From assembly GCA_963782055.1 (NCBI GenBank), contig CAWAIF010000003.1, positions 5,856,001 through 5,920,000 of the forward strand: a stretch of 64,000 nt of DNA, given 5' to 3'. Position numbers and translations under genes: made by a program. Shown here one piece after another: positions 1 to 64,000 of the stretch. Under the pieces are notes generated by a model, which did no database searches, was not told the origin of the DNA, and saw nothing but the letters and a program-made list of their open reading frames with translations. Every line of letters starts with the position of its first letter. Positions within the stretch are counted from its first letter, which is position 1. This DNA is from an uncultured delta proteobacterium. Lineage in GTDB: Bacteria > Myxococcota_A > Polyangia > Polyangiales > Polyangiaceae.

Positions 1-1
1 C

Positions 2-1192
2 GGCAACAACGCGCACATCGTCATCGACACCGTCTCGCAGAAGCCGTGGAACGACTACGGCCCGGTGCTCGACAACGTGCGCGCGGTCCCCGGCGTGCAG
101 GGCGCCACCCCGGTGGTCAACGGGGAGGTGATGATCTCCAGCGCGTCCAACATCGCCGGCGTGATCGTCCGCGGCATCGACCCGAAGACGATCGGCAACG
201 TGATCGACCTGGAGAGCAACATCGAGGTCGGCAAGTTCCACTACCTGGAGGACCCTGACCTCTTGCGTCACCTGCCCCCCGACGAGGTGATCGGCATAGG
301 CTCCCACGGAGACGAGTACCGCAAGGGGTCGGATCTCACGCTCTTACCCGACGACCTGGACCCCTCCGTGCGCGCGGCGATCGACACCGCGCCTCCCCTG
401 CGGCCGGGGATCATCATCGGCCGCGAGCTCTCGCACACGCTCCACGTCTACGTCGGCGACGAGGTCACCCTCGTCTCCCCGATGGGCGACCTGGGGCCGA
501 TGGGCGTGATGCCGCGCACCAAGAAGTTCCGCGTGGCCGCCATCTTCTACAGCGGGATGTACGAGTACGACGCCACCCACGTCTACACGCTGATCGACGT
601 CGCGCAGCAGTACTTCTCGATGGACCACAAGATCTCCGCCATCGACGTGAAGGTGAAGGACGCCGAGAACGCCGACCAGCTCACCCCCCTGGTCACCGCG
701 GCGGCCAACCGGCCGGATCTCCGCGTGCGCGACTGGCGAGAGATGAACAGGAACCTCTTCTCCGCTCTGAAGCTGGAGCGGCTCGCCACCTTCATCATCC
801 TCTCGCTGGCCATCATCGTCGCGAGCTTCTGCATCATATGTACGCTGCTCTTGATGGTGACCGAGAAGGGCAAGGAGATCGCCGTGCTCAAGGCGCTCGG
901 GGCGAGCGACGGGGACATCCTGCGCACCTTCATGATCGAGGGGATCATCATAGGCGGCATAGGCACCGCCTTCGGCGTGGCGACGGGGCTGGCGCAGTGC
1001 GCGGGGCTCGCCTGGTTCGGCCTGCGGCTGGACCCGGAGGTCTATTACATCGACAGGCTCCCGGTGCACGTGAGCGGGTGGGACTTCCTCTCCGTCGCGG
1101 TGGCGGCGATGATCATCTGCACGCTGGCGACAATCTACCCCGCGTACGCGGCGTCGAAGCTCCGCCCTGTCGAGGGGCTCCGGTACGAGTAG
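2..1192 (+). CDS. lolE: Lipoprotein-releasing ABC transporter permease LolC/E (5'-truncated by window edge)
   Basis: Frame is open from base 2. MacB-like periplasmic segment (GVIVRGID, IIIGRELS, FYSGMYEYD) and FtsX C-terminus (DWREMNRNLFSALKLE, EKGKEIAVLKALGA, YYIDRLP, ATIYPAYAAS..PVEGLRYE). Confidence 0.9.
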   Translation, partial: GNNAHIVIDTVSQKPWNDYGPVLDNVRAVPGVQGATPVVNGEVMISSASNIAGVIVRGIDPKTIGNVIDLESNIEVGKFHYLEDPDLLRHLPPDEVIGIGSHGDEYRKGSDLTLLPDDLDPSVRAAIDTAPPLRPGIIIGRELSHTLHVYVGDEVTLVSPMGDLGPMGVMPRTKKFRVAAIFYSGMYEYDATHVYTLIDVAQQYFSMDHKISAIDVKVKDAENADQLTPLVTAAANRPDLRVRDWREMNRNLFSALKLERLATFIILSLAIIVASFCIICTLLLMVTEKGKEIAVLKALGASDGDILRTFMIEGIIIGGIGTAFGVATGLAQCAGLAWFGLRLDPEVYYIDRLPVHVSGWDFLSVAVAAMIICTLATIYPAYAASKLRPVEGLRYE

Positions 1193-1223
1193 CGAACGCC
1201 GGCCGGGCGCGACGACGGCGCGC

Positions 1224-2552
<1,329 letters not shown>

Positions 2553-2633
2553 CGCGAGAAGATCGTGGTCACTCCGAGCGGCCCGCGCAACGCCTCGCCG
2601 CGCTCGAGCCGGCGCCGTACGGATGGGCTGAAG

Positions 2634-2682
2634 TGTTCAAACCTCGAACAATCCGCCTCCAGCGCTGAGCAGAAGTCGAACA
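2634..2682. promoter_or_regulatory. Tandem palindromic enhancer-like sites (TGTTC-N7-GAACA and TGAGC-N7-GAACA)
   Basis: Perfect inverted repeat at 2634-2650 and an imperfect copy at 2666-2682, 32 bp apart, lying between the divergent activator and the DUF1592 operon. Confidence 0.55.
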
Positions 2683-2753
2683 GATCGATGCCGTAAATCC
2701 TCGCAATCTGGTGCGCGCGGCGCCGGATCGCTTCCTGCTTGGACCCCCCCCAC

Positions 2754-4385
2754 ATGCGAAGCGCTACCGTTTGGGGGTTGGCGATGGCGCTCGCCGTGTC
2801 GGCTTGCTACATGGGCACCGGCTCGTCGAGCGACAGCAACGCCGCGAACGACCCCAACGACCCCTCCTCATCGGCGGCGACCAACCCCGGCCTGTCTCCC
2901 CTCCGTCGCCTCACCAACGACGAGTACGACCGCACCGTCGCCGACCTGCTCGGTGACACCACGGCGCCGGCGCAGAACTTCCCCGGCCCCACGACGACCA
3001 CCGCCGGCTACGACACCTACGCGAGCGGCCTCGGCGTGAGCTCCACGCACGCGGAGGACTACCTCGACGCCGCCGAGGCGCTCGCCACGCAGGCCGTCAA
3101 GGACCTGCCCGGGCTGCTCGGCTGCGACCCCGCGTCGAAGGGCGAGCAGACGTGCACGCAGAGCTTCGTCACCAGCTTCGGCGAGCGCGCGTTCCGGCGC
3201 CCGCTGACGGACGCCGAGGTCACGCGCTTCGTGGGGCTCGAGGCGACCGAGCGCGCGAACCACTCGTACGCCGACTCCATCCGCCTGGTGCTCGAGGCGT
3301 TCCTGATGTCGCCGGCGTTCCTGTACCGCGTCGAGATCGGCCAGCCGGGCGCCCCCGGTTCGCTGGTCAAGCTCACCTCGTGGGAGATGGCGTCGCGCCT
3401 GTCGTACCTCCTCATCGGGTCCATGCCCGACGCGGAGCTCTTCCGCGCCGCGGCCGCCGACGAGCTCACCGACCCGGCGAACATCCAGGCGCAGGCGCGC
3501 CGGCTCCTCGCCGACCCGCGCGCCCAGGACGCGTTCGATCGCTTCGTCGACCAGTGGCTGGAGCTGCGCAACATCCAGAGCATGCAGAAGGAGGCCTCGG
3601 CCTTCCCGGGCTACGACCCGAGCCTCGCCCCGCTGATGAAGCAGGAGGCCAACCTCCTCGTCGACAGCGTGGTCTGGAGCGGCGACGGTGACGCGCGGAA
3701 GCTCTTCTCCACCGACTACACCTTCGTCAACGGGCCCCTCGCAGCCTACTACGGGATCCCCGGGGTCACCGGCGATGCGTTCACCCAGGTGGCGCTCGAC
3801 CCCACCGAGCGCAAGGGCGTGCTCACGCTGCCCGGCGTGATGGCCGCCCACGCGAAGACGACGCAGACGCTCCCGGCTCGTCGCGGCAAGTTCATCCTGC
3901 TGAAGATCTTCTGCCTCGCCGTCGGAGATCCGCCTCCGAACGCGACCGCCGTCGCGCCGCACCGCGATCCGTCGATGACCGCCCGCCAGTACTTCACCCT
4001 GGTGGAGCAACAGAGCGCCTGCGGCGGCTGTCACAAGGTGCTCGACGGCATCGGCTTCGGCCTGGAGAACTACGACGCGGTCGGCAAGTGGCGCACCAGC
4101 GACGAGGGCAGCCCGATCGACCCGACGGGGCAGGTCATGGGCACCGACGTGGACGGCAACTACACCGGCGGGGTGGGCCTGACCGACCTGGTCGCGAAGA
4201 GCCCGCAGGTCATGAGCTGCATGGCCAGGCAGTTCTTCCGGTTCGCCACGGGCCGCCCGGAGACCGACGCCGACACCCACTCGCTCGCCGAGCTCGGCGC
4301 CGCGTTCACCGCGCACGGCTTCGACGCGCGCGAGCTCATCATCGCCTCCACGCAGACCGACGCCTTTCTCTACAGGACCAAATGA
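2754..4385 (+). CDS. DUF1587/DUF1595/DUF1592/DUF1588/DUF1585 family lipoprotein with one CxxCH
   Basis: Lipobox VSAC; LRRLTNDEYDRTVADL; FGERAFRRPL; SPAFLYRVE; WEMASRLSYLL..SMPD; CGGCH followed by GFGLENYDAVGKWR. Confidence 0.88.
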   Translation: MRSATVWGLAMALAVSACYMGTGSSSDSNAANDPNDPSSSAATNPGLSPLRRLTNDEYDRTVADLLGDTTAPAQNFPGPTTTTAGYDTYASGLGVSSTHAEDYLDAAEALATQAVKDLPGLLGCDPASKGEQTCTQSFVTSFGERAFRRPLTDAEVTRFVGLEATERANHSYADSIRLVLEAFLMSPAFLYRVEIGQPGAPGSLVKLTSWEMASRLSYLLIGSMPDAELFRAAAADELTDPANIQAQARRLLADPRAQDAFDRFVDQWLELRNIQSMQKEASAFPGYDPSLAPLMKQEANLLVDSVVWSGDGDARKLFSTDYTFVNGPLAAYYGIPGVTGDAFTQVALDPTERKGVLTLPGVMAAHAKTTQTLPARRGKFILLKIFCLAVGDPPPNATAVAPHRDPSMTARQYFTLVEQQSACGGCHKVLDGIGFGLENYDAVGKWRTSDEGSPIDPTGQVMGTDVDGNYTGGVGLTDLVAKSPQVMSCMARQFFRFATGRPETDADTHSLAELGAAFTAHGFDARELIIASTQTDAFLYRTK

Positions 4386-5743
4386 GACGAAAAACGATGG
4401 ATCGACGCGCCTTCTTGCGGGGCGCGGGGGGACTTCTCGTTGCGCTCCCCATGCTCGAGTCGCTCGGCTGCGGCACCTCCTCCTCGCCGAGCGAACAGGT
4501 CGGCTCTCAGGGCCAGCGCCTGGACGTGGACAAGCGGCTGGTCATGTTCTTCACGCCGTACGGCACCGCGCCGGACACCTTCTTCCCCTCCGGCGGCACC
4601 GAGACCAACTTCAACCTGACGCCGCAGCTCGCGCCGCTGGCCGCCCACCAGAAGGACCTGCTCATCCTGGAGGACATCGATCTGGTGCCCTTCGTCAAGC
4701 AGAACATCCAGTTCGTCGGCCACGGCGCGCCCTACTACTACGTCATCGGTGGGTGGCCGATCTTCCAGGGCGACACCACGCCTGGCCCCGGCGGGATCTC
4801 CCTCGACCAGAAGATCGCGCAGGCCATCGGCCAGAGCTCGCGCCTGCAGTCGCTCCCGCTCGACATCGGCAACAGCAGCCAGGGCTTCTACGGCACCCTC
4901 TCCTTCACCGGCGCGAACCAGCCGCTCCCGGCGATGCGCGACCCGGTGGCCGCGTTCAACAAGGTGTTCGCCGGGTTCAACGTGGACCCGTCCGTCCTGC
5001 AGGCCATCCACGCCGAGCGCAAGAGCGTGCTCGACTTCGTGATGGACGACTACGGCACGCTGAGCACCTCGGTGAGCGGCGCGGACAAGCAGCTCGTCGA
5101 CTACCACATGCAGTCGATCCGCGACCTGGAGACCCGCCTGGACAACCTCGCCGGCGCGCAGGCGGTGTGCACCGTCCCCACGCTGAAGAATCCCCCGCGG
5201 GACCTCGGCACGTGGGAGCAGGGCTGCGGCCCCGACTTCTACGCCATCGCCGAGTTTCACATGGAGCTCGTCGCGCTGGCGCTGGCCTGCGACATCACGC
5301 GCGTCGCCACGCTCTCCTGGCAGTCGGAGATGACCTTCGACAGCTCGCTCGTCGGCATCGAGCCCAACATGGCGGCGCTGCAGATCGACTCGCACCTCGC
5401 CTCGCACAACGACTGGACGAAGTTCGGCACCATCGTGACGTGGTACGCCGCGCGCTACGCCGAGCTGATCCAGAAGCTCAAGGACCGCAACGTCTTCGAC
5501 AAGTCCCTCCTGGTGTGGTTCTCGGAGAACGGCGCGGTCCGCGGCAGCCACTCGCCCTACGGCATGCCGTACGTGCTCGCGGGCAGCGCGGGCGGCGCCT
5601 TCAAGACCGGACGCCACCTCAAGTGCGGCCACCGGCCGCCGAACGACGTCAACGTCTCCATCCAAAACGCCTTCGGCATCACCGACAAAGTCTTCGGCGA
5701 CCCGAGCGCGTGCACCGGCCCCATCACCGCGCTCAACGCCTAG
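4382..5743 (+). CDS. DUF1552 family Tat-exported protein
   Basis: ATGA overlap with the upstream stop (alternative ATG at 4397). Tat motif RRAFLRGAGG..LPMLES; SLDQKIAQ; RKSVLDFV; ALACDITRVAT; PYVLAGSAGG.FKTGR. Usual partner of DUF1592 genes. Confidence 0.88.
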   Translation: MRRKTMDRRAFLRGAGGLLVALPMLESLGCGTSSSPSEQVGSQGQRLDVDKRLVMFFTPYGTAPDTFFPSGGTETNFNLTPQLAPLAAHQKDLLILEDIDLVPFVKQNIQFVGHGAPYYYVIGGWPIFQGDTTPGPGGISLDQKIAQAIGQSSRLQSLPLDIGNSSQGFYGTLSFTGANQPLPAMRDPVAAFNKVFAGFNVDPSVLQAIHAERKSVLDFVMDDYGTLSTSVSGADKQLVDYHMQSIRDLETRLDNLAGAQAVCTVPTLKNPPRDLGTWEQGCGPDFYAIAEFHMELVALALACDITRVATLSWQSEMTFDSSLVGIEPNMAALQIDSHLASHNDWTKFGTIVTWYAARYAELIQKLKDRNVFDKSLLVWFSENGAVRGSHSPYGMPYVLAGSAGGAFKTGRHLKCGHRPPNDVNVSIQNAFGITDKVFGDPSACTGPITALNA

Positions 5744-5748
5744 GGAAC

Positions 5749-6624
5749 ATGAAACAAAGCATCGCCTCCGCCCTCGCCATCCCTCTCGTCCTCGTCGCCT
5801 GCAGCGGCGGCCCCGACGCCGGCATGCCCCCGGGCCCCGCCCCCGGCGGCGATCCGGGCGGCCCGGCCGCCGACGCCGGCACCTCCACCTCCCCGGACGC
5901 GTCGGCGCCGGACGCATCGCCTGCCGGCGACGCCGGCGTGGACGCGGCCCCGTCCGACGCCGGCAGCGACTCCGGCGGCGGCATCCACCTCGCCGGGACG
6001 CCCACGATCATGGAGTTCGGCGACTCCATCACGGCCGCCACCTGCTGGCGCGCGCGGTTCTGGGAGGACCTGGAGAAGGGCGGGCACAAGAACTTCCAGG
6101 TCGTGGGCTCGCAGGACACCAGCGGTGACTGCAGCGACCCGAAGTACGACGGCCACAACGAAGGCCACTCCGGCTACCTCGTCACCGACCTGGCCAACGA
6201 GGGCCCCGGCGGCGAGATGGACCAGTGGTTCTCCGCCAGCCCGCCGGACGTCCTGCTCATGCACATGGGGACGAACGACGTGTGGAACAAGATCCCGACG
6301 ACCACGATCCTGGACGCCTACGGCACCGCGATCGACACCGTGCGCAAGTACTCGCCGAAGGTCGTCATCCTGCTCGCCCAGATCATCCCGATGAACCCGT
6401 CGAACTGCTCGGTCTGCGCCGCCGGCGTCCAGAAGCTGGACGCGGCGATCCCGGCCTGGGCCGCGGCCAAGAGCACGAAGAGCTCGCCCATCGTGCTGGT
6501 CGACCAGTTCACCGGCTTCAACGACGCCAAGGACACCATCGACGGCGTGCACCCCAACGACGCCACCGGCTCGCAGAAGGTGGCCGACAGGTGGTACGCG
6601 ACGCTGGCGCCCATGCTGCCGTGA
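5749..6624 (+). CDS. SGNH/GDSL hydrolase lipoprotein (carbohydrate esterase-like)
   Basis: Lipobox LVAC, Pro/Ala/Asp linker, then blocks FGDSIT, NEGHSG, HMGTND and DGVHPN. Confidence 0.88.
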   Translation: MKQSIASALAIPLVLVACSGGPDAGMPPGPAPGGDPGGPAADAGTSTSPDASAPDASPAGDAGVDAAPSDAGSDSGGGIHLAGTPTIMEFGDSITAATCWRARFWEDLEKGGHKNFQVVGSQDTSGDCSDPKYDGHNEGHSGYLVTDLANEGPGGEMDQWFSASPPDVLLMHMGTNDVWNKIPTTTILDAYGTAIDTVRKYSPKVVILLAQIIPMNPSNCSVCAAGVQKLDAAIPAWAAAKSTKSSPIVLVDQFTGFNDAKDTIDGVHPNDATGSQKVADRWYATLAPMLP

Positions 6625-6640
6625 CCGCGGGGCTAGCCTC

Positions 6641-8341
6641 TCACTTCGGCGGGGGCGGCGGGGGGATGTCCACCACGCGCAGGTCCAGGCCGCCCGGGTA
6701 CATGTAGCTGGTGCGCGACCCGTACCCGTAGACCACCACGCCGAAGGGGTACTTGCCGTGGATCTCGTGCCCCTCGTTCTGCCCGGTGAGCTGCACGTGC
6801 GCGGTGGAGAAGGGCTGCCCGCCGACGCCGGTGAAGCTCCCCTGCGGGATGTCGGTGCCGTCCAGGGTGATGGTGTTGCCGTTGGGCGTGATGACGTCCA
6901 CCCAGTTCTCCGAGTACGTCTTGGGCGCGAGGAAGGTGTAGGTCGAGCGGTACTGCTGCAGCGGGATGGCGGGGGACTCGCTCGGGTCGCCCAGGTCGGG
7001 GTTGGGGTCGCCGGCGTCGGCCGGCCAGTTGGCGTACTCGCCCTGCAGGTACTCGACCACGTTGACGCGCCCGTTCGCCACGATGGCGAAGCTCTGGTCG
7101 ACGTCCGGGAGCTCCAGGACATCGCCGGTGTTGAGCACGCCGCCGTTGCGCCCGGAGACCGGCGGGTCGAAGGCGACGAGGGTGTTGTCGTACAGGCCCA
7201 TGATGCGGACCCACACGTGCTCGCCGTGCGGCGTCTTCGGCAAGGAGACGATGAACTGCGTGCCCAGCGTCTGCACGGGGAACATGGAGGACTCCACGTG
7301 GTCGCACGCGCGCTTCGACTCCGGGATGAAGGTGCACCCGTGGCCGCCGTAGGTCATGACCGGCTTGTCCGCGCGGATGATCGACCCGGAGAGGTCGGAG
7401 GCGTACTTGGCCTGGTGCACGTCCCCCAGCTCGGAGAACATCTCCAGCACGTCGCCCTTGTCGAGCGTGTAGGTGTAGTTGTCCCCGCGGATCATCACCG
7501 GCGGCCCCGCGTCCGGCACGCCCTGCACCTGCGAGGCCGGGTACACCGTCACCTTGGTGGCGTCCTCCGTCGCGGTGACCGTCATGAACCCCGGCGTGCT
7601 GCCGAAGGACGGCCACGCCATGACGCCGTAGTCGCCGGTCACCACCGTGGCCGGCAAGAGGAGCGAGGCGTCGTTGGAGTAGGAGTAGCAGTGCGGGCCG
7701 GCCCCGCTGTCGCCGTAGCCGGGGCACCCCGCGCCCGCGTCGATCTCGTACTCCAGCGCGGAGAACTGGTAGACGCTGACGGGCAGGTCGGTCGTCAGGT
7801 GGTAGGCCGCCTTGGGCACGATGCGGCTCGGCCCCGGGTCGACGACGGCGGTGTTCTGGTCGAAGTCGGGGCCCTTGAGCGCGGTGACCCACGGCAAGGT
7901 GATGGCCTGCACCGCGCTGGGCTGCACCTGCACCGTCAGCGGCTGCGCGAGCGCCCCGCCGGTGACGGTGACGGTGACCACCTTCGTCTGCGGGTTGGAC
8001 ACCGCGACGGCGTAGTCGAACTTCTGCCACACCGGGTTGAGGGTGACCGTCGGCCAGTAGTCGCAGCCGATGTAGCTGTTGCGCTGCTTGGACTCGTCGC
8101 ACGTCTCGGGGATGGGCGAGACCGTCCCGACGTCGGTGCCGATGTTGACGTCGCCGAAGTTCTGGTTGGCGTCGTCCAGGTTGCCTGCGTCGACGGTGCC
8201 GTCGTTGCCGCCGCTGGCGTCCGGGACGACCTGGTTCTGGCCGTTGTCGTCGCCGCCGCAGGCGAGGAAGGTGGCGCCCGCCGCGCCGAAGGCGGCGACC
8301 ACGGCCGCCGCGAGGACCAGACGCTTGTGGAGCTTGATCAT
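6641..8341 (-). CDS. IgGFc-binding-domain lipoprotein
   Basis: Lipobox FLAC; SYIGCDYWPT; YSNDASLLLP; DLSGSIIRADKPV; CDHVESSMFP; QYRSTYTFLAP; PFGVVVYGYG..SYMYPGG. Confidence 0.8.
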   Translation of the reverse strand: MIKLHKRLVLAAAVVAAFGAAGATFLACGGDDNGQNQVVPDASGGNDGTVDAGNLDDANQNFGDVNIGTDVGTVSPIPETCDESKQRNSYIGCDYWPTVTLNPVWQKFDYAVAVSNPQTKVVTVTVTGGALAQPLTVQVQPSAVQAITLPWVTALKGPDFDQNTAVVDPGPSRIVPKAAYHLTTDLPVSVYQFSALEYEIDAGAGCPGYGDSGAGPHCYSYSNDASLLLPATVVTGDYGVMAWPSFGSTPGFMTVTATEDATKVTVYPASQVQGVPDAGPPVMIRGDNYTYTLDKGDVLEMFSELGDVHQAKYASDLSGSIIRADKPVMTYGGHGCTFIPESKRACDHVESSMFPVQTLGTQFIVSLPKTPHGEHVWVRIMGLYDNTLVAFDPPVSGRNGGVLNTGDVLELPDVDQSFAIVANGRVNVVEYLQGEYANWPADAGDPNPDLGDPSESPAIPLQQYRSTYTFLAPKTYSENWVDVITPNGNTITLDGTDIPQGSFTGVGGQPFSTAHVQLTGQNEGHEIHGKYPFGVVVYGYGSRTSYMYPGGLDLRVVDIPPPPPPK

Positions 8342-9690
8342 CGCGCCGTCACCGGGTTGTTGATGCTGGCCGAGCCCCAGCGGAAGTTGTCCAGGTTCAC
8401 CGCCGAATCGAGGATGCCGTCACCCTCGTCGAAGATGATGAAGCTGATGGTGAAGGTCTCCCCCGCCTGGATGGGCGCCGTCGTCTTCAGCCAGTCCGTC
8501 GCGCCGCTGCCCTTGTTCAGGTTGCCGACCGTCTGCGAGGTCTTGCCGTACTTGATCTCGTAGCCGGTGCCGTTCAGCGTGGAGAGCGGCTTGGTGCACG
8601 TGTGCGTGTAGCCGAGGTTGTCGCCGCCGGTCACGTCGTTGCAGTCCTGGAAGAAGCCGTTGTTGACGTTGATGCGCGCATTGTTCGGGTCGAACGCGAT
8701 CTCGTACGGCGTCTGGTACTTCTGCGAGGTCAGCATGGCGAGGAAGGTGTCGTTGAAGCCCTGGCACGCGTAGGCCGGGTACTCCATCGAGAAGAAGTTG
8801 AAGTCGAAGGCGAAGGAGCCGGCGTTGACCGGCGCCGTCACCGTCAGCCGCAGCTCGCTGTAGTCGTGGATGGCCACCGTCCCCTCGTCCGCGCCCTGAC
8901 CGCACGGGTTGATGTTCTTGTTGGCCGGGAGCGGGTCGGGGTGCGTGTAGGTGTTGAGCAGGTCGGTGCCGTCGCCGGGGCGGTAGTTCGGGCTGTCGAC
9001 GAGGTCGTCGGCGATGCCGGTGGCGAGGTACGCCATGAAGCTCCCGACGTGCGGGGTGAAGTTGTTGCCCATGTGCTTGGTGAGGCGGTGGGCGCTGGCG
9101 TTGTTCGGCCCGTACCAGGTGGCGCTCACCAGCGTGGTGCAGCGCGAGTCCTTCGGCTCGCAGATGTCCATCGCGCGGGCGTAATCGGTGGCGCTCGTCC
9201 CGTGGCCGGCGGTCAGGCTGCCGTCGCAGGTGCGGCGGTTGTCGATCTGCCCGTCGCAGTCGTTGTCGATGCCGTCGGTGCCGACCGGATCGCCGGAGGC
9301 GGCGTCGGTGTCGAAGGCGCAGGGGTTGACGAGCGCGTCGTGGTCGTTGCAGTCGCCGTCGCAGGTGGTGAACCCGTCGCCGTCGTCGTCGAAGCAGTAG
9401 CTGCCGTCGCCCTTGTCGAAGCCATCGAAGGACCACGAGCCGTCCGCCGAGCCGCTGCTGCCGTCGCCCGAGCTGCTGGCGCCGTCACCCGTCTGCCCGG
9501 AGTCGCCGCCCGACTGGCCGCTGTCTCCGCCGCCGTTGCCGGTGTCCGGGAGGACGCTGCCGTCCCCGCCGCCGCTGTCTCCGCCCGCGCCGGCGTCGAA
9601 GCCGCTGCCGCTGCTGTCATCGCCGCCGCATGCCATGGCCAGCGCGAGCGGCAGCCACGGGAGCACCAGGTACAAAGTCCGCTTGCGCAT
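8338..9690 (-). CDS. Lipoprotein with Gly/Asp/Ser linker, Cys/Asp metal-binding repeat and choice-of-anchor-L-like C-terminal domain
   Basis: Start MRKRTLYL at 9690; lipobox [20 protein letters not shown] and [13 protein letters not shown]-terminal [43 protein letters not shown] overlap with the downstream gene. Confidence 0.75.
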
Positions 9691-9736
9691 GTCAGGACCC
9701 TCGGGCCGGGGCTCCAAGGGCACACCGGCGCTATCT

Positions 9737-9752
9737 AGCAATCTACCAGCCA
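9737..9752 (-). promoter_or_regulatory. sigma54 (-24/-12) promoter candidate TGGCTGGTAGATTGCT
   Basis: Matches TGGC-N7-TTGCW with exact GG-N10-GC spacing, ending 46 nt upstream of the ATG at 9690. Confidence 0.6.
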
Positions 9753-9869
9753 CCTCGAGCGCTAGGAACGGATTTTTGCACCCGCGCCAGTTTGGGGAGG
9801 CCGCCTGATGCGAGCCTCCTTGCGGCCATCCTTGCGAGAGGCGGCGATGCCGGCTACACCGCACGGCCC

Positions 9870-10664
<795 letters not shown>

Positions 10665-10714
10665 CCGGCGAGCTCAGGTGTGCCGGAGGGGCGGCCGGTT
10701 CGCCCGGCGACGCC

Positions 10715-11635
10715 CTACCACCTCACGACGACGCTCTGCGGCGTGACGTGCGCCTGGCACTGGTCCACCGTGACGACCACCGGGAGCGACTCGCTACCCG
10801 ACGCGTCCTTCGACTTCTCGTCCACCTGCGGGACAATCTGCTCGGCGCGCAGGGAGTGGGCGATGTCCGGCGGGCAGGAGAGGCGCACGTCCACGTCGGG
10901 CGGCTGCGTCTTCGCCTTGGGCTGGCCGAGCACCGCGATGGGCACCTTCTGGAAGGTACGCTCGGCGAGCTCGCGCATGACCTCGGTCGTGACCGAGACG
11001 CTGGAGGTGTCGAAGGCGATGTGGCCGGACGGCTTGTCCAGCGCGAGCTGCCGCGTGTAGGTGCCGCCGGTCAGGCCCATGACGTCGAAGGCGTCGGCGC
11101 GGGCGTGCTGCAGCAGGGAGACCTCCCCCTTCGGGCCGCGCACGCGCACCGTGGGCGGGTCGGCGACCGGGACGCCCTTGACGATGAACCCCGGCGCCGG
11201 GGTGCCGGCCAGGGTGACCTGCACCGGCAGGTCGCGCGTCACCATGTCGTCCCACACCAGGTCGATCGCCGGCGGGTCGATCTGCTCGACGTGGACGCCC
11301 GCGGGGACGTGCACCTGCGACTTGTCGAAGACCAGGCGCTTGTCCTGGCCGGTGTGGATGTCCACCTGCAGGTTGCCGATGTCGTCGGCGTGGAGGTCGT
11401 CGAGCACCTGACGCGACCCGCGCAGGGTCACCCGCACCTGCGGGGGGAGCTGCGTGACGAGCACGCGGTTGGACGTCTCCGGCGGCAGCAGCACCACCAG
11501 GTCGACCGAGATGGTGCGCTGCGCGTCCTGCGCGCCGTGCACGAGCGAGTAGAGCACCAGCGCGAACGCGAAGCTCAGGAGCTTCAGGTTCAGGTTCTCG
11601 GTGACGATCGACCAGACGCGCGCCAGGAAGCTCAA
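10715..11635 (-). CDS. cdaR: YbbR/CdaR-like regulator of diadenylate cyclase
   Basis: N-terminal ENLNLKLLSFAFALVLY transmembrane anchor; repeated YbbR-like units (PQVRVTLRG, PPTVRVRGP, PPDVDVRL); TTGA overlap with cdaA. Confidence 0.8.
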   Translation of the reverse strand: MSFLARVWSIVTENLNLKLLSFAFALVLYSLVHGAQDAQRTISVDLVVLLPPETSNRVLVTQLPPQVRVTLRGSRQVLDDLHADDIGNLQVDIHTGQDKRLVFDKSQVHVPAGVHVEQIDPPAIDLVWDDMVTRDLPVQVTLAGTPAPGFIVKGVPVADPPTVRVRGPKGEVSLLQHARADAFDVMGLTGGTYTRQLALDKPSGHIAFDTSSVSVTTEVMRELAERTFQKVPIAVLGQPKAKTQPPDVDVRLSCPPDIAHSLRAEQIVPQVDEKSKDASGSESLPVVVTVDQCQAHVTPQSVVVRW

Positions 11636-12714
11636 GAGCCCTCTCCCTCACCGCGAGAGGTGGGCGTCGGCGTGTTGACCGCCGCCGAGACGCCGGGCGT
11701 GGGTGTCTCGATCTTCTTCGCCGGGGCCATCGGTCGGGGGGGCTTGGGGTCCACCAGCGGCGCGCTCGCCTCCGCCTGGGGGACGGGCGTGAGCAGGACG
11801 GAGCCGGTGCTGCCGGAGGCCGGCACCACGCTCACGCGGATGGACCCGGTGTTGCCGGACGGCGGCGGCGCGATGCTCATCCGCGTCGAGATGGGCTCGC
11901 GCCGGCCCTTCTGGCCCTTCTTCTTGCGGGCCTGGCCGAAGAGGCCCAGCAGCGCCTGGCGGAGCGAGGCGCCGTCCAGGTTGGAGATGATGTTGCCGTT
12001 GAAGCAGAAGCTGATGGACCCGCGCTCCTCCGAGACGACGACGACGACGGCGTCGGTCTCCTCGGTGATGCCGAGGGCGGCGCGGTGGCGGGAGCCGAGC
12101 GACTTGTCGAGCACCTTCTGGTCGGGCATCGGGAAGAAGACGCCGGCCTTGGCGATGCGCAGGTTGCGGATGACGACCGCGCCGTCGTGGAGCTTGTTGA
12201 CGCCCTCCGGGACGAAGAGGCTCACCAGCAGCTCGCGCTGGACGCTGGCGTCGATCGTCGTCCCCTGCCCGACGACGAACTCGTCCAGGTTGGCGTCCTG
12301 CTCGAAGCAGATGAGCGCGCCCATGCGGTGGCGCGCGAGCTCCGTGGCCGCGGCGACGACCTCGTCCACGACGCGCGACTCCTGCTGCCGCGAGAAGCCG
12401 CCCAGGACGGCGCGCGAGCCGACGCGCATGAGGCCGCGCCGTATGTCGTTCTGGAAGACGACCACCACGATGAGGATGATCGACGACAGCAGCGTGGAGA
12501 GCAGGTTGTAGAGGGTGATGAAGCCGAAGTACTTGGAGGCGACGTAGACCAGGAAGATGACGCCCAGGCCGGCGCCCATCTGCATCGCCCGGGTGCCGCG
12601 CAGCACGAGCAGCGCGCGGTAGACGATGTACGTGACGACCATGAGGTCGACGATGTCGATCCCCACCTGCCCCCACGGGCGCGGCTTGAAGAGGTGGAGG
12701 AGGCCCTCAAGCAC
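11632..12714 (-). CDS. cdaA: Membrane diadenylate cyclase CdaA (DisA_N domain)
   Basis: Three N-terminal TM segments, VVFQNDIRRGL, catalytic LHDGAV and GSRHRAALG motifs, VVSEERG; long Pro-rich C-terminal tail. Confidence 0.93.
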   Translation of the reverse strand: MLEGLLHLFKPRPWGQVGIDIVDLMVVTYIVYRALLVLRGTRAMQMGAGLGVIFLVYVASKYFGFITLYNLLSTLLSSIILIVVVVFQNDIRRGLMRVGSRAVLGGFSRQQESRVVDEVVAAATELARHRMGALICFEQDANLDEFVVGQGTTIDASVQRELLVSLFVPEGVNKLHDGAVVIRNLRIAKAGVFFPMPDQKVLDKSLGSRHRAALGITEETDAVVVVVSEERGSISFCFNGNIISNLDGASLRQALLGLFGQARKKKGQKGRREPISTRMSIAPPPSGNTGSIRVSVVPASGSTGSVLLTPVPQAEASAPLVDPKPPRPMAPAKKIETPTPGVSAAVNTPTPTSRGEGEGS

Positions 12715-13522
12715 GAGGCGCCTCCAGGTCCCGGAGGACGTCGAGGGCCTGGCGGGTGGCGCGCACGTCGTGGACGCGAAGCAGCTTCGCCCCCTGCCTG
12801 GCCGCGAAGAGGGCGGCGGCGAGGGAGGCGCCCAGGCGGTCCCGCGGTGCGGCGCCGGCGTCCCACCTCTCGAGGAAGGACTTGCGGCTGGCCCCGATCA
12901 TCACCGGGGCGCCGGCGGCCTTCACCACCTCCGCGGTGCGGCGCAGCAGGTCCGCCGAGTGGCGGGCGTTCTTGGCGAAGCCCAGGCCGGGGTCCATCAC
13001 CACGTGGCGCACCCCGCGGGCCCTCGCAGCGTCGGCGCGGTCCCGCCACTCCGAGACGACGTCGTGGACCACGTCGCCGTAGGCGTCGTCCGGCCACTCG
13101 GAGAAGCCCTTCATGGCCTGCTGGGTGGCGCGCGCGTGCATGAGGACCAGCGCCGCGCCGTGGCGGGCGGTCACGTTGGCGAGGGCGGGATCGCGAAGGC
13201 AGGTCACGTCGTTGACGACCGACGCCCCGGCCTCCAGGCAGGTCTCGGCCACCTCGGGGCTGGTGGTGTCGACGGCGACGCAGGCGCGGCGGGCGGCGTG
13301 GCGGACGACCTCCAGCACGCGGGAGAGCTGCTCGGCGGGGGGAACCGGGGTCGCGCCCGGGCGCGTCGACTCGCCGCCCACCTCCACCACATCGGCCCCC
13401 TCATCGACCAGACGATCCACGTGCTGGCAGGCGTCGCGCAGGGAGAGGTGCTCGCCGCCGTCGCTGAAGGAGTCGGGGGTCACGTTACACACGCCCACCA
13501 GGACAACGCCTCGCTTTGCCAC
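12707..13522 (-). CDS. folP: Dihydropteroate synthase
   Basis: NVTPDSFSDGG, VGGESTRPGA, VDT, VVNDV, DPGLGFAK, GASRKSFL, LRVHDV. GTG start at 13522 is inferred. Confidence 0.93.
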   Translation of the reverse strand: MAKRGVVLVGVCNVTPDSFSDGGEHLSLRDACQHVDRLVDEGADVVEVGGESTRPGATPVPPAEQLSRVLEVVRHAARRACVAVDTTSPEVAETCLEAGASVVNDVTCLRDPALANVTARHGAALVLMHARATQQAMKGFSEWPDDAYGDVVHDVVSEWRDRADAARARGVRHVVMDPGLGFAKNARHSADLLRRTAEVVKAAGAPVMIGASRKSFLERWDAGAAPRDRLGASLAAALFAARQGAKLLRVHDVRATRQALDVLRDLEAPRA

Positions 13523-13636
13523 GGCGTTCCCAAGAACGTTCAAGAAAGCACCCACCCGGTCCACGACGCACCTCGATCGACGGCCCCGGCCGCGCAGAAC
13601 CGCCCCGATATGGGCCCGGATCGCGGCTGGAGTCCG

Positions 13637-13682
13637 TTCGGCTTCGGCTTCGGCGTCGCTCTCGGCTTCGGCTCGGCTTCCG
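13637..13682. repeat. Degenerate (TTCGGC)n hexamer tract in the folP/acyl-CoA dehydrogenase divergent intergenic region
   Basis: ttcggc ttcggc ttcggc gtcgct ctcggc ttcggc tcggc ttc read directly from the sequence. Confidence 0.7.
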
Positions 13683-13737
13683 CCCTTCCCGAAAGGCCTA
13701 GCAATAGGAGCGCGTGTGGGCAACATTTCCAGCCGCG

Positions 13738-15468
13738 ATGAGCGAAGAATCCTTCATGAAATCTCTGTTCCACGGGGTCATCGCGGAGGGACTGGTCTTC
13801 CCGTACCCCCAGATGCCCGCGGCGGAGGCCGACAGCCTCAATCTCATGCTGGGGTCCATCCGGAAGTTCTTCGCCGCCAACGTCGACTCCAGGGCGATCG
13901 ACAGGGACGCCGCGATCCCGCCCGCCGTGCTGGAGGGCCTGAAGAAGATGGGCCTGTTCGGCCTGCTGGTCCCCGAGTCGCAGGGAGGGGTGGGCCTGTC
14001 CAACACCGCCTACGCCCGCGTCATCCAGGAGGTCGGGGGCCTGGACGGCTCCCTCGCCGTCACCCTCGGGGCCCACCAGTCCATCGGCTACAAGGGCCTG
14101 CTGCTCTTCGGGACCGACGAGCAGAAGCAGAAGTACCTCCCGAGGCTCGCCACCGGGGAGATGGTGGCCGGCTTCGCCCTGACCGAGCCGGGGGCCGGGA
14201 GCGACGCGGCCTCCATCCAGACACGCGCCGAGCGCCGGGCGGACGGCGACTATGTCCTCAACGGGTCCAAGATTCGGATCACCAACGGCGCCATCGCCGA
14301 CCTCTTCACCGTCTTCGCGCGCACGTCCGCCATGGAAGAGGGCGCCAAGCCGCGGATCACCGCCTTCCTGGTGGAGCGCGCCTTCGGCGTGAAGAACGGG
14401 CCCAGCGAGCACAAGCTGGGCATCCGCGGCAGCTCCACCACCGAGCTCTTCTTCGAGGACGTGGTCGTCCCCAAGGAGAACGTCCTGGGCGAGCCCGGCC
14501 GCGGCTTCAAGGTGGCGATGGAGGTCCTCAACAGCGGGCGCCTGGGCCTCGCCAGCGGGTGCGTGGGCGCGGCCAAGCACCTCATCGCCCTGGCGACCGA
14601 GCGCGTGCAGGAGCGCAAGGCCTTCCACCGGCCCATCGGGGAGTTCGGCCTCATCAAGGACAAGATCGCCCGCATGCTCGCCGAGACGTACGCGCTGGAG
14701 AGCATGACGTACATGACGACCGCCATCATCGACCGCGCGCGCGGCGGCAACCCGAAGGCGGACTACTCGGTGGAGAGCGCCATCTGCAAGGTCTTCGGCT
14801 CGGAGACGCTCTGGCGCGTCGTCAACGAGGCGCTGCAGATCGCCGCGGGCATCGGCTACATGCAGGAGTACCCGTACGAGCGGCACCTGCGCGACGCGCG
14901 CATCAACCTCATCTTCGAGGGGACCAACGAGATCCTTCGCTGCTTCATCGCGCTCTCCGGCATGCAGGGGCCGGGGCAGGCGCTGGCGGAGGTGGCGCGC
15001 GCCCTGCGCGAGCCGATCAAGGGCTTCGGCCTGCTCAGCGACTTCGCCCTGCGCAAGGCGCGCACCGCGCTGGGGCGCGAGCGGCTCACCCACGTCCACC
15101 CGCTCCTCAACCGCGAGGCGCTGGTGTTCGAGGAGTACACCGCTGACCTGGCGCGCAACGTCGAGAAGGTGCTGCGCAAGCACGGCAAGAACATCGCCGA
15201 GATGCAGTTCACCCAGCGGCGCGTGGCGGACGTGGCGATGGACCTCTACGGCATCGCCTGCACGCTCTCGCGAACGACGCACGCGCTGGAGAAGCGCGGG
15301 GAGGAGGGGGCGCGGCGGGAGGTGGACCTGACGACCATCTTCGTCGCGGCGGCGGAGCGACGTCTCTCCGAGACCATCGCCGCCTTCGAGAAGAACGACG
15401 ACGAGCTGCGCAAGGCCATCGCCGAGCGCACGTACGTCGACGGGGGCTACCCCTTCGACATCGTCTGA
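13738..15468 (+). CDS. Acyl-CoA dehydrogenase, VLCAD/ACAD9-like with C-terminal extension
   Basis: AHQSIG, FALTEPGAGSDA, KLGIRGSST, RKAFHRPI.EFGLIKDK, GIGYMQEYPYER.LRDARINLIFEGTNEILR, plus about 170 extra C-terminal residues. Confidence 0.92.
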   Translation: MSEESFMKSLFHGVIAEGLVFPYPQMPAAEADSLNLMLGSIRKFFAANVDSRAIDRDAAIPPAVLEGLKKMGLFGLLVPESQGGVGLSNTAYARVIQEVGGLDGSLAVTLGAHQSIGYKGLLLFGTDEQKQKYLPRLATGEMVAGFALTEPGAGSDAASIQTRAERRADGDYVLNGSKIRITNGAIADLFTVFARTSAMEEGAKPRITAFLVERAFGVKNGPSEHKLGIRGSSTTELFFEDVVVPKENVLGEPGRGFKVAMEVLNSGRLGLASGCVGAAKHLIALATERVQERKAFHRPIGEFGLIKDKIARMLAETYALESMTYMTTAIIDRARGGNPKADYSVESAICKVFGSETLWRVVNEALQIAAGIGYMQEYPYERHLRDARINLIFEGTNEILRCFIALSGMQGPGQALAEVARALREPIKGFGLLSDFALRKARTALGRERLTHVHPLLNREALVFEEYTADLARNVEKVLRKHGKNIAEMQFTQRRVADVAMDLYGIACTLSRTTHALEKRGEEGARREVDLTTIFVAAAERRLSETIAAFEKNDDELRKAIAERTYVDGGYPFDIV

Positions 15469-15469
15469 G

Positions 15470-15499
15470 CCTCACCCCCGCGTCGGCCGGGGGGTGAGG
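15470..15499. terminator. GC-rich hairpin between convergent genes
   Basis: Stem CCTCACCCCC (15470-15479) pairs with GGGGGTGAGG (15490-15499), 10-nt loop, no U-tract. Confidence 0.6.
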
Positions 15500-16126
15500 T
15501 CACTGGCTGCAGAACACGGGGGCGACGGCGAGGAACTTGGAGTGGAAGTCGCTTCCGGAGAGGCAGGCGGCAGGCGCCCCGGTGCACGCGTTCGAGAAGT
15601 CCGACTGGTAGCCCGCGCAACCGGCCTTCGAGGCGGTCGTGGTGCAGTCCGAGTAGCCGTTGTCGGTGCACCAATCGCACGCGGCCACGTAGCACTCGCG
15701 CGCGGCGTTCAGGGCGTAGGCGCAGCTCCCCGGGTCGGCGGTGCCCTCGATCAGGTCGGCGCACCCGACGTCGTTGACCGTGATTAGTGTGCCGTCGTCG
15801 ACGAGCGCTCCCCAGGACGGATCGCTCTGCCGCGTGTACAGGCAGCCGAAGCACGTCGCGTTGGCGCTGGCCCACGTGGAGCAGGCGCCGCCCGGCGCGT
15901 TGGGGTCCAGGCAATTGTCGTAGAAGTTGGAGATCTGCGTCGCGGTGCAGACGTTCTGCGAGTCGTTCGGGGGCGTGATGCCGGGCGGCGAGAACGTGGA
16001 CACGTCGGCTGGCGTGGGGCACGTCACCGGATCGCCCAGGCCGAGCGCCGCGTCGCATCCGACGCCGGAGACGGCGGCGACGCCGAGCGCCACCGCGACC
16101 GCACACGTCACGTGACGGCGCTTCAT
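15500..16126 (-). CDS. Cys-rich lipoprotein of unknown function
   Basis: Start MKRRHVTC overlaps the upstream stop (TGATG); lipobox GVGC; 16 further Cys in about 185 residues. Confidence 0.75.
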   Translation of the reverse strand: MKRRHVTCAVAVALGVAAVSGVGCDAALGLGDPVTCPTPADVSTFSPPGITPPNDSQNVCTATQISNFYDNCLDPNAPGGACSTWASANATCFGCLYTRQSDPSWGALVDDGTLITVNDVGCADLIEGTADPGSCAYALNAARECYVAACDWCTDNGYSDCTTTASKAGCAGYQSDFSNACTGAPAACLSGSDFHSKFLAVAPVFCSQ

Positions 16127-17145
16127 CACCACACCCCCTTCACGAAGGCGCCGGTCGGCGTGAAGCCCACCTTCGCCGAGGCCGACGACGAGGAGCTCGG
16201 CGCGACGAGCCAGAGCGTCAGACCGGCCGCGGCGACGACGCCGCCGGCGATGAAGAGCCCGTTGGCCACGTGGGCGAAGTTCAACGCGTCGCTGAGCGAG
16301 GCGGCGCTGCTGGCGTCGGGGCAGAAGTGGTCGGGATCGCACGAGGCGTCGCCGTTCTTCACGGTCGCGAGGATGCCGAAGACGCCGCCGGCCGCCAGCG
16401 CGGCGGCGCCGACGCTGAGGGTGACGATGCCCACGGTGCCGAGCGCGCTCCCGTGGGCCTTCGGCGGCGGAGGGGTCTTGGGCGTGAGCGGAGCGTGGGT
16501 GCCCTTGCCGGCGCCGGTCTCCCCGGGCGGGGTGGTCTCGCCGCCGGGCGGCGGTGTCGTCTCGGCGACGGGCTCGCCGGGCTCCACCTCCAGGTCCGAC
16601 TGCTGGCCCTCGGCGAGGGTCACGTCGTAGTGCTTGCTGGCGTGCCCCTTCGCCTGGACCTCCACCACGTGCGCGCCGGGGTCGCCCGGGAGCGGCACGC
16701 CCAGCGAGGCGGCGCCGAGCTTCACGCCGTCGCGCACGACCACTGTGTCGGCCGGCGCGCCCGCCGCCAGCCGGATGGTGAGCCTGGGCAGGCGCTTCTC
16801 CAGCGCAGCCAGCCGGCGGGCCGCCTCCGCGTGCAGGGCGTCGTCGCGCTGCTCGGCGGCGCGGTCGCGCGCGCGCACCCAGTGACCGTCGGCGTCGCTC
16901 AGCTTGCCCAGATGCTCCTCGCAGTCGGCCAGGTTCATCAGCGCCTTGGGCTGCGGGTCCAGCCGCACGGCCTCCAGCAAATGCGGAAACGCCTCGTCGT
17001 AATGCCCGGCCTGTTTCAGCTCGTAACCCTGTTTGAGCTGGGCGCGCCCGGCCGCGGGATCGGTCTGGGCGAGCGCCGGCGCGGCGGTGCAGATCAACAG
17101 GAGGGCGACGAGGCCGGCGGCGCGGGTGGCGTGCTCAGGGCGCAT
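16126..17145 (-). CDS. Exported TPR + PEGA-like protein with C-terminal hydrophobic hairpin
   Basis: Signal peptide (ALA-Q); TPR-like helices (ALMNLADCEEHLGK); PEGA-like VVRDGVKLG..DPGAHVVEVQAKG; two hydrophobic segments around a Cys pair; terminal GVW. Confidence 0.75.
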   Translation of the reverse strand: MRPEHATRAAGLVALLLICTAAPALAQTDPAAGRAQLKQGYELKQAGHYDEAFPHLLEAVRLDPQPKALMNLADCEEHLGKLSDADGHWVRARDRAAEQRDDALHAEAARRLAALEKRLPRLTIRLAAGAPADTVVVRDGVKLGAASLGVPLPGDPGAHVVEVQAKGHASKHYDVTLAEGQQSDLEVEPGEPVAETTPPPGGETTPPGETGAGKGTHAPLTPKTPPPPKAHGSALGTVGIVTLSVGAAALAAGGVFGILATVKNGDASCDPDHFCPDASSAASLSDALNFAHVANGLFIAGGVVAAAGLTLWLVAPSSSSSASAKVGFTPTGAFVKGVW

Positions 17146-18724
17146 AGAGATCCGGGTTCGGCTTGTGGGTTGCGGTGGGCTTGGGGGTCGCCGTCGCGGT
17201 GGGGTGCGGCTTCGCGGTGGCGGTCGCCGTCGCGGTGGGGTGCGGCTTCGCGGTGGCGGTCGCCGGCGCGGTGGGATGCGCGGTGACCGCGGGCTTCGGC
17301 GGGTGCGAGGGGGGCGTGGTGGTGTCCACCGGCGGCGCGGAGGCGAGCGGCTGGAGGGGCTGACTGTCTCCCTCGTGGGTCGTCGCGGTCGCCGTCGTCA
17401 CGGCGGAGGGCGCGGGCCCGGCGGCGGCGGAAGCGCCACGCGCGTGGAGCGCGAGCGCAGCGATGCCGCCGCCGACCACCACCGCCAGGAAGAAGCCCAC
17501 CGCGGCGACCACCCACGCCGTGCGCGACGAGGAGGGGACGCCGGCCGGGTACATCGCGCTGGCGCCATAGGTGGCGCCGGAGGTCGTGGAGGGACCGTAC
17601 GGGCCGGGGGCAGCCATGGGCTCGTTGGTCACGGTGACGTTCCCGCTGCCGGTCTGCACGACGGGGATCGCCTGCTGCGGGCCGGTGCCACCGCCGGGCA
17701 GAGCGATCGTGGGCCCGGTGCCGCTCGCCTCCGGCACCCAGACCGACTCCGCGCGCGGAGAGAGCGCGCTCTGCGCGCCGGACTGGACCGCCAGCGGCAG
17801 CGCCGGATCGGAGCCGACCAGGCGTGGCTCGGAGCCGCTCGCGTAGGGCGCGCCGGGGTGGAGGGCGGCGCGCGCCTGCTCCAGCGCGTGCTGCATCGCC
17901 CGCGCGCTGGGCCAGCGGTCGGCGGCGTTGAAGGACAGCGCCTTGTCGATCACCGCGACGATGGGCGGTGGGGCGTCGGGCTTGACCTCCGCGAGCGACC
18001 GCGGCGCGCGCGTCGCCGTGTAGATGAGCATCTCCTCGCCGGTGCGGGCGTCGTGGACGTGCTGGCCCGAGGCGAGGGTGAAGAGGGTGGCGCCCACCGA
18101 CCAGACGTCGGTGCGGGCATCGATCTCGTTGGTGCGCCCGAGCGCCTGCTCCGGCGGCATGAAGGCGGGCGTGCCGATCATGCGGCCGAGCTGCGTGACG
18201 GTGACGCCGGGGGTCTCCAGCAGCCGCGCGATGCCGAAGTCGAGCACCTTGAGCGTGCCCTGACGCGTGATGAGCAGGTTGTCCGGCTTGATGTCGCGGT
18301 GGACGATCCCCTTGTCGTGCGCGGCGCCGAGCGTGTCGAGGACGTCCAGGCCGACCTGCACCACCTCGTGCAGCGGCAGGCTGCCGCCCAAGCGCTCCGC
18401 CCGCGCCTCCACCGTCTCGCCCTCCAGCAGCTCCATCACCAGGAAGACCGAGCCGTCGTCGGTCAGGTCGTCGTCGAGCACCCGCACCGCGCCGGGGTGC
18501 TCCACGCGGTTGGCCACGTAGCCCTCGCGCAGGAACCGGGCGCGGACCTCGGCGTCGAGGGCGAGCGACTCGTGCATGATCTTGACCGCCACGCGGTGGC
18601 CGTTGCGGTGGGTCGCGACGTAGACCGCCGCCATGCCGCCGACGCCGAGCAGCGCATCCAGCCGGTACTTGCCGCGGACGACGCTCCCGATCCGGCTGTT
18701 GGCGCGCGCGGTGACCGCATCCAC
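17135..18724 (-). CDS. Membrane Ser/Thr protein kinase (Hanks type)
   Basis: GVGGMAAV, VAVK, HRDIKPDN, DFG, GTPAFMPPEQ; one TM segment; Pro/Thr-rich tail. GTG start at 18724 is inferred. Confidence 0.92.
   Translation of the reverse strand: MDAVTARANSRIGSVVRGKYRLDALLGVGGMAAVYVATHRNGHRVAVKIMHESLALDAEVRARFLREGYVANRVEHPGAVRVLDDDLTDDGSVFLVMELLEGETVEARAERLGGSLPLHEVVQVGLDVLDTLGAAHDKGIVHRDIKPDNLLITRQGTLKVLDFGIARLLETPGVTVTQLGRMIGTPAFMPPEQALGRTNEIDARTDVWSVGATLFTLASGQHVHDARTGEEMLIYTATRAPRSLAEVKPDAPPPIVAVIDKALSFNAADRWPSARAMQHALEQARAALHPGAPYASGSEPRLVGSDPALPLAVQSGAQSALSPRAESVWVPEASGTGPTIALPGGGTGPQQAIPVVQTGSGNVTVTNEPMAAPGPYGPSTTSGATYGASAMYPAGVPSSSRTAWVVAAVGFFLAVVVGGGIAALALHARGASAAAGPAPSAVTTATATTHEGDSQPLQPLASAPPVDTTTPPSHPPKPAVTAHPTAPATATAKPHPTATATATAKPHPTATATPKPTATHKPNPDLYAP
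17187..17265. repeat. 36-bp tandem repeat (about 2.2 copies) inside the kinase tail, encoding ATAKPHPTATAT
   Basis: gtcgccgtcgcggtggggtgcggcttcgcggtggcg at 17187-17222 and 17223-17258. Confidence 0.85.
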
Positions 18725-18844
18725 CTCTACTGTCCCCTTCCAAGCTCCGCGAAGCCGGGGCTCGCGATCCCGCCATTGGTAGCACACACGCGCCCGCGCC
18801 GGGGCTTTTCGCGACCTTCCCTCCACCCGCGGGCGGGCGCCGCG

Positions 18845-20674
18845 CTAGGCACGGGGCGCTGCCGGGACGGTGAAGTGGAAGGTGCTCCCCTCCCCCACCA
18901 CGCTGTCCACGCTGAGGGTGCCGCCGAGCGCCTCCACCAGGTGCTTGACGATGGAGAGGCCGAGCCCGGTGCCGCCGAGCTCGCGGGAGCGCCCGGTGTC
19001 CACGCGGTAGAATCGCTCGAAGAGACGCGGCAAGTGCTTGGCCTCGATGCCCGGTCCGGTGTCCGCCACCGAGATACGCAGGTGGTGCCCGCCTTCTTCC
19101 CGCGCGCGGACCGTGACCGACGCGCCCGGCGGCGAGTACTTGAGGGCGTTGTCGACCAGGTTGGTCAGGATCTGCTCGAGCGCGCGGCGGTCGGCGCGCG
19201 CGGGGGGCAGGTCGGCTCGCACGTCCGCGGTGAGGCGGATCTTCTTCTTCGCGGCGCGCTCGCGGAACAGCTCCACCACCTGCGCGGCGAAGGCCGGCAC
19301 GTCCACCTCGCCCATGGTGAGGCGCAGCTCCCGCGCCTCGATGCGGGACAGGTCGAGCAGGTCCTCCACCAGCCGCTGGAGTCGCTCCGCGTTGCGCTCG
19401 ATGATGTCCAGGAAGTGCGTGGCCGCCTCCGGGTCCTGCTCCATCGCGAAGCGAAGCGTCTCGGCGGCGGAGCGAACCGCGGTCACCGGCGTCCGCAGCT
19501 CGTGGGACGCGTTCGCGACGAAGTCCTTGCGCATGGACTCCAGACGGCGGATGTCGGTGACGTCGACGAAGACGGCGAGCAGGCCGCCGGGCTCGCCGGC
19601 CAGCGGGACGGCCCGCACCAGCAAGCGGCGCGGGTTCGGCCCGGTGACCTCGATCTCGGCGCTGCGCGTGGACATGGCCGCGACGGCGGTGTCGATGAGC
19701 CGCGCGAGGTCCTCGTTGTCGACGGCGTCCATCGGCGTCTTGCCGGCCGCCTCCGCCGGTAGCACCAGCATGCGGCGCAACGCGTCGTTGACCAGCGCGA
19801 TGCGCCCCTGCGCGTCGAGCAGCAGCACGCCCTCCTGCATGCCGGCGAGCACGCGCGCGACGAAGTCCCGCTCCTGCCGGAGCTGCCGCACCGTGCCGGA
19901 GAGGCTCTCCGAGAGCTCGTCCAGCGAGCTCCCCAGCTCGGCGAGCTCGTCGGTGCCGCCGATGCGCGCGCGCGCGTCGAAGTCGCCGTGCGCCATGGCG
20001 TTGGCGACGCCGGTGAGGTGGCGCATCGCGCGGGCCGTCAGCTGCGCGCTCACCAGCGACATCGCGAGGGCGACCGCCAGCGCCGCCAGGCAGCCGAGGA
20101 GCAGCGCGCCGCGCAGCCGCGCCTGGGCGCGCGCCGCCTCGGCGAGGGGCGCCGCGAGCCGCGTCACGCCGACGACGCGTCCCGCCTTCGTCACCGGGAC
20201 GGCGACGTAGAGCACGCGCGACGGCCCCTCCTGCCGCACGTCGACGCCGGTGTCACCCGCCAGCGCCGCCCGCACCTCCGGGCGACCGGCGAGGCGCTCG
20301 CCGAGCGCGGCGGCCGCGGGGCGCGGCGAGTCCCCGCGCACGACGCCGCCTGCGTCGGTGAGCGTCACCCGCGCGCCCGCCTGCTCGTGCAGATCCGCGG
20401 CCAGCCTCTCCCACGCGGCGGCGTCGGCGGGCGCGGCGAGCCTGACCTGGTCCGCGGCGAGGCCCGCGCGCACCACCAGATCGCGCCGGGCGCGCCCGGT
20501 GAGCAGCGCGTCCAGCGCGGAGGAGAGGTACGCGTGTGCGACGACGGCGGCCACCGCGATGACGCACACCGAGACGAGGAAGAGCCTGGTCCGGACGCCG
20601 AGCCGCGCCAGCGCGCCGCGCGCACCCCGGCGCGGCGCCGCGGGCTCCGCGCGGGCCTCGGCCGCGGCCGCCAC
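18845..20674 (-). CDS. phoR: PhoR-like sensor histidine kinase (2 TM, HAMP, PAS, HisKA, HATPase)
   Basis: DIRRLESMRKDFVANASHELRTP, NLVDNALKYS, DTGPGI, RLFERFYRVD, GGTGLGLSIVKH. Confidence 0.88.
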   Translation of the reverse strand: MAAAAEARAEPAAPRRGARGALARLGVRTRLFLVSVCVIAVAAVVAHAYLSSALDALLTGRARRDLVVRAGLAADQVRLAAPADAAAWERLAADLHEQAGARVTLTDAGGVVRGDSPRPAAAALGERLAGRPEVRAALAGDTGVDVRQEGPSRVLYVAVPVTKAGRVVGVTRLAAPLAEAARAQARLRGALLLGCLAALAVALAMSLVSAQLTARAMRHLTGVANAMAHGDFDARARIGGTDELAELGSSLDELSESLSGTVRQLRQERDFVARVLAGMQEGVLLLDAQGRIALVNDALRRMLVLPAEAAGKTPMDAVDNEDLARLIDTAVAAMSTRSAEIEVTGPNPRRLLVRAVPLAGEPGGLLAVFVDVTDIRRLESMRKDFVANASHELRTPVTAVRSAAETLRFAMEQDPEAATHFLDIIERNAERLQRLVEDLLDLSRIEARELRLTMGEVDVPAFAAQVVELFRERAAKKKIRLTADVRADLPPARADRRALEQILTNLVDNALKYSPPGASVTVRAREEGGHHLRISVADTGPGIEAKHLPRLFERFYRVDTGRSRELGGTGLGLSIVKHLVEALGGTLSVDSVVGEGSTFHFTVPAAPRA

Positions 20675-20677
20675 GAC

Positions 20678-21367
20678 TCAGGCCGTGGCCGGCGCGGTGG
20701 TGAAGCGGTAGCCCACGCCGCGCACCGTCTCGATGAAGTCGCACGCAGGGCCGAGCTTCTCGCGCAGGCGCTTGACGTGCGTGTCCACGGTGCGCGTCGC
20801 GATGTCCGGCGAGACGCCCCACACGTCGTCGAGCAGCGTCGCGCGCGACTGCACGCGATCGCGGCGCTCGTAGAAGGTGAGCAGCAGCTTGAACTCCAGG
20901 GCGGTGAGCTCCACCTCGTTGCCCGAGACCCACACGCGGTGCGCGGTCTTGTCGATGCGCAGGTCCCCGAGCTCCACCACCTCCGGCGGGGGCACGTTGC
21001 CCGTCGCGCGGCGCAGGATCGCCTGCACGCGCAGCAAGAGCTCACGCACGCTGAACGGCTTGACCACGTAGTCGTCGGCGCCGACCTCGAACCCCACCAC
21101 GCGGTCCACCTCCTCGGCGCGGGCGGTGAGCATCAGCACCGGCACGTTGGCGTGCTGGCTGGAGCGCTTGATGGCCTTGCACACCTCCACGCCGGACATG
21201 TCGGGGAGCATGACGTCCAGGATGACCAGCCCGGGCTTCTGGGCGAGCAGACGCAGCGCTTCCTCCCCGCGCTCGGCCGCCAGCACCTGGTGGCCGGCCT
21301 GCCGCAGGTTGAAGGCCAGCACGTCGCGGATGTCCTTCTCGTCCTCCACGATGAGCACTCGAGTCAT
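20678..21367 (-). CDS. phoB: PhoB/OmpR-family response regulator
   Basis: IVEDE, LDVMLP, MLTAR, GADDYVVKPF, RTVDTHVKRLREKLG, ETVRGVGY; RBS AAGGAG; directly upstream of phoR. Confidence 0.88.
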   Translation of the reverse strand: MTRVLIVEDEKDIRDVLAFNLRQAGHQVLAAERGEEALRLLAQKPGLVILDVMLPDMSGVEVCKAIKRSSQHANVPVLMLTARAEEVDRVVGFEVGADDYVVKPFSVRELLLRVQAILRRATGNVPPPEVVELGDLRIDKTAHRVWVSGNEVELTALEFKLLLTFYERRDRVQSRATLLDDVWGVSPDIATRTVDTHVKRLREKLGPACDFIETVRGVGYRFTTAPATA

Positions 21368-21392
21368 GGCCGCTTCTCCTTAGCTACGTCGT

Positions 21393-21409
21393 GTGACAGG
21401 CACGTGAAG
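21393..21409 (-). promoter_or_regulatory. Pho box-like 11-bp direct repeat (CTTCAC-N5-TGTCAC) upstream of phoB
   Basis: Minus strand reads cttcac gtgcc tgtcac: half-sites with 11-bp periodicity ending 25 nt before the phoB ATG. Confidence 0.6.
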
Positions 21410-21424
21410 AAGGAGGGCGCATCT

Positions 21425-22603
21425 TCACCGAGGTGCACCCCATGAGCTTGGCGCGAAACGCTCGCTCGCGCCCATCGGGCCCATCCGTTCGCTCGCGCCG
21501 AGGGGCGCCTGCGGGGCGATGCCCAGCTCGTCCGCGCGCCCGGCGCGCACCGCCTGCACGCGCTCCTCCGCCACGCGGCGCGCCTCGCTCCGCGCCAGCG
21601 CCCGGGCGAACGCCGCCGCCTCCGCGTCCGACGCGCCGACCGGCGACGAGCCCTCCCGTGTCCACCGCGCGAGCAGCTCGGCCAGGATGCCGGCCTGATC
21701 GACCGGCGCGGGCTCGGCCGGCAGCGAGTGGGCCGCCGAGAGGAACACGCCGTCGGGCATGACCCAGCCGATCGCCGCGCGCACGATGGCGTCCTTCGGC
21801 AGGTCCCGCACGAACCAGTCGCCGAGCTGCGCGCCCCCCACCTCGATGTCGCGGGTGACGGTGCGCGGCCCGTCCCACCCCGGCACGATGGCGAGCACCC
21901 GCAAGGAGACATGGCCGCCGCCGGCCACCTTCCGCAGCCGGGCGATGGTGTCGTCGCGGAGCTCCCAGTAGACGTAGACCGTCCTCGGGTCGACCGACAT
22001 GGCGACGCACTCGTCGACGTCGTACCTGGGCGGGAGCGGGTCGGCGTCGAGCATGCGTGCCGGCTCCGGCGGCTCGCGCGACCCGCCCTCCGGCTCGCTC
22101 TCCATGTGGCTGGAGCCGCCGAGCTCGTCCGCGCCGCTCGCCTCCGGCGGGAGCGCCGGCTTGGGCGCGACGTACCCGGGGGACTGGAGCTGCGCCATCA
22201 GGGCCTGCGCGGCGGCGTGCTCCGGCTCCTGCGCGAGCACCGCCCGCAGCGTCTCCAGCGCCTTCGCGCGGTGGCCCTGCGTCGCGTAGATCTCCGCCAG
22301 CGTGACGGTGGGCACCACCGAGGGCGCGCGCTGCGCCGGCGCGGGCGGCGGCACGCTGCGAATGCGATTGGCGGCGTCCGGCAGATGAAGGCCGCGCTCC
22401 ACCACGCGCGCGAGCAGGTCGCGGGCGCGACCCAGAAAGCCCCGCGCCCGGCGCCGCGCCTCGGTGTCGCTCGGGCCGACACGCACGATGAGCTCGTCGA
22501 TCAGCTCCGGCCGCGTGAGGACGCGCGCACGCGGAACCCCGGCGGCCTCCGCCCGCGACACGAGCGCGTCGCGACCCAACGCTTCGAGCTCGGCACGTTG
22601 CAT
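21425..22603 (-). CDS. DUF4912-domain protein with N-terminal helical segments
   Basis: LPPRYDVDECVAMSVDPRTVYVYWE is typical of DUF4912; TVTLAEIYATQGH resembles a TPR-like helix. Confidence 0.7.
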   Translation of the reverse strand: MQRAELEALGRDALVSRAEAAGVPRARVLTRPELIDELIVRVGPSDTEARRRARGFLGRARDLLARVVERGLHLPDAANRIRSVPPPAPAQRAPSVVPTVTLAEIYATQGHRAKALETLRAVLAQEPEHAAAQALMAQLQSPGYVAPKPALPPEASGADELGGSSHMESEPEGGSREPPEPARMLDADPLPPRYDVDECVAMSVDPRTVYVYWELRDDTIARLRKVAGGGHVSLRVLAIVPGWDGPRTVTRDIEVGGAQLGDWFVRDLPKDAIVRAAIGWVMPDGVFLSAAHSLPAEPAPVDQAGILAELLARWTREGSSPVGASDAEAAAFARALARSEARRVAEERVQAVRAGRADELGIAPQAPLGASERMGPMGASERFAPSSWGAPR

Positions 22604-22666
22604 CCGGCAGACCCTCCGCGCGGTGTATGCCAGAGGCCAAAGGCGGTTGGAAAGGGAAATCCCTCG

Positions 22667-23659
22667 CTAGCCGAAGGCGCCCTGCCCCGGGCCGAAATCC
22701 CGTGTGATCGCGCGGGCCTCCTCCACGTCGCGGGCGATCTGCGCCTGCAGCTCGGCCAGGCCGGCGAACTTGCGCTCCTCCCGCAGCCGGGCGACCAGGT
22801 GCACCCGCAGCGCGCGCCCGTAGAGATCGCCGTCGAAGTCGAAGAGGTGCACCTCCAGCGTGCGCACGCCGGTGTGGTCGACCGTCGGCCTCACGCCGAT
22901 GTTCATGACCCCATGCCCGAGCGCGGCCGCGCCCCCGGTGCCGTCGAGGGCGTCGACCAGCACCGCGTACACACCGTTGGGTGGCAGGACCTCCGGCACC
23001 TCCACGAGGTTGGCCGTCGGGAAGCCGATGGTCCGCCCGCGCTGATCGCCCCGGACGACGACGCCGGAGACGGCGTGAGGCCGGCCGAGGACCTCGCTCG
23101 CGTCGGCGAGGTCGCCGCGCGCGACCGCGTCGCGCACCCGCGTGCTGGAGAAGGGCCCGCGCGCGTCGCCCTGGACCGGGAAGGAGTGCGCCGTGAAGCC
23201 GAGCTTCTCCCCCAGCCGCGTGAGGGCGGCGAAGTCGCCCGCGCGCTTGTGGCCGAAGCGGAAGTTGTCGCCGACGACGACCACCCGCGCGCCGAGCGCC
23301 CGGGCGAGCAGCTCCTCGACGAAGCGCTCCGGAGACCAGAGGGAGAAGGCGAGGTCGAAGCGCTTCACGCACACCTCGTCCACGCCGACGCGCCGCAGCA
23401 GCTCGGCCTTGCGGGGCAGCGTCGTGAGCGTCGGGGGAGGGGTGCGGCCGAGCACCACCGCCGGGTGGGGGTCGAAGGTGAGGACGCGCAGCGTCAACCC
23501 CTCGCCGCCCGCCTCCGCGCGCGCCGCGGTCACGACCGACCTGTGCCCGCGGTGCACGCCATCGAAGTTGCCCACGGCCACCACCGAACGCTCCCCCGGA
23601 CGCGAGGCGAGGGAGCCCCCGGGCACGTCGTCGATACGTGTAGCCTGCAAATTTTCCAT
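22667..23659 (-). CDS. ribF: Bifunctional riboflavin kinase / FMN adenylyltransferase
   Basis: GNFDGVHRGH, TFDPHP, VGDNFRFG, SSTRVR, GRTIGFPTAN, NIGVRPT, EVHLFDF, LREERKF. Confidence 0.95.
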   Translation of the reverse strand: MENLQATRIDDVPGGSLASRPGERSVVAVGNFDGVHRGHRSVVTAARAEAGGEGLTLRVLTFDPHPAVVLGRTPPPTLTTLPRKAELLRRVGVDEVCVKRFDLAFSLWSPERFVEELLARALGARVVVVGDNFRFGHKRAGDFAALTRLGEKLGFTAHSFPVQGDARGPFSSTRVRDAVARGDLADASEVLGRPHAVSGVVVRGDQRGRTIGFPTANLVEVPEVLPPNGVYAVLVDALDGTGGAAALGHGVMNIGVRPTVDHTGVRTLEVHLFDFDGDLYGRALRVHLVARLREERKFAGLAELQAQIARDVEEARAITRDFGPGQGAFG

Positions 23660-23756
23660 CCGGACATACCCCTTTTAGCACCCGGGCGTCGTGCCGCGGG
23701 AGATGAGCCGACGACCGGCTCCCACCCCACGTCGAGTTTGCGGTAACGTGCGCGTC

Positions 23757-24578
23757 ATGAATCGCAGGTTCCTCCAGGCGCTCTCGTGGATGGCGGCGCT
23801 CCTGTGCGTGCTGCTCGTCTCGCCCTTTGCCCACGCCGGCGGTCGCTGGCGTCTGCGCTCTCACGACGTGAAGGAGGTGTCCGGCGCCTGGCACCTGTTC
23901 GTGAGCATCGACCTCACGCGCGCGCCGTCGATCGCGCACGTGCCGATGAAGTTCATGTTCACCAAGACCATGGTCTACGAGCGCGCCCTGACGGACGCCT
24001 CCAAGCAGCCGGTCCTCAACAAGATCGCCGTCCAGAACCAGATGCCCAGCATCGAGAGCCTGGACGTCGACTTCGCCGACGGCACCGGCAAGATCTACAA
24101 GTCCACGCGCTTCGACTTCGGCCTGACGCGCCAGCGCGGCTTCGAGGCGGGTGAGTACACCATGAAGGTGCAGCTCGCCGACGGCACCAACCTCGCCGGG
24201 ACCGCCAACCTGGTCCTCGAGGGCGACAACCCCGTCGTGGACCGGCGCAGCATCACCTTCGACGCCAACAACAAGAAGATCAAGAAGGTGGACAACGGCC
24301 TGGACGGCGGCGTCGCCTCCAACAGCCCCAACAACGACACCGCGATGGCGGCGCCCACCTCGACCGAGGTGCAGCCCGTCGGCACCGCCGCGCCCTTCAT
24401 CCCGGCGAGCGCCTTCCAGGAGACCGACGCCGAGCAGGTCAAGGAGAAGCCGGGCGGCTGCGGGTGCTCGGTCCCCGGCGTACCGCTCGGGACGGTAGAG
24501 CTCTTCGGAGCGCCGCTCGGGCTCGCACTGCTCGGGCTACGGCGTCGCCGCCGGCGCGACCGCGACGACGCCCGTTGA
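23757..24578 (+). CDS. Exported protein with MYXO-CTERM-like sorting tail
   Basis: Signal peptide (AHA-G); C-terminus GGCGCSVPG followed by a hydrophobic stretch and RRRRRR. Confidence 0.75.
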   Translation: MNRRFLQALSWMAALLCVLLVSPFAHAGGRWRLRSHDVKEVSGAWHLFVSIDLTRAPSIAHVPMKFMFTKTMVYERALTDASKQPVLNKIAVQNQMPSIESLDVDFADGTGKIYKSTRFDFGLTRQRGFEAGEYTMKVQLADGTNLAGTANLVLEGDNPVVDRRSITFDANNKKIKKVDNGLDGGVASNSPNNDTAMAAPTSTEVQPVGTAAPFIPASAFQETDAEQVKEKPGGCGCSVPGVPLGTVELFGAPLGLALLGLRRRRRRDRDDAR

Positions 24579-25597
24579 CGCCGCGGTCGGCGATCGAGCA
24601 GGCCCGCCGCGGGCAGCTCCTTCCGGTCTATCTCGTCGCGGGCGAGGAGCGCCTGCTGCGTGACGACGTGATCGCCGCCGTGCGCGCGGCGAGCCTCGGC
24701 ACCGGCGTGGCTGCCTTCAACGAGGACAAGTTCACCGCCGGGGAGGTCGACGCCGATCGCGTGGTGTCCGCGGCGCGCACCGTGCCGATGATGGCGCCCC
24801 GGCGCTTCGTGCTGGTGCGCTCGGTGGAGCGGTGGGACTCCGGCGGCGAGGACGGCGAGCGCGCCTCCTCGGCGCTGGACAGGCTGACCGAGTACGCCAA
24901 GGCCCCGGTCGACACCACGTGCCTCGTGCTCGTCGCCACCAAGCTGGACGGCCGCCGCAAGCTCGCCGTGCTGGCGAAGAAGCAGGGCTTCCTGGTGGAG
25001 TGCGCCGCCCTCTCGGCGCACGAGCTGCCCGGGTGGATCGCCGAGGCGTCCAAGGACAAGGGCCACGCCATCGATCGCGAGACCGCCGCGCTGCTCGCCG
25101 AGCTCGCCGGCCCGGAGCTCTCCTACGTCGCGGACGCGATCGAGCGACTGTCCCTGTTCGTGGGTCCGGGCAAGCCCATCGACGGCGAGGCGGTCGCCCA
25201 GTGCGTGGCGCGCGTACGCACGGCGGACACCTGGGCGGTCGTCGGCGCGGTGTCCAGGCAGCGCCTCGGCGATGCGCTCGCCGCCCTCTCCGAGGCCTAC
25301 GACCCGCGCGACCGCGGCCTGATGATGCTGGGCGCCCTGGCGTGGTCGGTGCGGCGCCTCGCGCGCTACAAGGCCGCCACCGACGCCGGCGTCCCGCACG
25401 ACGAGGCGGCGCGGCGGGCAGGGGCCTTCGGGCCGCAGCAGGGACGTGAGCTCGCCGAGCGCGCGCGCGGCCTCCGCGGCAAGGAGCTGGAGCGCTGGGT
25501 GCTCGTCCTCGCCGAGACGGACCTGGCGCTCAAGGGCTCTCGCCGCCCGCCGGAGGCGATCCTCGCCGACATGATCACGCGGCTCTGCCGGCGCTGA
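24575..25597 (+). CDS. holA: DNA polymerase III delta subunit
   Basis: PVYLVAGEERLL, RTVPMMAPRRFVLV, KLDGRRKL, ETDLALKGS; TTG start overlaps the upstream stop. Confidence 0.85.
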   Translation: MTPRSAIEQARRGQLLPVYLVAGEERLLRDDVIAAVRAASLGTGVAAFNEDKFTAGEVDADRVVSAARTVPMMAPRRFVLVRSVERWDSGGEDGERASSALDRLTEYAKAPVDTTCLVLVATKLDGRRKLAVLAKKQGFLVECAALSAHELPGWIAEASKDKGHAIDRETAALLAELAGPELSYVADAIERLSLFVGPGKPIDGEAVAQCVARVRTADTWAVVGAVSRQRLGDALAALSEAYDPRDRGLMMLGALAWSVRRLARYKAATDAGVPHDEAARRAGAFGPQQGRELAERARGLRGKELERWVLVLAETDLALKGSRRPPEAILADMITRLCRR

Positions 25598-26777
25598 CCT
25601 TCCGTCCCAGCAGCAGCGCGCCGGTGGCGGCGAAGGTCGCGCTCATCCAGAACGCCGCCGCCGGGTGCGCGTCGAAGAGCACGCCGAAGAGGGCGTTGGC
25701 GGGCAGCACGGCGAAGCCGGTGACCGCGTGCAGCGCGCCGAACGCCCGGCCGCGCTGCTCGGCCGGCGCCAGCTCGGCGAGGATGGCGCGGCCACCGCCC
25801 TCCGAGAGGCCGTAGTAGCCGCCGTAGATCAGCATCACCGCCCACGTCGCCGCCACGGTGTGGACGAGCGGGAAGATGACGTACACGCCGGCGTAGAGGA
25901 ACCAGGCGACGCGCACCGTCTTGCGGTGCCCGACGCGGTCGGAGAGGCGGCCGCCCGGCACGTTCATGAGCGCGCGCGCCGCGCTGAGGGTGAGCCACGC
26001 CACCGGGAGCCACGCGTTGGGCAGGCCGAGCTTGTGCAGCCGCAGCAGGATGAAGGTGTCGGCGGAGGCACCCAGGGAGAAGAAGGCGACCGCCAGCAGG
26101 TAGCGCCGGACCGGCGGGGCGAGAGGCACCTTCCTGGGGTCGCCGGCATGCGCGTCGTCCGCCGGCTTCGCGGCGGGCGCGGCGTCCACCGGGGCGTCCG
26201 GCTCGTGGACGCCGAAGGCGAGCACCGCCATCGCGATGAGACCGGGGAAGATGGCGAAGGCGAAGATCTCCCGGAGCGACCAGCCCAGCCCCTGCGCCAG
26301 CGCGAACGCGACGGTGGGGCCGATGACCGAGCCGGTGTTGTCCATCATCCGCTGCACCCCGTAGGCCCTCGCGCGGCTCCCCGCGTCGACGGCGCCGGCG
26401 AGGATCGCGTCGCGCGGCCCGGCGCGCACGCCCTTGCCCACGCGATCGGTGGAGCGCACCAGCACCACCTGCCAGGGCGCCGCGACCAGCGCGACGAGCG
26501 GCCGCACCACGGTGGACAGGCCGTAGCCCGCGAGCACGTACGGCTTGCGGTGGACGCGACGGTCGGAGAGCGCGCCCGCCACCCACTTGACGAAGGACCC
26601 GACCGACTCCGCCACCCCCTCCACGATGCCGAGCCACGTGCCGGCCGCGCCCATCGTCGCGAGGAAGGCCGGGAGCAGCGGATAGATGAGCTCGGAGGAG
26701 GCGTCGGTGAAGAGGGACACCCAGCCGAGCTGCCGCACGATGGGCGGCAGGGGGCTCTCCTTCTTCTTCTCGCTCAT
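25575..26777 (-). CDS. MFS transporter
   Basis: Multiple TM segments; VSLFTDASSELIYPLLP, GALSDR, DRVGKGVR..PRDA, GRLSDRVG, RGRAFG. Confidence 0.9.
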   Translation of the reverse strand: MSEKKKESPLPPIVRQLGWVSLFTDASSELIYPLLPAFLATMGAAGTWLGIVEGVAESVGSFVKWVAGALSDRRVHRKPYVLAGYGLSTVVRPLVALVAAPWQVVLVRSTDRVGKGVRAGPRDAILAGAVDAGSRARAYGVQRMMDNTGSVIGPTVAFALAQGLGWSLREIFAFAIFPGLIAMAVLAFGVHEPDAPVDAAPAAKPADDAHAGDPRKVPLAPPVRRYLLAVAFFSLGASADTFILLRLHKLGLPNAWLPVAWLTLSAARALMNVPGGRLSDRVGHRKTVRVAWFLYAGVYVIFPLVHTVAATWAVMLIYGGYYGLSEGGGRAILAELAPAEQRGRAFGALHAVTGFAVLPANALFGVLFDAHPAAAFWMSATFAATGALLLGRKVSAGRAA

Positions 26778-26863
26778 CGACCAGGCACCCTACGCGCAAC
26801 CGCGGCGGCCCATCCAGTCATCGTAGCGAGCGTGACGTCCGCGACCTCGGCCGCGTCGAGCCT

Positions 26864-26892
26864 TTGACGCAGGGCCGGCCAGGACTTACGTT
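26864..26892 (+). promoter_or_regulatory. sigma70-type promoter of ribA (TTGACG-N17-TACGTT)
   Basis: -35 at 26864-26869 and -10 at 26887-26892 with an exact 17-nt spacer. Confidence 0.65.
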
Positions 26893-26969
26893 GCCAAGGC
26901 CGCGCTGGCCGACTAAGGGAGATCCTTCGCGCCAGCCGCGCCGCTCGCTGATTGAAGACAAGGAGAACC

Positions 26970-27716
26970 ATGGAGATGCACGTCCCCGAACGGGTGATCC
27001 GGCCTCTTGAGAAGGACCGCGCCGGCACGACCGAGACGCCGAACGGTCCAACCATCCTCTCCCGCGGCACCGAGTGGCTCGCCTCCGCCCCCCTGCCGAC
27101 ACGTCACGGGGACTTCACCACGCACGTCTTCCGCAGCGTGGCCAACGCCGACGGCGGCGACACGGGCGAGAAGGAGCACGTCGCCCTGGTCTACGGTCAG
27201 GTCGCCGGCAAGACGCACCTCCCGGTGCGCGTCCACTCCGAGTGCATGACGAGCGAGGTGTTCGGCTCGCTCAAGTGCGACTGCAAGGCGCAGCTCGACG
27301 CCGCGATGGCGGAGATCGTCCGGCGCGGCGCCGGCGCGGTGCTCTACCTGCGGCAGGAGGGGCGCGGCATCGGCCTCGCCAACAAGATCCGCGCGTACGA
27401 TCTGCAGTCGCGCGGGGCGGACACCGTCGACGCCAACCGCCTCCTCGGCCTGCCGGACGACGCGCGCCGCTACGACGTGGTGAGCGACATGCTGGAATAC
27501 TTGCACATTGCAAGCATTCGCCTGATGACCAACAACCCCGCGAAGGTGGAGGGCCTGCGGGCGCTGGGCGTGCAGGTGGCGTCCCGCCTGCCGGTGATCG
27601 TCCCGGTCAACCCGCTCTCGGCGCGGTACCTGGAGACCAAGCGCCTGCGCATGGCCCACGAGCTCCCGGAGACGCTCCCCACCACGCTGGCCGCCACCGG
27701 CAGCGACGGCGAGTAG
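26970..27716 (+). CDS. ribA: GTP cyclohydrolase II
   Basis: RVHSECMTSEVFGSLKCDC, YLRQEGRGIGLANKIRAY, LMTNNPAK; RBS AAGGAG. Confidence 0.95.
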   Translation: MEMHVPERVIRPLEKDRAGTTETPNGPTILSRGTEWLASAPLPTRHGDFTTHVFRSVANADGGDTGEKEHVALVYGQVAGKTHLPVRVHSECMTSEVFGSLKCDCKAQLDAAMAEIVRRGAGAVLYLRQEGRGIGLANKIRAYDLQSRGADTVDANRLLGLPDDARRYDVVSDMLEYLHIASIRLMTNNPAKVEGLRALGVQVASRLPVIVPVNPLSARYLETKRLRMAHELPETLPTTLAATGSDGE

Positions 27717-27733
27717 GCCCGCCCTCCCTCACC

Positions 27734-28930
27734 TCAGTGCGCGGGGTGGTCCTGCGCCGGCATGCTCGCCACCATCGGCCGCAGGCGCTCGAGGTAGCTC
27801 GACAGCAGCGTTTGCACCCGGGCGCGGTCCGGCGACGCGAAGACCAGGCCGATGTGGTGCGCCTCGGGTGAGCGGAACACCACCTCCGGGTCGGAGAAGG
27901 GGGAGAGGTCCGGGTGCTCGTCGCGCGCGAGCGTCATCACCAGCCCGCCGTAGTCGCCCCTCGTCTCCGGAAGCTCGTAGGGCGTCTTTCCGCCGCCCAC
28001 CTCGATCTTCGCCCACTCCACCCAGAGGTTGATGCCGGTCGCCGCCTCCACCATGTCGGCGATGTGGGCGCCGCCCACGCGCGCGGCGCACTCCAGCATG
28101 TAGAATTTCCCGTCGCCGCGCGCCTTGATGTACTCCACGTGCGAGACGCCGCGCACCAGGTTCATGCAGGCGAGGGTGCGCTCGTTGAGGAACTGGAGCT
28201 CGCGCTCGTCGCTCGATCCGCGCGGCACCGTGCTGGTGGAGAAGATGCCGCCGCCGTGCGCCACGTCGAAGGGGGGCGCCGTGCACTTGTTCACCGCGGC
28301 GAAGACCACCTTGCGCTCGGTGACGATGGAGTCCACGTGGTAGACGTCGCCCGGGAGGTACTGCTCGAGCAGGAAGTACGACTGCCGGTCGCCCTGCCGG
28401 TTCACCAGCTCCCAGAGCTGCTCCTCGCTCGCGACCTTGGTGATGCCCGAGGCGCTCGCCTCCGCGCGGGGCTTCTCCATCCACGGGGGCGGCACGCGGC
28501 GCATGAACTCCCGCAGCGCGTCGTGGTTGAGCACGTGCACGAAGTCGGGCACCGGGATGCCCTCGTCGCGCGCGCGCACGCGCATCGCGAGCTTGTCGCG
28601 GAAGTGGCGCGCCGTCGTGTCGCCCATGCCCGGGATGCGCAGGTGCTCGCGCAGCGACGCCGCGGTCTCCACGTCGAAGTCGTCCAGCGCGACGATGCGG
28701 TCGAAGCGGGTGGTCCGCGCCAGGTAGCTCACCGTGCGCACCGTCTCCTCCAGGGGGGCGCCATCGCGCTGGGCGAAGACGTCCGCCAGCACGTCGCGCG
28801 GCCAGGGCTTGCCGAGGAGCTTCTCCGTCGTCAGGAGGTAGACGCGGGCGCCCATGGAGGCCGCCTGGCGGATGAAGCGCTCGCCCTTGTAATAGGAGGC
28901 GAGGCAGAGAAGGGTGAGAGGCTCGGCCAT
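27734..28930 (-). CDS. ATP-grasp domain protein (putative carboxylate-amine/peptide ligase)
   Basis: FRDKLAMR, KPRAEASASGI, LLEQYLPG, HVEYI, MLECAARVGG. Confidence 0.8.
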   Translation of the reverse strand: MAEPLTLLCLASYYKGERFIRQAASMGARVYLLTTEKLLGKPWPRDVLADVFAQRDGAPLEETVRTVSYLARTTRFDRIVALDDFDVETAASLREHLRIPGMGDTTARHFRDKLAMRVRARDEGIPVPDFVHVLNHDALREFMRRVPPPWMEKPRAEASASGITKVASEEQLWELVNRQGDRQSYFLLEQYLPGDVYHVDSIVTERKVVFAAVNKCTAPPFDVAHGGGIFSTSTVPRGSSDERELQFLNERTLACMNLVRGVSHVEYIKARGDGKFYMLECAARVGGAHIADMVEAATGINLWVEWAKIEVGGGKTPYELPETRGDYGGLVMTLARDEHPDLSPFSDPEVVFRSPEAHHIGLVFASPDRARVQTLLSSYLERLRPMVASMPAQDHPAH

Positions 28931-29004
28931 CGTCGCCCTTCGTACCAGAGCTCGCGGCGAGCGTCGATGCGAGGCGGTAGCCGAACGGTGCACCGTGACC
29001 TAAC

Positions 29005-30759
29005 GTGGCGCACGTGATCGACTACCACGTCCGCGTCGTCCCCGGCGGCCAGGCCCTCCACTGCACGCTCGACGTGGCGCACGCGGCGGGGGGCGACCTG
29101 CGCGTCGCCTGCCCCGCCTGGATGCCCGGCGCCTACGCGCTGCTCAAGCTCGCGCGGGACGTGGTGGACGTCCGCGCCGAGGACGCCGCCACGGGCGGTG
29201 CGCTCGCCGTCGTGCGCGACGGCTGGCAGGGGTTCCGCGTCCCGGACGCGCCGGCGCGCGTGCGGCTCACGTGGCGCGCCGTGGCCGCGGACATCGCGTG
29301 GGCGGAGATCGCCGGCCTCGTCTTTCACGACCGCGCGCTTTTGGCCGGCGCGCGCTACCTCGCGCCGGTCGGCTACGAGGGCCCGGTCCGCGTGCGCTAC
29401 GAGCTGCCCGAGGGCTGGACGCTCCACCACCCGTCGGGCGCGCGGAAGGTGGACGAGCGCACCTTCGAGTATGCCCGTCGCACCGACCTGCTCGACGTGG
29501 TCGCCCTCGCGGGCGCGCCGGACGCAAAGACCCAGGAGCTCGAGGGCACGCCCTTCCACTTCGTCTTCTTCGACCGCGCGGCGGGCTTCGAGGAGGGCCA
29601 CGGCGCGCTGGTGGAGGGCGTGCTCGCGGCCGCGCGGGCGGCGCGCGCGGTCTTCGGCGCCTTCCCCTTTGCAGAATACACGTTCTTCGTGGCGCACGAC
29701 CCGCGCATGCAGTGGGGCCTGGAGCACCCCGACTGCACGACCATCGGCGTGGGGCAGGACGTCTACGCCGACGAGGAGGCGATGCGCGCGGCGGTGCGCG
29801 TGGCGGCGCACGAGCTCTTCCACGCGTGGAACGTCTGCCGGATGAAGCCGCGCGCCCTCCTGCACCCGGACCTGGAGCGCGGCTCCTTCGTCGACGGCCT
29901 CTGGGTGAGCGAGGGCTTCACCCGCTACTACGAGATGCTGCTCTCCACGCGCGCCGGACGGATGAGCGCGTCACGCTTCTTCTCCAACGTCGTGCGCTAC
30001 CACGAGCACCTCTCCGCGCTGCCGGCCTACGGCCTGGTGACGCCCGCGGACGCGTCGCTCGCGGCCTTCCTCAACCGCGGCCGCTTCCCCGGCCAGCCCG
30101 ACGTGGCGATCGACTACTACGACGCCGGGATGCTCGTGGCGTTCGACCTGGACCAGGCGCTGCGGGAGCGCGGCTCCTCCCTCGACGAGGCGCTGCGCGC
30201 CTTCTACGCGGCGCACCTCGCCGAGGGCTTCGACACGTCGGACGTGCGCGCCTTCTTTGCGGGCCTCGCGCCCGAGCTGGGCACCATGGTGGAGGCGGAG
30301 GCGGAGCGGCCCGGCGGGCTCTCCACGCTGGAGCGCCTCGGGCGGCTGGGGTTCGGGGTGGAACGCTCCGACCGCGGGGAGATTGGCGTGGTGTTCGCCG
30401 ACCCGCGCGCAGGGCGCGTCGCCTCGGTGCTGGAAGGCAGCCCGGCGGCGGCCGGAGGCCTCGCGGCGGGCGACGAGATCGTGCGGGTGGCGGGCCACGT
30501 CTACTCGCCGCGGGTCCTCGCCATCGGCATCCGGCGGCGCGCGCCGCTTGCGCTCGGCGTGCGGCGCGGCCATCGGGAGCACGAGCTCACCGTGACACCG
30601 CGGCACGCCGCCCGCGTCTCCGGGCTGGTGTGGAAGGGGTCGGAGGCCGCCCGCGACCACCTGGCCGGCTGGCTGGGGTGCCCGGTCCCGTGGGAGGCGG
30701 GCGAGCGCATTTCCCTCTCGCATTACGACAACTTCCACGGGACCGTCGACGTCCTCTGA
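29005..30759 (+). CDS. M61 glycyl-aminopeptidase-like metallopeptidase with PDZ domain
   Basis: PAWMPGAY, GLEH, zinc motif HELFHAWN, LWVSEGFTRYY, YYDAG; PDZ segment GSPAAAGGLAAGDEIVRV. Confidence 0.85.
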   Translation: MAHVIDYHVRVVPGGQALHCTLDVAHAAGGDLRVACPAWMPGAYALLKLARDVVDVRAEDAATGGALAVVRDGWQGFRVPDAPARVRLTWRAVAADIAWAEIAGLVFHDRALLAGARYLAPVGYEGPVRVRYELPEGWTLHHPSGARKVDERTFEYARRTDLLDVVALAGAPDAKTQELEGTPFHFVFFDRAAGFEEGHGALVEGVLAAARAARAVFGAFPFAEYTFFVAHDPRMQWGLEHPDCTTIGVGQDVYADEEAMRAAVRVAAHELFHAWNVCRMKPRALLHPDLERGSFVDGLWVSEGFTRYYEMLLSTRAGRMSASRFFSNVVRYHEHLSALPAYGLVTPADASLAAFLNRGRFPGQPDVAIDYYDAGMLVAFDLDQALRERGSSLDEALRAFYAAHLAEGFDTSDVRAFFAGLAPELGTMVEAEAERPGGLSTLERLGRLGFGVERSDRGEIGVVFADPRAGRVASVLEGSPAAAGGLAAGDEIVRVAGHVYSPRVLAIGIRRRAPLALGVRRGHREHELTVTPRHAARVSGLVWKGSEAARDHLAGWLGCPVPWEAGERISLSHYDNFHGTVDVL

Positions 30760-30829
30760 CCGCCGGCGCCGGTCCGGCCGCGCTGCCTCTTGCGGACCGG
30801 AGGGGGAGAATTAGACTCCTGCGGCCAGC

Positions 30830-32878
30830 ATGCGCATCGCGCTCACTCACAACCTCCGCCTGACAGCCTCGGTGGAGGACGCCGAGTTCGATCCACCAGA
30901 AACGATCGACGCGATCGCGCGAGCTCTCGCGCGCGCCGGCCACGACGTCGACCGCGTCGACGTGAGCGGCCCGCCCTCGCGTCTGGTCTCGCGCCTCGAG
31001 GCGTACTCGCCGGACGTCATCTTCAACACCGCCGAGGGCAAGCGCGGGCGGATGCGCCGCGGCTTCTACGCGGCGCTGTTCGAGGAGATGGGCATGCCCG
31101 CCACGGGCAGCGACGCCTACACGCTCTGCGTGACGCTGGACAAGGCCCTCACCAAGAAGGTGCTCTCCGGTCACGGCGTCTCCAGCCCGCGCGGGCGTCT
31201 GGTGACGCGCGCTTCGCTGCGCAGCGGCGGGCTGGACGACCTCACCTACCCCGTCATCGCCAAGCCCAACTACGAGGGCTCCTCCAAGGGCATCACGCGG
31301 GCGAGCGTCGCGGAGGACCCCATCGAGCTCGGCCGCATGCTGGACGACCTGCTCGAGACCTACCCCGACGGCGTGCTCCTGGAGCGCTACGTGGAGGGCA
31401 TGGACGTGCGCGTCTGCTGCCTGGAGGGCATCGGGCAGCTCCCGCCGGTGGAGCTCCACGTCGACCCGACCTACCCGCGGAAGTTCGCGGTCTACGACTT
31501 CGCCCTGGCCCATGCCGACGCGAGCGCGGTGACGCTGCGCGAGGCACCCCTCGGGGGGCGCGTACGCGAGCGGGTGGAGGAGATCGCCGACCGCACCTTC
31601 GCCGCCCTGGGCATACGCGACGCCGGCTGCCTGGACTTCCGCGTCAGCGGAGACGGCGAGGTCTTCTTCCTCTCCGCCACCGCCCTCCCGAGCTTCACGC
31701 CCGGCGCGGCGCTCCCCTTCTCGGCGCAGCTGCGCGGCATCGACTACGACGCGCTCGTCCACGCCGTGCTGCGCTCGGTCTGCGCGCGCGCCGGTCTGGT
31801 CGCGCAGCTCACCGCCACGCGCCCCCGCGCCCGGGCGAAGCGCAGCACGCTGAAGGTGGGCCTCGCCTTCAACATGAAGCGCATCGGCTCCGCCGCGGGC
31901 GACGATCGCGAGGCGGAGTACGACGCGCCGGAGACCATCCAGTCCATCGCGCGGGCGATCGAGAGCTTCGGGCACACCGTCGTACCGCTGGAGGCGACGC
32001 CGGACTTCCCGCGCGCGCTCATCACCAGCGGCGTGGACGTGGTCTTCAACATCGCCGAGGGGATCCGCGGCCGCAACCGCGAGTCGCAGGTGCCCTCGCT
32101 CTGCGAGCTGCTCGGCGTGCCGCACACCGGCAGCGACTCGGCGACGCTGAGCATCTGTTTGGACAAGGGCCTCACCAAGCGGCTGCTCAAGGACGTGGAC
32201 ACGCCGGAGGGCCAGGTGCTGGTCACCGGCCGGGAGAAGCTCAAGCCCTTCAAGTACCCGGTCATCGTCAAGCCCAACGCGGAGGGCACCAGCAAGGGCA
32301 TCACCGCCAAGTCGGTGGTGGACGACGAGGCGGGCCTGCGCGAGGTGGCGCGCCTGCTCATCGAGAAGTACCACCAGCCCGCCCTCGTCGAGGAGTACGT
32401 CTATGGCCGCGAGCTGACGGTCGGCATGCTGGGCGAGCGCCGCGCGCGCGTCCTGCCGCCGATGGAGGTGGTCTTCCTCGACGGCGGCACGCGGCCCGTC
32501 TACGACTACGACTGCAAGCAGGACTGGCAGCGCCACGTCCGCTACGACGTGCCCGCCCGCCTGACGAAGGAGGAGCTGCGCGCCGTCGAGCGCGTGTGCC
32601 GCACCACCTTCACCACCCTCGGCTGCCGCGACGTCGCGCGCGTGGACCTGCGCCTCACGCCGGCGGGCAAGGTCTACGTCATCGAGGTCAACCCGCTCCC
32701 GGGCCTGACCCCCGACTACAGCGACCTGTGCCTGATCGCGAACGGCGCGAAGATGGACTACCGCGCGCTCATCGGCGAGATCCTGAGCGGCGCCATCAAG
32801 CGCCTGCGGGAGAAAGCAGGCGAGACCCCGCGCGAGGGCGACGCGCGCGAGGTCACCCCCGCCCCCGCGCCGGTCTGA
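30830..32878 (+). CDS. Tandem D-Ala-D-Ala-ligase-like (double ATP-grasp) protein
   Basis: Two homologous units of about 340 aa (AEFDPPETI/AEYDAPETI, FNTAEG/FNIAEG, TGSD..TL, KPNYEGSSKGI/KPNAEGTSKGI). Only the second keeps IEVNPLPG. Confidence 0.85.
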   Translation: MRIALTHNLRLTASVEDAEFDPPETIDAIARALARAGHDVDRVDVSGPPSRLVSRLEAYSPDVIFNTAEGKRGRMRRGFYAALFEEMGMPATGSDAYTLCVTLDKALTKKVLSGHGVSSPRGRLVTRASLRSGGLDDLTYPVIAKPNYEGSSKGITRASVAEDPIELGRMLDDLLETYPDGVLLERYVEGMDVRVCCLEGIGQLPPVELHVDPTYPRKFAVYDFALAHADASAVTLREAPLGGRVRERVEEIADRTFAALGIRDAGCLDFRVSGDGEVFFLSATALPSFTPGAALPFSAQLRGIDYDALVHAVLRSVCARAGLVAQLTATRPRARAKRSTLKVGLAFNMKRIGSAAGDDREAEYDAPETIQSIARAIESFGHTVVPLEATPDFPRALITSGVDVVFNIAEGIRGRNRESQVPSLCELLGVPHTGSDSATLSICLDKGLTKRLLKDVDTPEGQVLVTGREKLKPFKYPVIVKPNAEGTSKGITAKSVVDDEAGLREVARLLIEKYHQPALVEEYVYGRELTVGMLGERRARVLPPMEVVFLDGGTRPVYDYDCKQDWQRHVRYDVPARLTKEELRAVERVCRTTFTTLGCRDVARVDLRLTPAGKVYVIEVNPLPGLTPDYSDLCLIANGAKMDYRALIGEILSGAIKRLREKAGETPREGDAREVTPAPAPV

Positions 32879-32948
32879 GGGCGAGGCGGGTGGCGGCTGC
32901 GAACGGCCTTTCTTCGCGGCGCAAGCTCGCCTACTCTCTCGCCTACCG

Positions 32949-34976
32949 ATGCGGATTTCCCGCCCATTTTCCGCCGCCGCGTGCGCCTTCGTCCTCGTCG
33001 CCGGCCCGGGCCGGGCGGCCCTCGCCGACGACGTGCTCCCCTCCATCGACGCGCGCACCTGGCGGCCCTCGGTGGACCCGCACGCCAACCTGGTGCTCGA
33101 GCCGGTGTCGACGCCCGGCCCGTGGGCGTGGAGCGTGGGCGGCTTCTTCGACTATGCCTTCCGGCCCGTCACGCTGACGAGCACCTCCAGCTCCGACGTC
33201 TCCTACCGGCCCGTCGACTCGGTCGTGACGATGAACATCGTCGCCGACCTGGGCCTCGGCAAGCGCGCGTCGGTCGGCGTCGGCGTGCCGGCGGTCATCT
33301 ACCAGACGGGGACCGAGGCGCTGCCCGGCGGCGTGGAGACGCTCGCCCTGCCGGCGACGGCGCTCGGGGACCTGAGCCTCCACGGCAAGGCCGCCATCAT
33401 CGACAACCAGAGCGGCGGCTTCGGGCTGGCGGCGGACGTGATGGCCACGGTACCCACCGGCGCGGTCTCCAGCTTCGCCGGCGAGGGCGCGGCCACCGGC
33501 CAGCTCCGCCTCACCGCCGACTACTCGGTGGTGATCGCGCACCTGCAGGCGTCGCTCGGCTACTTCGTCCGCACCGAGCGGCGCACCTGGCCGGAGGCGA
33601 CGCTCCTTCCGTCCGACCAGCGCTACGAGTACGGCGACGCCATCCCCTGGTCGCTCGGCATCAGCCTGCGGCCGGACATCTTCCACCTGGACCGGGATGA
33701 CCGGCAGGTCTGGGAGGTGGCGGCGCACGGGTGGGTCCCCGCCGGGCCGACGGCGCCCTTCGTCGACCCGGGCGCCGCGGCGCTCTCGCCGGTGCTCCTC
33801 TCCCTCTCCGATCGCATCGCCCTCGGCCACGACAAGGACACCTACGTCCTCGGCGGCATGGAGATCGGCCTGAGCGACGCGGTGGGCGTGCCTGGCTTCC
33901 GCGCGGTCGCGGGCATCGGGTGGGCACCGCGCGAGCACGACAAGGACCACGACGGCGTCCCCGACGACGAGGACCAGTGCGAGGACATCCCGGAGGACCG
34001 CGACGGCTTCGAGGACTCCGACGGCTGCCCGGAGGTGGACAACGACGACGACGGCATCGTCGACCGCGAGGACGCGTGCCCCAACGTGAAGGGAGCCCCC
34101 TCGAGCGACCCGAAGAAGAACGGCTGCCCCGCGGCAGACCGCGACGGCGACGGCGTGCCCGACGACGTGGACGCGTGCCCCGCGGTGAAGGGCGCGCCCA
34201 GCGCCGACCCCAAGCGCGACGGCTGCCCCACGGCGGACAAGGACAAGGACGGCGTGCCCGACGACGTGGACAAGTGTCCGGACCAGCCGGAGGACAAGGA
34301 CGGCTACCAGGACTCCGATGGCTGCCCGGATCCGGACAACGACGGCGACGGCGTGCCCGACACCCAGGACGCGTGTCCGCTGAAGGCAGGTGAGCCGTCC
34401 ACCAATCCCAAGTACGACGGCTGCCCCAACCCCGACCGCGACGGCGACACCTTCCTCAACGACGTCGACAAGTGCCCCGACGCCGCCGAGACGTTCAACG
34501 GCGTGGACGACGACGACGGCTGCCCCGACGAGGGCGGCAAGCCGCTGGTCGTGGTCGCCGGCAAGCCGGAGCACCCGACGCTGCGCCTCGCCAAGCCCAT
34601 CGAGATCGCCGGCGCGGCGGGGACCCCCTCGGTCGACCCTGCGAGCATGCCCACCCTCCGCGCGCTCGCGCTGGAGCTGAGCCGTCACCGGGACTGGACG
34701 CTCGCGGTGGGCGCGCGGCCCAAGGGCGCCTCGGCCCAGGCGCAGAGCGACGCGCTCTTCCGCGCCATCGCCGTCGTCAACGCGCTCTCCTCCATGACGC
34801 GCCGTGATGACGCGGCGGAGACGGTCGGCTGGGATGCGGTGCGCGGCCAGCCGGGCGCCGCCTCGGGCATCGGGCTGCTGGTGCTCGTGGCCCCGCCGGT
34901 GCCGCCACCCGCCAAGCCCGGGCCGCCGCCCCCGCCGGAGAAGGTTGCGCCGAAGCCCGCGCCCAAGAAGAAGTAA
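32949..34976 (+). CDS. TraB-like outer-membrane protein: beta-barrel + thrombospondin type 3 repeats + divergent OmpA-like domain
   Basis: Signal peptide; amphipathic strand region (LGDLSLHGK, FRAVAGIGW); many DxDxDGVPDxxDxCP and EDxDGFxDxDGCP repeats; C-terminal alpha/beta domain. Confidence 0.8.
   Translation: MRISRPFSAAACAFVLVAGPGRAALADDVLPSIDARTWRPSVDPHANLVLEPVSTPGPWAWSVGGFFDYAFRPVTLTSTSSSDVSYRPVDSVVTMNIVADLGLGKRASVGVGVPAVIYQTGTEALPGGVETLALPATALGDLSLHGKAAIIDNQSGGFGLAADVMATVPTGAVSSFAGEGAATGQLRLTADYSVVIAHLQASLGYFVRTERRTWPEATLLPSDQRYEYGDAIPWSLGISLRPDIFHLDRDDRQVWEVAAHGWVPAGPTAPFVDPGAAALSPVLLSLSDRIALGHDKDTYVLGGMEIGLSDAVGVPGFRAVAGIGWAPREHDKDHDGVPDDEDQCEDIPEDRDGFEDSDGCPEVDNDDDGIVDREDACPNVKGAPSSDPKKNGCPAADRDGDGVPDDVDACPAVKGAPSADPKRDGCPTADKDKDGVPDDVDKCPDQPEDKDGYQDSDGCPDPDNDGDGVPDTQDACPLKAGEPSTNPKYDGCPNPDRDGDTFLNDVDKCPDAAETFNGVDDDDGCPDEGGKPLVVVAGKPEHPTLRLAKPIEIAGAAGTPSVDPASMPTLRALALELSRHRDWTLAVGARPKGASAQAQSDALFRAIAVVNALSSMTRRDDAAETVGWDAVRGQPGAASGIGLLVLVAPPVPPPAKPGPPPPPEKVAPKPAPKKK
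33940..34530 (+). repeat. Coding TSP3-type Asp/Cys repeats
   Basis: Recurrent gacggcgtgcccgacgacgtggac..tgccc and gacggctgccc units. Confidence 0.8.
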
Positions 34977-34979
34977 GGG

Positions 34980-37097
34980 ATGCGGCGGCATCACCTCGCG
35001 CTGCTCGTCCTCGCCGGCCTCACGGTCGCCGCGCCCGTCGCGGCGCAGCCCGGGCCGTTCTTCGGGCCGCAGCTGACCGCGCCGCCGCCGGCGGAGATCC
35101 GCATCCGGGTGAGCTCGCCGGCGCACGCCTCCCTACGGAGCCGGTTCGGCGTCGACATGGCCGACCACCTGCTGCACTCCGCCGACGCCGACGACCGCCT
35201 GCGCGGGATCCGGCGCGCGGCGGCGGTGGGCTCGCCGGAGGCCGTCAGCCTGATGGTGCAGGCGGCGGGGCCGGGCGGGCCCGGCCGCGTCGACCCCCGC
35301 GCCCTCATCGAGCTGGCGCGCGGCCTGGCGCCCTTCGCCTCGGAGGAGGCGGTGCGCGAGCGGCTCTCCGGCATGCTGAGCGTCGCCGCGCCCTCCGGCG
35401 CACGTGATCGAAACTCCGAGCTGGGCGCGCGCATGGGCCTGGCGCGCGCCATCGCCGCGCTCGCGCTCGCTCGCTGCGACGACGTCAAGTGCCGCGACGC
35501 CCTCGCCGTGGCGGCGCGCACCCCCGGTCCCGGCCAGCTTGCGGCGGTGGCTGCGCTGGCCGTCAGGTCGGCGTCTCCGCTCTCCGACCCGAAGACCGCG
35601 CTCGTCGGGAGCGGGTGGACCCCCCTCTTCGTGCGATCCATCGCCCAGAGCGGAGACCTGCGGGCGCTCGACCTCCTCCGGGCGGAGGCCTCGGCGGACC
35701 CGAAGGACGTGGACGCCACCTCGCGCGCGGCCGCCCTGGTCGCCCTCGCCCAGCTCGGCGACGAGCGCGCGCGGCCCATCGCCATCGCGCGCTTCGCCGA
35801 CCAGGCGCCGCGCATGCGCCAGGCGGCCGGGGAGGCGCTGGTGCTCGTCGACGCGCCGGAGCGCTTCCGCGCGGCCGAGTCGCTCATCGGCAACGACGAC
35901 ACCGTCCACACCGGCGTACGCCTGGCGCGGCGCGCGCAGGACAAGGGCGTGGTGAAGGCGCTGGCGGCGCGCTTCGCCGTCTCGAGCGATCCGACGCTGC
36001 GGGCGGAGATCCTCGTCGCGCTCGGCCGCGGCCTCACCCCCGACGCCCTCGAGGTGCTGACGAGCCTGGTGGGCGACCCACGCTGGGGTAGCGACGCCGT
36101 CGCCGCGATCGCACGCTCGCCGAACACGGGCGCGATGCGCGCGCTGGAGAGCCTCGCCGCCGCCCCTGGTCGGCGGCGCCTCGTCGCGCGCGCCTACGCG
36201 GTGCGCGTCGAGACGCGCGGCGAGCGCAGCGCGGTGCTCGACGCCCTCGTCGGCGCGCTCTGGCGCTCGCGCGACGCGCGCGACCGCGGGGTGGCGGCCT
36301 TCGCGCGGGTGCTCCTCGGAGAGGCCGACGTGGGCGATCTACTGAAAGACCCCTCGCCCGACGTCCGGCGACAGGCGGCGATGGCCTCCGCCGCGCACCC
36401 GACCGCGGCGGTGCAACGCGCGCTGCTTACGCGCGCGACCGGCGAGAAGGACGCGACCACCGCGCGCGTGATGCTCCTCGCCCTGGCCGGCGGCGACCCC
36501 GACGCCATCGTCCCGACGCTCAGCCTGGCGCTCCGGGCGGAGAGCGGCGGCCCCGACGCCCCGCTGGCGGCGCTCGCCCTCGCGCGGCGCAAGGGCGACG
36601 CCGTGAAGGAGAAGGTGGACGCCCTCCTCGCCTCGGAGGACCCGGTCCTTCGCGCCCACACCGCGCGCGGACTCGCGTGGAGCGAGGAGGACGACGCGTC
36701 CGGGCGCCTCGCCGCCGCCTACGCCTACGAGGGGCACGCCGCCGTTCGCCGGGCGATCGTCGCCGCCCTCGCCGCGCGCACCGCCGACGCCCGGAGCCCC
36801 GCGCGCGCGGACACGCTCTCGCTCGCGGCGCGGCTGGATCCCGACGCCCTCACCCGCACCATCGCCAGGCGCGCGCTGGCCGGGCTGCCTCCGCTCGCCG
36901 GGTCGCCCATTCACGAGATCGCGTGGCTGCGCCTCGTCGACGCCGACGGCTCGCCACCCACCCGCGCCATGCTCGGCACCTACGTGACGTCGGAGGGCCT
37001 GGCGCGCCCGGTAGTCTTCGACGCCGACGGCTACGCGCTCGTCCCCGGCGTCCCACCGGGTGAGGGGCGCCTCGTGCTTGCGCCGAGCATTCCGTAG
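34980..37097 (+). CDS. Exported HEAT/ARM-repeat protein
   Basis: Signal peptide (VAA-Q); repeated helical units (LLKDPSPDVRRQAA, LLASEDPVLRAHTARGL, SSDPTLRAEILVALG). Confidence 0.65.
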   Translation: MRRHHLALLVLAGLTVAAPVAAQPGPFFGPQLTAPPPAEIRIRVSSPAHASLRSRFGVDMADHLLHSADADDRLRGIRRAAAVGSPEAVSLMVQAAGPGGPGRVDPRALIELARGLAPFASEEAVRERLSGMLSVAAPSGARDRNSELGARMGLARAIAALALARCDDVKCRDALAVAARTPGPGQLAAVAALAVRSASPLSDPKTALVGSGWTPLFVRSIAQSGDLRALDLLRAEASADPKDVDATSRAAALVALAQLGDERARPIAIARFADQAPRMRQAAGEALVLVDAPERFRAAESLIGNDDTVHTGVRLARRAQDKGVVKALAARFAVSSDPTLRAEILVALGRGLTPDALEVLTSLVGDPRWGSDAVAAIARSPNTGAMRALESLAAAPGRRRLVARAYAVRVETRGERSAVLDALVGALWRSRDARDRGVAAFARVLLGEADVGDLLKDPSPDVRRQAAMASAAHPTAAVQRALLTRATGEKDATTARVMLLALAGGDPDAIVPTLSLALRAESGGPDAPLAALALARRKGDAVKEKVDALLASEDPVLRAHTARGLAWSEEDDASGRLAAAYAYEGHAAVRRAIVAALAARTADARSPARADTLSLAARLDPDALTRTIARRALAGLPPLAGSPIHEIAWLRLVDADGSPPTRAMLGTYVTSEGLARPVVFDADGYALVPGVPPGEGRLVLAPSIP

Positions 37098-37112
37098 GGC
37101 TAGCCCTTCGTC

Positions 37113-37403
37113 ATGCCCAAGGACGAGCGACCCGCAGCGGACGAGGCGCCGCCGAAGGCGAGCTTCGAGCAGTCGATGGCCCGCCTGTCGAAGATCGTCG
37201 AGACACTGGAGAAGGGGGATCTCCCGCTGGAGGAGTCGCTCCGCCTCTTCGAGGAGGGCGTCAAGCTCACGCGCGCCGCGCAGGAGCGTCTGGACGCCGC
37301 CGAGCAGCGCGTGGAGCGCCTGCTGGGCGTCGACGGGCAGGGCAAGGCGCGCACCGCGCCCTTCGAGACGACGGGCGACGAGGACGAGGAGCCCCCCTTC
37401 TGA
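37113..37403 (+). CDS. xseB: Exodeoxyribonuclease VII small subunit
   Basis: SFEQSMARLSKIVETLEKGDLPLEESLRLFEEGVKL..LDAAEQRVERL. Confidence 0.95.
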   Translation: MPKDERPAADEAPPKASFEQSMARLSKIVETLEKGDLPLEESLRLFEEGVKLTRAAQERLDAAEQRVERLLGVDGQGKARTAPFETTGDEDEEPPF

Positions 37404-37478
37404 GAGGCTGTGACGCCCGACGCGCGGCGGAGGTCCGGCGCGGGTTGGCGGCGCGTGCCACCGCCGAGCTGGTCCTCG

Positions 37479-40259
37479 TCACGCGGTGGAGCGCCGGACC
37501 TCGTCGCCCGCCGTTCGCCACACCTTCACCACCCGGCGTCCCTGATACGGGCCGGAGCTCGTCACGTCCACGCGCGTCTGCACCGGCATCTGGTGGAGCG
37601 CCATCGCCAGATCGCGATCGCCCGCGGCGGCCTGCGAGAGGACGAGCCCGTGCGGCTCCGAGGCGCCGGCGAACCACAGCGTGCGGTGCAGCGTCTCGCC
37701 GAAGTAGTCGATGCGCGTCTCGCGCGTCAGCGCGAGGCACCGCCCGCCGTGCACCGCCGACCGCACCGGGAGGTCGCGACCCGCGTCGAGCAGATCGATC
37801 GCCGCCCGCAGCGCGCTCGGCCCGGAGGGGAAGGCCGCCACCAGCGTCTCGAGAGGGCCGGGGAGCGCGGAGCCGCCCTCGCGCCTCACCGCCTGGGCGA
37901 AGGCATCCTCGAAGGCGCGCAGCGCGGAGCACGTCTCGCCGTCGCCCCTCGCGAGGAAGAGCGCCCCACAATCACTGGCGTCGACGGCGAGGAAGAAGAG
38001 GTGGCTCACGCCGAGGTGCTCACCGAAGGAGATGAGCTCGCTCCCGAAGAAGTCACGAAAGGTCGGGTGCGTGAGCGCGACCACCGCCGGCACGGCGTCG
38101 CCCCGGGCGTACCGGCTCTCGAGCCGGACCGTGCGCTCGTGGGGCGTATCGTTGACGACGCACAGGGTCACCTCGCCGTCGCCGAGCACGGCGGGGCGCA
38201 CGTCCACCGCGCCCTCGCCGACGACCACGTCCGCCGCCCGCGCGACGCCGACGGAGCTGGAGGAGAGCTCGCCCGGCACGCCGACCCCGTATGCGGCGAT
38301 GGAGTAGTCCCCGCCGGGCAGCCGCACGACGACCGTGCGCTCCTCGCCCGGGTCCAGCACGAGCTGCGCCAGCACGTGAGGGCGCCGGGCGGGCGAGCCG
38401 GCGCAGTAGGTCTCCACGTCGGTCTTGCGCACCTCCGGGTGAGCGCGAAAGACGAGCTCGACCGACGTGCCGAGATCGCGGTCGTACTCCGTCTCGCAAG
38501 CCTCGCACCGGGCGTGCGACGTGACGCCCTCCAGCCTGGGCTTCGTCTCGTGGGCGACCATGCACGTGGGGCAGACCAGGTCCCAGGCGAGCTCCAGCAA
38601 GCCGATGTGCGACGCGTGGAGCATGAGGTCGAGCGCGCGGTCGCGCGACACGCCCAGCGTCTCGGCGAGCACGAAGGGTCGCATGCGGGCGAGCCGGCGA
38701 GCCTCCGAGCGCAGCAGCACCACCGAGAGCGCGTCCACCTCCGGCTTCTCGAAGCCGGCCTCGAGCAGCTCGCGCGCGCCGGCGTGGACCCGCTCCAGCT
38801 CGGAGGCCGACGGCCGGTACGGCACGTCGTACGGGTCGCCTCGCCCGGCGACCACCGTCGCGTCGACGTGACGGTAGACGCGGTCCATCGCCCGGCGAAG
38901 CCGCTGCCCGATCTCCAGCGTCGCCGCCACGCGCCCGAAGATGCCGCGCGGGATGACGGCGATCTCGTGCGTCAGGTCGGTGCCGCCGTCCTCGCGACGG
39001 CGCATCTCCACGCGGTTCCAGAGCGCCTCGAGCGGCCCCGCGCCGTACCACCGGAAGACGGTGTGCTGCCTGTCCTTGATCCACTCGAAGGGGTACTCGC
39101 GCCAGCGCATCTCCAGGGCCATCGCCCGCGCCCGGCCGGAACGCGCCATGGTGTCGGGGGACTCGCGGCCCGCGGCGACGGCCACCCGCCCGAGCCCGGC
39201 CGCCTCGTTGAACCGGTCGGTGTCGGCCACGAAGGGCCACAGCGCCTCCGGGCTGGAGCGGAGCGACCATCGCCACTCGAAGACGCGGCTGGCCTGGTCG
39301 CGATCCGGCCGCGGCGTCCGCGGAGCGGGGCCGGACTTGCGCACGGTGCGCGGCGGCGCCACCTCGCCGCGGGCCTCGGGCAACGGCCGGCCGTCGCGCA
39401 CCGCGACGAGCGCGTCGTGCAGCACGACCCCGCTCCGGAAGCGCTCGTCTGGCGCCTTGGAGAGGCACCGGAGCACGACCTGCTCCAGCTCGGCGTGGAC
39501 CGGCGCGTGCCGTGATGGGGGCTCGGGCGTCGCGAAGACGACCTTGTGCAGCAGCGCGCCATGGTCCTGCCCCTCGTACGGCCGCCTGCCGGTCAGCATC
39601 TGGTAGAGGATCACGCCGATGGCGTGCACGTCGGTCGCCGGGCCGATCCCGCCCTCGCCGAGGATCTGCTCCGGCGCCATGTACGGCGGCGACCCGGCGA
39701 AGTTCCCGAGGTCCTGCCCCTGCGCGACCTTGATGGCGAGCCCGAAGTCCAGCACGCGCGCGCGGCCGCTGCGGTCGATCATGATGTTGCCCGGCTTGAG
39801 ATCGCGGTGGACCACGCCCTTCTCGTGGGCGGCACCGACGCCGCGCGCCACCTCGATCGCGATGCGCAGCGCCTCGCCGGACGTCAGCTTCCCGTCACGC
39901 AGGACCACCGCGAGGTCGGTCCCGTCGACGTACTCCATCGTGTAGTAGGGGCGACCGTCCAGCGTGCGACCGACGTCGAGCACGGTCACGACGCCCGGGT
40001 CCCCGACGCGCGCCGCCAGCCGCGCCTCCGACCACATGGCGGCGACCTCCTCCCCGCTGGCCTGGGAGTCCTCGGCGTGAACCTTCAGCGCCACGCGGCG
40101 GTCGAGGCGCAGCTCGATCGCCTCCCACACGACGCCCATGCCGCCGCGGCCGATCACCCGCAGGACCTGGTACCCCGCGACGGCGGGTGCACCAGGAACT
40201 CCGGGGGCTGCAGGCGCAGGCCCATCCTTGACGGTCTTGTCCTCTTCCATCGCCAGCAT
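37479..40259 (-). CDS. Ser/Thr kinase fused to SRPBCC-like, DUF5939-like (Zn-ribbon) and degenerate class III nucleotide cyclase domains
   Basis: Kinase motifs GRGGMG, VALK, HRDLKPGN, DFG, YMAPEQ; LWPFVADTDRFN..WREYPFEW; WDLVCPTC..CEAC..YCAGSP; C-terminal VHGGRC..RIDYFGET. Confidence 0.85.
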   Translation of the reverse strand: MLAMEEDKTVKDGPAPAAPGVPGAPAVAGYQVLRVIGRGGMGVVWEAIELRLDRRVALKVHAEDSQASGEEVAAMWSEARLAARVGDPGVVTVLDVGRTLDGRPYYTMEYVDGTDLAVVLRDGKLTSGEALRIAIEVARGVGAAHEKGVVHRDLKPGNIMIDRSGRARVLDFGLAIKVAQGQDLGNFAGSPPYMAPEQILGEGGIGPATDVHAIGVILYQMLTGRRPYEGQDHGALLHKVVFATPEPPSRHAPVHAELEQVVLRCLSKAPDERFRSGVVLHDALVAVRDGRPLPEARGEVAPPRTVRKSGPAPRTPRPDRDQASRVFEWRWSLRSSPEALWPFVADTDRFNEAAGLGRVAVAAGRESPDTMARSGRARAMALEMRWREYPFEWIKDRQHTVFRWYGAGPLEALWNRVEMRRREDGGTDLTHEIAVIPRGIFGRVAATLEIGQRLRRAMDRVYRHVDATVVAGRGDPYDVPYRPSASELERVHAGARELLEAGFEKPEVDALSVVLLRSEARRLARMRPFVLAETLGVSRDRALDLMLHASHIGLLELAWDLVCPTCMVAHETKPRLEGVTSHARCEACETEYDRDLGTSVELVFRAHPEVRKTDVETYCAGSPARRPHVLAQLVLDPGEERTVVVRLPGGDYSIAAYGVGVPGELSSSSVGVARAADVVVGEGAVDVRPAVLGDGEVTLCVVNDTPHERTVRLESRYARGDAVPAVVALTHPTFRDFFGSELISFGEHLGVSHLFFLAVDASDCGALFLARGDGETCSALRAFEDAFAQAVRREGGSALPGPLETLVAAFPSGPSALRAAIDLLDAGRDLPVRSAVHGGRCLALTRETRIDYFGETLHRTLWFAGASEPHGLVLSQAAAGDRDLAMALHQMPVQTRVDVTSSGPYQGRRVVKVWRTAGDEVRRSTA

Positions 40260-40367
40260 GCAGGTTAGGCCAACCGTCTACGCACCGCGCGGTGGGACGG
40301 TTGCCTACTTCCTGCTACCTCGCCGGCGCTCTACACCGTCACGGTCGGGAGATCAGCCCGGCGGGGA

Positions 40368-41303
40368 TCACTTGCCGAGCGCGCCGCGGTAGACCCAGCC
40401 TTCGCTCTGGTTCTTGTCGCCGAAGTGGATCGGGTACCAGCCCGCCTCCAGCTTGCCGAGCTGGACGCGCGTGCCCCGCGGCAGCCGCGCGATGATCTTC
40501 CCGGTGTGCGGCGCATCGCGGATGATGGCGACATCCCACGCGACGACGCCCACGCCGTCGGGCAGATCGGCCGCCGCCGCCCCGGCGGGCGTGCCGCCCC
40601 TCGCGTGAGAGGGCGTGGCGGTGACGGCGGCAGGGGTCGACCCGGACGCCGCAGGCGACGTGCTCTCGCCACCCTCCGTCTCGATGTGCACGACGTACAG
40701 CACGGTGTAGCGCGGGTTGTCGTGCGCCACCGACTTGAGGCTCATCGTCTTGAACTCGCCGGCGAGCACCGCCTTGAGCGAGCCGGGGTCCTTCACGCTG
40801 GAGGACTTCCCGCTCTCCACCGAGACGCGGTTGCGCCCGAAGTCCAGGCCCAGGATGACGTTGAGCTTGCCCGGGTTCTGCGCGGCGACCGGCGCCGCGG
40901 TGAGCTTCTGGATGCGCGCCTGGACGATCGCGTCCAGCCCGAGCAGCGTGCCGCAGTCGCGTCGCTTCAGCGTGTCGCCCGCGTCGGTCTTGCACGAGAG
41001 CACGATGGCGCGGCCGACGTGGACCTTCGGCGGGGCCGCGACCGGGGTCACCGACCCGGACGCGGCGGCGGTCACGGCGACGGCCGCCTGCGCGGCGGAC
41101 GCCGACGGCGGCGCTTCCGGCGCGCGCGCGGCGAGCGCCGACAGGGCCTCGGCCGGCGCGCTGGGGCCGAGCCGCACGCCCACGATCTTGGGCCAGGCGA
41201 TGCCGACGGCGAACCCCACCACGGCGATCACCCCGACGCGGGTCCACGACGGCTGGTTGGCCTCCGGCGGGGGGATCTGGACGGCGAGGGGCTTGCTGCG
41301 CAT
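40368..41303 (-). CDS. Membrane-anchored protein with C-terminal bacterial SH3-like domain
   Basis: N-terminal TM (VGVIAVVGFAVGIAW); C-terminal IRDAPHTGKIIARLPRGTRV..GWYPI..EGWVY. Confidence 0.7.
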   Translation of the reverse strand: MRSKPLAVQIPPPEANQPSWTRVGVIAVVGFAVGIAWPKIVGVRLGPSAPAEALSALAARAPEAPPSASAAQAAVAVTAAASGSVTPVAAPPKVHVGRAIVLSCKTDAGDTLKRRDCGTLLGLDAIVQARIQKLTAAPVAAQNPGKLNVILGLDFGRNRVSVESGKSSSVKDPGSLKAVLAGEFKTMSLKSVAHDNPRYTVLYVVHIETEGGESTSPAASGSTPAAVTATPSHARGGTPAGAAAADLPDGVGVVAWDVAIIRDAPHTGKIIARLPRGTRVQLGKLEAGWYPIHFGDKNQSEGWVYRGALGK

Positions 41304-41481
41304 CGCGGGCGATCGTTAGCACGGGCGGCCAAAACGGGCGAAAAACCGGGGAGTCCTGCGGCCGCGGCGCCCCGGCACCATGTGCGCGGGGTGCAAAGGT
41401 ACGCCCGCATGCGAAGACGATGTAAACCGCATCTTCCCGCTTGATCGCGCCGAACGGCCGGTGGTACGCCGTCGCGTCGCC

Positions 41482-41691
41482 ATGAAGATCACCACCGTCT
41501 TCGTCGCCTTCGTCCTCGCGCTCGGCGCGGTCGCGTGCACCCACGTCGCTCCCTACGAGCGTGGGCAGCTCGCCAACCCGACGATGACCGGCGCCGACAT
41601 CGACGGCCTCGCCGCGTCACACGTCCGTGCGGTGCACGAGGGCGCGACAGGCGGCGGGTCGATCGCCGAGAGCGGCTGCGGCTGCAACTGA
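41482..41691 (+). CDS. DUF4266 small lipoprotein
   Basis: Lipobox AVAC, VAPYERGQLA and C-terminal GCGCN, which are characteristic of DUF4266. Confidence 0.85.
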   Translation: MKITTVFVAFVLALGAVACTHVAPYERGQLANPTMTGADIDGLAASHVRAVHEGATGGGSIAESGCGCN

Positions 41692-41789
41692 GCGGCGCGC
41701 GCGCACGCTCGAGCCGCCCGCGAATCGCGTCGCGCGGGATGCGTGCCTGATCGTACCGCCCTCGCGGTACAGAGCTGCAACGCAGCGTC

Positions 41790-43061
41790 ATGCCGAACAT
41801 CCACGTCCGCGGGGCCACCACGAAGCGACATGCGCGCCCGCGCGACCGGCGCGCCGGACGCGTTCGCGCATGGGCGCTGCTCGCCATGCTCCTCGTGGCC
41901 TCCCCCGTCGCCGCCGACGACACCAAGAACGCGGTGAAGGAGGCGGCGCCCGGGCCGAGCGACACCACCACCAAGACCGCGGCGATCGAGATCGCGACCT
42001 ACAAGGACAGCGATCACATCAGCGTCTTCACGCCCTCCATCGCCGCGGGCGTCGAGAACGTCACGCGCGGCGCCTCCGTCCGCGGCAGCTACCTCGTCGA
42101 CGTGGTGTCCGCGGCGTCGGTGGACATCGTGTCCACCGCGTCGCAGCGCTGGCAGGAGGTACGTCACGCCGGCTCGCTCGAGGCCGAGTACAAGCCGCAC
42201 ACCTTCGGCGTCACCGTGGCGGGCGCGCTCTCCAGCGAGCCCGACTACTTCTCGTACAACTTCAGCGCGCTCTCCGCGCTGGACCTCTTCGAGAAGAACA
42301 CCACGCTCACCTTCGGCTTCGGCTTCGGGCACGACACCATCGGCCGACACGGCACGCCCTTCTCCGTCTTCGCGCGTGACCTCTCGCGCGGGTCCTTCAC
42401 CGGCGGCATCACGCAGGTCGTCAACCGCACCACCGTCGTCGGCGCCAGCCTCGACGTGGTGATCGAGAACGGCGACCAGTCCAAGCCGTACCGCTACGTC
42501 CCCATGTTCGCGCCGGACGTGGCGCCGACCGTCCCCAACGGCGCGTCGATCGACTCGGTCAACGCCAACCGCCTCCCGGAGCGGCTGCTCGAGCAGACGC
42601 CCCTCGCGCGCCGCCGCTTCGCCGTGACCGCGCGCTACGCGCACCGCTTCGAGACCTCCACCCTCCGCCTGCAGGAGCGCATCTACTACGACTCCTGGGG
42701 GCTCTTCGCCTCCACCACCAACGCCCGCTGGATCTTCGACTTCGGCCGGCGGCTCGAGCTCTGGCCGGAGGCGCGCTTCCACGGCCAGTCGGCGGTGAGC
42801 TTCTGGAAGCGCGCGTACGTGTCCGGCCCGGCGCCCGGGTGGGACCTGCCCGAGCTGCGCACCGGCGACCGCGAGCTCGGCCCGCTCTGGACCGTCTCCG
42901 GCGGCGGCGGCGTCAAGCTCTTCCTCGGAGGCAAGGCCGACCCGCGCGCGTGGGCGCTCTCCCTGCAGGTCACCGGCCTGTACACGGGCTTCCTCGACAA
43001 TCTGTACCTCACGCAGCGCACCGGGTTCCTCGGCTCGCTCATGCTGGAGGCGGAGCTATGA
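41790..43061 (+). CDS. DUF3570 predicted outer-membrane beta-barrel protein
   Basis: VDVVSAASVDIVSTAS, SSEPDYFS, PYRYV, RIYYDSWG; alternating amphipathic strands; follows the DUF4266 gene. The true start may lie slightly downstream. Confidence 0.8.
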   Translation: MPNIHVRGATTKRHARPRDRRAGRVRAWALLAMLLVASPVAADDTKNAVKEAAPGPSDTTTKTAAIEIATYKDSDHISVFTPSIAAGVENVTRGASVRGSYLVDVVSAASVDIVSTASQRWQEVRHAGSLEAEYKPHTFGVTVAGALSSEPDYFSYNFSALSALDLFEKNTTLTFGFGFGHDTIGRHGTPFSVFARDLSRGSFTGGITQVVNRTTVVGASLDVVIENGDQSKPYRYVPMFAPDVAPTVPNGASIDSVNANRLPERLLEQTPLARRRFAVTARYAHRFETSTLRLQERIYYDSWGLFASTTNARWIFDFGRRLELWPEARFHGQSAVSFWKRAYVSGPAPGWDLPELRTGDRELGPLWTVSGGGGVKLFLGGKADPRAWALSLQVTGLYTGFLDNLYLTQRTGFLGSLMLEAEL

Positions 43062-43564
43062 CGCGTCACGCCCTCCTCGTGGCGGGATTGCTCGGGGCCG
43101 CCGCGCTCTCGGCCTCGTGCGACGACCCCGTCCACGACAGCACCATCGACGCGCTCGGCCCGGAGGACCCCTCCGTCCCGCGGGGCCCGAACCACCGCCC
43201 CGGTCAGCCGTGCGTGGAGTGCCACCAGAGCGAGGGGCCGGCCTCGACGGTGTTCCTCTTCGGCGGGACGGTCTTCGCCACGCAGGGCGCGAGCAATCCC
43301 GCCTCCGGCGTCACGGTGCACCTCACCGACTCCAACGGGGACATGCACGACGTGACCACCAACGACGCGGGCAACTTCTGGGTGACGCCCTCCGACTGGT
43401 CGCCCACCCTCCCGGTCAACGTCTCCATCGAGGACACCAACGCGGGCGTGGGCCAGGCGATGAACTCGCACATCGGCCACGCGGGCTCCTGCGCCTTCTG
43501 CCACACGCCGAACGTGGGTCCCACCTCGCCCGGGCCCGTCTACGTCAACGGGGCGAACCCATGA
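43058..43564 (+). CDS. Diheme c-type cytochrome lipoprotein
   Basis: Lipobox SASC; CVECH and CAFCH flank a beta-rich segment (GVTVHLTDSNG..TTNDAGNF); ATGA overlap with the DUF3570 gene. Confidence 0.8.
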   Translation: MTRHALLVAGLLGAAALSASCDDPVHDSTIDALGPEDPSVPRGPNHRPGQPCVECHQSEGPASTVFLFGGTVFATQGASNPASGVTVHLTDSNGDMHDVTTNDAGNFWVTPSDWSPTLPVNVSIEDTNAGVGQAMNSHIGHAGSCAFCHTPNVGPTSPGPVYVNGANP

Positions 43565-44091
43565 AACACCTCGCCGGCAGCCTCCTCGCGCTGGGCGCGA
43601 TGGCCTCGGTCGTCGCGGCGGCGTGCTCCACGCCCCCCGCCGATTCGCGCATCGGGATCGACGCGCCCTCCCGCGCGCAGTTCGACCCCGTGGGCGGATA
43701 CCTGGAGCACCGGTGCGGCTCCCTCGACTGCCACGGGTCCATCGCCCGCAACATGCGCATCTACGGCTGCAACGGCCTGCGGCTCAGCGGGTCCGACTCC
43801 CCCGGCTGCGCGTCCGACGGCTTCGCCGGCCCGGATACGACGCAGGCGGAGCTCGACGCCACGTACCGCTCGGTGGTCGCCCTCGAGCCGACCGTCATGA
43901 GCGCGGTGGTCGACGGCAACGGCGAGCACCCGGAGTGGCTCACCCTGGTGCGCAAGGCGCGCGGCATGGAAAACCACAAGGGCGGCGCCCTCATCACCCC
44001 GGGCGACCCACAGGACGTGTGCATCACCTCGTGGCTCGCCGGCAACACCGACTCCGGCGCGTGCCTCCAGGCGACCAACAAGTACCCATGA
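43561..44091 (+). CDS. Lipoprotein with atypical CX4CH heme-like motif
   Basis: Lipobox AAAC; RCGSLDCHG; later LVRKARGMENHKGG and CITSWL; ATGA overlap. Confidence 0.7.
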   Translation: MKHLAGSLLALGAMASVVAAACSTPPADSRIGIDAPSRAQFDPVGGYLEHRCGSLDCHGSIARNMRIYGCNGLRLSGSDSPGCASDGFAGPDTTQAELDATYRSVVALEPTVMSAVVDGNGEHPEWLTLVRKARGMENHKGGALITPGDPQDVCITSWLAGNTDSGACLQATNKYP

Positions 44092-45722
44092 TCCGCCGCC
44101 CGCGCCTCCTCCTGCCGTCGCTCCCGGCGCGCGCCCTCGTCGGCGTCGCGCTGGCGGCGGCGCTCGTGCTCACGGCGACGAGCGCCCGCGCCGAGAACAG
44201 GCGCGTGGAGTCGGCGGCGCGCCACGCGCTCCACAAGGCCGCCGACGAGTTCCTCGCGCTCAAGTACGACAAGGCCATCGCGCGACTGAGCCACGCGATC
44301 GCCGCGTGCGGCAAGAGTCGCTGCACCGAGAAGACCCACGCCGAGCTCCTGCGCGACCGCGGCACGATGCTCCTCGCCAAGGGCAGCAAGCAGCGCGCGA
44401 GCGCCGACTTCATCGCCGCGCTGAAGATCGCGCCCACGCTCGAGCTCAACCCGGACTACGCGACCCGCGCGTCCCGTGCCGCGTGGTCGGAGGCGCGGCA
44501 GTCGGTCATCGGCCTCACGCAGCCCACCGGCGACTTCACGCACACGCCGGCGCCGGAGCAGCAGGTGCACACCCCCCTGCCCGTCTACGTGGAGGACCTG
44601 GGCGAGAACCTGGCGCGCGTCATCGTGCGTTACCGCGGCGAGGGCATGGGCGAGTTCCGCACCGCGAAGCTGAAGCCCCTCGGCAAGGGCTGGGGCGGGG
44701 AGATCCCGTGCGCGGCCGTCGAGACGGGCATGATGCGCTACTACATCCTCGGCTACGACAGGCGCGGCGAGCCCGTCGCCAACACGGGCAACGTGCACCA
44801 CCCGTTCATGGTGCCCATCCGCGAGAACATCAGCTCCCCGTCCCCTCACCTGCCGCACCGCCCCGCGCCGGAGCAGTGCGAGGACTGCAACGAGCACCCC
44901 GAGTCGTGCGGGCGCAAGGAGGAGTCGCGCGGGGGCATCGGCGCGGTGTGCGACGTGGACGCGCAGTGCGAGAGCGGCGCGTGCCGCGACGACCGCTGCG
45001 TGGCAAGCGCCCCCGCGCAGTCGGGCGGCACGACCTACGCGCGCTGGTGGTTCGGCGTGGCCACGTCGATGGACCTCGTGGGGGCGGGCGCCTCCGGCGA
45101 CGTGTGCAAGCTCGACGCGAACGCCGCGCCGGTCAACGGCGACGGCTACTACTGCACCAACCCCGACGGCACCGACTTCCCCACCCGCGACTCCCCCGAT
45201 CAGAACGCCACGCTCGGCGCCGGTGACGCCGGGCAGGCCGGCGGCGGCCTCTTCGGCGGCAACGTGCGCGTGATGGCCAGCTTCGACTACGCCCTCAACG
45301 CGAACTTCCTCGTGGGCGCGCGCCTCGGCTGGGCGGTCACCTCCTACCCGGGACAGGCCGCGTCGAAGGATGGTCGCGAGCTGCCGGTCCCCATCCACGT
45401 GGAGGCACGCGCGACGTTCGTCTTCGGCGAGGCCGCCCTGGCCGACCTCGGCTTCGCGCCGGTGATCTTCGGGGCCGCGGGCGTCTCCAACTTCGACGCC
45501 GGGCAGACGGTGATGGTCACGCAGAGCGGCATCCCCGGCCAGCAGCCGATCGTTGCGTGGCGCGTGGGCGGGCCCGGGTTCATCGCGGTGGGCGGCGGCT
45601 TCCGCTACGCCCTGTCGCAGCGCATCGCCTTCAGCGCCGCGGCGAAGTTCACCGCCGCGCTCGGTCCGACGGGGTTCCTCCCGACGATCGGACCGGAGGT
45701 CGCGCTGCAGTACGGGTTCTAG
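44088..45722 (+). CDS. Exported TPR-like + Ig-like + Cys-rich protein with C-terminal beta-barrel-like region
   Basis: Signal peptide (ARA-E); helical N-terminus; Cys cluster CDVDAQCESGACRDDRC; ends in the outer-membrane-type signal EVALQYGF; ATGA overlap. Confidence 0.7.
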   Translation: MIRRPRLLLPSLPARALVGVALAAALVLTATSARAENRRVESAARHALHKAADEFLALKYDKAIARLSHAIAACGKSRCTEKTHAELLRDRGTMLLAKGSKQRASADFIAALKIAPTLELNPDYATRASRAAWSEARQSVIGLTQPTGDFTHTPAPEQQVHTPLPVYVEDLGENLARVIVRYRGEGMGEFRTAKLKPLGKGWGGEIPCAAVETGMMRYYILGYDRRGEPVANTGNVHHPFMVPIRENISSPSPHLPHRPAPEQCEDCNEHPESCGRKEESRGGIGAVCDVDAQCESGACRDDRCVASAPAQSGGTTYARWWFGVATSMDLVGAGASGDVCKLDANAAPVNGDGYYCTNPDGTDFPTRDSPDQNATLGAGDAGQAGGGLFGGNVRVMASFDYALNANFLVGARLGWAVTSYPGQAASKDGRELPVPIHVEARATFVFGEAALADLGFAPVIFGAAGVSNFDAGQTVMVTQSGIPGQQPIVAWRVGGPGFIAVGGGFRYALSQRIAFSAAAKFTAALGPTGFLPTIGPEVALQYGF

Positions 45723-45738
45723 ATGAGCGGTCGCGATT

Positions 45739-45757
45739 CGCGAACGCGAACGCGAAC
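45739..45757. repeat. (CGCGAA)3 short tandem repeat between convergent operons
   Basis: cgcgaa cgcgaa cgcgaa c. Confidence 0.7.
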
Positions 45758-45820
45758 CAAGGGGGAAGCCGCCGAATTCACTTCGGCGTAGCCAAATCGT
45801 GCACGCTGATTGAGGGCTCG

Positions 45821-46339
45821 CTACGGCTTCATCGTGAAGCCGATGACCAGGATGCCGCCCTGGTAGCTCTGCCCCGCGACGAAGAAGGTCTCGTTCGCCG
45901 TGGCGGTGACCTCCAGCAGCTTCAGGTAGGCGCTGCCGCCCGGCTGGTTGATCGCCGCGGCGACGCGGTAGCGGTGATCCGCCGTGACGTCCTCGAGGGT
46001 GATCTGCAGCGTGCGCTTGTTGACCATCCCGTAGGTGGCGGGCTTGCCCTTGTCCAGGCCGATGGCCTTGCGGTCGAGCAGCTTGTAGGTGTTGTACGCG
46101 GAGAAGGGCGGCTTCTTGAGCTGCGGCAGGTTGCCGATCTGCGGGTCGATGGAGCCGGCGCCCGCCTGCTGCGTGGCGTGCAGGACCATCACCTCCACCG
46201 TGGCGTGCGACGGCGCGGGAGCATGCGCCGCAGGCGGCTGCGCGTACGCGCCGGGGACAGCCGCGAGCACGAGGGCCGCCGCGGTCACCACGGAGGCCGC
46301 CAGGAGGCGGGGAGTGCGTCGGGAGAAGAGGCTAGCCAT
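45821..46339 (-). CDS. Exported hypothetical protein co-transcribed with the ECF sigma/anti-sigma pair
   Basis: Signal peptide (AYA-Q), GC-biased codons, beta-rich mature region. Confidence 0.7.
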   Translation of the reverse strand: MASLFSRRTPRLLAASVVTAAALVLAAVPGAYAQPPAAHAPAPSHATVEVMVLHATQQAGAGSIDPQIGNLPQLKKPPFSAYNTYKLLDRKAIGLDKGKPATYGMVNKRTLQITLEDVTADHRYRVAAAINQPGGSAYLKLLEVTATANETFFVAGQSYQGGILVIGFTMKP

Positions 46340-46345
46340 GGCGCT

Positions 46346-46936
46346 TCACTGGGCTCCGTTCGAGTCGTCGATCCACACGACCACGCTCTGCGCGGGGGTA
46401 TCGGCTGCGGGGGCGTTGTCCACGTAGAAGACCGACACCGCGTGCGAGCCGGTGTCGACCGAATCGACCTCTACGCTGCGAGACCGTAGCTGCGCAAGGG
46501 CCCCGGAGGGATCCGGCGTGGGGACGGGAGCGGTGGTCAGGGGGGCGGTGGCGACCGGGACGGCCGGGCCCTGGTTGGTCGCTTGCTGCGGGGTCTCCGC
46601 GCCCTGGCGGACGTAGAGGAACACCGCGGCGGCGATGGCAGCCACCGACGCCGCGACGAACGCCATCCGCACGCGGCCATGGCGCTTGAGGCGCGCCCGG
46701 TCCAGCTCGTTGGGGACCAGACGCCCCATGATCTCGTCGGTGATCTCCAGCGACGCCGCGCTCCCCGTGGGGGCGGCGGCGCGGACGCCCTCGCCCAGCG
46801 CGCGGATGGAGGCGAGCAGCTCCCGGGCCTCGACGCTGGCGGTGACCATGCCCTCGACGCGGGCGGCCTCGTCCGCTTCCAGCTCGCCGTCGGCGTAGGC
46901 CATCACGTCCAGCATCTCCTTCTCCGCGAGGGTCAC
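46346..46936 (-). CDS. Membrane anti-sigma factor
   Basis: MAYADGELEADEAARVE resembles an anti-sigma N-terminus (no HxxxCxxC); single TM; GTGA overlap with the sigma gene. Confidence 0.75.
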   Translation of the reverse strand: MTLAEKEMLDVMAYADGELEADEAARVEGMVTASVEARELLASIRALGEGVRAAAPTGSAASLEITDEIMGRLVPNELDRARLKRHGRVRMAFVAASVAAIAAAVFLYVRQGAETPQQATNQGPAVPVATAPLTTAPVPTPDPSGALAQLRSRSVEVDSVDTGSHAVSVFYVDNAPAADTPAQSVVVWIDDSNGAQ

Positions 46937-47796
46937 GACGACTCCTCCCCCTCCCCGCGACCGGACTTCTCGGCGGCGGCCTCACGCAGCTCGGGGCCCC
47001 GGACCTGCTCCTGATAGCAGTCCACCAGCGCCCTCTGCAGCTTCTGCCTTGCGTGAAACAACCGGCTCATGATCGTGCCCTTCGAGACGCCCATCGCCTG
47101 CGCCATCTCTTCGTAGCTCAGCCCCTCCACCTCGCGCATCACGATGACGCCGCGGTGGTAGTCCGGCAGGGCGTCGAGCGCCTGCTGTAGCCGCGCGGCA
47201 ATCTCGCCGCGACGCACCACGTCGGAGGGGTCTGAGCCGTCGATGCGGCTGACGAACGGGAAGTCGATCTCGCGTGTCTCCTCTTGGTCGTGCCGGCTGT
47301 CGTCCAGTTGGGCGACCTGCCGGCCAGGTTTTCGGATGAGGTCGATGCTCAAGTTGGTGATGATGCGATAAAGCCAGGTGAAGAAGCTCGACTGTCCCTG
47401 GAAGTTCCCCAGGTTCTTGTAAACTCGCAGGAATGCGTCCTGAACCAGCTCTCGGGCGTCGTTCTCGTCACGGACGAGCGAGAGGGCGATGGAGAAGGCC
47501 CGGCGCTGGTGACGCTCGACAAGACTGCGAAATGCGACGGTATCCCCTGCCTGCGCCCTCGCGATGAGGGCCCGGTCCTCCTCGGCCTCTTTGGCCCGTG
47601 TTTCCTTGCTGTTGGACGCCCCCGCGGCAGCCCTATTCACCCGCCCCAGCGAAACGACCTTCGCACGACGCTCGGCATCGGCGGGCCGGGGCGCGGGCTC
47701 CGGCCCCGCGTTTTCCCCGGGGTCGGAGGCCTCTCGCGGCCGGGCCGGGGCGGGCGTCGCGCCCCGCTTCTTCGGATCCTCGGCTCGGGAGCTCAT
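46933..47796 (-). CDS. ECF RNA polymerase sigma factor (RpoE-like)
   Basis: Region 2 DARELVQDAFLRVY..FFTWLYRIITN; region 4 LPDYHRGVIVMREVEGLSYEEMA..GTIMSRLFHARQKL. Start position uncertain. Confidence 0.9.
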   Translation of the reverse strand: MSSRAEDPKKRGATPAPARPREASDPGENAGPEPAPRPADAERRAKVVSLGRVNRAAAGASNSKETRAKEAEEDRALIARAQAGDTVAFRSLVERHQRRAFSIALSLVRDENDARELVQDAFLRVYKNLGNFQGQSSFFTWLYRIITNLSIDLIRKPGRQVAQLDDSRHDQEETREIDFPFVSRIDGSDPSDVVRRGEIAARLQQALDALPDYHRGVIVMREVEGLSYEEMAQAMGVSKGTIMSRLFHARQKLQRALVDCYQEQVRGPELREAAAEKSGRGEGEESS

Positions 47797-47856
47797 CGCG
47801 CGATCACCGTAGCCGATGCCGCCACGGATGCCGAGCGCCTCCGGCGCGGCGGCGGG

Positions 47857-49011
47857 TCAGCGCCTGGGCTGGAGAACCCCGAGCGTGACCGGCACGTCCT
47901 TCTCCTTGCCCACGCGGTCCACCTTGAGGGTGACCGTCTTGCCGACCCCGGTGGTGCTGGCCATCCACTGCAGCTCCTGCCCGCGGCCGACGGGCTTGCC
48001 GTCGAAGGCGACGATGACGTCTCCAGGCGAAAGGCCGGCCTTGTCGGCCGGGCCGCCGGGGACCACGTACTCGACCACCGCGCCCTTGTCCCCGGTGACC
48101 TTCAGGTCGGTCTTGTCGTCGACGGAGAGCTCGCGCACGTCCCGGATGCTCACGCCGATGGCGCTGCGCACGACGCGCCCATCCCGCAGGAGCATGGGCA
48201 GCAGCTGCTTGACCATGTTGATCGGGATGGCGAAGCCGATGCCCTGCGCGCCACCGCCGCGGATGGCCGAGTTGATGCCGACGACCTGGCCCTGCAGGTC
48301 CAGCAGCGGCCCGCCGGAGTTGCCGGGGTTGATGCTCGCGTCGGTCTGCAGGAAGTCGTAGTAGCCGGCCGGGTCGAGTGGCACGTCGTCCTTGGTGCGC
48401 CCCTTGGCGCTCACAATCCCCGCCGACACCGTGTGCTCCAGGCCGAAGGGGTTGCCGATGGCGACGACCCAGTCGCCCACCTGGATGGCATCGGAGTCTC
48501 CGAGGGGGATGGGCTTGAGGGCGAGGCCTGTGGGATCGATGTGGATGACGGCGATGTCAGTGGGCCAATCGCGCCCGATGATCTTGGCGGGGAGCACCTT
48601 GTCGTCGGCGAGCTTCACGCTGATGCTCTGCGCCTCCTCGCTGCCGCCCTCTTCACTCACCACGTGGTTGTTGGTGAGGATGGTGCCGTCCTTGTCGATG
48701 ACGAAGCCGGTACCGAGGCCCTTGGCCTCCCGCCGCGCGCGGTGGCCGCCCCAGCCCTCCACCACTTCCTCCCCGACGGTGGTGATGGTCACCACGCTCG
48801 CGTTCACCTGCTTGACGATGGGTGCGAAGGAGACGGGCTGGAGCTTCACCAGCGGCTTGCCCGGATCGACGGGGGCGGGCGGCGGCGCGGTGGCCGTCGT
48901 CGCAGAGGCGCTGGCCGCGGCCGCGCCGCCGTCGTCCTTCTTTCCGCAGGCCGTGAGGGCCACGAGGAAGCTCAACAGGAACGGCGCGGCGGGTCGCAGC
49001 ATGGTGGTCAC
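47857..49011 (-). CDS. htrA: HtrA/DegP-family serine protease lipoprotein with one PDZ domain
   Basis: Lipobox LTAC; triad TNNHVV, DIAV, QTDASINPGNSGGPL; PDZ segment GGPADKAGL. Confidence 0.92.
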   Translation of the reverse strand: MTTMLRPAAPFLLSFLVALTACGKKDDGGAAAASASATTATAPPPAPVDPGKPLVKLQPVSFAPIVKQVNASVVTITTVGEEVVEGWGGHRARREAKGLGTGFVIDKDGTILTNNHVVSEEGGSEEAQSISVKLADDKVLPAKIIGRDWPTDIAVIHIDPTGLALKPIPLGDSDAIQVGDWVVAIGNPFGLEHTVSAGIVSAKGRTKDDVPLDPAGYYDFLQTDASINPGNSGGPLLDLQGQVVGINSAIRGGGAQGIGFAIPINMVKQLLPMLLRDGRVVRSAIGVSIRDVRELSVDDKTDLKVTGDKGAVVEYVVPGGPADKAGLSPGDVIVAFDGKPVGRGQELQWMASTTGVGKTVTLKVDRVGKEKDVPVTLGVLQPRR

Positions 49012-49280
49012 TTCTTCTTCGATTGCTCCACGTAGCGGAGGCGGAGGTCGAACAGGATCTGGGTGAGCAGGCGCTCCTCGTCCCCGTCCAGGTTTCCCTT
49101 GGTCTTGTCCTCCAGCAGGCCGAGGACGTCGATGGTCTGCTTGGCGAGGGGGAGGTTGATCTGCACCTTCTCCCCTTCGGGGTGCGGGGCATCCCCGAGG
49201 TGCACCATCGCCGAGTGGCTGAGCGACAGGATGAACGTCGCGAAATCGATGCTGGGGAGGCTCTCTTGCTCGTCCGTCAC
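49008..49280 (-). CDS. DUF1844 family protein
   Basis: IDFATFILSL..MVHLG..AKQTIDVLGLLEDKTKGNL..E..L..LRLRYV; GTGA overlaps on both sides. Confidence 0.85.
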   Translation of the reverse strand: MTDEQESLPSIDFATFILSLSHSAMVHLGDAPHPEGEKVQINLPLAKQTIDVLGLLEDKTKGNLDGDEERLLTQILFDLRLRYVEQSKKK

Positions 49281-49486
49281 GAATCGCCCGCTTCGTTGTC
49301 CTCGGCTTCGTCCTCGTCCTCCCGGACGAGAGCGGGCTGAGGCACGCTCACCGGCTCGGCCAGCGAGGCCTGGTCGGGGAGGGAGGAATGCAGCTTCTCC
49401 ACGTCCTTGTCCGTCAAGGTGCCGTTCTTCAGGTTGCGTTCGCGGACGCGGATGTCCAGGTCCCAAGGGTTGACTTTGTTGGTCAT
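49277..49486 (-). CDS. Small hypothetical protein with acidic tail
   Basis: MTNKVNPWDLDIRVRERNLKNG..LPD; RBS GGAG; coupled to the DUF1844 gene. Confidence 0.65.
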   Translation of the reverse strand: MTNKVNPWDLDIRVRERNLKNGTLTDKDVEKLHSSLPDQASLAEPVSVPQPALVREDEDEAEDNEAGDS

Positions 49487-49617
49487 GGCAGCTCCGTCGT
49501 GTGGGGACGGAGCAAGTAGCACAGGCGGGGCCGAAGGGGGAGGCCGGGGGTGAAACCCGGTCCGGCCGAGCTTTATGCCCGCTTCGGGAACGCCCTGAAG
49601 GCGCGTACGATGGGGCC

Positions 49618-50402
49618 ATGGCCGTCCTGCGCTTCGCCCTGGCAATCCCGCCCCCCACCGGGGACCGAGGTTTCGCCCGGCTGCGCGCCGTGCTGGTCGG
49701 GGCGGGGCTGGAGGACGTGGAGCCGGTCTTCGTGTCGAGCTACGGCGCGCTCTACGACGCGGTCCACCTGCACGAGGCGGACGCGGCCTGGTGCCCGCCG
49801 CTCGTCGCCCGGGACCTGCAGCGGGTGGCCGCCGCCGACCCCGTGGCGACGGTGCTGCGCGGGGGCGCCGACCACTACCACTCCGCCTTCCTGGCCGGGC
49901 CGGCCTTCACCGGGGCGCTGGCAGACCTGGGGACCACGCGCGCCGGGTGGGTCTCGCGGCTGAGCGCGGCGGGCTCATCGTGCCGCGCAGCCACCTGCGG
50001 GCGAAGGGGGTCGAGCTCGCCTTCCGCGAGGAGCGCTTCTTCGACACGCACATCCGTTCGCTGGCGGCGCTGGCGGCCGGGGCGGTGGACTTCGTCGCGA
50101 CCCACGCGCTGCCCGCGGCGGACGGCACGATGACGGTGCGCGAGGGGTGCGAGGGCTCGCGGGTCGTGGACACCGTCGGTCCCATCCCGGGCGACGTGGT
50201 GGTGGTCGCGCGCGGCGTACCCGCCGCCACGGCCCGCACGGTGGGCACCACGCTCCGGGAGGTCACGCTCGGGCCGGACAATCCGCTCGCCGACCTCATC
50301 GGCGCGTCCGGGTTCGGCACCGTCCCGCCCGGTCACCTGGAGTCCCTCGCCCGGTGGATCGACGAGCCCCTCTTCGGCCGCTCGCGCCCACTCCCGAGCT
50401 GA
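49618..50402 (+). pseudogene. PhnD/SsuA-like substrate-binding-fold protein interrupted by a one-base deletion near 49975
   Basis: The first frame gives SYGAL..DAAWCPP..YHSAFL..GWVSRLSAAG and another frame continues IVPRSHL..H..GAVDFVAT..GPIPGDVVV. One extra base at 49975/49976 restores G-[YF]-IVP. Confidence 0.7.
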
Positions 50403-50432
50403 CCGCTTCTTCTTCTGGGCCGGGGTTGAGGC

Positions 50433-51008
50433 TCAGTTCGGCTTCTTCTTGCCGAGCGGCACCAGCGGCTCGCCGTCGTGGTCGTGATCGCAGTCGGGGC
50501 CGTGGACGTGCTCGCTCGCCTCGTCGAAGCCGGACGCCGCGGCGGCGACCTCCTCCGGCGTGGCGGCGCGCACCTCGCTCACCTTGACGTGGTAGCGGAG
50601 CGTCAGACCGGCCAGTGGGTGGTTGGCGTCCACCACGACGGTGTCCTTCTTCACCTCGACCACGCGCAGCAGGGCCTCGTCGCCGTCGGGCGCCTGCGCG
50701 ATGAGCTCATCGCCCTCTTCCACCGCCGTCGGGTCGGGGAGCTCGGTGCGGTCGATCTCCATGACCAGCTCTTCGTCGTAATCGCCGTACGCCTCCTCCG
50801 CGGGGACGACGATGTCGCGCTCCTCGCCGGGGGCGAGCCCCGCGAGTCCCGTCTCCAGCCCGGGCACGAGCATGCCGTAGCCGTGGACGTAGCGGATGGG
50901 CTCGCCGTCCTCGGCGGCGCTGTCGTCGAGGAGCTCACCTTCCTCGTCGCGGAGGACGTAGTCGATGACGGCGAAGGTGTTGGGGGCGATGACGATGGTC
51001 TGGGTCAC
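50433..51008 (-). CDS. slyD: SlyD-like FKBP peptidyl-prolyl isomerase with short His/Cys tail
   Basis: IDYVLRDEEGELLD, YVHG..LVPGLE, PAEEAYG, VDANHPLAGLTL, RAATPEE, HVHGPDCDHDH. Alternative ATG at 51035. Confidence 0.9.
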   Translation of the reverse strand: MTQTIVIAPNTFAVIDYVLRDEEGELLDDSAAEDGEPIRYVHGYGMLVPGLETGLAGLAPGEERDIVVPAEEAYGDYDEELVMEIDRTELPDPTAVEEGDELIAQAPDGDEALLRVVEVKKDTVVVDANHPLAGLTLRYHVKVSEVRAATPEEVAAAASGFDEASEHVHGPDCDHDHDGEPLVPLGKKKPN

Positions 51009-51061
51009 GGTGGCCTCGCGCGCGTCCTTTAGCATGGATCGGGTGGTGGGCTGGCGCGGGG

Positions 51062-53032
51062 CTACAGCTCCTCGGGCACCGCAATCTGGCCGGCGATGGC
51101 GCTCGCCGCGACGACCAGCGGGCTCGCGAGGTAGACCTTCCCGGGGCCGCTGCGCCCAGGGTAGTTGCGGTTGATGGCGCTCACGGTGACCTGGTCGGGG
51201 GAGTCGCTCACCCCCGGGCCCGCCTTGATGCACGCGCCGCAGGAGGGGTCCACCGTCTCGGCGCCGGCGTCACGGAAGACCTCCAGGTAGCCCTTCTTCT
51301 CCGCGTAGCGGCGGATGTCCTGCGAGCCGAACTGGATGTACAGGTGCACGCCGGGCGCGACGCGCTTGCCCTTGGCGAGCGCGTCCTTGAGGACGGAGGC
51401 GTACATGTCCATGTCCGCCTTCTTGCCGCCGGTGCACGAGCCGCCGTAGGCGATGTCGATCTTCACGTTGCTCTGCTTGCGGAGCTCGGCCAGGGGCACG
51501 CCGTTGCGCGGGTCGCCGGGGGTGGCCACCATCGGCACCACCGCGCCGAGATCCACCTGGAAGGTGGCGGCGTAGGTCGCGCCAGGGTCCGCGCGCACGA
51601 TGCGGCGGCGCACCTCCTCGGCGGGCAGGCCGCGCTGCGCGACGAGGTAGTCGACGACGACCTCGTCCGCCTCGATGATGCCGGTGAAGCCGCCGGCCTC
51701 GACGGACATGTTGGTGAGGGTGGCGCGCTCGTCGAGCGGCAGGTGCGCGACGCCCTCGCCGGCGAACTCCAGCACCTTGCCGATGCCCTGCCCCGTCTTG
51801 AAGAAGGGCAAGGACAGGATGTGGAGCATCACGTCCTTGGCGCAGACGCCCGGGCGGAGCTTACCGGTGAGCTCGAAGCGCACCGTCTCGGGCACGGTGA
51901 CGCGCACGTCCCTGGTGAACCAGGCGTTGGCCATGTCGGTGGAGCCGACGCCGAAGGCGAAGCAGCCGAGGGCGCCGGCCATGCAGGTGTGCGAGTCGGT
52001 GCCGCAGACGAGCTGACCGGGGAGCGCCAGCTCCTCGATCACCTTGTTGTGGCAGATGGCCTCGCTGCCGACGAGCTTGCCCTCGCGCTTGACCTCTCCG
52101 TAGAGCTTGATGCCGTGCTTCTTCGTGAAGCCCTCCTGCACCACCGCGAGCTTCTCCGCCGTCTCCTTCAGGCCCATCTCGCGGTGCGCCTTGGGCATCA
52201 CCAGGTCGAGGAAGGTGAGGTGATCGCGGAAGGCCCAGACGCTCGACGGGTCGTTGATCTCGGCGTCGTCGCCCAGGTACGACCGGAAGAGGGAGTCGGC
52301 CATGGGGGTGACGTACTCGTGGGAGAAGCGCACGTCGGTGCGGGCGAAGAAGGCGTCGCCCGGCTTGACCGCCGCCGCGCCGAGCGCGCCGGTCTTCGCG
52401 TCGGCGATCACGTGCGCGGCGAGGATCTTCTCGCAGAGGGTCATGGGCCGCGCGGGGGTGGTCACCGGCGGAGGCGAGACCTTGCCGCCCATGCGCGCGC
52501 GGTTGTACGCGAAGAGGCCGCCGTGCTCGACGATGGCGGCGCTGATGGGGTCCAGCCCCTTGGTGAACTCGGCGATGGGGATCTCCTCGCCGCGCTCGAT
52601 GCGCTCGATCAGGCCGAAGTCGGTGCTGGTGAGCAGGCCGATGTTCTGCGCGTTCTGCCGGTAGATCTTCTCGATGTTCTTGGCGATGACGACCTTGATG
52701 CCCGCCTTGAGCTCGCTGTAGGGCGCCGTCTCGCGGCTGGAGCCGCAGCCCTTGGAGATGCCGCTGACGATGACGCCGAAGCTGCCATCCTTGATGGCGT
52801 CCTTCTTCACCTTGCCGCCGCGCAGGCCGATGAGGCAGTACCGGGCGAGGGTCTCGTCGTAGTAGTAGCAAACCCACCCGGGCGTGATCTCGTCGGTGGA
52901 GATGTTGCCGATGAGGGCGCGGTCGGGGTCGTAGGCGAGCGCCTTCCCGCCGAGCTGCGCTTCGAGTAACTCGGGGTCTTCCGTCAGGTACAGAACGCGG
53001 CCGTCGACCTTCACTCGACCAGAAAAACCCAT
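51062..53032 (-). CDS. Aconitase-family hydro-lyase: N-terminal LeuD-like swivel fused to LeuC-like Fe-S domains
   Basis: NISTDEITP and GCGSSRE (swivel), then MTLCEKIL, DHL, GTDSHT, GGSCTGG, SCGAC, NRNYPGR, YLASP. Confidence 0.9.
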   Translation of the reverse strand: MGFSGRVKVDGRVLYLTEDPELLEAQLGGKALAYDPDRALIGNISTDEITPGWVCYYYDETLARYCLIGLRGGKVKKDAIKDGSFGVIVSGISKGCGSSRETAPYSELKAGIKVVIAKNIEKIYRQNAQNIGLLTSTDFGLIERIERGEEIPIAEFTKGLDPISAAIVEHGGLFAYNRARMGGKVSPPPVTTPARPMTLCEKILAAHVIADAKTGALGAAAVKPGDAFFARTDVRFSHEYVTPMADSLFRSYLGDDAEINDPSSVWAFRDHLTFLDLVMPKAHREMGLKETAEKLAVVQEGFTKKHGIKLYGEVKREGKLVGSEAICHNKVIEELALPGQLVCGTDSHTCMAGALGCFAFGVGSTDMANAWFTRDVRVTVPETVRFELTGKLRPGVCAKDVMLHILSLPFFKTGQGIGKVLEFAGEGVAHLPLDERATLTNMSVEAGGFTGIIEADEVVVDYLVAQRGLPAEEVRRRIVRADPGATYAATFQVDLGAVVPMVATPGDPRNGVPLAELRKQSNVKIDIAYGGSCTGGKKADMDMYASVLKDALAKGKRVAPGVHLYIQFGSQDIRRYAEKKGYLEVFRDAGAETVDPSCGACIKAGPGVSDSPDQVTVSAINRNYPGRSGPGKVYLASPLVVAASAIAGQIAVPEEL

Positions 53033-54017
53033 GCGGGATCCTTACCAGTCCGGGGAGTCCGTCGCTAGACGTGAGCGCGTCGCGGTGGTGACGACGAGCT
53101 ACCCGGCCGAGCTGGCGGACCCCTCCGGCCACTTCGTCAGGGCCGAGGCGCTGCGGCTGGCGGCGCGCGGCGCGCGCGTCAGCGTGTTCGCGCCGGCGGT
53201 GCGGAGTGGAGGGCGCGCAGCGGTGGCGGCATTTTTTGACGGTATCGATCGCGTGCCCATTCCCGGGGGTGACGCGTTCGGCTGGCCGGGGGTGGCCGCG
53301 CGCCTTCGCGAGGCGCCGCTGCGCGTGCTCGGCGCGCTCCGCTGGACGCGCGCTGCGGAAGACGCGCTGCGTCACGCGGGCCCGTTCGATCGCGTCATCG
53401 CGCACTGGGCGGTGCCGAGCGCGTGGCCCGTGGCGAGGCGGGCACCCGGCACGCTGGAGGTGCTCTCGCACGGCGGGGACGTGCGGCTGCTCGTGGCGCT
53501 GCCCACCGCGGCGCGGGAGCGGATGGTGGCCGCCATCACCGCGCGCTGCGCCTCGTGGCGCTTCGTGTCGGAGCCGCTGCTGAGCTCCCTGCTCGGCGCG
53601 CTGCCGCGTCCGCTGGCGGCGCGGGTGGAGGGCGTGGCGCGGGTCGAGGCGTGTCGCATCGACGTGCCCGACGTGCGCGAGCCGGCGCGGGCGCTGCGCG
53701 CGTCACTCGGGCGCTTCGGCGTGTCGGTCGCGCGGCTGGTGCCGAGCAAGGGGGTGGACCGGGTGATAGCGCACGTGGCGCGTCACGACGGCGGGCGGCT
53801 ACTCGTGGTGGTGGGCGATGGCACGGAGCGCCGGAGCCTGGAGCGGCTGGCCGCGCGCCACCGGGTGCGCGCGCGCTTCGTCGGGACGCGGCCGCGCGAG
53901 GATGCGCTGGCTTACCTCGCGGCGTCGGAGGAGCTCCTGTTCGCCTCGCAGGTGGAGGGGTGCTCAACCGTGCTGCGCGAAGCGGCGGCGCTGGGCGTCA
54001 GGGTCCGGCGGGTCTGA
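53031..54017 (+). CDS. Glycosyltransferase family 4 (GT-B)
   Basis: VVTTSYP..SGHFV, AHWAVP, HGGDV, VARLVPSKG, VVGDGTER, EGCSTVLREA. Confidence 0.8.
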   Translation: MRDPYQSGESVARRERVAVVTTSYPAELADPSGHFVRAEALRLAARGARVSVFAPAVRSGGRAAVAAFFDGIDRVPIPGGDAFGWPGVAARLREAPLRVLGALRWTRAAEDALRHAGPFDRVIAHWAVPSAWPVARRAPGTLEVLSHGGDVRLLVALPTAARERMVAAITARCASWRFVSEPLLSSLLGALPRPLAARVEGVARVEACRIDVPDVREPARALRASLGRFGVSVARLVPSKGVDRVIAHVARHDGGRLLVVVGDGTERRSLERLAARHRVRARFVGTRPREDALAYLAASEELLFASQVEGCSTVLREAAALGVRVRRV

Positions 54018-54079
54018 GGACGGGGCCGTCCTCGGCAGGATGGCCGGCAGCCCGGCGCCCCGCCGACCGCCGCCCCACC

Positions 54080-54146
54080 TGTCCCCGGCGCCCCGCCGCC
54101 CCGGCGACCCAGCTGTCCCCGGCCACCCCTTTTCTGTCCGGGGACA
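54080..54146. repeat. Three copies of TGTCCCCGG (two direct, one inverted) upstream of the MarR gene
   Basis: Copies at 54080-54088 (+), 54114-54122 (+) and 54138-54146 (reverse complement, CCGGGGACA). Confidence 0.7.
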
Positions 54147-54238
54147 CCCGGGGATCGTTCGCCGGCAAACGAGCGCCCTGTTTTCTGGGGAGCGCGTGGG
54201 AGGGGGGGGTGGCATGGGGGGTGCTGAGGAGTGGAGGC

Positions 54239-54850
54239 ATGACACCGCTCTTCTTCGGGACCAAGCGCGCGTACTACGCGACGCTGCGTGTGACGCGCCG
54301 GCTTCTCGCTCGCTTCGGGCTCACACCGGCGCGCTTCGACCTGCTGTACGCCCTGTTTCGCGTGCCGCACCACTTCTGTTACCAGAGCGATCTGCGCAAG
54401 GCGCTGGGGGTGGCGCGGTCGACCATCAGCAAGATGGTGACGTCACTCCAGGGCATCGGCCTGGTGGAGCGGCTGCCGCCGCTCGAGGACATGCGCCAGG
54501 TGGACGTGCAGCTCACGCCGGAGGGGCGCCGCCGCGTCTCGCGAGCCTTTCGCAGCCTGGTGCGCACGGGGCTCATCGATCTGACGACGGACTCCGCGCT
54601 CACGCCGGACCCGCACCACTGGCCCCACCCCAAGGCGTGCAGCCGCGCCCGACGGTGGCTGTCACGGCTGCACAGCCGGCTGCGCAACACCTTCGGCGAC
54701 TTCGCGACGCTGCACGCCGCGGAGGGCGATCCGTACGAGTCGGGGTGGACCTGGCTCGACCTGGTGGACAGGGTCGCGGCGAACAGGCGCATCGAGCGGC
54801 GCCGGGCGTCCGGCGACCCGTTCGAGTGGCCCGCACCGATGATCGAGTGA
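54239..54850 (+). CDS. MarR-family winged-helix regulator
   Basis: RBS GGAGG; FGLTPARFDLLYAL, QSDLRKALGVARSTISKMVTSL..GLVER, DMRQVDVQLTPEG. Confidence 0.8.
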   Translation: MTPLFFGTKRAYYATLRVTRRLLARFGLTPARFDLLYALFRVPHHFCYQSDLRKALGVARSTISKMVTSLQGIGLVERLPPLEDMRQVDVQLTPEGRRRVSRAFRSLVRTGLIDLTTDSALTPDPHHWPHPKACSRARRWLSRLHSRLRNTFGDFATLHAAEGDPYESGWTWLDLVDRVAANRRIERRRASGDPFEWPAPMIE

Positions 54851-54901
54851 CGTCTCCTTCCACGCAGGAGTCCCCACGCGCGATCCTCGCGAGGGCGTGC
54901 G

Positions 54902-55327
54902 TCAGTCCAGCTGGCCGAGAGCGAGCTGCGCGAGCGCGGCGCGCACGGCGTTGCGCGCGTGGCGCTCTTTCCGGACCTCCGCCTGCTCCAGTGTGGCGCC
55001 GGGGCCGATGATGCCCAGGCCGACCGGCTTGTTGTTCTGGAGGGCGAGCTCGACCAGCGCACGGTGGACCACGTGGCCCATCACCTCGCCGTGGAGGGTC
55101 TCGCCGCGCTCGATGAAGCCGAGCGCGATCACCGCGTCGACGTCCACGCGCTTGAGGGCGCGCGCGACCGGGAGCGGGAAATCGTAGGTGCCGGGGACGC
55201 GCACACGCAGGGTGATGGACGCGCCCGCGGACGCCGCCTCCTCCTCCGCGGTGGCGGCCATGGCATCGACGATGGCGCGGTTGAACTCGGCGGCGACGAG
55301 GGCGAGCCTGAGAGACTTGGGGGACAT
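54902..55327 (-). CDS. ribH: 6,7-dimethyl-8-ribityllumazine synthase
   Basis: LALVAAEFN, VPGTYDFP, DAVIALG.IERGETLH, KPVGLGIIGPG. Confidence 0.85.
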   Translation of the reverse strand: MSPKSLRLALVAAEFNRAIVDAMAATAEEEAASAGASITLRVRVPGTYDFPLPVARALKRVDVDAVIALGFIERGETLHGEVMGHVVHRALVELALQNNKPVGLGIIGPGATLEQAEVRKERHARNAVRAALAQLALGQLD

Positions 55328-55341
55328 GGTCGGAACGCCTA

Positions 55342-56379
55342 TCAGAAGGCGGCGCGGAGCGCGATGCCCCCGCCTGCGGGGCCGACCACCGGCGTGACGT
55401 GCGCCGCCACCGCCGCCGCCTTCTTCGGCGCGGTCAAGACGAGGATGACGCCGGTCACCACCGCCGCCGCGCCCACGCCGATGCCGATGTCGCTCAGCCA
55501 GGCGAGGGTCTTGGCCTCCTCGTTGAGGTCCACGCCCTTCTGGGTGCACTGGTCGTTCGGGCAGTTGGCGTTGCTCTGGCTGCGGCGGTCGATGGCCAGG
55601 CCGCCCATCGCACCGCCGGCGATCACGAACGCCGCGCCCACGCCGCCCACCACCCAGCCCATGGTTGCGCGCGACGACGACGACGGCCGCGCGGCGTGCC
55701 CACCCGGCCGCGACGCCACCGGCGCGTCGGCGAGCGGCGGGACGGCCGCGCGGACCGTCATCCCGGACGACACGTGGACGGTGCGCTTCCACTCCACCTT
55801 GCCCGGTGCGGTGGCGAAGATCTCGTGGTCGCCCTTGTCGATGGGCGTGAGCACCCCCCACGCCGCCTGCCGCAGCGGCGTGCCGTCGATGCGCACGTCG
55901 ATGCCGGGGGTGCGCGCGGCCTCCGGCGACACAACGACCGTGATCTTGGCGAGGCTGCCCTCGATGACGCCGATGCGCTGGCGCGCCGTCGCCTCGCGGT
56001 CCTTGCGGCCGTCCTTGATCGCCTGGCTGAGCGCCTCGTTGTACGCCTCCCACGCGGAGGCGAGCTTGCCCTCCTTCTCGCGACAGAGGCCCAGGTTGAG
56101 CAAGGTCCCGCCGCCCGGGTCGAGCCGCTGGCTCTCGGCGAGCTTCGGGCACGCCTCCGAGAACTTGCCCTGCTCCATGAGCTTCACCGCCTGATCGAAC
56201 AGGGACTGCGCGAGGGTCTGGTCGGCGGGCGAGGGTCCGGCGGTGTGCTCCTCGGCGGACGACGGCGTGGCCGAGTCCTGCGCGCGCGCCGGGGCGCTGG
56301 CGACACCCACCGCCACCGCGATGGCCGCGGCGGCCCCTCCGCGCAATATACGTGCAAGATGCATGTTATTTGCGATCAT
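55342..56379 (-). CDS. Exported TPR + PEGA-like protein with C-terminal hydrophobic hairpin
   Basis: Signal peptide (ARA-Q); AQSLFDQA..ACPKLAESQRLDPGGGTLLNLGLC; VRIDG..GDHEIFATAPG; two hydrophobic segments around CPNDQC; terminal AAF. Alternative ATG at 56364. Confidence 0.8.
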   Translation of the reverse strand: MIANNMHLARILRGGAAAAIAVAVGVASAPARAQDSATPSSAEEHTAGPSPADQTLAQSLFDQAVKLMEQGKFSEACPKLAESQRLDPGGGTLLNLGLCREKEGKLASAWEAYNEALSQAIKDGRKDREATARQRIGVIEGSLAKITVVVSPEAARTPGIDVRIDGTPLRQAAWGVLTPIDKGDHEIFATAPGKVEWKRTVHVSSGMTVRAAVPPLADAPVASRPGGHAARPSSSSRATMGWVVGGVGAAFVIAGGAMGGLAIDRRSQSNANCPNDQCTQKGVDLNEEAKTLAWLSDIGIGVGAAAVVTGVILVLTAPKKAAAVAAHVTPVVGPAGGGIALRAAF

Positions 56380-57850
56380 GCGAGATGCCGTTGATGAGCG
56401 ACGGCGTCGGGGCGGCGGTGGCGGTGGTGGTCGCCTTGGAGGTGGAGGTCGGCTTGGCCGCGGTCGAGGCCGTCCCGACGTGGTGCCACGCGTGGTGGCG
56501 CGGAGGCTTGCGGTGGGCGGGCGCCGGCGCGCTGGCCGTCGCGACGACCGAGGCGCTCGGTGGCGTCGTCGCGGTGGGGGGGGCGGTGGCGGTGACCGGC
56601 GGCGGCGCCGGCGTCAGGACCGCGCTGGGCGCGCCGGCGGCCGCGGGCGCGACGGGCGGGTGGCGGCGCAGCAGCACGGCGCCGGCGGCGGCGATGCCCA
56701 CGCACGCGACCACCGCCGCGGCGATCGGCAGCACGCGGCTGCGCTTCGGCGACGCGGCGGCGTCGAAGCCGGTGGTCGAGTCCACCGGGCCGAGCGTCTC
56801 GGCGCCCGGCGGCATGATGCGGCTCAGCGACGGGGCGGAGGGCACCGCGAGGGGCGGCGCGGTGGTGCCGAGAATGAGGCGCTGGATGCGCTCCACGCGA
56901 TGGCGCGCGGCGGGGGCGAAGGGCTCCAGATCGGCCGCGAGCTCGGCGACCGTCTGGTAACGCTCGGCGGGGTTCTTCGCCAGACACTTGACGATGACGC
57001 CCTCCAGCTCGGCGGGGGCGCTGGCCAGGTGCATGCCGAGCCGACGCGGCGACTCGGTGGCGATGACGACGGCCAGGCCCGCCATGCTCTCCGCCTCGAA
57101 GGGCATCCTCCGGGTGAGCAGCTCGTAGAGCACCACGCCGAGCGACCAGACGTCGCTCCGCTCGTCGGCCTTCGTCGCGCTCTGCATCTGCTCCGGCGAC
57201 ATGTAGAGGGGCGAGCCGAAGACGGCGTCCGTCGTGGTGACCGTCCCGGCGGTCCGCACGTCTTCCGACAGCGCCTTGGAGACGCCGAAGTCGAGGACCT
57301 TGATGACGGTCGACCCGTCGGTGTGCTGGGCGCGAAAGAGGTTCCCTGGCTTCAGATCCCGGTGGACGATCCGCGCGGCGTGCGCCTCCGCGATGCCCTC
57401 CATCGCCTCGAGCAGGTAGGAGACGGCCACCTCGACGGGCAGCGCGCCCTCGCGATCGAGGACCTGGGCGAGATCCGCGCCCTCCAGCAGCTCCATCACC
57501 ATGAAGGGCTCGCCCGACTCGAGCTGGCCCACGTCCGAGACGCGCACGATGTGATCGCTCCGGAGCTGCGCGGAGGCCTTCGCCTCGGTGAGGAAGCGCA
57601 GCGCGGCCTGCTTGGAGTCGTGGTGCAGCAGCTTGATGGCGACGCGCTGGCCGAGCTGCATGTGGCGCGCCGACAGGACGATGCCCATGCCGCCCACCGC
57701 GATCACCTGCTCGACCCGGTAGCGGCCGGCGATGACGTCGCCTTCCTTGACGCCGGCCGCGACGCCCCGGGCCGACACGGGGCCGCCGCTCGCCGGCGCC
57801 TCCCCGCCGCTCGGGGAGGCCAGCCCGCCTGGCCGGGGAGCGTTCGTCAC
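56366..57850 (-). CDS. Membrane Ser/Thr protein kinase (Hanks type)
   Basis: GGMGIV, VAIK, HRDLKPGN, DFG, GSPLYMSPEQ; one TM segment; Pro/Thr-rich tail. Start uncertain. Confidence 0.92.
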   Translation of the reverse strand: MTNAPRPGGLASPSGGEAPASGGPVSARGVAAGVKEGDVIAGRYRVEQVIAVGGMGIVLSARHMQLGQRVAIKLLHHDSKQAALRFLTEAKASAQLRSDHIVRVSDVGQLESGEPFMVMELLEGADLAQVLDREGALPVEVAVSYLLEAMEGIAEAHAARIVHRDLKPGNLFRAQHTDGSTVIKVLDFGVSKALSEDVRTAGTVTTTDAVFGSPLYMSPEQMQSATKADERSDVWSLGVVLYELLTRRMPFEAESMAGLAVVIATESPRRLGMHLASAPAELEGVIVKCLAKNPAERYQTVAELAADLEPFAPAARHRVERIQRLILGTTAPPLAVPSAPSLSRIMPPGAETLGPVDSTTGFDAAASPKRSRVLPIAAAVVACVGIAAAGAVLLRRHPPVAPAAAGAPSAVLTPAPPPVTATAPPTATTPPSASVVATASAPAPAHRKPPRHHAWHHVGTASTAAKPTSTSKATTTATAAPTPSLINGISHDRK

Positions 57851-57960
57851 CGCTCGCCTCGCGATCGCAATGCGCGCGTCATGCCACTCGCAGAGTACGA
57901 GGGCGCGCCTCGCCCCGCAACTCGGCGGCGAATTGGTGTAGGATGAACACACCGATCGGC

Positions 57961-59100
57961 ATGAACCGGCCTCGCTTCCTTACATTGGCGGCGTTCGGCG
58001 CCGCGGGCACTTGCGCCCTCGCCGCGGGGTGCCAGCTCGTCGCGGGCATCGACGACCGCTCGGTCTATGCGCCGGACGGGAGCCCGGATTCCGCGCTGGG
58101 CGAGGCGGGGAGCGACGCCGGCGACCCGTGCTCCGGGCCGGGCGTCCCCACGGCCCCCGACCTCTCCACCAGCAACTCGTCGGATCCAGTGGAGCTGCAG
58201 GCCGCGCTGAGCATGCTGCACCTCGGCCTGGACGGTGACGCCGGCATCTTCGGGTTCAACCTCGATCACGCGTGCACCTGCCCCGGGCCGGACACCTGCC
58301 AGCGCCCGATCGACGCGGGGCAGGCGTGCGACTACTCCGGCGGCGTCGACAACATCGGCCGCCAGGTCTTCGGCCTCTTCGCCTCCACCGGCGATGGCGG
58401 CTTCATCACCGAGGACACCATCAACCAGGCGATCGCGCAGGGGCTCATCGGGGCCTTCATCCGCGTGCGCAACTACAACGGCCTGGCCGACGACGCGCAG
58501 GTGCAGGTCTCGGTGTACGCGTCGCTCGGGGTGACCGGCTTCCCCACGCCCCCCAAGTTCGACGGCACCGACCAGTGGGACATCGACGAGGGCTCCACCA
58601 ACGGCGGCAGCTTCGACCAGCCGAAGTACTCGACCACCGGCTACGTCCGGAACCACACGCTCGTCGCGTCGCTCAAGTTCCCGGTCATCATCGGCAGCCA
58701 GTACATCTCCCCCATCACCGTGGAGCTGCAGAGCGGCCTCATCGTGGCCAACATCGCGCTCAACGGCAGCGGCCCGACGGCGACGCTCAAGTCGCTCAGC
58801 GGGGAGCTCGCGGGCCGCTGGGAGTCCTCCAAGCTCCTCACCAGCCTGCAGTCGGTGCCCGACCCCTTCAACGACGGCGGCTTCCTCTGCAAGGGAGGCT
58901 TCGTCTACGAGGCGGCGAAGATCGCCATCTGCAAGGACCAGGACATCGCCTCCGATCCGACCAACGACGGCACCGGCATCTGCGACGCGCTCTCCCTCGG
59001 CCTGGGGTTCGAGGCCACCCCGGCGCTGCACGGCCCGGTGAAGCCCTCGCCGGCAAACCCGATGCACTGCGGGGCGAGCTACAGCGACATCTGCCCCTGA
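57961..59100 (+). CDS. Cys-rich lipoprotein of unknown function
   Basis: Lipobox AAGC followed by QLVAGIDD; GFNLDHACTC, GVDN, CDALSLGLGF; divergent from the kinase gene. Confidence 0.75.
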   Translation: MNRPRFLTLAAFGAAGTCALAAGCQLVAGIDDRSVYAPDGSPDSALGEAGSDAGDPCSGPGVPTAPDLSTSNSSDPVELQAALSMLHLGLDGDAGIFGFNLDHACTCPGPDTCQRPIDAGQACDYSGGVDNIGRQVFGLFASTGDGGFITEDTINQAIAQGLIGAFIRVRNYNGLADDAQVQVSVYASLGVTGFPTPPKFDGTDQWDIDEGSTNGGSFDQPKYSTTGYVRNHTLVASLKFPVIIGSQYISPITVELQSGLIVANIALNGSGPTATLKSLSGELAGRWESSKLLTSLQSVPDPFNDGGFLCKGGFVYEAAKIAICKDQDIASDPTNDGTGICDALSLGLGFEATPALHGPVKPSPANPMHCGASYSDICP

Positions 59101-59138
59101 GAGGCGCGGTCGGCTCGAGGGCGAAGCGGCGCGCGTCG

Positions 59139-59693
59139 CTAAGGTGATGCGCCGGGGCCCGCGGCCGGCGCGCGGAGGCGGTAGAGGACGTGGCGCCGGA
59201 GCGGATGGCCCTCCGGGAGGCGCGGGTGGTCGAAGTCCTCCGCCGGATCGCGCGTCATGCCCAGGCGCTGCATGACGCCCTGGGAGCGCAGGTTGGCGGG
59301 CACCGTGAAGGCCACGAGCGAGGCGAGCCCCAGCTCCTCGAAGCCGCAGCGGGCGGACGCGCGCGCCGCCTCGGTCGCGTAGCCCTTGCCCCAGTGCTCC
59401 GGCGCGAGCCGCCAGCCGAGCTCCACCGCGGGCGTGAAGGGCGCCTCGTAGGGGACGTGGGCGATCCCGACGAAGCCGATGAAGGACGTGACGCCGGGCA
59501 GCTCGACGGCCCACATGCCGAAGGCGTGCGCGGCGAAGTGCGCCTCGATGCGGTCGGCGACGGCGTCGCTCTCCGCGCGGGTGAGGGTCTTCGGATAGAA
59601 CTCCATCACGCGCGCGTCGCCGTTCATCGCGGCGAACGCGTCGCGGTCTTCCGGCCGCCAGGCGCGGAGCAGGAGGCGCTCGGTGCGGAGCAT
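59139..59693 (-). CDS. GNAT N-acetyltransferase (RimJ/RimL-like)
   Basis: LRTERLLLRAW, FIGFVG, VELGWRL..WGKGYATEAA, NLRSQGVMQRLGM. Confidence 0.9.
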   Translation of the reverse strand: MLRTERLLLRAWRPEDRDAFAAMNGDARVMEFYPKTLTRAESDAVADRIEAHFAAHAFGMWAVELPGVTSFIGFVGIAHVPYEAPFTPAVELGWRLAPEHWGKGYATEAARASARCGFEELGLASLVAFTVPANLRSQGVMQRLGMTRDPAEDFDHPRLPEGHPLRRHVLYRLRAPAAGPGASP

Positions 59694-60301
59694 GGCGCGG
59701 AAGGATAGCGCGGCGGCCCCCCAAACGTGGAGGGCTGACGCGGTGCGGGCGGCCGCGCGGGCCACGCTCCGCGTCGGTAGCGCCCGAACGTGTAAGGATT
59801 GCCCAGGTAGATGAACTCGAGGCTCGCCGCGACGGCGTCGTTCAGGATCCGCTCCAGGAGGCCCACGCGGCGCGGGACGCCGGGGTCGGACAAGACGGCA
59901 CCGCGGTACGGGTGCGCGGGCGGGGCGACGGCGGGCTCCCGCCCGACCTGCGCCGCCAGTCGGCACGCGCGGCGTGTCTCGGCCGGCGACGGCGGCTTCC
60001 AGATACGGGTCAGGGCGGCGTACGCCGCGAAGTAGCGCCGCGCAGACCAGAGGATGCGCGCGAGGCGGAGCTGGGCGGGTCTCGCCGTGGCGCTCCGGAT
60101 CAGACACCACGCGGCGACCTGACAGGGGAGCGCCAGGGCGATGACCGGCAGCTGCAGCGCCGGCGAGCACATCGCCGCGTAGAGCGACGCTCCCGAGAGG
60201 AGAAGGATGCCGCCGCCGGCGAGGAGCCGCGATCGGCGACCGACGCGCGAGGCCGGCGCGCGGCGAGATCCCGGAGCCGGCGCGCGAGGAGAGGTGTGCA
60301 T
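59624..60301 (-). CDS. Possible small membrane protein (hypothetical)
   Basis: ATG 4 nt after the upstream stop and two hydrophobic segments. The 3' end overlaps the GNAT gene by about 70 nt, so the call is weak. Confidence 0.35.
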   Translation of the reverse strand: MHTSPRAPAPGSRRAPASRVGRRSRLLAGGGILLLSGASLYAAMCSPALQLPVIALALPCQVAAWCLIRSATARPAQLRLARILWSARRYFAAYAALTRIWKPPSPAETRRACRLAAQVGREPAVAPPAHPYRGAVLSDPGVPRRVGLLERILNDAVAASLEFIYLGNPYTFGRYRRGAWPARPPAPRQPSTFGGPPRYPSAPCSAPSASCSAPGGRKTATRSPR

Positions 60302-60304
60302 GGC

Positions 60305-61201
60305 TCAGCCCTTGTGGTGAATGAGGTGGTCGAGGATGGTGGCGGGGACGTCCGGAATGCACGCGTGGATGGTGATCCCGACGCCGGGTCCCACCTCCTG
60401 GCTGACGCGGCCGCACATCTCGACGTGGTCGCCGTGCTTCTCGATGCTGCCGGTCCGCACTACCGACGCGCCGGCGTCGAGGTCGATGCCCGCGCTGCCG
60501 TAGTGGGACTTGGCGTCGGCCCCGACCGCGACCACCGACGCACCGGCGGAGTAGCCCATCGTGACGTTGCCCTTCGGGTCGTGCACGATGCCGGCCATCA
60601 CGGTGACCTGCGCGGTCTTGGTGTCGACGTCCATGTGGTCGCCGGCGAGGGGGATGTGGAGCTCTCCGAGCTCCATGTGCGCGGCGCCGCCGAACATCTG
60701 GCTGTCCACCGAGCCGGTGAGCATCTTCCCGTGACCGTCCGGCGCTTGAAGCAACGTGCCGTCGGCGTGGATCTCGCCGACCGCGTTCACCGTGACGCTC
60801 CCGGTCGGCTTCAGCCCTTCGTTCCAGTCAGGCTGCGTCGTCACGGCCGGCTTGGCGTCGCCGGCGGTGGAGACAGGCGCGGTCCCGACGCCCGCGTCCG
60901 CCCGCGCGTCCGTACGCGCGACCGGCTCCGGGTCGATGAGCCTGGTGTCCGCGGGCTTCGCCGGTGGCGGCTTCGCGGGCGCGGGCGCCTTCTTCGACGC
61001 CATGTTCTTCGCCAGGCACGTGTAGTCCTGGTCGGGCAGCAGCATCGGCGTGTGCCAGCCGTCGTCCTTCTCGCAGGTCGGCGCGGGCGGTGGCGGCGGG
61101 GCCGGCGGGGGCTTGCCGCCGCAGACGAGCGTCCTGTCGTCGCAGCTGGGGTCGTCGGTCGGGGTGGAGGGGGTGCGCGGTTCGCTGGAGATGGGTCCCA
61201 T
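60305..61201 (-). CDS. Hypothetical protein: Pro-rich N-terminus, Gly/Ala/Val beta-rich C-terminus
   Basis: Intact ORF with host-like codon bias and GAGG RBS; no recognisable family motif or signal peptide. Confidence 0.6.
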   Translation of the reverse strand: MGPISSEPRTPSTPTDDPSCDDRTLVCGGKPPPAPPPPPAPTCEKDDGWHTPMLLPDQDYTCLAKNMASKKAPAPAKPPPAKPADTRLIDPEPVARTDARADAGVGTAPVSTAGDAKPAVTTQPDWNEGLKPTGSVTVNAVGEIHADGTLLQAPDGHGKMLTGSVDSQMFGGAAHMELGELHIPLAGDHMDVDTKTAQVTVMAGIVHDPKGNVTMGYSAGASVVAVGADAKSHYGSAGIDLDAGASVVRTGSIEKHGDHVEMCGRVSQEVGPGVGITIHACIPDVPATILDHLIHHKG

Positions 61202-61251
61202 GGTGAGACCTCATCGGCCAGCTCCCCTCCCCGGTTGCGTGGCCGCGCGGG

Positions 61252-62496
61252 CTACTGGTTCTTGCGGCTGAACGCCGGGACGTCCCAGTCGTGATCCAGC
61301 TCGGGGAAGCTCTGCGCGCGCTCGCGGATGGGCAGGCGCGGCTGGCTGGCGGCGCGGGCCTCCGCGGCGTGGCGGTCGCGGCGCGTCGTGTAGGCCGGAG
61401 CGCCCTCCATCTGCGGCGCGGCGGGGCGCGTGGACGACCCGGCGAAGCTGCGGAGCTGCTGGGAGGGGACGGTCTGCGGGGCGGGCATCGCCATCCGCGC
61501 GCTCTGCTCGCGCTCGGCCAGGCGCTCGGCGGAGTCGAAGCCGGTCGCGATGACGGTGACCTTGACGTTCTCGCCGAGGGACTCGTCGACGCTGGCGCCG
61601 AAGATGATGTTGGCGTCCTCGTGCGCCTGCTCCTGGACGAGGCTCGCGGCCTCCTGGATCTCGCGCATCTTGAGGTCGCTGCCGCCGACGATGTTGATGA
61701 GGACGCCGGTGGCGCCCTCGACCGAGATGTCGTCGAGCAGCGGGGAGGTGATGGCCATCTCCGCGGCGGTGCGGGCGCGCTGCTGGCCCTTGGCGATGCC
61801 GGTGCCCATGAGCGCGCGGCCCATCTGGCTCATGACCGTCTTCACGTCGGCGAAGTCGACGTTGACGATGCCGTTCTGCGTGATGAGGTCGCTGATGCCC
61901 TTGACGGCCTGGTAGAGGACCTCGTCCGCCTTGCGGCAGGCGTCGATGAAGGTGAGGTCGTCGTCGCCCAGGAGCAGGAGCTTCTGGTTGGGGATGGTGA
62001 TGAGGGTGTCGACGTGCTCGGCGAGCTGCGCGAGGCCCAGCTCGGCGCGGCGCGCGCGCTGGCGGCCCTCGAAGAGGAAGGGCTTGGTGACGACGCCCAC
62101 GGTGAGGGCACCCTCTTCGCGCGCGAGCTGCGCGATGACCGGCGCGGCGCCGGTGCCGGTGCCGCCGCCCATGCCGGCGGTGACGAAGACCATGTCGGCG
62201 CCGCTGATGAGCTCCTTCATGCGCTGGACGTCCTCGAGGGCCGCCTTGCGGCCGCGCTCGGGGTCGGCGCCGGCGCCGAGGCCCTTGGTCACGTTCGCTC
62301 CGATGGCGAGCTTCGTGGGGGCGGCGTTGGCGTTGAGGGCCTGCGCGTCGGTGTTGACCACGATGAACTCCACGCCCTCCAGGCCGAAGTTGATCATCGT
62401 GTTGACCGCGTTGCCGCCGGAGCCGCCGCACCCGACGACCTTGATGCGCGCCTGGTACTCCTGCGTCTCGTCCGCGAACTCGATGCTGAAGCTCAT
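61252..62496 (-). CDS. ftsZ: Cell division protein FtsZ
   Basis: VVGCGGSGGNAVN, NTDAQAL, tubulin signature GMGGGTGTG, NVDFADV, C-terminal core DWDVPAFSRK. Confidence 0.98.
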   Translation of the reverse strand: MSFSIEFADETQEYQARIKVVGCGGSGGNAVNTMINFGLEGVEFIVVNTDAQALNANAAPTKLAIGANVTKGLGAGADPERGRKAALEDVQRMKELISGADMVFVTAGMGGGTGTGAAPVIAQLAREEGALTVGVVTKPFLFEGRQRARRAELGLAQLAEHVDTLITIPNQKLLLLGDDDLTFIDACRKADEVLYQAVKGISDLITQNGIVNVDFADVKTVMSQMGRALMGTGIAKGQQRARTAAEMAITSPLLDDISVEGATGVLINIVGGSDLKMREIQEAASLVQEQAHEDANIIFGASVDESLGENVKVTVIATGFDSAERLAEREQSARMAMPAPQTVPSQQLRSFAGSSTRPAAPQMEGAPAYTTRRDRHAAEARAASQPRLPIRERAQSFPELDHDWDVPAFSRKNQ

Positions 62497-62640
62497 GACC
62501 GTCCTCCCGGGGTGGGCGTCTCGCGCCCACTCGCCGCTTCGGTTTGATCGACCTTCGGAGCGCCTCTCTCCAGCCGGCCGATGTTTGTACTCTGCAAATC
62601 GTCTAGGGGGTTGCTACGAAGAAGGCAAAGAAAGTGCGCA

Positions 62641-63921
62641 TCAGAAAGCGGCCTTGAGCCACTCCCAGAACTTGGACTTCTGCGGGGCCGCGGCGGCCTC
62701 GGTGACCGCGACGTGCGAGCGCAGGCGGGTGGCCGAGGGCGACGGGTCCGCCAGGCGGACCTCCGCCTCGGCGATGGCCTGGGCGCCGTACTTCACCAGG
62801 CCGACGCCGGTGGCGTACTGCGGGCCCTGGACGAGCTGGGTGATGCCCTTGACGCCCACGGGGAAGCCGATGCGCACCGGCATGCCGAGGACCTCCTCGG
62901 CGAAGTCGGGCATGCCCTCGAGGAGCACCGCGCCGCCGGTGAGGACCGCGCCGGCGGAGAGCTGCTCCAAGAGGCCGCTGTCCTCCATGCGCTTGCGGAT
63001 GGCCGCGAACATCTCCTCGACGCGCGGCTCGATGATGTCGCTGAGGACGCGGCGCGCGGTGCGGCGGGGCGCGTGGCCGCCGACGCCCGGCACCTCGATC
63101 TCTTCCTCGTCGCCCACCATGCGGCCCAGGGCGCAGCCGGAGAGGCGCTTGAGGCGGTCGGCCTCCGCCATCGGGGTGCGGAGGCCGGCGGCGATGTCGC
63201 TGGTGATGTTGTTGCCGCCGACGGGGATGACGCTGGTGTGGGCGATGCCGCCGTCGATGTAGAGCAGGATGTCGGTGGTGCCGCCGCCGATGTCGATGAC
63301 GGCGACGCCGATCTCCTTCTCGTCGTCGGAGAGGACGGCCTCGGCGCTGGCCAGCGGCTCGAGCACGACGTCGGCGACGGAGAGGCCGCAGCGCTCGGCG
63401 CAGCGGATGACGTTCTGCACGCAGCTCGTGGCGGCGGTGACCAGGTTCACCTTGGCGCCGAGACGCACGCCGCTCATGCCGATGGGATCGCGGATGCCGT
63501 CCTGCGCGTCGACGACGTACTCGCGGGGGAGCACGTGGAGGATCTGCCGGTCGGCGTCGACCGGGATGGCGCGGGCGCCCTCGAGGACGCGCTCGACGTC
63601 GGCGCGGGTGACCTCGCCGCCGGCGATGGCCGCGACGCCGTCGGACGTCTGCGAGCGGATGTGGCTGCCGGCGACGCCGGCGTAGACGGTGCGGATCTCC
63701 ACGCCCGCCATCGTCTGCGCGGCCTCGATGGCCTCCCTGATGGATCGCACCGTCCACTCGATGTTGGAGACGATGCCCTTGCGGAGGCCGCGGCAGGGGA
63801 CGGAGCCGACGCCCAGGATGGTGATCCCCTCGGGCTCGACCTCGCCGACCACGGCGCAGACCTTCGTCGTGCCGATGTCCAGGCCGACGACGATTTCCGA
63901 TTCGGAAGACGAGTGGCTCAT
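62641..63921 (-). CDS. ftsA: Cell division protein FtsA
   Basis: VGLDIGTTKV, GLRKG, PIGMSGVRL, IDIGGGTTD, VLTGG, YATGVGL, C-terminal amphipathic helix KFWEWLKAAF. Confidence 0.97.
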   Translation of the reverse strand: MSHSSSESEIVVGLDIGTTKVCAVVGEVEPEGITILGVGSVPCRGLRKGIVSNIEWTVRSIREAIEAAQTMAGVEIRTVYAGVAGSHIRSQTSDGVAAIAGGEVTRADVERVLEGARAIPVDADRQILHVLPREYVVDAQDGIRDPIGMSGVRLGAKVNLVTAATSCVQNVIRCAERCGLSVADVVLEPLASAEAVLSDDEKEIGVAVIDIGGGTTDILLYIDGGIAHTSVIPVGGNNITSDIAAGLRTPMAEADRLKRLSGCALGRMVGDEEEIEVPGVGGHAPRRTARRVLSDIIEPRVEEMFAAIRKRMEDSGLLEQLSAGAVLTGGAVLLEGMPDFAEEVLGMPVRIGFPVGVKGITQLVQGPQYATGVGLVKYGAQAIAEAEVRLADPSPSATRLRSHVAVTEAAAAPQKSKFWEWLKAAF

Positions 63922-64000
63922 CGCACCCACGACTCGCATGCACGGGGCCTCAGGGCCAAAAAAACGGCGCAAAGAGCCGCGGGGGTGGTCACTTGACCCT

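Follow-up and report, generated by a model that had tools for sequence, protein, structure and literature searches.

A DUF3570 barrel with flavinylation-type motifs and two cytochrome-motif lipoproteins form a conserved myxobacterial module, a candidate outer-membrane redox relay

Porin-cytochrome conduits include MtrAB/MtrC and Pcc of Geobacter, and the MtrB barrel has 26 strands. Closer to the locus described here are the gene clusters of ApbE, DUF3570, a thioredoxin-like protein and DUF4266 that were termed 'DsbD systems' by Meheust et al. 2021 (PMC8238504), where DUF3570 of Chlorobium is reported to be flavinylated at two serines of ApbE-type motifs. The main text of that paper contains no match for 'barrel' or 'porin', and the part of it considered here names no cytochrome partner for DUF3570. 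In our phylum sample, 11 loci were canonical in this sense (ApbE in 11, thioredoxin-like in 10, DUF4266 in 9). The locus analyzed here lies in a window of 64,000 nucleotides, by which we mean the whole stretch of DNA under study, and its module is a variant form of the clusters described by Meheust et al. 2021, with a core family that is already known. We found no description of this particular gene set in the literature; loci of this type may be listed, without comment, among the gene-by-gene DUF3570 clusters in Supplementary file 1 of PMC8238504.

The locus consists of five co-oriented genes, A to E (Table 1), the last four of which are joined by ATGA overlaps, with a GC3 of 0.91-0.97 across all five. 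Neither a sigma-70-type promoter nor a terminator on the + strand was found within 41200-46000. A and B passed the Pfam cut-offs for DUF4266 (PF14086, E 4.4e-11) and DUF3570 (PF12094, E 2.2e-27), respectively; NCBIfam assigned a family to none of the five proteins, and neither database gave an MtrB or MtrA family match among them. An earlier note, made from the sequence, had already described the co-oriented genes with their motifs, the overlaps and the two domains, and had remarked that the usual ApbE and thioredoxin partners are not adjacent. The + strand open reading frames and translations agree with this description, down to the position of each overlap, as do the Pfam assignments and a Pfam scan of the locus, in which no adjoining ApbE or thioredoxin gene was detected.

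Table 1. Features of the window locus, in positions of the window.
Feature	Position	Strand	Description
Gene A	41482-41691	+	DUF4266 lipoprotein, 69 aa, lipobox, ends GCGCN
Gene B	41790-43061	+	DUF3570, 423 aa; predicted 16-strand outer-membrane beta-barrel; alternative later start possible at 41886
Tandem ApbE-type motifs in B	42099-42143	+	Residues 104-118, DVVSAAS-V-DIVSTAS
B/C overlap	43058-43061		ATGA
Gene C	43058-43564	+	168 aa lipoprotein, CVECH + CAFCH
CxxCH motif in C	43211-43225
CxxCH motif in C	43490-43504
C/D overlap	43561-43564		ATGA
Gene D	43561-44091	+	176 aa helical lipoprotein, CX4CH = CGSLDCH
CX4CH motif in D	43714-43734
D/E overlap	44088-44091		ATGA
Gene E	44088-45722	+	544 aa, ends YGF; TPR + Cys-rich middle + C-terminal putative barrel

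An outer-membrane beta-barrel is predicted for B, as its structure model is a 16-strand barrel (pLDDT 91, pTM 0.86) and its best fold matches, given below, are outer-membrane barrels; a profile search of solved structures returned no solved relative. Two ApbE-type motifs inside B had been overlooked in the earlier note. Their candidate FMN acceptors, S110 and S118, are located in the loop that connects predicted strands 3 and 4. The tandem motif is kept in 83 of 83 module barrels, and its two Asp, two Ala and two acceptor Ser residues are 100% conserved across 59 barrels with a median column identity of 53%; only 58% of these have S/T at position 4 of the second motif. B-type barrels depart from the consensus D-x-x-[S/T]-G-A-[S/T] by having Ala or Thr at the Gly position. 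The same variants are found in barrels that adjoin apbE (L034, L038 and L054), and a model substrate with a Gly-to-Ala change is reported to be still about 50% flavinylated (PMC12052999). B was placed in a clade separate from canonical apbE-linked DUF3570 in both a quick tree (69 rows) and a FastTree tree (73 rows), which serve only to describe clades and involve no clade test. For A, a 50-sequence DUF4266 alignment showed R27, M35, H47, E53 and the C-terminal CGCN, including C66 and C68, to be invariant.

C and D are likely haem-carrying lipoproteins, with three c-type haems in all. Judged from sequence, both have the attributes of c-type cytochromes: they are exported, they carry conserved CXnCH motifs and candidate distal ligands, and the host encodes a Ccm-type maturation system (CcmE and CcmF/C-type genes). 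The two CxxCH motifs of C flank a carboxypeptidase-regulatory-like sandwich and occur in 143 of 145 relatives, alongside a spare His in 144 and a spare Met in 142; by conservation, the invariant H46 and M135 are the candidate distal ligands. In D, the CX4CH motif, a spacing described for haem binding (PMC11492766), is accompanied by an invariant C154/C168 pair and by H139, likewise invariant, which is the candidate distal ligand. The spare residues, one His and one Met in C and one His in D, are exactly those that would be needed for haem ligation. Pfam gave only sub-threshold CarboxypepD_reg and Cytochrome_C7 matches for C and none for D, and profile searches of solved structures gave short partial matches for C, one of them to c555, and no solved relative for D. 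Other proteins contain domains of the C type in tandem (3 and 5 units) or linked to a monohaem cytochrome-like domain. Atlas leads for the two proteins pointed to PSCyt1/CTI and Paired_CXXCH clusters; those for D were PSCyt1 (0.93) and CTI (0.90), both distant, with PSCyt1 found on 16% of members. The best match in a fold search with D was FoxE (Z 3.8, rmsd 3.1, 78 aligned), which is not a convincing cytochrome match and leaves a cytochrome fold possible.

From their recurrence in related sequences, the first four genes are a conserved module across one myxobacterial family, present in 40 of 80 sampled genomes and often in two to four copies. We compared 89 strong copies of C from 38 relatives with 20 control loci of weaker C-like genes. 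DUF3570 lies directly upstream of C in 83 of the 89 loci and D adjoins C in 87, while A, B or D occurred in 0 of the 20 controls, in keeping with the earlier expectation that cytochrome-motif genes are conserved beside DUF3570 in relatives. B-C-D was also found in two further copies (L067, L071) and in five metagenome-derived loci (L007-L011). Considering that this genome has the order A-B-C-D at two further positions, making three copies with that of the window, and that B-C-D is kept in most relatives, the arrangement is more than a product of chance. DUF4266 is present in 51 of the 89 loci and missing from 38, a thioredoxin-like gene is found in 23, and apbE in none. An inner-membrane electron source was not detected among the 23 neighbor families that occur in at least 3 of 60 loci; a NOX-like ferric reductase behind the C2 copy, considered as a general electron source, was rejected as it is not among these conserved neighbors. 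E, for which Pfam gave weak TPR matches and whose C-terminal part is a putative second barrel by its sequence and terminal Phe, follows the module (as middle domain plus barrel) in only 5 of 88 loci, all within one subclade, and a paralog at G000:C3:2108205 stands without a module. E was thereby ruled out as a core part or fixed fifth component; going by this distribution, it is a late add-on, an accessory TPR-barrel protein.

The missing flavin transferase could be supplied in trans. Two apbE genes and one DsbD-type gene are encoded elsewhere in this genome, which has a lipoprotein ApbE at G000:C3:6621209-6622360. All 52 family genomes that have DUF3570 also encode ApbE, compared with 10 of the 28 lacking DUF3570, a co-occurrence that does not amount to 80 independent trials because the sampled genomes are kin; one genome with the module (G164) has only a weaker ApbE match. 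Loss of flavinylation in the module barrels was considered and rejected, given the invariant acceptor serines and the ApbE encoded elsewhere in the genomes.

Because the barrel keeps two likely flavin sites beside two likely haem-carrying lipoproteins, A to D probably serve as a cell-surface electron relay that combines flavin with haem, and we infer an electron-conduit or metal-handling role for the module. The specific version that we favor, in which a trans-flavinylated barrel, a CxC lipoprotein and three c-type haems make up an outer-membrane redox relay, has in our estimation about an even chance of being correct. In this relay, a stand-alone ApbE encoded elsewhere would flavinylate B, likely at the two loop serines, and FMN would be attached in the periplasm, ahead of barrel insertion. 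The pattern of loop lengths suggests that the FMN loop is extracellular and may enter or cap the pore; it is probably mobile, since pLDDT is low there. C and D would dock onto the barrel and onto each other. Electrons would pass from periplasmic DsbD/TlpA thiols to the CxC of DUF4266, on to the two FMNs, and then through D and C, with their bis-His and His/Met haems, to a final surface acceptor, for which a metal ion or chelate is the most likely candidate. The thiol step would not be obligatory in cis, as DUF4266 is missing from so many loci. The direction from thiol through flavin and haem to the surface is based on the usual redox potentials, and we hold it to be about half as probable as the relay itself. 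Possible, if doubtful, is the broader idea that DUF3570 barrels represent a second kind of conduit, in which two FMNs bound covalently to the pore's loop span the membrane instead of a haem wire, and in which C (dihaem) and D (CX4CH monohaem), in this myxobacterial family, are new families of interchangeable terminals attached to the barrel. The result would be a thiol-flavin-haem chain through the outer membrane of soil myxobacteria that are aerobic and for which extracellular electron transfer is not known.

The same components could instead form a redox-coupled metal uptake pore, with Cu or Fe passing through the barrel, being reduced by FMN or haem and captured by DUF4266 through its Met, His and two Cys, so that electrons are spent on the cargo and stay in the cell. 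A residue set of Met, His and two Cys is typical for soft-metal sites, and in DUF4266 all four (M35, H47, C66 and C68) are invariant. YtkA-like genes adjoin some modules (3 of 60 family loci, and L040), solute passage would suit the open 16-strand barrel of the model, and a VIT1 iron transporter is reported in 25 ApbE-DUF3570 clusters (PMC8238504). However, the 23 neighbor families, some of them without a Pfam scan, include no TonB-dependent receptor, metal transporter or metal regulator; 38 of the 89 loci have no DUF4266; and a set of three to four paralogous modules that differ in their partner cytochromes is explained just as well by varied redox partners. We consider metal uptake somewhat unlikely. 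An export pore of the PelB/PgaA/BcsC kind, combining TPR, 16 strands and a lipoprotein ring, with flavin and haems modifying or sensing an exported polymer or protein, appears improbable. These three proteins do head the structural matches of B (Z 19.5, 19.0 and 18.5), 38 of 61 barrels of its clade are at least 550 aa long, 15 barrels match the N-terminal TPR part of E, and other families carry DUF4266 as the C-terminal domain of larger proteins. The Z scores, however, are tied with that of CymA and close to that of OmpG, and reflect strand number at identities of 7-10%; the conserved neighbors include no synthase or glycosyltransferase, and canonical DUF3570 clusters hold only redox genes, without TPR.

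In the earlier note, haems were proposed to stand in for the flavin and thiol partners; on this reading, the barrel would be free of flavin and would house or bridge cytochromes in porin-cytochrome style. The absence of apbE from all 89 loci, the consensus Gly missing from the motif, and the cytochrome genes occupying the place that apbE has in the canonical clade would fit such a replacement. Against it stand the acceptor serines, invariant with the motif throughout the module barrels, ApbE in trans in every family genome with DUF3570, the thioredoxin-like genes in 23 of 89 loci, the sharing of 12 of the 30 loci from the phylum by apbE and D-like genes, and a predicted 16-strand barrel far narrower than MtrB, and we regard it as quite improbable. 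The linkage of cytochrome-motif genes to DUF3570, the predicted barrel and the spare His/Met residues of C and D support the earlier interpretation in part; haem replacement and E as a fixed part are not supported. Lastly, C and D might not be cytochromes but structural or assembly factors for the barrel, with Cys/His motifs that bind Zn or form disulfides: both are Cys-rich exported lipoproteins, neither has a Pfam or NCBIfam cytochrome family above cut-off, and the model of D lacks a clear cytochrome match. The canonical CxxCH that occurs twice in C with exactly two invariant spare ligands, the export of both proteins in a genome with Ccm genes, and the Atlas leads argue for haem, making this reading very improbable.

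The module links the flavinylated DUF3570 proteins described in 2021 to two cytochrome-motif families that are as yet uncharacterised. It is a compact unit of four genes from which the flavin transferase has moved away, its size would allow expression as a whole, and the relay makes sharp predictions: FMN on S110 and S118, three haems, and one complex. If electrons do cross the outer membrane, abundant soil myxobacteria would have an unrecognised surface redox capacity.

Compared with PelB, PgaA and BcsC, B is similar in barrel size, and many of its relatives share an N-terminal TPR, but sequence identity is only 7-10%, synthase neighbors are missing, and nothing in those pores corresponds to the flavin motifs and haem partners. 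D resembles the monohaem domains PSCyt1 and CTI (PF07635, PF06934) in being helical, in the early position of CXnCH and in the late one of the distal His/Met; unlike these, it has no HMM match, a CX4CH spacing and an extra invariant Cys pair, and is a stand-alone lipoprotein tied to DUF3570. As in the clusters of Meheust et al. 2021, DUF4266 with a C-terminal CxC directly precedes DUF3570; at the positions that align with the two flavinylation motifs there, DUF3570 carries two similar ones in tandem, with Ala/Thr for Gly. In contrast to those clusters, the window locus has no apbE, dsbD or thioredoxin-like gene, two cytochrome-motif lipoproteins follow the barrel, and B belongs to a separate clade. 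With the porin-cytochrome conduits, the module shares a predicted barrel encoded with likely c-type cytochrome lipoproteins and a proposed electron passage across the outer membrane. MtrB is much wider than the 16 predicted strands of B, and PDB 6r2q (MtrAB/MtrC) ranked only 36th among the fold matches of B (rmsd 8.2). Instead of a decahaem wire, the module has three haem motifs (two plus one) and flavin sites on the barrel itself, and its conduit principle, should electrons cross the outer membrane, would be different from that of MtrAB.

The conserved unit is A-B-C-D, that is, the DUF4266 lipoprotein (A), the DUF3570 barrel (B), the lipoprotein with two CxxCH motifs (C) and the CX4CH lipoprotein (D). 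At the window locus, the five genes, their three ATGA overlaps and the motifs described all lie where an earlier note on this DNA had placed them, and GC3 is 0.91-0.97 across all five. Its domain assignments held for A and B, which match DUF4266 and DUF3570 above the Pfam cut-off; C remains below threshold (best match CarboxypepD_reg, E 8e-5), D has no Pfam match, the fifth gene, E, gives weak TPR matches, and NCBIfam has no family name for any of the five. The flanks are unrelated to the module, with an SH3 protein upstream and ECF sigma/anti-sigma genes and a DegP-like protease downstream. The genome (7.58 Mb, 72% GC) holds three A-B-C-D copies (Table), and its fourth DUF3570 has A and a distant D-like gene, without C. 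Named relatives of B come from Polyangiaceae and Labilithrix MAGs.

Table. Positions of the modules and of associated or neighboring genes (G000, this genome; C2 and C3, its contigs; L numbers, fetched loci)
Feature	Position	Strand	Remarks
A-B-C-D with E	window:41482-45722	+	
Second A-B-C-D copy	G000:C3:591241-594836		
Third A-B-C-D copy	G000:C2:386980-389505		
DegP-like protease, ECF sigma factor, anti-sigma-like gene, small exported protein	window:45821-49011	-	Convergent with module; ordinary neighbors
Cluster behind second copy	L153:8944-13526 (G000:C3:594943-599528)		Tat-type signal protein, several lipoproteins with cytochrome-like motifs; three proteins scanned, no Pfam match
EF-hand NOX5-like ferric-reductase gene and multihaem protein	L152:3802-6479 (G000:C2:384301-386978)	-	C2 copy leads into them, co-oriented; reductase gene frameshifted between EF-hand and membrane parts
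Fourth DUF3570 type	L154 (G000:C3:3602639-3605362)	-	D-like lipoprotein (wider Cys spacing), SH3 + small barrel protein, DUF4266, DUF3570 (canonical SGAS motif)
Second DUF4266 close to the window's	G000:C3:4859363-4860200	-	Carries a frameshift, genuine or from assembly; ahead of it a CNSCH lipoprotein similar to what lies upstream of DUF4266 in L007; no DUF3570 behind it
Hydrazine-synthase-like propeller cytochrome genes	G000:C2:477946-484480		Without DUF3570
DUF2271 proteins	L008:5349-5978; L079:7307-8197		Adjoin two modules of the B clade; another ApbE substrate family

A profile of C was run against 80 other genomes of the family, and its scores fell into two groups: 91 strong matches with E no higher than 1e-35, spread over 40 genomes, and 114 of lower score. 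All 91 strong loci were retrieved and 89 were counted with our own profiles on six-frame ORFs; the other two (L067 and L071) are both B-C-D. As the earlier note had expected, the cytochrome-motif genes are kept beside DUF3570, which lies directly upstream of C in 83 of the 89 loci, with D adjacent in 87. DUF4266 is found within 3.2 kb of C in 51 and a thioredoxin-like gene within the fetched stretch in 23, and none of the 89 has apbE, the flavin transferase gene. Of the six C loci without B directly upstream, one is an inversion, one sits at a contig edge, L125 is a true orphan, and the other three either lack B or have another gene between B and C. The control set, hand-picked down the list of the 114 weaker matches, had 20 members and excluded G193:C161, a contig-cut copy with DUF3570 upstream; A, B or D was near none of the 20. 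Among 200 phylum genomes, 4 of the 14 from the family had strong C matches and none of the 186 others did, and one more distant B-C-D locus (L033) belongs to another family. In 39 of 60 loci, a further lipoprotein with a CXnCH motif, remotely similar to D (hhalign 89%), lies upstream; the window has none.

E is an accessory gene and not the fixed part it had been taken for: a copy that includes the middle domain and the C-terminal part stands behind the module in only 5 of 88 loci, and loci with E fall into a single subclade of the tree, together with the window (two of the five lie outside the tree). Its only full-length paralog in this genome is located elsewhere. The N-terminal TPR part resembles an extension on many long barrels (15 barrels match; 38 of 61 are at least 550 aa), so that E may supply a similar part. 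At L172, a co-oriented DsbD-type gene lies ~4 kb upstream of a TPR-DUF3570 module.

By sequence, C and D resemble cytochromes. Across 44 relatives of C, neither CxxCH motif varies, nor do H46 and M135; of 145 representatives shorter than 300 aa, 143 have two CxxCH motifs, the His is kept in 144 and the Met in 142, which makes two spare ligands for two haem motifs. C domains are also found repeated in tandem (3 and 5 units) and, in three proteins, fused to a monohaem cytochrome-like domain, forms that would fit an electron-carrying unit beside a monohaem partner. Proteins P0169, P0185 and P0311, with 2-5 tandem C domains, make up an undescribed multihaem-motif repeat family. In D, C52, C57, H58, H139, C154 and C168 are invariant in 120 relatives, and CX4CH is listed among haem-binding motifs in excerpts of PMC11492766. 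The D model is helical (pLDDT 91) with no clear structural match (best FoxE, Z 3.8), and Atlas hints for D point to PSCyt1/CTI clusters. For cytochrome c maturation, CcmE is encoded along with three cytochrome c assembly genes, with no ResB match in the genome, and rough gene calling gave 132 CxxCH proteins among 6396 genes.

The AlphaFold2 model of B (pLDDT 91, pTM 0.86) has 16 long strands, and its structure search matches are outer-membrane barrels (PelB Z 19.5, PgaA 19.0, BcsC 18.5, CymA 18.3, OmpG 17.0), with MtrB at rank 36 (rmsd 8.2). In Chlorobium DUF3570, two serines are flavinylated by ApbE (Meheust et al. 2021, PMC8238504, in excerpt), and DVVSAAS and DIVSTAS in B align with the flavinylation positions. 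The motif loop lies between strands 3 and 4, has a tip of low pLDDT and, from the way long loops and short turns alternate in the model, would be on the extracellular side. In 59 barrels of the clade, the Asp, the Ala and the acceptor Ser of each motif show 100% conservation (median column identity 53%), and all 83 barrels upstream of C have the tandem motif. The consensus Gly is replaced by Ala or Thr in B-clade motifs, and 58% have S/T at position 4 of the second motif; such variants are also present in barrels adjoining apbE (L034, L038, L054), and a review (PMC12052999, in excerpt) gives about 50% retained flavinylation for Gly to Ala. By its motifs, the barrel appears to keep its candidate flavin sites. 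Of the two apbE genes in this genome, one encodes a lipoprotein, stands alone and has no evident substrate adjoining it. ApbE is present in 40/40 genomes with the module, 12/12 with other DUF3570 types and 10/28 in which no DUF3570 was found, an association and not a test, because these genomes share ancestry and are in part incomplete.

A search of 151 phylum genomes gave DUF3570 in 48, and 60 loci from other genomes, best-scoring first, were fetched for a neighborhood survey. Eleven follow the canonical DsbD-TlpA-DUF4266-DUF3570-ApbE pattern and have neither C nor D. Thirty of the 60 carry a D-like gene, 12 of them together with apbE and 8 with a thioredoxin-like gene, and this speaks against the earlier proposal that haems replace the flavin and thiol partners; we now regard that proposal as very improbable, and haems would instead supplement the known partners of DUF3570. 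The third partner at D-like loci varies, being C in the module and elsewhere choice-of-anchor-V CxxCH proteins or hydrazine-synthase-like propeller cytochromes. Given this sharing and variety, D looks like an old partner of flavinylated barrels, and C like a module-specific partner in the window's family. Propeller cytochromes of the hydrazine-synthase-alpha-like and beta/gamma-like kinds, some of them carrying D-like domains, adjoin DUF3570 (often with apbE) in other Myxococcota (L031, L049, L055, L062, L070). At L037, L046, L047, L058 and L063, the ORF immediately ahead of DUF3570 is 340-475 aa long and has DUF4266 as its last 50 residues; DUF4266 may be a docking tail of larger proteins if these ORFs are true fusions, not gene-call artefacts. 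The L154 gene order is repeated in L023, L025-L027, L030, L043, L045 and L065.

For A-B-C-D as a whole, we give an even chance to a redox relay at the outer membrane that would use thiol, flavin and haem. Flavin would be attached to B in trans, and the module proteins would join in a complex through which electrons pass. The MtrB barrel is wide enough for the MtrA haem wire; a 16-strand pore is too narrow for one, so the membrane-crossing carriers would be two FMNs, perhaps with the CGCN tail. Usual redox potentials favor thiol to FMN to haem, and the favored direction would lead on to a surface acceptor, or flow would be inward if C and D were on the periplasmic side. Redox-coupled metal uptake, to which the invariant Met, His, Cys and Cys of A point, is unlikely beside this relay, and an export pore, to which the barrel matches PelB, PgaA and BcsC point, is improbable. 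Least probable of all is that C and D are non-haem lipoproteins, with the missing fold match of D on one side and the ligand pattern of both proteins on the other. Behind the C2 copy, the NOX5-like gene is joined by a multihaem protein with a terminal ApbE-type motif; these genes are a possible local electron source, and they are not kept in relatives.

The DUF4266-DUF3570 core has already been published (PMC8238504, in excerpt) and is mentioned in passing in excerpts of bioRxiv 2023.06.07.544157; the excerpts of PMC11334425 hold no barrel discussion. Searches of the main texts of openly readable papers gave no description of DUF3570 with C/D-type cytochromes, nor of the C and D families, and the module is a previously undescribed version of the DUF3570 flavinylation system. 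Compared with the published DUF3570 flavinylation clusters, the window module stands without apbE and thioredoxin/DsbD in cis, and from MtrAB it differs in barrel size and haem number.
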